36,343 bases of DNA, from positions 1 through 36,343 of IMG/VR virus record IMGVR_UViG_3300022930_000021; one strand, written 5' to 3'. A program made the translations under genes and the position numbers. The stretch's first letter is position 1; every line of letters begins with the position of its first letter. Below are positions 1-36,343 of this stretch, one piece after another. This stretch comes from a virus. Lineage: Duplodnaviria; Caudoviricetes. The notes under the pieces were generated by a model. The model had not been told where the DNA came from and made no database searches. It saw nothing but the letters and a program-made list of their open reading frames with translations.

Positions 1-240
1 CTAGACTCAACCTTGCGCGGGAAGAGGCTGCGCGAGATGCGGCTAATTCTCCTGGAGCTATAGCTGGCATTGCAGATACAATATCAACGAGTAATGACCC
101 TGTAACAGCAAAACGGGGACTTGCCGAGATTTTGGCGAGTGGTGCTATATCAGCTGGTACCAAGTCGAAACTGGCGCCGGCAGTAGAAGTATTGAATGCA
201 GTAGATGAATTTGCATCTGGCAACCTTGAGGGCCAGTTTA
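1..240. repeat. Terminal direct repeat, copy 1 (circularisation overlap)
   Basis: 1-240 matches 36104-36343 except C114 vs A36217. Confidence 0.97.
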
Positions 241-626
241 CTGGAGTAGGTTTCTTTGGAAAACTTAAGGAGGGCGTTAAGAATATATTCAATCAGAAAG
301 ACCCAGAAGCAATTAACAATCAACAGAACATCGATGCAATCAGTCTCAAGGTGGGACAATGGGCTTCTGGTGCATCTCTTACTGAACAACAGCAAAAACA
401 GGTTGATAACCTTACGCCATCTAGTTACGATAGCGACAAAACTGTTCGCACCAAACTTAGTGGTCTTTATAACTACATGCTTAATCAGGCAGAAGGAAAC
501 CTGCTTACTGAAGGAGTAAATGTTAACTTCCCTACAATCAATCTATTCGAAGTTTATGACTTGTATAACAAGGCTACACCTGCAGAGAAGCTATTGATAG
601 AAGAGGCTTACCCACAACTAAAGTAA
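1..626 (+). CDS. 3' part of the junction-spanning virion/ejection protein that starts at 35074
   Basis: Same frame and peptide (SGAISAGTKSKLAPAVEVLN) as the end of the open frame from ATG 35074; the 132 start in the ORF track is an artefact. Confidence 0.85.
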   Translation, partial: RLNLAREEAARDAANSPGAIAGIADTISTSNDPVTAKRGLAEILASGAISAGTKSKLAPAVEVLNAVDEFASGNLEGQFTGVGFFGKLKEGVKNIFNQKDPEAINNQQNIDAISLKVGQWASGASLTEQQQKQVDNLTPSSYDSDKTVRTKLSGLYNYMLNQAEGNLLTEGVNVNFPTINLFEVYDLYNKATPAEKLLIEEAYPQLK

Positions 627-630
627 TACA

Positions 631-2352
631 ATGGCACTCACACCTCAAGAATTAGATCGACTTAAGTTCCTACTTGACCAACGAGCAGGATCGACTGCTA
701 ACCAATCTGGTACTTTAGGAAAACTAAATGATACTACTTCTGGATCTGTTTCTGACAGATTGACTGCAAAACAAGGTGCCCAGGGAGGTACCGATACGAG
801 TTTCTCTCAACTCGCTGGCAATATACTTCCGAGCGCAGGACGTGCTGTTAAAGGTGTATACGATGCTGTTGCAGGTCTTTCACCACTTGGCCCTAAAGGC
901 GAAAATGGTTCTGATTTTGGGTTCCGTTTACCCCCTACTGTTAGTGGCGTCACGTCATTGGTTGCTGGAGCAGGTGAGAAGTTAATACCTGGTAAACAAG
1001 GACAGGAGGATACATTCGATGCTGTCACAACCTTCTTTAAGGACAGATATGGGTCAGTAGATAACCTAAAGCAGACGGTAATAAACGATCCGACAGGTGT
1101 GGCTATCGATATATCCACACTATTCAGTGGTGGTGCCGGGCTGGCTAGTAAGGCTGGTCTTTCTAAAACGGCTTCTACACTCTCTACTGCCGCTAAACTT
1201 TCCGATCCTATAAGCCTTACCCTTCAGGGCGCATCTAAGGTTGCGAAGGGGGCTACAAATCTAGCTTCAAAGACAGCAGGCACGGTTGCATCACAAACTC
1301 TTGGATTTACTACAGGAGTTGGTCCTGAGGTAATAAAAGAGGCATTTCGTAACCCAGGACCTGAGTTTACAGAGGCCCTTCGAGGTAACAAGTCTAAGTA
1401 TGACATCGTAGACAGCGCCAAGGATGCTTTGCGTAATGTTGAGTCGCAAAAAGGAATGGACTATAGACAAAGTCTTGCCAAGATAGGTGAGATCGATAAA
1501 CCAATAGAACTGTCTCCGCTTATTAAAACTCTTGACCAGAAATTATCTGACTTTAATATCAAGAAAAACGCAGACGGTACACTTGATTTCTCTCGATCTA
1601 CGATATCTGAACCAGCTGCACGAAACCAGGTTCAGGGTGTAGTTGAGGCAATCCAAGACTGGGGTAATCAGGTAGGAGATACACTGCCTATCGGGGTTGA
1701 TATACTTAAGCGTAAATTAGGTGACTTCTATTCTGATTCGTCACAGGCTAGATCGATTGTGTCTTCTCTAAAGAACGAAACCTCGAATCTGCTTAAGTCC
1801 CAAGTTCCTGGATATGCAGATATGGTAAAAGAGTACGAACGAGCTAGTAACTTCGTTACAGAACTTGAGAATGCAGTGGGCATCGGCGGTTCTAAGGCTG
1901 TTGAAACATCAATAAACAAACTGACTACTGCTCTCTCTGAAAACAAGGAATATCGTGCAGCTTTAATCGGTGAACTTGAGAAGGCAGGTAATGTGAAACT
2001 TAAGGGATCAATATCTGGTGCAGCATTAAATAGTTACTTACCAAGAGGGCTAGTCGGTCGCTTGTTTGCAGGTGGCGCTGCCGGACTCGTATCACCTAGT
2101 TTCCTTATGGGACTTGCTCTTACACTTCCCGTATTTTCTCCTCGAATAGTGGGAGAAATTGTACGAGGTCTAGGAGTATCTGCTAATAAGGCAAAAGACG
2201 TCGTGGAGGCAGTTCGTATAATAAAGCAGAAGGTACCACAGAGCATCAAAAGGGTAGTTAATACTAAGGCCGGATTCCAGGCAGGTCGTGTACGAGACAT
2301 AAACGATGAGGTAAACCAAGAGGCTAGCCAGCCTACCGATACAGGTCTATAA
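631..2352 (+). CDS. Putative internal virion / DNA ejection protein
   Basis: 573 aa, Gly/Ala-rich and helical, with a hydrophobic stretch near the C-terminus; lies between the nozzle/ejection gene and the tail fibre, as in podoviruses. Confidence 0.6.
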   Translation: MALTPQELDRLKFLLDQRAGSTANQSGTLGKLNDTTSGSVSDRLTAKQGAQGGTDTSFSQLAGNILPSAGRAVKGVYDAVAGLSPLGPKGENGSDFGFRLPPTVSGVTSLVAGAGEKLIPGKQGQEDTFDAVTTFFKDRYGSVDNLKQTVINDPTGVAIDISTLFSGGAGLASKAGLSKTASTLSTAAKLSDPISLTLQGASKVAKGATNLASKTAGTVASQTLGFTTGVGPEVIKEAFRNPGPEFTEALRGNKSKYDIVDSAKDALRNVESQKGMDYRQSLAKIGEIDKPIELSPLIKTLDQKLSDFNIKKNADGTLDFSRSTISEPAARNQVQGVVEAIQDWGNQVGDTLPIGVDILKRKLGDFYSDSSQARSIVSSLKNETSNLLKSQVPGYADMVKEYERASNFVTELENAVGIGGSKAVETSINKLTTALSENKEYRAALIGELEKAGNVKLKGSISGAALNSYLPRGLVGRLFAGGAAGLVSPSFLMGLALTLPVFSPRIVGEIVRGLGVSANKAKDVVEAVRIIKQKVPQSIKRVVNTKAGFQAGRVRDINDEVNQEASQPTDTGL

Positions 2353-2385
2353 TTAAGTAAATAACTAATCCCAGTTGCGGGGGAT
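2348..2385 (+). promoter_or_regulatory. -10 TATAAT plus leader hairpin with GTTGCGG loop
   Basis: TATAAT 2348-2353; ATCCC-AGTTGCGG-GGGAT 2368-2385 before the tail fibre ATG. Confidence 0.55.
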
Positions 2386-2393
2386 AAACCACA

Positions 2394-5300
2394 ATGGTAG
2401 ACCCAAAACTAAAGAAACTGGAAGACGTTCTCAATCTTATAGACCAGGATTTCGTTAAGACCGACGACTTCGTAAAGATATTCCAGGAAATAGAGCGTGC
2501 CATAGCCACGATTCGTAGCGGTGCCGATGCTAAATGCGAAGAGGTAGCAGAAGAACTTCAGGAGAAATACGACCAATTAGAGGCAGGTTTTAAAGAGCGC
2601 TTAGGGCGTACTAATGCTGACGTAGGCAACAAGGCTACCAAAGACGACGTAACGTCGCTTAAAACGGCGATTAGAGGCCTTAGAGATGACGTTAGCGAGG
2701 CAATAGAATCAGTACGAACGTCTATTCCTGCGATACCCGATGAACTAACCGGGGAAGAGATAAAGGAGAAGATACTCAAGTTCGCTAACTGGATTCCCGT
2801 CGAGGCAATAAAAGGCGGCGCAGACCTCGTCACGAAGTCTCGTTTTGAGGACGCTATCATAGAAATTGGAGGTAAACTTACCTTACTTCAGAAGCGTGAT
2901 TCTAAAGGTTATGGCGCTCTCGGTGGAGGATCTGAAGGCACCGGCTCGCTCTTCCTATCCAGGCTTCGAGACGTCGATCTAGCAGGCCTCACTAAGAACG
3001 CGGACGGCAAATACGTCCTCGGCAGCGGTTCTGGATCGGGTGGGGTTCAATCCGTCGTTGCCGGAGCAAACATAACGGTAGACAACACTGATCCCGCAAA
3101 TCCTATAGTAAGCGCCACAGGAGGTGGGTCTGAACCTGGGGGTAACACAAATAACGTCCAGTTAAATGACGGAGCAGGCGGATTCACGGGTAGCAATAAT
3201 CTCACCTATGACGACTTAATCGGTTTGATCTCGGTTCCTGGCTTCACTGCGAGCGATGGGCTAGGCAACTACGCACAGGCGGGTCAAATTTATGATGACG
3301 GCTTGGGTAATAGTTTTCTGTCCCTGGGCGGTAACGGCACAGTTGCCGCATATCTGAACCTATCAACTGGCGGCGGACTGTATCTCGGTGACGACCAGAT
3401 TGTAAACTTAGACCTCACTGGACTAACAGCAGATCGTAACGTGGCATTCCAAGATAAGGACGGCACTATCGCTTACCTTGACGACATTACAGGTGCATAC
3501 ACTTTTGATGATACAGACACAGTAAACCTTACTGACACGGCGGGAGTCATAACAGCCGACGTAAACACGCAGATGTCCATCACTTCAGATGCATCAGGCG
3601 TCATGCTCGTAGGTGACGAAGCTACACCAGGAAACTCTGAGTATTACGGTACTAACGGTTCAGGTACCAAGGGTTACTTCCCATTCCCAGCAGGCGGTGC
3701 AGTCGCTTTCGCTGACCTTACGGGCGACCCGTATGACAATACAGCACTGGAAACTGCCCTCGATGCAAAACTCGACGCTAATACGCCTATAACTGGTGCT
3801 ACTAAGACTAAAATAACGTATGACGCTGACGGTCTTGTAACCGCAGGAGCAGATGCAACCACGGCAGATATAGCCGATTCTACCAACCGTAGGTACGTTA
3901 CCGACGCTCAGCTGGTAGTTGTGGGTAACACTTCAGGTACCAATACAGGTGACCAGACCTCAATCGTCGGTATAACTGGTACGAAATCACAGTTCGATAC
4001 AGCCGTGACTGACGGTAACTTCCTGTATGTAGGCGACGTCACACAGTACACGGACGAGATGGCACAGGATGCCGTAGGAGCAATGACGGTAGACGGCACT
4101 CTCGTTTATGTCGATGCTACTCCAAGCTATAAACGTGCGCCTATCACGGGAGACATTTCAATCCCCGACGGTAGCAATACTGCCGCAATCTCTGCCGGAG
4201 TAATAATCAACGCTGACATAAACGCATCAGCCGCCATTGATGCAACAAAGATTGCTGACGGATCGGTTACTTCTACGGAGTTCCAATACATCAATACCCT
4301 GTCATCTAATGCCCAGACCCAGCTTGATAACAAGCAGCCTCTGGATTCAGACCTCACTACGATTGCAGGACTGGCCGCAACGACCGATAACTTCATGCAA
4401 GCTAAGGGTAGCGCATGGGCTAGCCGAACGGTCGCACAGGTAAAGACAGACCTCGGACTCACTGGCACGAACTCAGGCGATGTAACGGTCACTGACTCAT
4501 CTACTATCGACTTCACTCTCACAGGACAGGACATCACCGCTATAGTTAAGACTGGAAGCATCGGACCGACCGAACTCGCTGCAACAGCCGTTACCCCAGG
4601 TGCATACACCTCTGCTGATATAACGGTTGATGCGGATGGACGTATAACCGCTGCTTCTAACGGATCAGGTGGTACTAGTCAGTGGGATAACGTAACAGGA
4701 GGAATAAACTATGCAGGAGGCAAGGTCGGTATAGGCCAAACCACACCGCGTACGACGTTTGATGTGCTTGAAGCGACCATTAATACCCCATTCATCCTTC
4801 AGAAGACTGGAGATACGGGTATCTCCATGTCCTCATACTATCCTTCCATTAACCTGAATATGTGGAACGACGGCACTCAATGGCGCTCCCTTGGTGCAGG
4901 TTACGTCGGTAGCTGGGGAATCGACCATACGACTGGTCTTATAGTATTCGGAGTATCAGGCAGCACCACTACGGCTAACCAGGCTCTTGGTTCCACCCCT
5001 ACTAACAACTTCCTTGCGCTCACTAAAGACCAACGAGTTGGTGTCGGTACTATGGCTCCTTCGACTGTATTCCATGTCATAGGAACTACTGAACAGATAC
5101 GAACTGGTTACGATACTTCCAACTACTTCTCCACAACCGTGAGTTCGGCAGGAGCGGTCACGTTTAACGCCGTAGGAGCTTCATCGTCATTTATCTTCTC
5201 GGATGCGGTATCTGGTCCGGTAAACGCTTATGCCTCAGGCTGGAATGGTTCCGCTAAATTCACTACTGAAGATGCTGTATACGATAAAATCGAGACCCTT

Positions 5301-5846
5301 CAGCCACTGGATTCAGACCTTACGGCCATTGCAGCTCTTTCATCTAACGGAATAATCGCACGAACTGGAACAGGTACGATGTCTGTCAGAACCGTTACTG
5401 GTACTACGAATAAAATCACCGTAACCAACGGCGACGGAGTATCAGGCAACCCTACTCTCACCGTGGGTAGCGATATTGTACAACTTACTGACACACAAAC
5501 CCTAACAAACAAAACGCTAACTCGCCGCGTAACAACCACAAACGCGCCAGGTGCTACCCCAACAATAAACACCGATAACTCAGATATCGTTGAGTTCACA
5601 GGTCTTGCGACAGCAATCACTTCGATGACTACGAATCTATCTGGAACTCCTGTAAATGGACAGTTCCTACAGATATCGTTCGTAGACAACGGTACAGCTA
5701 GGGCCATAACATGGGGTACGTCATTCGCAAACGGAGGTCTAATCAATCTACCGACTACTACAACGATTAGCGTTGTGCTTCGTGTCTTGTTGCAATATCA
5801 GACTATAGCAACAGTGAACAAGTGGGTGTGTGTTGCCATATCCTAA
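2394..5846 (+). CDS. Tail fibre / receptor-binding protein
   Basis: 1150 aa: charged coiled-coil N-terminus, then a Gly/Thr-rich beta region with fibre-type repeats (ITYDADGLVTAG / ITVDADGRITAA, QPLDSDLT twice, VGIGQTTP / VGVGTMAP). Confidence 0.8.
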   Translation: MVDPKLKKLEDVLNLIDQDFVKTDDFVKIFQEIERAIATIRSGADAKCEEVAEELQEKYDQLEAGFKERLGRTNADVGNKATKDDVTSLKTAIRGLRDDVSEAIESVRTSIPAIPDELTGEEIKEKILKFANWIPVEAIKGGADLVTKSRFEDAIIEIGGKLTLLQKRDSKGYGALGGGSEGTGSLFLSRLRDVDLAGLTKNADGKYVLGSGSGSGGVQSVVAGANITVDNTDPANPIVSATGGGSEPGGNTNNVQLNDGAGGFTGSNNLTYDDLIGLISVPGFTASDGLGNYAQAGQIYDDGLGNSFLSLGGNGTVAAYLNLSTGGGLYLGDDQIVNLDLTGLTADRNVAFQDKDGTIAYLDDITGAYTFDDTDTVNLTDTAGVITADVNTQMSITSDASGVMLVGDEATPGNSEYYGTNGSGTKGYFPFPAGGAVAFADLTGDPYDNTALETALDAKLDANTPITGATKTKITYDADGLVTAGADATTADIADSTNRRYVTDAQLVVVGNTSGTNTGDQTSIVGITGTKSQFDTAVTDGNFLYVGDVTQYTDEMAQDAVGAMTVDGTLVYVDATPSYKRAPITGDISIPDGSNTAAISAGVIINADINASAAIDATKIADGSVTSTEFQYINTLSSNAQTQLDNKQPLDSDLTTIAGLAATTDNFMQAKGSAWASRTVAQVKTDLGLTGTNSGDVTVTDSSTIDFTLTGQDITAIVKTGSIGPTELAATAVTPGAYTSADITVDADGRITAASNGSGGTSQWDNVTGGINYAGGKVGIGQTTPRTTFDVLEATINTPFILQKTGDTGISMSSYYPSINLNMWNDGTQWRSLGAGYVGSWGIDHTTGLIVFGVSGSTTTANQALGSTPTNNFLALTKDQRVGVGTMAPSTVFHVIGTTEQIRTGYDTSNYFSTTVSSAGAVTFNAVGASSSFIFSDAVSGPVNAYASGWNGSAKFTTEDAVYDKIETLQPLDSDLTAIAALSSNGIIARTGTGTMSVRTVTGTTNKITVTNGDGVSGNPTLTVGSDIVQLTDTQTLTNKTLTRRVTTTNAPGATPTINTDNSDIVEFTGLATAITSMTTNLSGTPVNGQFLQISFVDNGTARAITWGTSFANGGLINLPTTTTISVVLRVLLQYQTIATVNKWVCVAIS

Positions 5847-5933
5847 ATCTAGCCGTCTCAATTTCGGTTAGCCATACTATTTTCGGCCTAGAACCACATC
5901 CTTACTACTAACGTGGTTTTGTGCCTAATAACA

Positions 5934-6857
5934 ATGGATAATCGATTAAAAGCCGTGTCCGCGGCACTAGTAGCACTTGCTCTTGTTTTTACGAGCATAC
6001 CTACATCCGTATTCGCTAATGCTTACGACTATAACTTCCTCATCAGGAACTCTGACGACACGGCGACTACTACGGTCGCCCTTCCTAAGTCTCCGACTAA
6101 TAAATATGGATTTATAGCTGGAGAGTATAACGGTACTGTTCCTGTGTGGAATACGTTTAGTGCTGATAATTTTCATTTCCAGCCAAATGCTTTTGGAGGT
6201 TATGAGGCAATGCTTGAACAGATACCCCTTAGTCAGATTGATGGACTAGATGCAGTGTATGCAACGGATGTTCACCTGGACAATCTAAGAATAGCCGAAG
6301 ATAACGAGCATAACTCGATCTACGGTCTAATGTCAGAACAGGCTGCCCAATCGGATTGGGATGACACCGCTACCGGATCGTACGCTTATATAAAGAACAA
6401 ACCCACTCTAGCGACTGTCGCTACTACTGGTTCGTATAACGATTTGTCTGATAAGCCAGCGACTACTACGTTCACTCGTACGGCTACGACTACTTCTCGT
6501 AGTATCGTTACAGGTACGGGGTCTACTGGTTTCCAGGTTTCGTCTACGAAGGATGCCGACGTGCATTATTCGGCCACAATCGTTAGCACTGCATCAATCG
6601 CAGGTAGCGCACAGGGTCGAATTGTCCTCGAAGGCGCTACGACCAACTCGGCGACTGCTGGTGATTGGAAAGAGCTGGGACGCTGTACGAACGGACAGGC
6701 ATTGTCTCTGGCAATCACCCTTCAGAGCGTCCAGACACTTGGTTGCCAGATAAGCGCTTTCGTTCCCGCCGGTACTTACGTCAAGATTCGTTCGATTAAC
6801 GATGCAGGTACGCCTTCCTATACCTATAACTCAGGTCAGGAAGTGACGTACAACTAG
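5934..6857 (+). CDS. Tail-fibre-like protein with an N-terminal signal peptide
   Basis: ATG 5934 gives MDNRLK, a hydrophobic core and VFA/NA; internal QSDW...YIKNKPTLATVATTGSYNDLSDKP motif typical of phage fibres. Confidence 0.65.
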   Translation: MDNRLKAVSAALVALALVFTSIPTSVFANAYDYNFLIRNSDDTATTTVALPKSPTNKYGFIAGEYNGTVPVWNTFSADNFHFQPNAFGGYEAMLEQIPLSQIDGLDAVYATDVHLDNLRIAEDNEHNSIYGLMSEQAAQSDWDDTATGSYAYIKNKPTLATVATTGSYNDLSDKPATTTFTRTATTTSRSIVTGTGSTGFQVSSTKDADVHYSATIVSTASIAGSAQGRIVLEGATTNSATAGDWKELGRCTNGQALSLAITLQSVQTLGCQISAFVPAGTYVKIRSINDAGTPSYTYNSGQEVTYN

Positions 6858-6930
6858 TTAGTTAGCGCCATTGCGCCTATAATGGAGATATAACATTGTA
6901 GGTGGCGCGGCACTCGCAAACATACATAAA

Positions 6931-7650
6931 ATGGCTTCATCACTCCTAACAAATCTTGTCGCTTATTATAAATTAGATGAGCTTTCTGGAAATCCAGTGG
7001 ATTCATCCGGTAATGGTTTTAACCTCGTCAATAACGGCACGACGACTTACACGCAAGCGATGATAGCCAATGGGGCAGACTTCGGGGCGACGAATACCAC
7101 TAAGTCCCTGACAATAACGCAAAACCTTGGTATCACAGGAGGTAATATCACGATGACATGCTGGGTGAAGATGAATACAGAGATTGGTTCAGGAGAGCAA
7201 TATTTCATGTTCCAGGAAAGTGCAACAAACAGGAACGGATACGATATAACATATTCTTACAACGGCGGTAGTAGGCAAATACTGTTTCGTAGACTAAGGA
7301 AAGGTGTAGTTCAAGGCGGCTACAATCATAGCATTACACTTGGTACATCTAATTACTATCATCTTGGGCTGACCTACAGTTCTTCCACCATAACTGCCTA
7401 TGTAAACGGAGTATCAGTAGGCACAGCTTCACAATCCGGCGCTGGAACTGGTGGTACGACGTTTGATCGATTCGCTATAGGTGCATCGTACTCAGATAAC
7501 ACAATATCTCTCAGGGCTTCGGCTATTATTGATGAGGTGGGCGTGTGGAGTCGAGCATTAACAGCCGCAGAGATGTTGGAGGATTTCAAGAATGGAGCCG
7601 CCAACCAGCATCCATTCAACAACAGTGGATTCTTCTTTAGAATGATGTAG
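6931..7650 (+). CDS. LamG / concanavalin A-like jellyroll protein
   Basis: LVAYYKLDE...DSSGNG, CWVK, YHLGLTY, YVNGV, IDEVGVWSRALTAAE are LamG-like motifs. Confidence 0.88.
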   Translation: MASSLLTNLVAYYKLDELSGNPVDSSGNGFNLVNNGTTTYTQAMIANGADFGATNTTKSLTITQNLGITGGNITMTCWVKMNTEIGSGEQYFMFQESATNRNGYDITYSYNGGSRQILFRRLRKGVVQGGYNHSITLGTSNYYHLGLTYSSSTITAYVNGVSVGTASQSGAGTGGTTFDRFAIGASYSDNTISLRASAIIDEVGVWSRALTAAEMLEDFKNGAANQHPFNNSGFFFRMM

Positions 7651-7652
7651 TT

Positions 7653-7958
7653 ATGATTTCAATCTACCTATTCTTCCTGACGGTTAAAGTATTCTGCACT
7701 ATGCTAGCAGGATACTATCGACTCAAGATGGCCTTTATGCCTAACACTGACACTCGCAGCAATATCTACTTCTTCTTCGGGTACGTCCTAGCCTTAATGG
7801 CCCAATCCCTAGGCATATTCAATACGTCGTCGGTAGTGAGCCTGCTAAGCGCATTCGACCCATGGATAGTGGTATTCAGCCAGGTGATTGGTGCAGGAGT
7901 ATTCGTATTCTTCCTTGCGGGAACGATACGGAAGTACAGCATATATAAACCTATATGA
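7653..7958 (+). CDS. Multi-pass membrane protein (holin-like)
   Basis: 101 aa with three hydrophobic segments, upstream of the endolysin. Confidence 0.55.
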   Translation: MISIYLFFLTVKVFCTMLAGYYRLKMAFMPNTDTRSNIYFFFGYVLALMAQSLGIFNTSSVVSLLSAFDPWIVVFSQVIGAGVFVFFLAGTIRKYSIYKPI

Positions 7959-8332
7959 TCGAATACCTAGCACCTATATTAATGGCAGTGGCCGCGGTCA
8001 TTGGAGCAGTAGGCGTATACCTCAAGAACAAGGCAGGGAATACAGTTACCTATGCTGATGGTTGGGAAAGATACGCTGGTCGTCTTGAGATCCGTGTAGC
8101 TGCCCTTGAGAAGCAGTTCGAGGAACAGGAGAGCCGTCATGACGCCGAGATAAAGGCCAAGAACACCCGTATAACCGAACTAGAGGCCCGCGTAGCCACT
8201 CTTGAGCATGAACTGAGTAAACAGCTCCAACTGAACGATAAAGTCGACGAGGTTAAGGGCGTTTTACATGAAACGGTCGAGCAAGGTCTTGAAGGATTGA
8301 AAGATGGCCACGCAGGTCATACTGTGGTATAA
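7955..8332 (+). CDS. N-terminal TM plus coiled-coil protein (lysis region)
   Basis: Hydrophobic N-terminus then heptad-like charged helix; ATGA overlap with the previous gene. Confidence 0.65.
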   Translation: MIEYLAPILMAVAAVIGAVGVYLKNKAGNTVTYADGWERYAGRLEIRVAALEKQFEEQESRHDAEIKAKNTRITELEARVATLEHELSKQLQLNDKVDEVKGVLHETVEQGLEGLKDGHAGHTVV

Positions 8333-8339
8333 TCCCTAT

Positions 8340-8513
8340 ATGAATACCCATGAAAAGATAGCACTAGGAATGTTCGGGATACTGTTCGTGCTCTATCTGT
8401 CGACGGTCTGGATGATGGTCAAACTGTATGTCGCCGTTAATAACACCGACGAAAAGACCGCTGAATTGGTAAAGGAGGCAATACAAGATGCCAAGTTCGA
8501 GATTATAGATTAA
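8340..8513 (+). CDS. Small single-TM protein
   Basis: MNTHEKIALGMFGILFVLYL...; the probable start is ATG 8340, 6 nt after TGGTATAAT. Confidence 0.6.
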   Translation: MNTHEKIALGMFGILFVLYLSTVWMMVKLYVAVNNTDEKTAELVKEAIQDAKFEIID

Positions 8514-8522
8514 TAAACGCTT

Positions 8523-8657
8523 ATGGCTAAAGGAAAGATAGTCTTTAACAAGAAGAAGAGCACGCCGGCTAAGACAAAAGGCACTGCTCGGGTTGTTAAG
8601 TCCAAGTTCATAGACAGGAAGCCAAATCGTCCGTTCTTTCGTTCTAACATCACATAG
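8523..8657 (+). CDS. Small highly basic protein (44 aa), not in the ORF track
   Basis: MAKGKIVFNKKKSTPAKTKGTARVVKSKFIDRKPNRPFFRSNIT; fills the gap exactly and its stop abuts the endolysin ATG. Confidence 0.6.
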   Translation: MAKGKIVFNKKKSTPAKTKGTARVVKSKFIDRKPNRPFFRSNIT

Positions 8658-9488
8658 ATGAAACTCGTCCACCCGCTAAAATCGTTCACGATAAGCCAGT
8701 GGTTCGACGAGAACGCGACCTCAATCTACAAGGAGTGGGGTCTTAAAGGGCATGGCGCGCTGGATTATGACATACCATACGGCACTCCAATCTATGCCGC
8801 ACTAGACGCCGAGGTCTACACAGTTCTCAATAAGGACAATTCCGACCTATCGAAGTATCGTGGCGTGTTCCAGATATACGACGAACCAGAAGGCATCATC
8901 TCTTACGAGATAGGTTACGGTCATTGCTCTGACATAATCGCCACGCCTGGATTAAACGCCAAGGTCGGCGACTTGCTAGCTAAAGTAGGTAATACCGGCG
9001 ATGTCTTCGTAGGTGGTGTATACGTCAGCAAGGAGGAGAAGATGCGAGGTTCTAAGCTCGGTGCTCACCTCCACTTCCAGGTTCGCAAGTGTAAACGGGT
9101 TAAGCGTACGATAAAGGGTAAGTATTACCTATCCGACGCTAACGGTAAGTTCAAGCGAAATAACATGTACTACGAGTATTTCGACTACGGTAATGGTTAC
9201 AACTCCTGCGTCGATCCCGCACAATTCTTCTCTGACGACTTCAAGTTCCTGAATGACCTTAAACTCGGCGATACGCATCCAGACGTAATACGACTCCAGA
9301 AGCGCCTCAATCTTAATTCTAAGACCCAGGTGGCCATAATAGGCCCAGGTAGTTCTGGTAGCGAGACGGACTACTTCGGACAAAAGACAAAGGATGCCGT
9401 AATAAGGTTCCAGAGAATCAACGGAATCATGCCTATGTCAGGTTTCTTCGGACCACTTAGCAGGAATCGTATGAACATATATAACTAA
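8658..9488 (+). CDS. Endolysin: M23 peptidase plus C-terminal peptidoglycan-binding domain
   Basis: HGALD (HxxxD), YGH, VGNTG and HLHF M23 motifs; LKLGDTHPDVIRLQKRL...YFGQKTKDAVIRFQ resembles PG_binding_1. Confidence 0.88.
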   Translation: MKLVHPLKSFTISQWFDENATSIYKEWGLKGHGALDYDIPYGTPIYAALDAEVYTVLNKDNSDLSKYRGVFQIYDEPEGIISYEIGYGHCSDIIATPGLNAKVGDLLAKVGNTGDVFVGGVYVSKEEKMRGSKLGAHLHFQVRKCKRVKRTIKGKYYLSDANGKFKRNNMYYEYFDYGNGYNSCVDPAQFFSDDFKFLNDLKLGDTHPDVIRLQKRLNLNSKTQVAIIGPGSSGSETDYFGQKTKDAVIRFQRINGIMPMSGFFGPLSRNRMNIYN

Positions 9489-9493
9489 ACAAC

Positions 9494-9766
9494 ATGACTA
9501 AGAAGACAAAGGTTCAGAAGGTAGAGTTAGTAGACTCAGAAGGCTCTCCTAAAGGCGAACTGAACGCAGTAGATGCTTATAAGACCGTTCGTGGATTCGC
9601 TATAACTCTCACCGCAGCACTCGTAACCGCAGTATCATCCGTCTACCTTAACTGGGATTACAACTGGGCAATAAACGGCAAGGTATTCGACCTGACATGG
9701 GTAGCTATACCAGTCATCGGAGCATTCATAGAGTTAGGTCGACGTTACGCGACGAGTACAAAGTAG
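9494..9766 (+). CDS. Putative holin (2 TM)
   Basis: Two hydrophobic segments and a basic C-terminus, directly after the endolysin. Confidence 0.6.
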   Translation: MTKKTKVQKVELVDSEGSPKGELNAVDAYKTVRGFAITLTAALVTAVSSVYLNWDYNWAINGKVFDLTWVAIPVIGAFIELGRRYATSTK

Positions 9767-9795
9767 TATACTGATAGGGCATCCTCCGACGAAAA

Positions 9796-9828
9796 GAAAA
9801 GACCACCTTTATCGGGTGGTTTTCTCTT
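9796..9828. terminator. Bidirectional intrinsic terminator between the convergent arms
   Basis: GAAAAGACCACC-TTTATCG-GGTGGTTTTCTCTT, with an A-rich tract before and a T-rich tract after. Confidence 0.8.
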
Positions 9829-9885
9829 GTGTGGCAAAATTGTGCCTTTAAGGATGCCATTTCATCCGTCCACATATAAATCCTA

Positions 9886-10308
9886 TCACATCATTCCTGC
9901 CGTGTAGCACTCCCATGGGGATAAGTGGTATTTAGCATACAACCACTCGGCTATATCCATTTGAACGTGCGGGTCATTCTTCTTAGACCAGTCTACTGGC
10001 GTATCATAAATCTCTGTCCATACCCAGGCGAAAGTTCCGTTTATTACCTGGAATACTCCACTGGCTGTACTGTACTTGTTCTTAGCCTCTGGGTCAGGCT
10101 CTCCGTCCTTATTCATATCTGACTCACAAAGTCCTGTCTGTTGCAGATCAAGCGGTAATTGTGCGTAACGTGATTGCCAGGTCGGAGGTACGGGCTTCTG
10201 CATCTCTATCTCCTCCTTCGTCAAATCGGCTGGATGTGCCGTCATCGGGTAACTTATCCAAATCGCTACTATCGTTAGTAAGATAGCTAGTATCGTTAGT
10301 CGTTTCAT
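9886..10308 (-). CDS. Membrane-anchored or secreted lysozyme-fold (lytic transglycosylase-like) protein
   Basis: N-terminal hydrophobic helix; CES catalytic Glu motif, AKN..STASGVFQ, terminal PWEC. Confidence 0.75.
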   Translation of the reverse strand: MKRLTILAILLTIVAIWISYPMTAHPADLTKEEIEMQKPVPPTWQSRYAQLPLDLQQTGLCESDMNKDGEPDPEAKNKYSTASGVFQVINGTFAWVWTEIYDTPVDWSKKNDPHVQMDIAEWLYAKYHLSPWECYTAGMM

Positions 10309-10597
10309 TTAATTGGACCGGTGTGTCTGTCATGCCGTCAGTTGGCGTCGTGTCTGAAATATGGAGTGTAGCCCTAGGGTTACTTGTAAGTGTGCCAGTG
10401 TTTCTAATTATACTGCCTCGTTGCTGACGTACCAAGTCATTTATGCACACAATACATACTACTTGTGGTTCCCTGCATTTGATATATCTATGCCCGCAAC
10501 CTTCACACGTAAGAATAGGTTGCTTAGTCTGGTAGTTCTCTACGTCAATCTTAGCCACATGACTTATGATTCCTTGGAGACTATAGACGGGTTTCAT
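10148..10597 (-). CDS. Hypothetical Zn-binding protein (C-terminal extent doubtful)
   Basis: CEGC...CIVC; ATGA coupling at 10594-10597; overlaps the next gene by about 160 nt. Confidence 0.45.
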   Translation of the reverse strand: MKPVYSLQGIISHVAKIDVENYQTKQPILTCEGCGHRYIKCREPQVVCIVCINDLVRQQRGSIIRNTGTLTSNPRATLHISDTTPTDGMTDTPVQLNETTNDTSYLTNDSSDLDKLPDDGTSSRFDEGGDRDAEARTSDLAITLRTITA

Positions 10598-10920
10598 ACT
10601 CTATCGTCATATGAGTACCCCATAATAGTTGCCATTAGGTATTGCATTATATATCCCATATGCTCTTCTTCCCTCTTGAAATCCATGCTTCGGCTTTCGC
10701 AGATCAATTGGAGAACGTGTACCAATTCATGTGCCAGTTCTGGGCCTACTATCTTTCTAGTTAAATCAATATATAGCGTACATCCGCACATATCGTCTTT
10801 CTGCACATAGACTAGGGCGGTCGGTATGTCTGACGGTATCTTACCTATCTGCCTAACTCTGAGTGTGTAGTGGATATGTGGTAAGTAGATATCCTGTTTC
10901 TTATAGATGTTCTTTTTCAT
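10594..10920 (-). CDS. Small HExxH (zincin-like) phage protein
   Basis: LAHELVHVLQ...EEEHMGYIMQYL. Confidence 0.6.
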   Translation of the reverse strand: MKKNIYKKQDIYLPHIHYTLRVRQIGKIPSDIPTALVYVQKDDMCGCTLYIDLTRKIVGPELAHELVHVLQLICESRSMDFKREEEHMGYIMQYLMATIMGYSYDDRV

Positions 10921-11255
10921 ACCTCAGCTATCGTTATTTTCGTGCGTTCCTGTTTATTGGCGCACGGGTATTTGTAAAGGTGCAATTCCTGTATCTGATT
11001 ATCGTTCTTGAAGAATCCCATGGACTGTAGAACATCGATCTGCACTTTTGCGATGTTGTCTATATCCGACAGTTTATAGTTCTTAAAGTAAGCCTCTATG
11101 GTCACACTCAGAGGCCCTGTGAGGCTCTCAGACGGACGTTTGACCAGCATCGCTATATCCTTCTCAAACTGCTTGTATTCCTTGCTTTTGAACCTTCTAC
11201 CATACCAACCTCTATTGGCTGTGAGGGGTCGGATAGGTATGTCTAATTGAATCAT
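10917..11255 (-). CDS. rusA: RusA-like Holliday junction resolvase
   Basis: PLTANR..., SDIDNIAKVQID...NDNQI match the RusA D-x-D-N-x-x-K and DD-x-Q-I pattern. Confidence 0.8.
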   Translation of the reverse strand: MIQLDIPIRPLTANRGWYGRRFKSKEYKQFEKDIAMLVKRPSESLTGPLSVTIEAYFKNYKLSDIDNIAKVQIDVLQSMGFFKNDNQIQELHLYKYPCANKQERTKITIAEV

Positions 11256-11635
11256 TCTGGTTTCTTGTTAAGTGAAAGCCAGAAATTAGCAACAGCAGAC
11301 TCAGGAGTGTCGCCCCATTCTCCTTTTTCTATTCCACAACCTTTATCGGAATAGCAGTAATTATATCCACACACCCATATCTTTCCATTTTTAGGGATTC
11401 CGAAATCTCCACCATACTCTAGGGCGAATGTACCGTGGTCACGACCGTTTTTTACGTCTAACGGTATGGATTCTATTAATTCGGAAAACGTAGGAAACTT
11501 GGCATACTCCTCATTCTTAACAAGTTCAGAGTCATAAGGTAGAGGCATCTTTCTAGTTCCTAAATACCCACCTCTAGGATGTAATTCCTGCGGAAAACCT
11601 GCATCCTTCAACTTCTTAGCCAGATCGTAATTCAT
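11252..11635 (-). CDS. Hypothetical phage protein
   Basis: LAKKLKDAGFPQ...PTFSELIE...TPESAVANFWL; ATGA-coupled. Confidence 0.7.
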   Translation of the reverse strand: MNYDLAKKLKDAGFPQELHPRGGYLGTRKMPLPYDSELVKNEEYAKFPTFSELIESIPLDVKNGRDHGTFALEYGGDFGIPKNGKIWVCGYNYCYSDKGCGIEKGEWGDTPESAVANFWLSLNKKPE

Positions 11636-11952
11636 CGTATGTTCTCTTTAACCCACTCGAAATCCCTATGCTGTGACAATAGGAAGTCATAGTCGGCTGG
11701 CTTAAACTTATAATCTATTCCTGTCAGGTATTTAATCGTTTTCATGAGCAGTGTCCGTTGTTCGTCCTGATTGTGGTTCATATGGCTGTGACAATAAGTA
11801 CATTGCGGTGAACAGTTAAGAGGTGAAGCTGAGATTCTTCCATAAATGTGATGCAGTTCTATACCTCTATCCGATCTACCGCAACTGAAGCACCAATAGC
11901 AATCCATATAGAGCACCCTCGTATCCGTACTAAAGCCGTTTCTGAGGTTCAT
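11632..11952 (-). CDS. HNH-like / NinG-like nuclease
   Basis: CFSC...ELHHI...N...CTYCH. Confidence 0.65.
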   Translation of the reverse strand: MNLRNGFSTDTRVLYMDCYWCFSCGRSDRGIELHHIYGRISASPLNCSPQCTYCHSHMNHNQDEQRTLLMKTIKYLTGIDYKFKPADYDFLLSQHRDFEWVKENIR

Positions 11953-12443
11953 AAACGAGCGTATGCCCTCCTTACTGCTTCGACTACTAATTCTTCTTTG
12001 GCCTGACCTAGTATGTATTGCAATCGTTCCTTATTTGCTTCAAGGGTCAAGCGTTTAGGACTGTATGTGTATTTATAGGACTTCAAGCTATATCGCCTAG
12101 TGTTAAGAGTATTCTCGCACTTCCTACAGAACTTCCATGTAGGAACCTCCGTCTGCTTCTTGCAAGCCATACATGGCTTGTCTGCGTATGAGAATAGGCT
12201 TTCGTAATCACTTTTGGTTATATTAACTGGTTTAGCTTTTATAACAGGATTCTTCTTAATCCTTGGTGGATGTATCTTTTTGTGGGGAATGTGCGATGAG
12301 AAGAATGGTGAATTACTCATCTTAGAAAATTCTGCACGATCTATTACGTCTTGACAGGAATAACAAAGCTTCATCTGCCTTTTCTCCTTCTCTGACTTGC
12401 AATTTACGCAAGGTAAACCTATGTATCTGACAACTACTTTCAT
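11949..12443 (-). CDS. Cys-rich hypothetical protein with two CxxC...CxxC clusters
   Basis: CVNC/CYSC and CMAC/CRKC; ATGA-coupled to the next gene. Confidence 0.6.
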   Translation of the reverse strand: MKVVVRYIGLPCVNCKSEKEKRQMKLCYSCQDVIDRAEFSKMSNSPFFSSHIPHKKIHPPRIKKNPVIKAKPVNITKSDYESLFSYADKPCMACKKQTEVPTWKFCRKCENTLNTRRYSLKSYKYTYSPKRLTLEANKERLQYILGQAKEELVVEAVRRAYARL

Positions 12444-12444
12444 G

Positions 12445-12519
12445 TACGCCCTGTTGGATTCGAACCAACGAGAAACCTTGGTATAAGCAAGGGCCGCTAA
12501 CCACTGCGGTGAAGGGCGT
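12445..12519 (-). tRNA. tRNA-Ile, anticodon UAU
   Basis: ACGCCCT/AGGGCGT acceptor, CCGC/GCGG D-stem with AGTGGTTA loop, CCTTG-CTTATAC-CAAGG anticodon arm, GTTGG-TTCGAAT-CCAAC T-arm, discriminator A; CCA not encoded. Confidence 0.88.
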
Positions 12520-12598
12520 ATTGATTGGTTTTGTTAGCGTGGTTGTGTCGCCGATTGTCCAATCCCATCGAACGGTTTTATTCCCCGTCGTACTTACT

Positions 12599-12724
12599 TT
12601 ATGCGTTTGCGAGAAGAGCAATACCAGCTACTACTGCTGCGATTGCAGCGACTACCATGAGTGCTGGGAAAACGTAACCGATACCGAATGAGAGAAAGAA
12701 AACGATTGTTGCTACTCGTGACAT
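12599..12724 (-). CDS. Small hydrophobic membrane peptide (41 aa), not in the ORF track
   Basis: MSRVATIVFFLSFGIGYVFPALMVVAAIAAVVAGIALLANA, after a TAGAAT -10 and an A-rich leader. Confidence 0.65.
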   Translation of the reverse strand: MSRVATIVFFLSFGIGYVFPALMVVAAIAAVVAGIALLANA

Positions 12725-12752
12725 ATATGTTTTGTTGTTAAGTAACTACTAT

Positions 12753-12801
12753 ATTCTACACCTAGTACGGATACTGCATATACTACTATTGGGGATAAGT
12801 C
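12753..12801 (-). promoter_or_regulatory. Early promoter with upstream GACTTATCCCCA box
   Basis: -10 TAGAAT 12758-12753; box 12801-12790. Confidence 0.6.
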
Positions 12802-13034
12802 TACTTCTCGTTATACTTATTTATCATTGCATCGGCAATTGCATATGAGGACTCTGCGAGTGTCTCGATCCAATCGGGTTCTTTAGTATCGAAGTTCCTG
12901 TTATCTGAAATAATGCCCTGCATAGCCTTTGCAGCAAGATAGTCCCTGATGGTGAGGCCATTATTACCTGAGTATTTGGTATTGCTCGGAGAAACAAATG
13001 TTTGTATTGGAAACGCTTGGTCTGTAGGTTTCAT
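12801..13034 (-). CDS. Conserved-type phage hypothetical protein
   Basis: AFP...GLTIRDYLAAKAMQG...YAIADAMI pattern, which I recall from many phage proteins. Confidence 0.75.
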   Translation of the reverse strand: MKPTDQAFPIQTFVSPSNTKYSGNNGLTIRDYLAAKAMQGIISDNRNFDTKEPDWIETLAESSYAIADAMINKYNEK

Positions 13035-13049
13035 CGTTTTTAGTTAATT

Positions 13050-13152
13050 AATGATAGACCGCGAGGGAGTGTCTTCGATAGTTTTTCTATGTGGCCACAT
13101 ATACCGACTTTACGGTGAATATCTATTTGACCCCCTCTCGCGACCTACCATT
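13050..13152 (-). ncRNA. Candidate structured RNA / 5' leader
   Basis: About 24-bp closing stem with 4 G-U pairs that form only on the - strand; two inner hairpins (ACCG-TAAAGT-CGGT, TATGT-GGCC-ACATA). Confidence 0.55.
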
Positions 13153-13170
13153 TAAGGTAGGTACTACCTA

Positions 13171-13218
13171 ATAATAACAGTACTTTTAATGCTCTAACCT
13201 AGTCGCTGTGGATAAGTC
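13171..13218 (-). promoter_or_regulatory. Early promoter with upstream GACTTATCCACA (DnaA box)
   Basis: Extended -10 TGt-TATTAT 13176-13171; box 13218-13207. Confidence 0.6.
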
Positions 13219-13374
13219 CTAGTCTTCGATTTCAACTAGAAAGTAATGCCATACCAGCCTGATTTCGCTTGATACGTCATAGCGCGTACCTTTCGCTGTA
13301 TGGGCTTCGGTATGTAGGTACACGGCATCTTCTGGTATCTTCTCCCCTGTAGCATATTTATAGACTTTTCTCAT
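13219..13374 (-). CDS. Small hypothetical protein
   Basis: MRKVYKYATGEKIPEDAVYL...LVWHYFLVEIED; the likely start is the ATG just after the upstream stop. Confidence 0.6.
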   Translation of the reverse strand: MRKVYKYATGEKIPEDAVYLHTEAHTAKGTRYDVSSEIRLVWHYFLVEIED

Positions 13375-13375
13375 A

Positions 13376-13744
13376 TTACATCCCGGCTCTCGCCATATCA
13401 CTTGATAAACGAGCGTGGGTCTTAGCCAACATCACGGTTTGGAGTGCGCGAGTTATGAGTGACTTTTTATCTCTCGTTATCCTGTACTCATCGCTCGCCT
13501 CTACCACCAACTTAGCGTGCGTAGCGGTCTTCCCCTCGTTCAATAGGTCTACTCGCATCTGAGCCACTCGCTGTTCCATGATGTACAGTTCCGATTCCTC
13601 GTTCTGTAGCAGTGCGTTTATCTTCTCTGCGGCGAGTAGATAGGTCCCGGGATCAATGACTCCTTTCTGCTCTGCCATCGTTTGCAGACTCTCCATAATC
13701 GACGAAAGGGTGTTGGGCATATCAGAAAGGTATTTGGTTAACAT
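13376..13744 (-). CDS. Helical hypothetical protein (possibly a recombination mediator)
   Basis: Coiled-coil-like, adjacent to the SSB-like gene; start position uncertain. Confidence 0.55.
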   Translation of the reverse strand: MLTKYLSDMPNTLSSIMESLQTMAEQKGVIDPGTYLLAAEKINALLQNEESELYIMEQRVAQMRVDLLNEGKTATHAKLVVEASDEYRITRDKKSLITRALQTVMLAKTHARLSSDMARAGM

Positions 13745-14129
13745 CTATATCTTCGTCCGGAAACTTTACCTCACCAAATGGTACTGGCGTTCCTGAACTA
13801 GTAAGGTGCGGGTTACTATCCTTCCGTACGCCATTCACTTCCATACGCTTTAGCATGAGGATGATAGTGTCCAGCTTGTCTACGACCTCCTTGCTGTTAC
13901 CGAATCCACCAGCCTTCTTAGGCATCTCGAAGTTCAGATACTGGCCGTTCTCTACAACATCAATCTCAACAGAATCTCCTACCTGCCACGATTCGTTGTC
14001 TTTATTGCCGAATCCACCGAGGAACCTATCGCCGTGCTTGTCGGTCTTGATTGATAGGCTGGTAAACGGCTTTCCTGCCTTAGAAGTGCGCTGAGTACGA
14101 TTAACGTACGTTAGTTTGTATGTATTCAT
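13722..14129 (-). CDS. ssb: Single-stranded DNA-binding protein-like
   Basis: OB-fold-like N-terminus (TSKAGKPF...VGDSVEI) and acidic C-terminal tail DEDIDVNQIPF. Confidence 0.65.
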   Translation of the reverse strand: MNTYKLTYVNRTQRTSKAGKPFTSLSIKTDKHGDRFLGGFGNKDNESWQVGDSVEIDVVENGQYLNFEMPKKAGGFGNSKEVVDKLDTIILMLKRMEVNGVRKDSNPHLTSSGTPVPFGEVKFPDEDIDVNQIPF

Positions 14130-14131
14130 GT

Positions 14132-14533
14132 TTATTTGTTCAAGCTGATTTTAATTTCGTCATGTAATACCTTTGCGTCGAAGTCGTAAATCTCTTTACG
14201 TGTATTAGCGGGGAGCATAGCCTCAAACGTATCGGTGTCTACTCGTGCTACCGTTTCCTTTGGGATAACTGCGAATGGCCTGTCTTCCTTGAAGTACGAT
14301 TTTGCGTCGGCATCACTAACGCTTCTTGATTCATAATCTGCATCGTATTCGACTTTCGCCTCTAACCAGTCACAACTACTGCAACTGCCGTAATAACCCT
14401 TCCATAGTTCAATGCTATCTCCGTTCTCTAATGCAGCAATCCAATCACCTTGGTAGGAACCGAAGCAGTGATATGCAATTAGTTTAAGACCAGTAACCTT
14501 AGATAGCATGTCCCCATAATCTTCTACTTTCAT
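14132..14533 (-). CDS. Hypothetical phage protein
   Basis: 133 aa; GSYQGDW...YYGSCSSCDW motif; tightly packed operon. Confidence 0.7.
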   Translation of the reverse strand: MKVEDYGDMLSKVTGLKLIAYHCFGSYQGDWIAALENGDSIELWKGYYGSCSSCDWLEAKVEYDADYESRSVSDADAKSYFKEDRPFAVIPKETVARVDTDTFEAMLPANTRKEIYDFDAKVLHDEIKISLNK

Positions 14534-14537
14534 ATAT

Positions 14538-14738
14538 CTATTTAATTAATCCCTTCTCATACGCCCTCTTAATGCGAGGAGCGATGAACTGATAAGCGTT
14601 ATTGATCCCTAGAATCCTTTGAATTTGCATGTAACTTACCTCGCCTTTCACATACGCTACCGCCAGCTCTATCTCGTCTTTACTGTAATCTCCTCGTTTT
14701 ATAGGCACTTTACGGGCCTTATCTGTTAGGTTAGTCAT
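14538..14738 (-). CDS. Small putative DNA-binding (HTH-like) protein
   Basis: 66 aa, basic, VSYMQIQRILG helix pattern. Confidence 0.55.
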   Translation of the reverse strand: MTNLTDKARKVPIKRGDYSKDEIELAVAYVKGEVSYMQIQRILGINNAYQFIAPRIKRAYEKGLIK

Positions 14739-15166
14739 TAGTTTCCTCCTCCTAGTAGTAATTTTCCTGTCTGTACATGCTCTGCAAGAGTGTTGCCGTC
14801 CCGCATGATAGCGTATGGCAGGAACACGTCCTCAGTCCTGACCATTTGAGTGTCGATTAGAGCCATCTGCGCCTCTGTCCAATCCTTAATTATTCTCCAG
14901 GACACTCGAATAGCCTGTTGCTGTTCGCATAGACTACGAGGTATCTTTCTATCGTCCTTCATAACCTGCAATACCGGTCGCCAATCACAGGGTAGTCTGA
15001 ATCCCATGTCATGACCATTAGCAGGTATTTGAAACGATAGTGCAGTAAGCATTCCATCTTCATAGTTGGTCATAATAGCCTTAGCACCATGTTTTCCGAG
15101 CATTCTCTGAATCTCCCCGACTGTCTTCTCTACATCTATTTTAGTTGTGTAGTTTAGTAGAGACAT
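14738..15166 (-). CDS. Conserved-type phage hypothetical protein
   Basis: LNYTTKI..EKTVGEIQRML..HGA...FRLP...QAIRVSWRIIKDW...FLPY. Confidence 0.75.
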   Translation of the reverse strand: MSLLNYTTKIDVEKTVGEIQRMLGKHGAKAIMTNYEDGMLTALSFQIPANGHDMGFRLPCDWRPVLQVMKDDRKIPRSLCEQQQAIRVSWRIIKDWTEAQMALIDTQMVRTEDVFLPYAIMRDGNTLAEHVQTGKLLLGGGN

Positions 15167-15167
15167 G

Positions 15168-15419
15168 TTAGGCGACTCGAATTATTGCGTAACCTCCATC
15201 AGCTAACTTGCGTGCTCGAAAGAACATGCCATTGAACTTATCGGAGTTCTGTACGAAGTAAGTGCTTGGTGCTTGCTTGAACGGCCACTCTCCATCGGAG
15301 ATTACAATACCCTTATTTAGATCAAGTGAAATAATCAACTTAATGGTTGGATGCAATTCACGGCCTCGTGGCTTAAACTTAAGTGTTTCAAACTCTTCGG
15401 ATGTAATGTGTTTAATCAT
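15168..15419 (-). CDS. Hypothetical protein
   Basis: 83 aa ORF in a tightly packed operon. Confidence 0.65.
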   Translation of the reverse strand: MIKHITSEEFETLKFKPRGRELHPTIKLIISLDLNKGIVISDGEWPFKQAPSTYFVQNSDKFNGMFFRARKLADGGYAIIRVA

Positions 15420-15423
15420 TTTA

Positions 15424-15741
15424 TTATTCGTTATCCTCTAATATCTCCTTGCCAGCGATGAGTCGCTTCTTGAACTTCTGAATTTCGTTTAGTGTTCTTT
15501 TCTGGCTTGGACTGCATGACTCCCATTCTGCTGAAGTCATCGGCCTATCTAGGTTCTTTTCCATGATATCTGATACCAAGTTGAGGAATGTATCCTCTGG
15601 CATAGAATCGTTCGTCTGAGGGGCGTTTACGGCCTTGTAGAGGGCATTAAACTGTCTTACTACTTCTCCATCATCACCTTCTACCTCACGCTCTAGATAA
15701 GCATATGGCAGGTTCGATGGCACTCGTATAGTTGTCTTCAT
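15424..15741 (-). CDS. Hypothetical protein
   Basis: 105 aa ORF in a tightly packed operon. Confidence 0.7.
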   Translation of the reverse strand: MKTTIRVPSNLPYAYLEREVEGDDGEVVRQFNALYKAVNAPQTNDSMPEDTFLNLVSDIMEKNLDRPMTSAEWESCSPSQKRTLNEIQKFKKRLIAGKEILEDNE

Positions 15742-15743
15742 GT

Positions 15744-15959
15744 TTATTTGTTTGTACTTATCTGGTAATAACCCATAAACTTATCCTCCTTACCTGAATA
15801 TGGTTCTATGGGCGTGCTTGCACTTAGATGGATTACCCCGCCTTTTTCAGTCGTGCAGTATGAATACATGCCGTCTATATGATCGAATGTCAGGTACTCG
15901 CTATCGTCGGAGAGTTTCTCAACAATCCTTATTCCTTTAGGCGCTTCGTAAAGTTTCAT
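15744..15959 (-). CDS. Hypothetical protein
   Basis: MKLYE...FDHIDGMYSYC...IHLSAST; ATGA-coupled. Confidence 0.7.
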   Translation of the reverse strand: MKLYEAPKGIRIVEKLSDDSEYLTFDHIDGMYSYCTTEKGGVIHLSASTPIEPYSGKEDKFMGYYQISTNK

Positions 15960-16156
15960 TTAATCGGTGACGTTACTACCTTGTACTGATAATTCCTGGT
16001 CTTTCCAACGTATCCTCCCTGGAATACCCAGCCACGCTTCCTTAACTGATGGATGTAATGCGATAGTCTAGTAGTGATCCGTTTATCTATCGTAGTGAAA
16101 TTGTCTATCTTTCCTTTCTTCCTAAGAATCTTCTCGATTGTTGCTATTTGTATCAT
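15956..16156 (-). CDS. Small winged-HTH protein
   Basis: TRLSHYIHQLRKRGW resembles the RLxxxIxxLRxxG phage HTH motif. Confidence 0.65.
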   Translation of the reverse strand: MIQIATIEKILRKKGKIDNFTTIDKRITTRLSHYIHQLRKRGWVFQGGYVGKTRNYQYKVVTSPIK

Positions 16157-16160
16157 CGTT

Positions 16161-16634
16161 TTATTTTAATAGGTTAGCTATCGCCTCTAATGTCTCATCC
16201 GTCTGGGAGTTGAGTGAATCATCTAGGAGGCTCCATTCGTATGATTGCCAATTGACGTACTTTTCGTAGCCGGGTCGGTCTGTATGAATTAGTCCGAATG
16301 TACCGTCGTCTCCAACCAAATAAACCCGACCGTTTATATCTGCATCTGCCTCATTCAGTTTCTTAGAAATCGCCACCAGCACATCCGCCAGCCTGATAGG
16401 ACGGCCGATGATTTCAAACGAATCACTCGGTATTCGTCTCGCCTCGGCCGTACCAAATCTTCCATGCCAAGTCGTGCTACTCGGAGTCATAGCATAACTG
16501 TAATCTCCTTGACTCTCGAATACAGCGGTAATGACGCCCTTGCTTGTCTCACACCCAAACTTCAAATCGATAATGCTTGGATTAGCGGTTATACATGCCT
16601 TTCGGATATCCTTTAGGTTTTGTTCTCTATTCAT
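16161..16634 (-). CDS. Hypothetical phage protein
   Basis: 157 aa; IIGRPIRLADVL...W..DDSL..Q..ET. Confidence 0.7.
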   Translation of the reverse strand: MNREQNLKDIRKACITANPSIIDLKFGCETSKGVITAVFESQGDYSYAMTPSSTTWHGRFGTAEARRIPSDSFEIIGRPIRLADVLVAISKKLNEADADINGRVYLVGDDGTFGLIHTDRPGYEKYVNWQSYEWSLLDDSLNSQTDETLEAIANLLK

Positions 16635-16638
16635 ACGA

Positions 16639-16833
16639 TTACTTGTAGTTAGGTAACGCCCAGCAGAGCACGAATATCGAAAATATGAATGCAGCGACAG
16701 TGAAGGCGTAGAGCATAATCATGAACATATGCTTCGACAGCAATAGCCAGTCCTTAACCTCATGCCATACTCGACCTCTCCAACGCTTAGCGGAAACCGT
16801 ATTTGAATAGATGAACGATGGTTTGAAAAACAT
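16639..16833 (-). CDS. Small membrane protein
   Basis: Long C-terminal hydrophobic segment. Confidence 0.6.
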   Translation of the reverse strand: MFFKPSFIYSNTVSAKRWRGRVWHEVKDWLLLSKHMFMIMLYAFTVAAFIFSIFVLCWALPNYK

Positions 16834-16834
16834 A

Positions 16835-17128
16835 TTAGCGGTCTTCGTTAGTTACGCCTATAAAGTCTGCTGGCTCGAAATCTTCCTTGTTACCTGACTC
16901 CGATAGAATGCGCTCCTGCTCGATCTCCTCGTCTGTAAGCGGCAGGTAATCGGTATCTACCTCTGTCATATCGCTTACCGGGATATCCTGCAAGTCCTGT
17001 GGTCCCTCATAGCAGTACAAGTCATCGCAACGTGATAGGAACTCCGCAACCTGCTCTTCTGCCATGATGTAACCGTCTGCCTCCATCTCCTTAGCGACTG
17101 AACGTACCAAATCGTATAACTTAATCAT
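16835..17128 (-). CDS. Acidic hypothetical protein
   Basis: Very Asp/Glu-rich, 97 aa, first gene after an early promoter. Confidence 0.7.
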   Translation of the reverse strand: MIKLYDLVRSVAKEMEADGYIMAEEQVAEFLSRCDDLYCYEGPQDLQDIPVSDMTEVDTDYLPLTDEEIEQERILSESGNKEDFEPADFIGVTNEDR

Positions 17129-17158
17129 CGTTTTATTTATTACCTATCTAATACCTAT

Positions 17159-17207
17159 ACAATAGCATACGCACGCATACACGCAATAGCAGGCATGTGG
17201 ATAAGTC
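17159..17207 (-). promoter_or_regulatory. Early promoter with upstream GACTTATCCACA (DnaA box)
   Basis: TTGCGT-16 nt-TATTGT with TG extension; box 17207-17196; GCATAC repeats in the spacer. Confidence 0.6.
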
Positions 17208-17259
17208 TACTCGATCGAGAATATCCAAAGTATTCCCATTATTACTAGCATCCACCAGA

Positions 17260-17589
17260 TTACCTCCATACCTGCTGGCTTATATCTCTGCTAAGTGCTG
17301 CCTGGTATGCTTCGAACAAAGAAGTAACTGACCTACGGCCCTCCTTAATCGGAGTAGGGAACAGCGGTAGCAACTGCTCACGGCTAGGGATTAGACGCTT
17401 CGGATTCTCGGCGAACCACGGCCCTAGTTGTATGGAGGCGTTTGCCTTTTCCTCATCCGTCGGTGGACGACCTACATAACCTTGGAAAGCGAATATGAAG
17501 TAACGGTTAGAGAAATACTCTGCTCGCTGCTGTGCTGGCATAGCAAGGGCGTAAGTTTCGTCCCTAGTTATCTCTTGGATTGTAGACAT
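17260..17589 (-). CDS. Hypothetical protein
   Basis: 109 aa ORF at the end of the replication operon. Confidence 0.65.
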   Translation of the reverse strand: MSTIQEITRDETYALAMPAQQRAEYFSNRYFIFAFQGYVGRPPTDEEKANASIQLGPWFAENPKRLIPSREQLLPLFPTPIKEGRRSVTSLFEAYQAALSRDISQQVWR

Positions 17590-17590
17590 A

Positions 17591-17923
17591 TTAGTTTAGT
17601 AGAGGGTTATTGAAGTGCTGACTACCTAGACGAGCGTTTACTTTCTGGCTTGTTTCCCGGAGAAATAGATCAGTCTGTTTGCTCTTGTTACTAGCGTTCC
17701 ATATTGCATGGTCTTCTGCTTCCATTTTGTAACCACGGTTCCATCCCATCATCCGATTTACGTCGGGAATTATTGTCATAATGTCCTTTCCGCGTACTGG
17801 AACTCCACCGAGGATTGCCTTGCTTTCGGTTAGGAATGCGTATTGCGCCGCCTCTAACTGCGTTTCGTCAATAGGGATGAACTCATTAGGCCCGTAACCT
17901 GTCTGAACTTTAAAGTAAATCAT
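17591..17923 (-). CDS. Hypothetical protein coupled to the initiator (helicase-loader position)
   Basis: ATGA overlap with the initiator stop; function inferred from position only. Confidence 0.6.
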   Translation of the reverse strand: MIYFKVQTGYGPNEFIPIDETQLEAAQYAFLTESKAILGGVPVRGKDIMTIIPDVNRMMGWNRGYKMEAEDHAIWNASNKSKQTDLFLRETSQKVNARLGSQHFNNPLLN

Positions 17924-18663
17924 GCGATTATTACGTTAGGTGTTTTAGTCTGATGCTTTGCCTTGGCTTTTACGATTGAAGCCTCAAGGCTTGAATACTT
18001 CTCTAGCAGTTGCAGGGGAGTCATTATCGTCGGCATATACTCCATGCGGTTCGTTTTAGGCAAAGTATCTTTTACAATCGCAACAACTCTGTCGAGGCCA
18101 TACCCTGCGATTAAGTCTTTGACAGCCTTCCGTTGGGTCTTATTGCCGTACATTCGTGCCACGGCGGGGTTTATCTTCTTGAATTCATCCAACACTTCGA
18201 TTATTGAAGAAATGGAACTGTCCGCGGACTCGTCCGCTGTATTATCTTCTTTTCTTTTCTTATTTACCCTTTTATAACTCTGGTCACCTGTGGGTGATAC
18301 CTGCCTATCACCTGTGGGTGATACAGTGTCACCTGTAGATGATAGACGGGATGTGCTATCACTTGTGGATGATACCTTCGAGAATGTTACAAGCGGGATA
18401 ATTTCCGACCTGTTTCGACGAGATTCGTCCCTAAACTTACGCTTGATGTACCCAAGGGATTCCAAATTGGTTAGCGAGTTCTGTACAGCCTTTGCTGTCG
18501 ATTTGCACATCTTAGCAAGCGTTTCATTAGACGCTGTGCATTTTTCGTTCTTCAACTTTGTAAACCAGTAGACAATGGCATACACGCGCTCATCAACGGG
18601 CGTTATGTTTTCGTCGGCTATCAACTGATAGGGGATTATCAGGAAATCGGGGTAGCCGTTCAT
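17920..18663 (-). CDS. Phage replication initiator (N-terminal winged HTH; lambda O-like organisation)
   Basis: CTASNETLAKMC...VQNSLTNLESLGYI HTH, repetitive linker VSPTGD, C-terminal TPLQL..KYSSL domain. Confidence 0.8.
   Translation of the reverse strand: MNGYPDFLIIPYQLIADENITPVDERVYAIVYWFTKLKNEKCTASNETLAKMCKSTAKAVQNSLTNLESLGYIKRKFRDESRRNRSEIIPLVTFSKVSSTSDSTSRLSSTGDTVSPTGDRQVSPTGDQSYKRVNKKRKEDNTADESADSSISSIIEVLDEFKKINPAVARMYGNKTQRKAVKDLIAGYGLDRVVAIVKDTLPKTNRMEYMPTIMTPLQLLEKYSSLEASIVKAKAKHQTKTPNVIIA
18240..18375. repeat. Iteron array plus AT-rich tract (putative origin)
   Basis: Four copies of TCACYTGTRGRTGATA within 18282-18375, next to an AT-rich tract at 18240-18278. Confidence 0.8.
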
Positions 18664-18860
18664 TGCTCCATTTCCTTAATCGAGATGAGTACCCTAGCAT
18701 CCTTTAAGTGGAACTCGTCTATGACGGTTTGTATTGCCCCATTGAGATATTCTAGGAATGTATCCTCTGACTTGTTATCAATCGAGAAATTGAATGTTAT
18801 GTCTATCGTCCCCTTCGACTGGCGTTTATCTGTGACCATTGGCTTAGAAATAAAGCCCAT
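18660..18860 (-). CDS. Small protein downstream of the C4-like RNA
   Basis: 66 aa, ATGA-coupled to the initiator; its ATG lies in the base of the RNA stem. Confidence 0.6.
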   Translation of the reverse strand: MGFISKPMVTDKRQSKGTIDITFNFSIDNKSEDTFLEYLNGAIQTVIDEFHLKDARVLISIKEMEQ

Positions 18861-18931
18861 TCATAGGAGCGCGGGTGTGGTCGGGAGTCATCTTCCCGCT
18901 CCTTTCGGAGTCCACGCCCCCATGAATAGGG
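18856..18931 (-). ncRNA. C4-like antisense RNA
   Basis: 16-bp closing stem ATTCATGGGGGCGTGG/CCGCGCTCCTATGAAT, CTCC-GAAA-GGAG, CGGGA-AGATGAC-TCCCG and unpaired ACCACAC; complementary TGTGGT and AGTCATC sites just upstream. Confidence 0.72.
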
Positions 18932-18941
18932 TCTATTAAGC

Positions 18942-19006
18942 GATGACTATTTACCACATACTAATTATACTCCGCAACCTAATCACCTACAATCGACTTA
19001 TCCCCA
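18942..19006 (-). promoter_or_regulatory. Main early promoter, a1/b1-like target sites and inverted GACTTATCCCCA box
   Basis: TTGTAG (18992-18987)-17 nt-TATAAT (18969-18964); TGTGGT 18958-18953; AGTCATC 18948-18942; box 18995-19006. Confidence 0.7.
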
Positions 19007-19011
19007 TGCAA

Positions 19012-19072
19012 GAAAAACCACCCCGATTATTCAAGTTGGAGTGGTTTTACCCAATATACGTTCGCTGGTTGC
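19012..19072 (-). ncRNA. Candidate sRNA B (about 60 nt)
   Basis: Extended -10 TGaTATAAT (19084-19079), a short single-stranded region, then terminator AAAACCACTCC...GGGGTGGTTTTT. Confidence 0.45.
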
Positions 19073-19096
19073 TTCTGCATTATATCACTTAGCAAT

Positions 19097-19184
19097 ACAG
19101 AAACAACACCCCATGTTTAGTGAGGTGTTGCGTCCGTATGTATTTTAACGACGCGAGCAAACGATGAAATCCTCAAGCGTCGCT
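19097..19184 (-). ncRNA. Candidate sRNA A (about 90 nt)
   Basis: TATACT (19195-19190), 5' hairpin AGCGACGC/GCGTCGTT, linker, 11-bp hairpin GCAACACCTCA/TGGGGTGTTGT and a short T tract. Confidence 0.4.
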
Positions 19185-19197
19185 ATGTGAGTATAAA

Positions 19198-19398
19198 CTA
19201 CTTTCCGCCTTTACCGCAATATCGACAGAACCGTCTATCACATTGATCTTGGCTAGCATCAGGCCAGTAGGGAGGTTTCTTGGCTACTCTCACATGCCAC
19301 CAGTCCCATACGAACTGCCTAATAAAATCACCCGTAGCATAGTATACGAAGGTCGGCCACTGAATGTATCGAAAGTAATTCCATCGTTTGTTTTCCAT
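19198..19398 (-). CDS. Small leaderless protein with a C-terminal Cys motif
   Basis: TGcTATAAT-6 nt-ATG 19398 gives MENKRWNYF...CDRRFCRYCGK. Confidence 0.55.
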   Translation of the reverse strand: MENKRWNYFRYIQWPTFVYYATGDFIRQFVWDWWHVRVAKKPPYWPDASQDQCDRRFCRYCGKGGK

Positions 19399-19544
19399 TT
19401 GTTGATTATAGCATAAACGCAAATCCCACTTCGGGGGAAGCGGGATTGGTAGGTATGATTGAAAATGTCTTTGTGAGCATGGCCCCTGTGCATCGGGGCA
19501 TTTACAGTATACAATTTTACTAGACAAGGCACAAATACTATCCT

Positions 19545-19682
19545 ATGAAACCAGACACTATGTCCGCTGAGGAGTTCGGCAGGCTCATGCAACTCGCCCA
19601 TGGCGAACTGCCTGAGTCCGAGATGACCTCACAAGAAATGATGCTCACGCATCCCCAAGGGTACTTTTCCTTCCATGGTTAA
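19545..19682 (+). CDS. Small hypothetical protein (45 aa), not in the ORF track
   Basis: MKPDTMSAEEFGRLMQLAHGELPESEMTSQEMMLTHPQGYFSFHG, followed by a terminator. Confidence 0.5.
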   Translation: MKPDTMSAEEFGRLMQLAHGELPESEMTSQEMMLTHPQGYFSFHG

Positions 19683-19691
19683 TACCGCACG

Positions 19692-19720
19692 GCACCACCT
19701 AAGACGTGGTGCTTTCTCTT
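19692..19720 (+). terminator. Intrinsic terminator
   Basis: GCACCAC-CTAAGAC-GTGGTGC-TTTCTCTT. Confidence 0.7.
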
Positions 19721-19741
19721 GTGTAGGAGTATAATTAGGAC

Positions 19742-19924
19742 ATGAGAAACCCATTCAAGGCAGTACGACAGGCGAATGCTCGCCTCAATATGGCAACGGA
19801 TCGAAAGATTGCAGCCGATACTCAGCTGGCAAATTCCCTCAAGGACAAGTCCAATAGGAAAGTAGCCATGATGTCCTTTAAGGCACCTAAGCGCTCTTCC
19901 AATGGACTCGGCGTAGGTATGTAG
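19742..19924 (+). CDS. Small basic leaderless protein
   Basis: TATAAT 19730-19735, 6 nt before the ATG. Confidence 0.6.
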   Translation: MRNPFKAVRQANARLNMATDRKIAADTQLANSLKDKSNRKVAMMSFKAPKRSSNGLGVGM

Positions 19925-19960
19925 TATAATCAGGTAGTTACTAGAAGTAACATAACGACC

Positions 19961-20167
19961 ATGTCAACAGTAAATTTCGCACCAGGCACGGAGATCGAGG
20001 TAAAGGGCAAGAAGTACACGACCCAGACCGGCATCAACGTAACGGACAATACCGAGTCCCGCCAGACGGAGGACGGTATCAAGCGCTTCGACTCCGACGG
20101 CAACGAGGTTGACGAGAACGGAGAGAAAGTACATCGCAACATCCTCACCGGCAAGAAGACTAAGTAA
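19961..20167 (+). CDS. Small hypothetical protein
   Basis: 68 aa; TATAAT 19925-19930 upstream; C-ending codon bias like the capsid gene. Confidence 0.7.
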   Translation: MSTVNFAPGTEIEVKGKKYTTQTGINVTDNTESRQTEDGIKRFDSDGNEVDENGEKVHRNILTGKKTK

Positions 20168-20218
20168 CGCTCCTACTGAGAGCCTCAAAGCAGGTTGGGA
20201 CTCTCGACTAGAAACGCT

Positions 20219-20371
20219 ATGTCATACGATATAAAACTCCATAAAGAACTAACAAAAGAATCGCACGATGCTCAGATTGAATCGGCTGTAGCAAAGGTGG
20301 ATGCTATAATCAGACAGCCAGTTTGTCCTATAGACCCAGCAGAACGAGATATTTGTGACTCATGCCAATGA
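20219..20371 (+). CDS. Small protein with C-terminal CxxCQ (50 aa), not in the ORF track
   Basis: MSYDIKLHKELTKESHDAQIESAVAKVDAIIRQPVCPIDPAERDICDSCQ; its TGA overlaps the next ATG (20368). Confidence 0.7.
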   Translation: MSYDIKLHKELTKESHDAQIESAVAKVDAIIRQPVCPIDPAERDICDSCQ

Positions 20372-20811
20372 AATATACCAAAACAAAAGAGTCCTTTATA
20401 TTTGAGTCAGAAAAAAGGGGTGATAAACTTACTATAAACCATTCGCACTTTGTTACTGAAGAACATTTAAGAATACCAGGTCTTGGTAAATTGCGTGCAT
20501 TAATCAAAAACACCATTGCCCCTGACTTGGGGAGTAGCGCATGGTATAGACTGAAACGCGTCAAGAGATATATAAGATTCTTTAAAGACCCATTTACTAA
20601 TTGGCATACTTCACAACTGAGGTGGAAATTACTGGATATCAAAAGCTTTGTTTATTTGGATTTAGTTTGGCCAAAACTTGTAAAGGGTAAGCCAACATCA
20701 AGGATATTCGGAGTATGGGTTCCTAATCCATTGTTTCGATTTTACGAACCGATTTTAATGAAACGCCATAAGCGCAGACTAGATAAGTATAGAATGTCGT
20801 ATCCACTATGA
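20368..20811 (+). CDS. Basic, aromatic-rich hypothetical protein
   Basis: AT-rich ORF with ATGA coupling at both ends. Confidence 0.6.
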   Translation: MKYTKTKESFIFESEKRGDKLTINHSHFVTEEHLRIPGLGKLRALIKNTIAPDLGSSAWYRLKRVKRYIRFFKDPFTNWHTSQLRWKLLDIKSFVYLDLVWPKLVKGKPTSRIFGVWVPNPLFRFYEPILMKRHKRRLDKYRMSYPL

Positions 20812-20960
20812 TAGACTACAGAGCATACAACGAAAAACTCCGCGAATTCTTCGAGAAGGAGATGGAACCATTCCGCGACCTACCGCTACACATACGCCTC
20901 GAGGCATACAAAACGACATCAAAGTACCCTGAATACAAACCACATGAGCAATCCAACTAA
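20808..20960 (+). CDS. Small hypothetical protein (50 aa), not in the ORF track
   Basis: MIDYRAYNEKLREFFEKEMEPFRDLPLHIRLEAYK...; ATGA-coupled. Confidence 0.55.
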   Translation: MIDYRAYNEKLREFFEKEMEPFRDLPLHIRLEAYKTTSKYPEYKPHEQSN

Positions 20961-21402
20961 CCCGAACGGCGCGAACCAATGGAACCTCGATCCACGACAG
21001 AAACTCTGTTGGGATTTCTATGTTAACCCTAAGTCAGAAACTTTCGGCAACGGCACACAATCGGCCATTAAAGCAGGCTATGAACCTGACTATGCAGACC
21101 AGATAACAACTGCTGAATGGTTCAAGGGACGGGTTAGGAGACTCAATATGCTCAGTAGGGCAGAGAGAAACCTAGAAGAAGTACAGAATCTAGAGATAAA
21201 AGACGAGTTCGGACGGATAATAGGAGAAGCTCTTAGAGAACGTAACAAGGTAGACCTATTCGTTGCTTCTACTCAAGGTAAAAATGATGGTTGGTCGAAT
21301 CGTACAGAGGTAACAGGAGCAGACGGAGAGAAACTAGACTACGGCGTAATAATACTGCCACAGAAGAATGGAACAGAAGATACATTGGAAGCCACAGCCT
21401 AA
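20944..21402 (+). CDS. terS: Terminase small subunit
   Basis: FGNGTQSAIKAGY HTH and W..RTEVTGADG tail; directly upstream of TerL. Confidence 0.85.
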   Translation: MSNPTNPNGANQWNLDPRQKLCWDFYVNPKSETFGNGTQSAIKAGYEPDYADQITTAEWFKGRVRRLNMLSRAERNLEEVQNLEIKDEFGRIIGEALRERNKVDLFVASTQGKNDGWSNRTEVTGADGEKLDYGVIILPQKNGTEDTLEATA

Positions 21403-22729
21403 ACAGGAGATAGCATTAGCTCGTTCAGAAGACGAGATACTATTCGGTGGTTCTCGCGGTGGTGGCAAGACAGATGCAGGACAGGCATGGCTTATGTATG
21501 ACCTCGCTCATCCTAAGTATAGAGCACTAGTCATTCGTCGTAATGCTACAGACCTAGAAGACTGGATAGACCGCGCTAAGGCGATGTTTGCTCCTGCTGG
21601 TGGAGTATTCGTCGGTACTACGTTCAATTTCCCAAGCGGCGCACGTATACGAACGGGACACCTTAAAGACGATAACGCCTACAGCAAGTACCAGGGGCAT
21701 GAATACCAAAAGCAACTGGTAGAGGAGTTGACGCATATCCCTAGCGAGTCGGATTACGAGAAACTATTGGCGTCTTGTCGTTCAACTGTGCCTGGAATAA
21801 AGCCACAGATATTCGCCACCACTAACCCTGACGGCCCTGGTCGTAAGTGGGTAAAGAAACGATGGAACATACCAGACCAGCCTACTGACCTAGTACGCAC
21901 TGTAGACGCCAAAACGGGCCGTACGCGCGTGTTCATACCATCAAGGCTACAGGACAACCAGGTGCTGATGGATAATGACCCTGGGTACATAAAGCAACTG
22001 GAATCCATTACCGATGACGAACTAAGAGAGGCATGGCTTGAAGGTTCTTGGGCGGGCTTCGGCATCAAGGGTTCGTACTACAAGCAACAGATCAGACAGG
22101 CTTACGAGGAGAACAGGATAACGTCTGTGCCATACGATACGTTCTCGCCGGTACACACTTGGTGGGACTTAGGTATCGGAGATGCCATGACGGTGGGTTT
22201 CTTCCAGTTCGTAGGCAAGGAAGCGCACGTAATCGACTACTACGAGGCTTCAGGAGAGGGTATAGCGCACTTCGTATCGGTATTGGCATCTAAGGGTTAT
22301 GTATATGGCAGACACTACGCACCGCACGACATCATGGCCCGTGAACTTGGCACTGGAGTATCAAGATACGAGACTGCTAAATCGCTTGGCCTCACCTTTG
22401 AAACACGCTGGGTGAACGATAAGGAACTATCAGCAGTTCCTATGCTTGGTGTAGACGACGGTATAAACGCCCTGCGTGCTAAGTTCAACACGCTTTGGTT
22501 TGATGCCATCAAGTGTGAGCGACTCATCGAGTGCCTATCGAACTACCAGAAGGAATGGAATGACAAGATGGGAGAGTTCAAGAATGCGCCACTGCACGAC
22601 TGGTCATCACACGCCGCGGATATGATGAGGTACTTCGCCGTAACGCCTTTAGAGGCAAAGGTAGACGCTTCTAAGATAATGGGCGAGCGTATATTGCGTA
22701 ATCGTATGGCTAATAGCACAATGAGGTAA
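21368..22729 (+). CDS. terL: Terminase large subunit
   Basis: Walker A GGSRGGGKT, Walker B LVEEL, motif III TTNP, nuclease WDLG...HAADMMRY. Confidence 0.95.
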   Translation: MEQKIHWKPQPKQEIALARSEDEILFGGSRGGGKTDAGQAWLMYDLAHPKYRALVIRRNATDLEDWIDRAKAMFAPAGGVFVGTTFNFPSGARIRTGHLKDDNAYSKYQGHEYQKQLVEELTHIPSESDYEKLLASCRSTVPGIKPQIFATTNPDGPGRKWVKKRWNIPDQPTDLVRTVDAKTGRTRVFIPSRLQDNQVLMDNDPGYIKQLESITDDELREAWLEGSWAGFGIKGSYYKQQIRQAYEENRITSVPYDTFSPVHTWWDLGIGDAMTVGFFQFVGKEAHVIDYYEASGEGIAHFVSVLASKGYVYGRHYAPHDIMARELGTGVSRYETAKSLGLTFETRWVNDKELSAVPMLGVDDGINALRAKFNTLWFDAIKCERLIECLSNYQKEWNDKMGEFKNAPLHDWSSHAADMMRYFAVTPLEAKVDASKIMGERILRNRMANSTMR

Positions 22730-22899
22730 TGAAAGACTGGTCACACATAGAGGGCGCTAAGATAGTCGACGGCATATGGGTGAATAAGCACGGCATATGC
22801 CTTGATTGCAACGGAGGAAACCCAGAATGTACCCATAACAACATCTTCGAGGAGGGAGGTTTGAAGAAATGCGCCATATGTGGCGTAGCGGTTCAATAA
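22729..22899 (+). CDS. Small Cys-rich protein (56 aa), not in the ORF track
   Basis: TAATG overlap with TerL; CLDC...CTH...CAIC. Confidence 0.6.
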   Translation: MKDWSHIEGAKIVDGIWVNKHGICLDCNGGNPECTHNNIFEEGGLKKCAICGVAVQ

Positions 22900-22930
22900 G
22901 TTATATAATTAGTTCACTACGTTGCGGTAG
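22897..22930 (+). promoter_or_regulatory. Late promoter plus GTTGCGG leader hairpin
   Basis: TAAGTTATATAAT 22897-22909; CTAC-GTTGCG-GTAG 22917-22930. Confidence 0.6.
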
Positions 22931-22941
22931 ACATCCAACCA

Positions 22942-24810
22942 ATGGACAAAAACAGCAACATTCTAGCAATCGTCCGCGGAGAGATTAACGACTTCATGTA
23001 CAACTCTATTGAGATTGTGCCTGGATACACGTTCAACCAGTACGATACAATCAAGCGCTGCCACCTTTATATCAACAGCCGATTCGAGGATAACTCGATG
23101 TACCAGGGCCGTGAGAAGATGTTCGATAACAAGATAAAGCCTAAGCGCGACCGAGTAGCGGCATTCCTGAATATCGACACTAAGGACATCAAGGTAATAT
23201 CGCGTTCTGGCAGCGAGAACCCATACAAGACACTCGTCGCCCAGAAGGAACTCGATAACTACCTTAAGGAGAATGACTTCGCCCAGAAGTTCAATGACAT
23301 GTGCGACGCTGCCGTTGATTTCGGCTCCGTAGTGCTCAAGAAGACCAGCGAAAAGACTTCAGACATCGTAGACCTTCGCCGTTTCTTCTGTGATCCTACG
23401 GTTAATAACCTACAGAAGTCCCGTTTTGTAACGTTTAAGTACCTATTCACTTCTAGCGAACTTCGAGCGAAGGTAAAAGACGGCTGGGATAAGGACGTAA
23501 TCGAGGAAATAATCGAGAAGAAGGAGCGTAACCAGAACACTGGTAATGCCGGCACCTCGTACGAGACCAACGGACAGGTGAATATGATCCGCTCTACGCC
23601 TTACATCGAGGTGTATGAGCGCTTTGGAGAGGTAGAGAAGGGCCTATTGAATAACCAGAAGCGCGGATGGGACAAGGAGTTGGTTCGGTCGCTGTTCATT
23701 ACCGCTGAGCCTATGTGGGTTTCTAAGACCGATATAGGGGAATACGCAGGCGAGAACGGCGGCGTTCTATTCAAGTCAAAGTGGAGCGGCGATTGGCCTG
23801 TCGATGAGTTTCACTACTACAAGACGCCAGGACGATGGCTTGGAATCGGAGTCGTTGAGCAGTTGTTCATACCACAGGAGCGCATCAACGAGTTGGTTAA
23901 TCAGAAGCGCGTATCGATGGAACTCTCGACGCTTCACCTGTTCCAGTCTAAGGACCCTACGGTGGTCCAGAACGTCCTCACAGACCTCGTGAACGGAGAC
24001 ATAATGATTACGTCGCCTAACGGCGAGATAACCCCGCTGGTCAACGAGGAGCGTAACCTATCTGCTTTCCAGTCTGAGGAGATCTACTACCAGGCATCGA
24101 TCGACGCCCTATCGTTCGTATCCCCTCAGTTAGGAGGAGAGGCAGTGCCTTCATCCACTCCAGCGACTAACGCCGTAATCCAGCAGAACAACGCCAACAG
24201 CGTCTTCTCGTTCAAGCGACAGAACTACGCTAACTTCATCCGACGGTATATGCGCAAGCAGGTGCTTAAGGACCTTCTCCGAAAGATGTCACAGGAGCAC
24301 ATCCTGAGATTCGTCGGTGACTATGAGGATATGATGAAGCTTTACCTAGGAGTTGCCACCTCTGTTACGAACAACGAGACCATACAGAAGATGCTAAACG
24401 GAAATATCGTCAGCCCAGAGGAGTACCAGGCATCGATCGAGAAGAACATGAACAAGCTGCGCGGCAAGAATGAACTCCACCTTATGGTGAACGCCGGCTG
24501 GTTCGACGACGTAGACCTAGACTTCGACATCCTTATCGATAACGAGCAGCAGTCTACCGATATCATAGCCAATAACACCTATCAGCTCATCCAGGTACTC
24601 ATGGCTAACCCAGCATGGAACCAGGATCCAGCAGTCCGCGCGCTGGTTATGGATTACGCCGAGAAGGTGGGTATCAACCCAAGCAAGATAGACTCAATGA
24701 CTTCGATGCAGGCACAGCAGCCGGCACAGGGCGGTCAGGTACCTAATGCAGAGCCACAGCCTGCAGAGCAGGTAGGCCAGGGAGCAACCAGAGAGACAGT
24801 AATGGCATAA
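22942..24810 (+). CDS. Portal protein (P22/podovirus-like)
   Basis: 622 aa between TerL and scaffold; W.GIGVVE.L...QE.IN...N and TPATNA motifs; Gln-rich C-terminus. Confidence 0.85.
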   Translation: MDKNSNILAIVRGEINDFMYNSIEIVPGYTFNQYDTIKRCHLYINSRFEDNSMYQGREKMFDNKIKPKRDRVAAFLNIDTKDIKVISRSGSENPYKTLVAQKELDNYLKENDFAQKFNDMCDAAVDFGSVVLKKTSEKTSDIVDLRRFFCDPTVNNLQKSRFVTFKYLFTSSELRAKVKDGWDKDVIEEIIEKKERNQNTGNAGTSYETNGQVNMIRSTPYIEVYERFGEVEKGLLNNQKRGWDKELVRSLFITAEPMWVSKTDIGEYAGENGGVLFKSKWSGDWPVDEFHYYKTPGRWLGIGVVEQLFIPQERINELVNQKRVSMELSTLHLFQSKDPTVVQNVLTDLVNGDIMITSPNGEITPLVNEERNLSAFQSEEIYYQASIDALSFVSPQLGGEAVPSSTPATNAVIQQNNANSVFSFKRQNYANFIRRYMRKQVLKDLLRKMSQEHILRFVGDYEDMMKLYLGVATSVTNNETIQKMLNGNIVSPEEYQASIEKNMNKLRGKNELHLMVNAGWFDDVDLDFDILIDNEQQSTDIIANNTYQLIQVLMANPAWNQDPAVRALVMDYAEKVGINPSKIDSMTSMQAQQPAQGGQVPNAEPQPAEQVGQGATRETVMA

Positions 24811-24814
24811 ACAT

Positions 24815-25075
24815 ATGATAAACACCGCAGAAAACATACAGAAACTAAGGAAGTTCACCGAAGACCCGGATTGGGTACTGATGGAAGGGATCATCAGGGA
24901 GTTCATAGAACCGCTTACTGATGTAACGACTATAAACAAGTCGCTCGGTAACGACGAGATAGCATCTGAGGTACGAGGCCGACAGATAACCATAGAATCA
25001 TTGACGAAGTTCCTCAATCAGACCAAAATAATATCAAGCAAGCCAATAGCGACTAACGTAACATCATTCAAATGA
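24815..25075 (+). CDS. Small head-region protein
   Basis: 86 aa, helical, directly after the portal. Confidence 0.7.
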   Translation: MINTAENIQKLRKFTEDPDWVLMEGIIREFIEPLTDVTTINKSLGNDEIASEVRGRQITIESLTKFLNQTKIISSKPIATNVTSFK

Positions 25076-25263
25076 AACACTCCCTGCAGAACGACACCGG
25101 CCTTAGCGCCACTAAGCCAGTAGATCCATACACGTCTAAGATCAAGTCAGAAGGCGCTACGTCTTCACCATCGTCTAAGTTGCTCGAAGGCAAGCTGGTC
25201 TCCTTCAAGAATGCCGATGGCAACGAGGCGCCATCACCTGCGCAGTACCACTTCGACAACTAG
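25072..25263 (+). CDS. Small hypothetical protein
   Basis: 63 aa; ATGA-coupled. Confidence 0.6.
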   Translation: MKHSLQNDTGLSATKPVDPYTSKIKSEGATSSPSSKLLEGKLVSFKNADGNEAPSPAQYHFDN

Positions 25264-25337
25264 TCCTCACGGTCTCGTCCGTTCAAAACGAAACATTAGC
25301 GGTTATCGCACCCACCAAAAACGACTAACATATCATT

Positions 25338-25781
25338 ATGTCTAATGAAAGCAACGCGGAGATAGACGACGTAGTCCTCGAATTAGAAGACGAAACCGTC
25401 GAACCTGAGCAGGAGATTGACTGGAAGGCTACGGCCATGCGGTACAAGAAGAAGCTGAAGGAGGCTAAAACCCCTTCGGCCCCTGCTAGGAATAATGACG
25501 ATTCAGACGTACGTTCCCAGCTCGCTCGCTTGGAACTGAAGACTGAAGGATATTCGGAAGATGCCATCGCATTCATACAGAAGAATGGTGGCAGAGACGC
25601 ACTCAACGACCCATACGTTACGGCTGCTGTGAAGGCTATTCAAGAGCAGAAGAGCGCAGAACAGGCAATCGTAGCGAATGAGACGACCAAGTCCGATATC
25701 GAGCGTAAGTTCACCCCAGAGGAGATCAACGCTATGTCGCCAGAGGAGATGTACAAAGTTCTGCCAAAGGCGAAGAAGTAA
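25338..25781 (+). CDS. Capsid scaffold protein
   Basis: Acidic N-terminus, helical, C-terminal FTPEEINAMSPEEM; precedes the capsid gene. Confidence 0.75.
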   Translation: MSNESNAEIDDVVLELEDETVEPEQEIDWKATAMRYKKKLKEAKTPSAPARNNDDSDVRSQLARLELKTEGYSEDAIAFIQKNGGRDALNDPYVTAAVKAIQEQKSAEQAIVANETTKSDIERKFTPEEINAMSPEEMYKVLPKAKK

Positions 25782-25847
25782 AGAACCTTAAAAACCCAAT
25801 ATTCCTTCGTTGAGGCAGGGCATTAAAATACCCTAACATTAAATCTA

Positions 25848-26768
25848 ATGGCTTCCTCAACAACTACGCTGTCGAACCTGATGAGTATCTACTACTCAAA
25901 GGAGTTCTTGGCACGCGTCGAGCTGGACACCCGTTACGATTGGCTCGCTACGAAGAAGACTATGCCCCGCAATAGCGGAAAGACCGTCTACTTCAACCGA
26001 TTCTCTCGCCTCGCAGTCCAGACCACCCCTCTTACCGAATGCGTTAACCCTACCGGCCTTGATATGTCGACGACTATCGTCTCGGCTACCATCGCGGAGT
26101 ACGGTAACTACGTTAAGGTCTGCTCCCTGTTCGAACTGACCTCGATCGACGAAGACCTGCGCGAGCACGTTTCCGTCATCGCCCAGAACGCTGCAGAGAC
26201 GCTTGATACGCTTATCGCCGCAGAGATGTCTGCAAACTCCACCGTTCAGTACTCGAACTCCAAGACTGCGGCTTCCGCAATCGCGACGTCCGATACTCTC
26301 GATGGCCAGGACATCCGCCGCGCCGTACGCAACCTCAAGAAGAACGGCGCTAAGGTATTCGCTGACGGCTACTTCCACGGCATCGTGCCAGTATCCGCAG
26401 AGTTCGACCTTCGTGCTGACCCGGAGTGGCTCGATGCTTACCGCTACACCGACGCAGAGAACATCCGTAACGGCGAAATCGGCCGTCTCCATGGCGTTAA
26501 GTTCATGGATACGAACGCCGAGGTATCGACCGCTGACGGCGTTGGTTCCACGAACGTCTACTCTAGCTTCATCGCTGGTCGTGACGCTCTTGGCATCATC
26601 TCTCTCGCTGGCCAGCCTGGCTCACGTATAATCGTTAAGACTCCTGGAGACCAGGACACGTCTAACCCACTCAACATGTACTCCACCGTTGGCTGGCACG
26701 CTTACTTCGTCGCTAAGGTACTGAACAGCGCATGGATCATCCAGATCCGTTCCGGTTCGGCAGTCTAG
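25848..26768 (+). CDS. Major capsid protein, N4-gp56 family
   Basis: MPRNSGKTVYF.R, PLTE.V.P, EYGNY, NGEIGRLHGVKF, SNPLNMYSTVGW; strong codon bias. Confidence 0.92.
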   Translation: MASSTTTLSNLMSIYYSKEFLARVELDTRYDWLATKKTMPRNSGKTVYFNRFSRLAVQTTPLTECVNPTGLDMSTTIVSATIAEYGNYVKVCSLFELTSIDEDLREHVSVIAQNAAETLDTLIAAEMSANSTVQYSNSKTAASAIATSDTLDGQDIRRAVRNLKKNGAKVFADGYFHGIVPVSAEFDLRADPEWLDAYRYTDAENIRNGEIGRLHGVKFMDTNAEVSTADGVGSTNVYSSFIAGRDALGIISLAGQPGSRIIVKTPGDQDTSNPLNMYSTVGWHAYFVAKVLNSAWIIQIRSGSAV

Positions 26769-26774
26769 TAAGAT

Positions 26775-26830
26775 AGTTCGTCGCGGGGCGCACCTGCAAA
26801 TGAATGTGCCCCGCAATTTGCCGATGAACT
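26775..26830 (+). other. Long hairpin after the capsid gene with no U-tract
   Basis: AGTTCGTCG/CGATGAACT outer stem and GCGGGGCGCA/TGTGCCCCGC inner stem. Confidence 0.6.
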
Positions 26831-26854
26831 TCTAAGGAATCTAATAAAACAACA

Positions 26855-27136
26855 ATGAATAGAGAGCAATTCCAGGAATGGATGAGAGCAGAGATAAGCC
26901 CCGAGTTATACATCGAGGATACGGTATTCGAGGACATAGACCGCGTTATGATAACAGTAAAGGGCAAGCATAATCCGATCTACATCTGCGCGTTCCCTAA
27001 GAAGGGCGTACGCGAGCAGTTCGACCCAAGTTATCAGTCCATCAAGGGCATACCGTTTCCAGACCTGTCTGAGATGAAGAGCAAGGTGAAGGTAAAACTC
27101 GATAACATACTTAACGACCTAGAACTATATGACTAG
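26855..27136 (+). CDS. Hypothetical protein
   Basis: 93 aa, A-rich leader. Confidence 0.7.
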   Translation: MNREQFQEWMRAEISPELYIEDTVFEDIDRVMITVKGKHNPIYICAFPKKGVREQFDPSYQSIKGIPFPDLSEMKSKVKVKLDNILNDLELYD

Positions 27137-27476
27137 CGAATACACTCCAGAGGAATACCAGAAGATAGACGCTGCGGCTTCCCTAATCGCAAAGGAGAAG
27201 TTTGGCATCACCAAGCAGAAGAACAAGCACTTTATCCTAAAGGATGGAGAGGTATATATGATTGGATTCGGTAACGGACCGAAGAACGATAGCAATCCAA
27301 AGGGATTCTACGCTTACTGGGTATGGTACAAGGAGACTCCGTACGGCGGCCTGCTTAACTGTGAACTAAAGGATAAGTTCGATTCTATCGATTACTTCCA
27401 GGCCTGCATGCAGAACGCAGAGGCAACCATATTCGAGATAAACAAGAAAAATGAAGAAGAAAACCAAGGGAAATAG
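27129..27476 (+). CDS. Hypothetical protein
   Basis: 115 aa with short overlaps to both neighbours. Confidence 0.7.
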   Translation: MTSEYTPEEYQKIDAAASLIAKEKFGITKQKNKHFILKDGEVYMIGFGNGPKNDSNPKGFYAYWVWYKETPYGGLLNCELKDKFDSIDYFQACMQNAEATIFEINKKNEEENQGK

Positions 27477-27831
27477 CATTAGGCATTACTATGTCGACGT
27501 TTTTGACACGGACATAGTTCTTGTTAGTTGTGAAATTAAAGATATTCTAGATGAACTATCAACCATCCTCCCTAAGGCGAGGCTTGATTTGATTGAATCG
27601 TCTTTGAAAGAACAGCCGATTGAGGCGTTAACCAAGGCGCGACAATACCCAATGGATGGTGGAGGTTCTGTGATATGGATCGGCCCGGAACAACCATTAA
27701 GTGTTCTTGTACATGAACTAATGCACGCTACATTCCATTTGCTGGAAGTTAAAGGTGTTAAATATTGCTCTGATTCCGAAGAGGTATACACATATTTAAT
27801 GGAGAGTATGTTTAAGGGACTTACTAGATGA
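27451..27831 (+). CDS. Small HExxH (zincin-like) phage protein
   Basis: LVHELMHATFHLL...SEEVYTYLME; AT-richer than its neighbours. Confidence 0.65.
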   Translation: MKKKTKGNSIRHYYVDVFDTDIVLVSCEIKDILDELSTILPKARLDLIESSLKEQPIEALTKARQYPMDGGGSVIWIGPEQPLSVLVHELMHATFHLLEVKGVKYCSDSEEVYTYLMESMFKGLTR

Positions 27832-28775
27832 ACCAGCCACTTAAGGTTTTACACATCAATCGCCCTAAAGACCTTTGGGTTGGCGGCGATTATGTGAAAC
27901 TCGAGAAGATAGTGGAAGGACTCACCAAGTTAGGCGTCGAGATAGACATATCCGAGAAGCCGCTGATTACCCCGGCAATCCTGATAAACCAGTACGACAT
28001 CGTCCATATCTGGAACTTCTCCATGCCATGGGCAAAGTACGCTGTCTGGATGGCAGGAAAGTGGAAGAAGAAGATAGTCTGCTCGATGACCTACTACAAC
28101 ACCGAGGCATACATACCGTACAACCTACAGCAGGTGATGATGGATCACCTGGATGCCGCCATATACGAGACTGAGGGCGAGATAGACCGTGCCAGGAAGA
28201 ACCTAAAGGTGAATAACTCCTACATCGTCCCAAACGGCGTAGATTCGTGGTGGTTCGAGCCAGATGATGGCAAAGTACCTTTCGAGCGCTATGTACTCAC
28301 AGTGGGGCGTATAGAGCCTAATAAGGGGCAATTAGAGACCGCTAAGGCATGCCGTGAACTAGGAATAACCTATGTTTGCATCGGAGACGTGGCTGATGCC
28401 GAATATTCCAACAAATGCCTAGCCGAGGGTGCCATGATGTACCCTTCGATGCCGCAAGAGAAACTGAAGCGTTGGTATAAGAACTGTGCCGTGTACGTTC
28501 AGGCATCCCTCAGCGAGACGTGGGGCATGGCAGTGGATGAAGCCGGAACCCAAGGCGTGCCTATCGTAGTATCCACAGGCTTCGAGAGACAGGACATTCC
28601 CGGAGCGATATACTGTGTACATGCAGAACAACAATCTATCACCGATTCGATACGCCACGCCCTTTCTCAAGAGAGAGACACGCGGTTCCAGGAAAGCCTC
28701 AAAGAAAGGACTTGGGATAAGTGCGCTGAGGAAATCCTCAAAATCTACGAAGAGATAACCAAAACAAATGAATAG
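27828..28775 (+). CDS. Glycosyltransferase, GT4 (GT-B fold)
   Basis: GGD, YDIVHI, VPNGVD, VGRIEPNKGQ, SLSETWGMAVDEA...GVPIVVS. Confidence 0.92.
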   Translation: MNQPLKVLHINRPKDLWVGGDYVKLEKIVEGLTKLGVEIDISEKPLITPAILINQYDIVHIWNFSMPWAKYAVWMAGKWKKKIVCSMTYYNTEAYIPYNLQQVMMDHLDAAIYETEGEIDRARKNLKVNNSYIVPNGVDSWWFEPDDGKVPFERYVLTVGRIEPNKGQLETAKACRELGITYVCIGDVADAEYSNKCLAEGAMMYPSMPQEKLKRWYKNCAVYVQASLSETWGMAVDEAGTQGVPIVVSTGFERQDIPGAIYCVHAEQQSITDSIRHALSQERDTRFQESLKERTWDKCAEEILKIYEEITKTNE

Positions 28776-29415
28776 ACGATTTAGCATAATCCTGCCTACG
28801 TTCAATCGTCCGCAGTTGATTAATAGGGCGATACAGGCAGTACTCGATCAGGATTACGACAACTGGGAACTCATCATCCAGAATGGCGGTGATCCGCTTA
28901 CGCTTCCATATAAGGACCAGCGTATAAAACTCTACAACGAGCCAGACGCCGGCATCACGGATGCTATGAATAAGGGTATGGCCAAGGCAACTGGCGATAT
29001 ATTCTGCTGGTGTAACGATGACGACGAGATCAACCAAGAGACACTGTCGTGGGTCAATAAGAACCTGACTAATGAGTGGGGCTATGGAATCATCCTCATG
29101 ACTAACGGCACGCAGTCGTTCGAATGGGGCAACGTAAGCGATACGGCTACGTTCGAGCAGTTGGTCAACGGTAACTTCGTACCACAGCCGTCCGTCTATT
29201 GGACTCGCAAGGCATATGAGTCAGTAGGTGAGATGGACATGGAACACGACCTGACATCGGACTATGAGTACTGGATGCGACTATGGAAGTGGCAGGAACC
29301 ACAGAAGTTCGATCGTCTAATGGCTATATATCACATGCACGCAGGACAGATTACCCAGACTAGGACTGAAGAGCAGATGTCACAAGCCCGAAAGTCAGCC
29401 GCTAAATACAAATAG
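28768..29415 (+). CDS. Glycosyltransferase, GT2 (GT-A fold)
   Basis: SIILPTFNR, AMNKG...ATGD, NDDD (DxD), QPSVY, SDYEYWMR. Confidence 0.92.
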   Translation: MNRRFSIILPTFNRPQLINRAIQAVLDQDYDNWELIIQNGGDPLTLPYKDQRIKLYNEPDAGITDAMNKGMAKATGDIFCWCNDDDEINQETLSWVNKNLTNEWGYGIILMTNGTQSFEWGNVSDTATFEQLVNGNFVPQPSVYWTRKAYESVGEMDMEHDLTSDYEYWMRLWKWQEPQKFDRLMAIYHMHAGQITQTRTEEQMSQARKSAAKYK

Positions 29416-29985
29416 ATGGAATACAAGATATTCGACAAACCGCATAGCCACGACATAGAGTTTTATAAGGACAGGGAGATGGCTGACCACATCAACCAGC
29501 CTGACCACAAACCACGCCTATTGAAGGTATTAGACAAAGTATCGGCAATCTTAAAGGACAACCCTGACTATTCAGTATCTGACCTCGGATGCGGCAATGG
29601 CGGCCTTATAGAACTCATAACGACGCAGAACAAGTGGGGATATGACCTACAGCCTAGCAACGTAGAGGATGCTAAGCGCAAGGGACGTAATGTAGAGTTT
29701 AAGGACTTCGTTAACGAGTCTGATGCTAAGTTCGGTGACATCGTGATAATGACTGAGACTTTAGAGCACCTAGTAGACCCTCATGGATTCCTTAAGCGAC
29801 TACACGATTCGGGCGTGAAGCATGTAGTAGCATCATGCCCTAATTACGAGAACCTGGACTTTCATGCGCCCTTCCACTTATGGATATGGAGTGATTCTAG
29901 CTTTGCAGATATGTTCAATGCAGCAGGATGGACGGTTACTAGCCACGAATTGGAGTTCTTCCAGTTCGTAACGGTACAACGATGA
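29416..29985 (+). CDS. Class I SAM-dependent methyltransferase
   Basis: DLGCGNG, GYD, ETLEHLVDP, terminal AAGW. Confidence 0.9.
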   Translation: MEYKIFDKPHSHDIEFYKDREMADHINQPDHKPRLLKVLDKVSAILKDNPDYSVSDLGCGNGGLIELITTQNKWGYDLQPSNVEDAKRKGRNVEFKDFVNESDAKFGDIVIMTETLEHLVDPHGFLKRLHDSGVKHVVASCPNYENLDFHAPFHLWIWSDSSFADMFNAAGWTVTSHELEFFQFVTVQR

Positions 29986-30875
29986 AAAGAGTATTAATAA
30001 CTGGCGGGGAAGGGTTCGTAGGTCGTGCGTTTAGGCGTTACTTTGCAACCCTAAAACCACCACACAAGGTAAGGACGGTGATTATCGACATAAAGGGTGA
30101 TGGTATGGACTGCCGAAAGTTCTTCAAGTCGGTAACAAATACTAAATATGACCTCGTAATCCATCTCGCTGCCATTGTCGGCGGGCGAATGACTATTGAA
30201 GGAAACCCGATATCAGTCGCTACAGACCTATCCATAGACGCTGAGATGTTCAATTGGGCATTACGCACTAAGCAACCTCGAGTAGTCTATTTCTCTAGCA
30301 GTGCCGCGTACCCTACTTTCTTGCAAGACCCTGTGATGTACCCTCAAAGAATACTCAAGGAGGACGATATAGATTTAGAAATGATAAGCAACCCTGACAT
30401 GACCTATGGTTGGGCTAAGTTAACGGGTGAGATGCTGGCTGAGTATGCTCGAAAGTCAGGTATAGCCGTTCATGTATTCAGACCGTTCTCTGGTTATGGA
30501 GAAGACCAAGACCTCGACTACCCTTTTCCATCATTCATAAAACGAGCAAAGGATAAAGTGGATGAGTTCGAGATATGGGGTGACGGTAATCAGGTCCGTG
30601 ACTTCATTCACATAGACGACATAGTAGGAGCGGTCATGAAGGCAGTAGAAATTGATATACAGGAGCCCATCAACCTCGGTTCAGGCGTTGCTACGTCGTT
30701 TAATGAACTAGCAGAGAAGGTGATGGATATATCAGGCCATAAAGTACCTATAGTACATCGACTAGAGAAGCCAATAGGCGTACAATATAGGGTATCGGAC
30801 AACTCTAAGATGCTTAAGTTTTACACTCCAAAGATTTCACTCGAAGAAGGTATCAGACGCTCACTAAATGCCTAA
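29982..30875 (+). CDS. NAD-dependent nucleotide-sugar epimerase/dehydratase (extended SDR)
   Basis: TGGEGFVG, IHLAA, SSSAAY, YGWAK (YxxxK), GDGNQVRDFIHIDD. Confidence 0.95.
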   Translation: MKRVLITGGEGFVGRAFRRYFATLKPPHKVRTVIIDIKGDGMDCRKFFKSVTNTKYDLVIHLAAIVGGRMTIEGNPISVATDLSIDAEMFNWALRTKQPRVVYFSSSAAYPTFLQDPVMYPQRILKEDDIDLEMISNPDMTYGWAKLTGEMLAEYARKSGIAVHVFRPFSGYGEDQDLDYPFPSFIKRAKDKVDEFEIWGDGNQVRDFIHIDDIVGAVMKAVEIDIQEPINLGSGVATSFNELAEKVMDISGHKVPIVHRLEKPIGVQYRVSDNSKMLKFYTPKISLEEGIRRSLNA

Positions 30876-32022
30876 GAAACGAATTGCACTTATCGGTACT
30901 GATTGGAACGCTAACTCATATAGGCGTCTAAACAACGTACCCGGGGCTATTTCCACTTATCGCCTCATATATCCCATGAGATTCCTGTCGGAATACTACG
31001 ATATCCGCTATTACGGATCTGATTTCGTGCCAAAGGACGGCATATCGACCGAGGAATTCTATGAGAACCTGTTCAACGACTACGATTTGGTCATTTCCAA
31101 GGTAACTGACAACCCGCAAGCAGCAGCGATGCTTCGTTTCTTCGCGACTCGCAATAATGTTCCCCTAGTCGTTGATATAGACGATAATATATGGGAACTA
31201 AAGCCAGATCAGCCTGGATATAAGGCATATGAGAAGGGAGGACAGACGTTAGCGATAGCATCTACCTATGTTTCCCTTGCTGATGCGGTGTTTTGCTCTA
31301 CGAAACCACTCGCTGAGTACATACAAAAGCGCATTAAGGCGGTATTCAACGAAGATAAGAATACGTTCGTACTACCTAACTGCGTAGATACTTCTGATTA
31401 CTCTCAATACGAACGCGCTCAGCGTGATCCTTCGACTATAGTGATAGGTTGGCAGGGATCAACGACCCATCACGAGGACCTACGCATAGCGATGCCGGCA
31501 ATTAATCGCCTGTTGGTTGAATACCCAAACCTATATTTGGAACTATTAGGAGGCGTATCGGACGAGATGGTAGCAGACCTATTCAATGGAATGGACGAAA
31601 CAGTACTTGATAGGGTTATGACTAAGGGCGGGGTTCCAGCATTTGATACGTTTCCCCATTTGTTGTCTCAGCAGGCATGGGATATAGCGATTGCGCCGCT
31701 TACTGATGAGCCATTCAATCATGCAAAGAGCCATATCAAATGGATGGAATACGCCATGTTCGGCATACCGTGCGTAGCGTCTAAGGTATATCCGTATTAC
31801 ATGCCAGTACAAGACGTCCATACTATCAATGACGGCGAGACAGGAGTCCTAGCTGGACCGGATCAATGGTATAACAAGTTAAAGTACTTGATTGATGAAC
31901 CGACTAAGGCAGATACTATAGGAAGAAACGCTAAAGAATACGTCTCTAACCATTGGCACATGAGAAAACACGCGCATAAGTGGAAGGAAGCGATTGATTC
32001 GTTGATAAATACGCAGGGGTAA
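30868..32022 (+). CDS. Glycosyltransferase, GT4-like
   Basis: YRL..P, VDIDD, LPN.VD, IGWQGSTTH, DIAIAPL...KSHIKWMEY...P.VAS. Confidence 0.85.
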   Translation: MPKKRIALIGTDWNANSYRRLNNVPGAISTYRLIYPMRFLSEYYDIRYYGSDFVPKDGISTEEFYENLFNDYDLVISKVTDNPQAAAMLRFFATRNNVPLVVDIDDNIWELKPDQPGYKAYEKGGQTLAIASTYVSLADAVFCSTKPLAEYIQKRIKAVFNEDKNTFVLPNCVDTSDYSQYERAQRDPSTIVIGWQGSTTHHEDLRIAMPAINRLLVEYPNLYLELLGGVSDEMVADLFNGMDETVLDRVMTKGGVPAFDTFPHLLSQQAWDIAIAPLTDEPFNHAKSHIKWMEYAMFGIPCVASKVYPYYMPVQDVHTINDGETGVLAGPDQWYNKLKYLIDEPTKADTIGRNAKEYVSNHWHMRKHAHKWKEAIDSLINTQG

Positions 32023-32048
32023 GACCGCAACCTTGTCCCTGCTTCCTT
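32013..32048 (+). terminator. Hairpin (weak terminator) ending the glycosylation cassette
   Basis: GCAGGGGTAAG-ACCGCAAC-CTTGTCCCTGC then TTCCTT. Confidence 0.5.
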
Positions 32049-32058
32049 GTCCGCGAAT

Positions 32059-32094
32059 TAAGTTATATAATAAGACTGCTAGAGTTGCGGTAGC
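32059..32094 (+). promoter_or_regulatory. Late promoter plus GTTGCGG leader hairpin
   Basis: TAAGTTATATAAT 32059-32071 (identical to 22897-22909); GCTA-GAGTTGCGG-TAGC. Confidence 0.6.
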
Positions 32095-32109
32095 CTAGCC
32101 AAAACTACC

Positions 32110-32796
32110 GTGATTTACACTGATATACTAAGCGACGCACTTGAGTACGCTAAAACTGACGCGAACCGCTATCCTGTAGCGACGCGCACAGCTAGCGCTA
32201 ACCGGGCGATGGAACGAATAACCAGCCTGATACGAAAAGCGGAGGGTCGATGGCAGTACCAGGACGCTAATGATGTTAACCCGCCATATGGTACGACTAA
32301 CATAGTATCTGGTACGGGTTCGTATCCTATAGACGTCACCTGGCTTCGCGTTCAGAAGGTCGAGGCGCTCGATGCTAACGGAAACTACAGGACGCTCATA
32401 CCTTTCGACATTAAAGACCCTCGATGCGAGGGTTACAGCAATCTCCTGAACTCTACGGGCGATCCGTTGATGTACGACAAGGTTGGCAACAACTTCATAC
32501 TCGCGCCTAATCCTAATTATAGCCGTACGAGCGGATTGCGTACCTGGTACGAAGGAAATACGAGTTACTTCGCCACATCCGATACGACCAAGGCACCAGG
32601 ATTCAACACCCTATATCACCGATTGGTTCCTATGTGGATGGCTTACGATTATGCCTTGATAAACTCATTGAACATTAAGGACTCGCTGCGACAGGAAATC
32701 CAGATACTTGAAGCCGAACTGTTGAACTCATACGCCCTTCGAGACCGTGACGAGCATGTGAAAATAGCCGTTAGGCCTTACAATCGATTCCGATGA
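32110..32796 (+). CDS. Head-to-tail adaptor (podovirus-type)
   Basis: 228 aa, GTG start; G...Y..., LAPNP, P.F..LYH.L pattern; position before the nozzle-like gene. Confidence 0.65.
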   Translation: MIYTDILSDALEYAKTDANRYPVATRTASANRAMERITSLIRKAEGRWQYQDANDVNPPYGTTNIVSGTGSYPIDVTWLRVQKVEALDANGNYRTLIPFDIKDPRCEGYSNLLNSTGDPLMYDKVGNNFILAPNPNYSRTSGLRTWYEGNTSYFATSDTTKAPGFNTLYHRLVPMWMAYDYALINSLNIKDSLRQEIQILEAELLNSYALRDRDEHVKIAVRPYNRFR

Positions 32797-33011
32797 CCCC
32801 AGAACAAGAATCACAGCTGCAGGAGCTTATCGAATGGAAGCGTGACCGCGAGAACGAGCAGATCATCGCTCCACTAGACGAGCCGTCCAAGAACGTCATA
32901 TACCGCGACGTTCCTTTGATGCTTCGAGAATATAGCAACAGCCCATCAGCCGATGGATATATAACGGTAGAGATAAATGGACGACAGTATAATCTCCTCA
33001 GAGGACAATGA
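32793..33011 (+). CDS. Small tail-region protein
   Basis: 72 aa; ATGA coupling at both ends. Confidence 0.65.
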   Translation: MTPEQESQLQELIEWKRDRENEQIIAPLDEPSKNVIYRDVPLMLREYSNSPSADGYITVEINGRQYNLLRGQ

Positions 33012-35059
33012 TTTCAATACCAAACAAGCAGACGCGCCAGTGGGTACAGAACAACAAGACTGACCTGGCTATAAATAGCAACGTATACATCTCAAAGAAT
33101 ATCAACTTTGACGAGGAGGGGTACCTTAAGTTATCTCCCCGCACTCGCAACATATTCGATGAGGATACATACGCTAACCTGTCGACTAACGTAGGCGATC
33201 CTCTGATTTCCATAAGTTATTACGATGCAACAGCGCGCTACTACATACTAGGAACAAAGAACATCTACTATACTAGTTCCGACTTCTTTACGAGCCTTAC
33301 ACAGGATGCTGGCGCTGGAGTGCCTACACTTAGCACGTCGGGTCGTAGCGACTCTACTAGCTTCAATGGTCTATTGCATGTAGCCAATGGCACCGACGTC
33401 TTCACTACTGATGGGTCTACTTGGACCAAATCCTATGACACGTCAGGCGCTCGTCTTATCGAAGTATTCGTCAACAAGAATGAATTAGCGGTAGGAAAGA
33501 CCAATACGATTGAATTGGTGTCGACATCGTATGTGCTTGATATAACGCTGACCATACCCTCGCAGTTCTCCATAACCTGTATGGCATGGAAGAATAACCG
33601 CATGTATATAGGTACTACCCACCTAGATAACGGTGAGGCAATGCTATTCGAGTGGGATGGAGCGACCACAGAAGCGAATAATGCTTATTCAGTAGGCGCT
33701 AATACGATATATTCCCTGACGCCTTACAAGAACGGTGTCGCATTCATGACATCTGAAGGACAGTTGATGTACTTCTCTGGAGGCGTCCAGGAGTTGGCTA
33801 ACCTTCCAGTCTACTACACCGATATGCAATGGCAGTCTACGGGCGATTCTACTCCTGTTAACCGTCGCGTGCTTCCTCGGGGACTAATCGCAGAAGGAGA
33901 TATCCTTTATGTTGCTCTACACGGAATACTCACGGTGGCCAACGATGATGACTCTGAACCCAATTTCTATAGCAATTTCCCATCAGGCGTCTGGTGCTAT
34001 GACCCTAAAGTAGGCCTGTATAATAAATACACAATAGGCGGAGCAATGCGTCTTAAGACGAGCGCCATAACCACGGCAAACGTAAATACTACGACGGATA
34101 TAATAACGGTTTCAGGCGTTACGGTACCTGATACAGGCACTCCTCTATTCTATGACGACGGTGACGATGGTTCTGGTACTTGGATAACCCCAATCAAGTT
34201 CCGCAAAAGGTATTTCACTATAAAGCAGTCATCTACAACCCTTAAGGTGGCTACAACTTACGCTAATGCGCTAGCAGGTACCGCAATAGACCTAACCGGA
34301 ACCGGAGTTAACACGCAGTTCATCGTATTCGATCCTAATAGCGACTTCGGCGGCATACAGAATCGCCCCTCTGTCGTTTATCCGCTCCGTCGCGGTAACT
34401 CTAATGCCGGCACTGTGCGTTCTGATGGCACGAAATTCATTATCGGAGGATCCGTGGCTAAGACTACCAATACCTATAAGACAACTATCTCGGTAGTTGC
34501 GGAACAACAGGAAGGCAGAGGCTACGCTGTGTTCCCAAAGCTATACTCAGAGAACATACAGGATAACTTCCAGACGGCCGTCGTACGCTGCCGTGACTTC
34601 ATCAACGCTGATGATAAGGCAATAGTAAAATTCCGAACCGAAGACGAGATAGTGCTTGACTTCAACACTAACCTGACTACAGGAGGCGTATGGGCATCTA
34701 CTACCTCGTTTACGACTACTGATGACCTATCTGCCGCAGAAGTAGGCGATGAGGTCCAGATAGTGCGAGGCTCTGGAGCAGGTTACACGGCGCACATCAC
34801 GGTCCTATCCTATAGCGCTCCGACCTATACGGTAACGATAGACGAGACGATACAGAATATAACGGTCGCCGATACGTTCCGATTCTATATCCATAACTGG
34901 AAGAAGGGATGGGAGATGACGTCTACCGACAACCAATACAAGGAAGTCGCGATAGATAACGCCAAGAAATGGGTGCAGATCAAGATAGAATTACGAGGAA
35001 TCAATACCACATTAGAAGACATAACGGTGAAGAATGTTAAACAATTGGACGGACGGTAG
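33008..35059 (+). CDS. Tail nozzle / DNA stabilisation protein (beta-propeller-like)
   Basis: 683 aa, beta-rich with propeller-like repeats; C-terminal WVQIKIEL; position after the adaptor. Confidence 0.65.
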   Translation: MISIPNKQTRQWVQNNKTDLAINSNVYISKNINFDEEGYLKLSPRTRNIFDEDTYANLSTNVGDPLISISYYDATARYYILGTKNIYYTSSDFFTSLTQDAGAGVPTLSTSGRSDSTSFNGLLHVANGTDVFTTDGSTWTKSYDTSGARLIEVFVNKNELAVGKTNTIELVSTSYVLDITLTIPSQFSITCMAWKNNRMYIGTTHLDNGEAMLFEWDGATTEANNAYSVGANTIYSLTPYKNGVAFMTSEGQLMYFSGGVQELANLPVYYTDMQWQSTGDSTPVNRRVLPRGLIAEGDILYVALHGILTVANDDDSEPNFYSNFPSGVWCYDPKVGLYNKYTIGGAMRLKTSAITTANVNTTTDIITVSGVTVPDTGTPLFYDDGDDGSGTWITPIKFRKRYFTIKQSSTTLKVATTYANALAGTAIDLTGTGVNTQFIVFDPNSDFGGIQNRPSVVYPLRRGNSNAGTVRSDGTKFIIGGSVAKTTNTYKTTISVVAEQQEGRGYAVFPKLYSENIQDNFQTAVVRCRDFINADDKAIVKFRTEDEIVLDFNTNLTTGGVWASTTSFTTTDDLSAAEVGDEVQIVRGSGAGYTAHITVLSYSAPTYTVTIDETIQNITVADTFRFYIHNWKKGWEMTSTDNQYKEVAIDNAKKWVQIKIELRGINTTLEDITVKNVKQLDGR

Positions 35060-35073
35060 TATAATAAAACAAA

Positions 35074-36343
35074 ATGGCCACTAAACTCGATTACAGCACC
35101 TCGTCCAATCCTGCGATAGACGCATATAACAAGGCACGCGCGCAGGCAGTCGCGCAGGGTAAATCTTCCTCTTCGGTCAAGAAGCCGACGGCCTTGCTTT
35201 CACCTATTCAGCCTGTAGCAACACCCACCGTTACTACTCCTTCCACCAGCGTAAACCTCAATGCTCCGTTTCCTACAGCGAACCTATCGACGACAAGCCT
35301 AAACCTCCAGCCTACGATTCCTCCTACAGCGGCAGCCGGTGCATCCCAGTATATTCAGTCAGCGGCACAGGGCATGCAACAGCAGCTCATAAACGAGCAG
35401 CAGCAGGAACAGGCCCGACTCCAATCGACCGTTAACGACCAGACGAATCAGATCGGCGGCATATACGAGCGACTTATTGGCCAGAGCAACCGAAACGAGG
35501 AGATATACAAGGAAAACAACGTAGACCGTCTCAAGAAGACCGTCGATAAGTACACCAACCAGATAGAGTCTGAGCAGGTGGCGTCACGCCATCAGATAGA
35601 ACAGTTGCAGCGTAATAACACCGAGGGACTATTCGGTGGTGCTCTGCAGACTCGTGCTAACCAGATTGAGCGTGACAGCCTATCGAAGCAGGCCGACCTT
35701 GCCGTACTCCAGGCTGGCGCATCCCGTAACTATGACACCGCTGCTGCTATTGCCGACCGCAAGATTGCCGCTGAAACGGAACAGTTGCAGACGACTCTCG
35801 ATGCTATGAAGTTCTTCTATGCTGAGAACAAGCAGGAACTCACTAAGGCACAAGATAGGGAATACCAGTTGCGTATCGCGCAGTCTGAGCGCGCCTTACA
35901 GGAAGAGACGGCAAACAAGCAAGCATCACAGGCCATGATTATCGAGGCCATGCAGTTAGGCGCACCAGAGTCTGTAGTGCGCCAGGCACAGTCGCTTTAT
36001 AACCAGGGTGCTACGCCAGAGCAACTTGTAACTCTCCTTGGTAGGTACTCACAAGTCGCCGCTGACCAGTCGTATAAAAATAGCCAATTGGCCATGGAGC
36101 AGTCTAGACTCAACCTTGCGCGGGAAGAGGCTGCGCGAGATGCGGCTAATTCTCCTGGAGCTATAGCTGGCATTGCAGATACAATATCAACGAGTAATGA
36201 CCCTGTAACAGCAAAAAGGGGACTTGCCGAGATTTTGGCGAGTGGTGCTATATCAGCTGGTACCAAGTCGAAACTGGCGCCGGCAGTAGAAGTATTGAAT
36301 GCAGTAGATGAATTTGCATCTGGCAACCTTGAGGGCCAGTTTA
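35074..36343 (+). CDS. Internal virion / ejection protein, 5' part (continues across the junction to 626; 551 aa in total)
   Basis: Open frame from ATG 35074 (TATAAT 35060-35065 upstream), Pro/Thr-rich then Gln/Ala coiled-coil, no stop before the window end. Confidence 0.8.
   Translation, partial: MATKLDYSTSSNPAIDAYNKARAQAVAQGKSSSSVKKPTALLSPIQPVATPTVTTPSTSVNLNAPFPTANLSTTSLNLQPTIPPTAAAGASQYIQSAAQGMQQQLINEQQQEQARLQSTVNDQTNQIGGIYERLIGQSNRNEEIYKENNVDRLKKTVDKYTNQIESEQVASRHQIEQLQRNNTEGLFGGALQTRANQIERDSLSKQADLAVLQAGASRNYDTAAAIADRKIAAETEQLQTTLDAMKFFYAENKQELTKAQDREYQLRIAQSERALQEETANKQASQAMIIEAMQLGAPESVVRQAQSLYNQGATPEQLVTLLGRYSQVAADQSYKNSQLAMEQSRLNLAREEAARDAANSPGAIAGIADTISTSNDPVTAKRGLAEILASGAISAGTKSKLAPAVEVLNAVDEFASGNLEGQF
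36104..36343. repeat. Terminal direct repeat, copy 2
   Basis: Matches 1-240 with one mismatch. Confidence 0.97.

Follow-up and report, generated by a model that had tools for sequence, protein, structure and literature searches.

The DNA analysed here, referred to as the window, is a 36-kb virus record (36,343 nucleotides) estimated to be 73% complete. Terminase, portal, capsid and lysis genes lie on its plus strand, and an early operon lies on the minus strand. Both ends of the record interrupt plus-strand frames of the structural region, and therefore both module junctions are present. The subject of this report is a structured leader that stands first in the minus-strand early operon and is followed by an orphan ORF and then by the replication initiator gene, an arrangement already recognized in an earlier note on this DNA. 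The orphan ORF (18660..18860, minus strand) codes for 66 aa if it starts at ATG 18860 and for 59 aa if it starts at ATG 18839, and its stop codon overlaps the initiator ATG. Family and relative searches with this ORF found none. A likeness by eye to an ORF of locus L049 gained no support from BLASTP and was therefore not used to fix the start codon. The initiator (17920..18663, minus strand) is a lambda-O/DnaD-like protein with an HTH_36 domain (PHROG 428, E 1e-11; PF13730), and a search with it gave 82 matches, itself included. Four 20-nt direct repeats within the initiator gene (18281..18375, unstranded) are likely origin iterons, a role that we assume from lambda O. A search for relatives of a downstream gene of 110 aa found none.

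The host is probably a Patescibacterium. One relative of the initiator is named from Ca. Pacebacteria and another lies within a Patescibacteria MAG, while two others fall in bins of different groups. Shine-Dalgarno-like motifs are found upstream of 3 of the 42 window genes and are rare in 9 of the 10 records examined. Among the structural genes (27828-32022), three glycosyltransferases are clustered with a methyltransferase and an epimerase, possibly for virion or DNA glycosylation, and a similar epimerase is present in record G419. Among the related phages, records were noticed with GroEL, with an RtcB ligase and with a seven-gene tRNA array (L275:1341-2798, L266:12015-13172, L078:4-561).

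Promoter, boxes and fold of the leader

The predicted leader promoter (18964..18992, minus strand) consists of TTGTAG (18992-18987), a 17-nt spacer and TATAAT (18969-18964), and transcription is estimated to start near 18959-18957. This site had been called a consensus promoter, which is true of the perfect -10 box; the -35 box matches at only 3 of 6 positions, and the site is absent from the list of the consensus scanner. The GGAGTATAATTAG of the promoter recurs at a divergent site (19726). A terminator-like hairpin (19103..19131, minus strand) is located upstream of the promoter, and TTATCCCCA (18998..19006, plus strand), which we take to be DnaA-box-like, is found immediately upstream of the -35 box. 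DnaA-box-like motifs of the form TTATCC[AC]CA are found in or near intergenic stretches at 18998, 17204, 13215, 12798 and 9924. Two of these five are immediately upstream of promoter-like sites, and such motifs precede promoters in many related loci too. Two hairpins were also noticed by eye between the divergent operons (19013-19047 and 19403-19452), one of which resembles a two-way terminator in its flanking A and T runs.

The promoter is followed by two boxes, TGTGGT (a1, 18953..18958) and AGTCATC (b1, 18942..18948), which are present on the minus strand at 18958-18942 with the 4-nt spacing previously described. Past the boxes, the minus strand of 18856..18930 is predicted to form a three-way RNA fold of 75 nt with a free energy of -44.7 kcal/mol (z -7.72). 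None of 200 shuffles folds as well, and the opposite strand reaches -31.4 kcal/mol (z -2.7). The fold has a closing stem (18930-18912 with 18874-18856), a GAAA hairpin (18910-18899), a hairpin III (18898-18882) with the predicted loop AGAUGAC, and an unpaired junction strand ACCACAC (18881-18875). A closing stem had been expected with 16 bp; it is predicted here with 19 pairs, G-U pairs included. The b' sequence GAUGACU (18886..18892) in the loop of hairpin III and the a' sequence ACCACA (18876..18881) in the junction are exact complements of b1 and a1 with the same 4-nt spacing, in agreement with the GAAA-capped hairpin and the exposed complements of the earlier note.

The window contains two exact matches to TGTGGT-N4-AGTCATC, and these are this pair only. 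A nested match of 7 + 6 nt to the RNA interior occurs in 3 of 20,000 leader shuffles and in 36 of 24,208 genome windows, with 6 of these 36 being the real site. The element is free of variants in the one DNA run, which is possibly the source. Matches of 7 + 6 nt are also found at a few other places in the genome. One lies in the ORF 16835-17128, on the coding strand (16998-17052), where GCGATGACT is followed by ACCACA in the b'-then-a' order of the leader RNA. The two are 9-nt and 6-nt complements of the boxes and adjoin a 12-nt repeat of the spacer of the leader promoter. This match could be a decoy or chance.

The closing stem is followed by a U-rich tail (18846..18855, minus strand) with 6 T in the first 8 nt, which is a possible terminator tail. 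It is missing from the list of the terminator scan because the "loop" would be the whole junction. ATG 18860 is located inside the closing stem and the in-frame ATG 18839 is located 17 nt past it, and the two are equally plausible start codons. The burial of the ORF's ATG in the stem, as formerly proposed, thus applies to the first and not to the second. The RNA also holds an AGGAG and an AUG that open a frame of 15 codons (18844-18889, minus strand) with its stop 4 nt before ATG 18839. This frame, starting from 18889, was set aside as probably irrelevant given that such a motif precedes only the 3 of 42 window genes mentioned above.

Matched change of box and loop in related loci

Searches with the initiator gave 74 loci, of which 16 were left out as contig repeats or for having too little upstream DNA. 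Five further duplicates were dropped by script, leaving 53 loci with the window's own contig included. Elements were picked by a rule based on hairpin quality alone and blind to complementarity, with thresholds that were set after many loci had been viewed by eye and were revised once. This rule gave 30 picks, and 23 of the 53 loci had no qualifying hairpin. A further 30 loci, mostly weak matches, were left out of the cognate test. No close relative of the window's exact RNA was found by a pattern scan for box and loop in 30 loci, or by a stem pattern scan of 120 loci out of an estimated 330 stretches, in which the best-folding 8 of 185 matches were inspected. When 18600-19200 was compared with annotated phages by BLASTN, the 2 matches obtained were due to chance.

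The matched change of loop and target that had been anticipated in relatives is borne out by this set. In 25 of the 30 picks, the leader hairpin matches its own upstream 70 nt by 7–11 nt (24 of 29 without the window), compared to 12.6% of 870 non-cognate pairs. The mean match is 7.83 nt for cognate and 5.44 nt for non-cognate pairs, and none of 100,000 permutations reaches the cognate mean. The remaining 5 of the 30 picked hairpins have no upstream match. Of 43 control hairpins taken from these loci, 11 reach 7 nt, some of them being second copies of the element. Five loci missed by the rule also show a match when the element is located by eye (L050, L066, L071, L086 and L133). Among the 25 matching elements there are 24 distinct recognition cores, L061 and L077 being near-identical, and cross-matches between elements number 7 in 600. 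L128 and L131 have a common outer stem, and two changes in the loop are mirrored in the box.

The elements take several forms, from full three-way junctions with two nested boxes (the window, L064, L066 and L081) down to one-loop rods. A second nested site of at least 5 nt is found in 10 of 25 elements, compared to 11 of 25 for a non-nested arrangement and 22.7% for non-cognate pairs, so the two-box form is a subset. In 14 of 25 elements, the 45 nt preceding the box contain TATA[AC]T, versus 4.9% of random positions. The initiator begins at most 60 nt away in 14 of 25. The first ATG of a long frame lies 7–20 nt past the stem in 17 of 25 elements and inside the stem in 3 of 25, both being raw counts without a random control. 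Tails with at least 5 T follow 18 of the 25 elements and 22 of 42 control hairpins, and 7 of the 25 have no such tail. The coding strand folds better in all 25 elements, and likewise in 38 of 43 selected control hairpins.

Several individual loci were observed in the course of this comparison. Despite their shared outer stem, L128:1410-1475 precedes an HNH-like ORF and L131:1915-1980 precedes an initiator. L076 has two tandem self-matching leaders (2251-2314 and 2401-2475), each with its own -10 box and with different recognition letters, and L075 has a relative of the first. Recognition loops centred on GCAA or GUAA are common (L092, L055, L071, L049, L001, L036 and L093), and the boxes thus contain TTGC or TTAC. 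L045 (record G416) is the only one in which Shine-Dalgarno motifs are frequent (18 of 36 genes), and it still carries the element; therefore, the design is not tied to hosts that lack them.

These data bear on two explanations that place the function elsewhere than in the leader transcript. At the DNA level, the boxes and their complements form a 17-bp interrupted inverted repeat, which might be bound by a protein or extruded as a single-stranded DNA hairpin near the origin-like repeats ~480 bp away. The G-U pairs and the GAAA tetraloop favour an RNA of the coding strand instead, the position just past the -10 box fits a transcript leader, and the unrelated letters of different phages are better explained by base pairing than by recognition by a protein. 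A DNA-level role is therefore considered very improbable. A counter-transcribed antisense RNA from the opposite strand could also control the leader, as in plasmid replicons, which likewise have a replication initiator downstream, and 9 of 25 elements have a T-rich tail on the opposite strand. However, 4 of 25 elements have a TATA[AC]T on the opposite strand in the 80 nt downstream, versus 10% at random, with none in the window, and the same-strand match of box and loop would be left unexplained. We consider this reading to be just as remote as the previous one.

Folding states and a proposed switch

In the final predicted folds, the complement of the box is exposed, with a mean unpaired probability of 0.56 versus 0.18 for the rest of the interior, and it is more unpaired than the interior in 22 of 25 elements (p 2.6e-6). 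The longest matches of the upstream region to the stem arms average 4.7 and 4.2 nt. The upstream region thus lacks stem-arm pairing, unlike that of an ordinary antiterminator. The linker between box and stem is at most 4 nt long in 10 of 25 elements, and in these it is therefore too short for a pseudoknot spanning the whole stem. Taken together, the exposed complement, the lack of stem-arm pairing and the short linkers suit a finished leader that acts on the boxes of new transcripts.

Folding predictions for growing transcripts give two mutually exclusive states. Of the 25 elements, 21 are predicted to form the box-loop helix while nascent and none once finished, although early pairing by a helix of 7–11 nt is partly expected by construction. 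In the window, transcripts that end anywhere from 18886 to 18872 fold best with this helix, which is displaced from 18868 onward. For the full window leader, the box-loop state has -38.2 kcal/mol versus -55.8 kcal/mol for the three-way fold. The predicted accessibility of the region from -20 to +10 barely differs between these folds (0.42 vs 0.40 for the start at 18839; 0.23 vs 0.26 for 18860), while that of the AUG itself differs (0.43 vs 0.67 for 18839; 0.01 vs 0.45 for 18860).

Targets other than the upstream boxes were also sought. Complementarity within 70 nt downstream is at the level of chance (4 of 30, p 0.75), no excess of complement is found within 300 nt downstream (p 0.64), and the box is repeated downstream in 0 of 25 elements. 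The P1 and P4 controls give downstream matches of 8 and 10 nt. A count over 10 records shows no enrichment of boxes at other gene starts, with a single box core near a start in total, and the idea of an sRNA with many targets was rejected on this count. The downstream a2/b2 sites, through which C4 represses and which the comparison with C4 would imply, were not found in the window or its relatives.

Based on these observations, we propose, at slightly better than even confidence, that the leader is a self-antisense RNA switch that would turn down the initiator operon as its own RNA builds up. In the ON state, as modelled, the boxes of a new transcript would pair with the emerging loop and junction and so delay the closing stem. 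Finished leaders are then predicted to relax to the three-way fold, which is far more stable and leaves loop and junction exposed. In the OFF state, the exposed loops would bind the boxes of newer transcripts in trans, allowing the closing stem to form at once. The operon might then be stopped by termination at the U-rich tail, by a covered start region of the first gene, or by both. Since each phage has its own letters, the effect of such an RNA would be confined to its own group of phages. We infer the action in trans and its group specificity by analogy with P1 C4 and P4 CI.

The same folding data could also describe a timer that acts in cis only, in which the box-loop helix delays the stable rod and permits brief read-through or translation with no second RNA involved. 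This requires only what folding predicts, no downstream or other target was found in the searches above, many relatives are simple one-box rods, and in the long fold of the window the 18839 start region is another possible partner of the boxes. On the other hand, pairing with a stem arm would be the simpler design for an antiterminator that acts purely in cis. In these leaders, whose sequences are unrelated, the complement instead stays free in loops and junctions, and the letters differ greatly from one phage to another. We regard the timer as a serious contender that is nonetheless rather unlikely.

The gene content of these phages bears on what the proposed self-antisense switch might be for. 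As the earlier note had remarked of antirepressor and CI, scans of the window detected neither an antirepressor nor a CI-like repressor, and no integrase either. Two of 26 records have a tyrosine integrase domain, none of 22 has a serine recombinase, and 1 of 22 has an HTH_3 repressor. All 6 element-bearing records that are at least 90% complete lack all three, and complete records without the element also lack them. G425 (L133) has an element and also a recombinase and an HTH_3 gene. When 112 of the 206 ORFs of four complete records were compared with PHROG at E 1e-8, none matched an integrase, a repressor, an antirepressor or a partition protein. A carrier state is allowed by this gene content. 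It is a tentative idea, on balance doubtful, that non-integrating Patescibacteria phages hold a low-copy carrier state and exclude their kin by RNA alone, with the upstream-target-only leader and its hypervariable 7–11-nt box and loop serving as an immunity or incompatibility code in place of a protein repressor. The leader is in any case a compact candidate for replication limitation in phages of ultra-small, slow-growing bacteria that have no recognizable repressor or integrase. If the action in trans is true, the set would provide about two dozen natural RNA repressor-target pairs that are nearly orthogonal and do not depend on a Shine-Dalgarno sequence.

Comparison with C4, P4 CI and plasmid antisense RNAs

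The likeness to the C4 RNA of P1 and P7 (RF01695) with its a1/b1 sites (RF03163), to which the layout had been assigned, holds at the level of architecture. Both have a closing stem, a tetraloop hairpin, a loop b' and a junction a', with an upstream a1 followed by b1 in nested order and an RNA of ~75–77 nt. The annotated order in P1 is a1, b1, C4, a2, b2 and icd, and the pairing partners are the junction for a1 and the loop for b1, as in the window. However, P1 has a2/b2 before its first gene and icd-ant, and the window has neither; the downstream genes are the orphan ORF and the initiator instead, and no icd or antirepressor was detected among the 59 window ORFs scanned. In the window, the box region begins at the predicted transcription start and is separated from the stem by 11 nt, compared to 66 nt in P1. 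Also unlike C4, the window RNA has a U-rich tail, the genes mostly lack Shine-Dalgarno motifs, and many relatives are one-loop rods.

The comparison with Rfam models that had been suggested gave no match in the window. RF01695 has no match at the gathering threshold of 45 bits, at E 5 on 17500-20000 or at E 10 on 18835-18975, and none in the window's own record or 19 related loci, while the P4 CI control scores 74.9 bits. For c4-a1b1 (RF03163), 0 of 23 records exceed the cut-off, and the window has no match at E 1. Whole-Rfam scans of the window gave no match to the c4-2 motif, which we take to be included in Rfam 15. A scan of 151 genomes of the phylum of the Patescibacteria MAG with RF01695 gave 0 matches, and the controls were equally silent. 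In the reverse direction, a model built from the window RNA alone scores P4 CI at 13.5 bits (E 0.31), as it would any long hairpin, and P1 C4 is not among the matches at E 5. Therefore, homology to the C4 clan is not established; the variable recognition letters explain why Rfam misses such forms of the leader.

A distant but true C4/CI homologue, processed by RNase P and repressing a downstream or distant mRNA site, would fit the sizes of the stem, tetraloop hairpin, loop and junction, which equal the Rfam C4 consensus. C4 is processed by RNase P to a stable small RNA, according to PMC5320573. The loop letters TTTCACTAAC of L127 are also found in P1 b', and UGUGGUAA is present in rows of the c4-a1b1 alignment in the supplement of PMC2864571. 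Against this stand the lack of any C4 or c4-a1b1 match in the window or the 19 related loci and the absence of downstream complement, downstream box repeats and enrichment of boxes at gene starts reported above. For downstream targets, this reading is largely refuted, and overall we hold it to be improbable.

The self-antisense switch proposed above finds a functional parallel in P4 CI, which shuts the replication genes by premature termination with seqA upstream and seqC downstream, as described in PMC4825925 and PMC3632133. In both cases, a C4-type fold from the leader of a replication operon pairs, in the window by prediction, with an upstream site of that same leader. The control of replication genes by a C4-type RNA, which the earlier note had set apart from the usual control of icd-ant, is thus already known from P4 CI (PMC4825925). 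Related systems of this kind include N15 and Gifsy-1 IsrK, and an isrK match in Rfam scans was found only in P4 and not in the window or related loci. Unlike in P4, where the control gives a 10-nt match, the window has no downstream seqC-like site, and its leader is much shorter. The satellite P4 also contrasts with the present tailed phage, which has its own head genes, and most of the records have no detectable integrase. A description of this leader was not found in the accessible open full text that was covered, including PMC2864571, PMC5737381, PMC10690425, PMC10085705, PMC10783764, PMC5320573 and bioRxiv 10.64898/2026.09.22.753630; subscription papers and several supplements fall outside this scope.

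The missing downstream target is the main difference from C4 and CI. In plasmid replicons such as pIP501 and pMV158, counter-transcribed antisense RNAs regulate the leader of the initiator gene and define sequence-specific groups. The phage leader shares with these, by prediction, the RNA-RNA pairing in an initiator leader and the groups defined by sequence. It differs in that the complement is located on the target's own strand, with no evident promoter on the opposite strand. The leader resembles C4 and CI in layout but is not a member of the C4 family, and as a candidate it extends their logic well beyond the Proteobacteria listed for C4 in PMC2864571.
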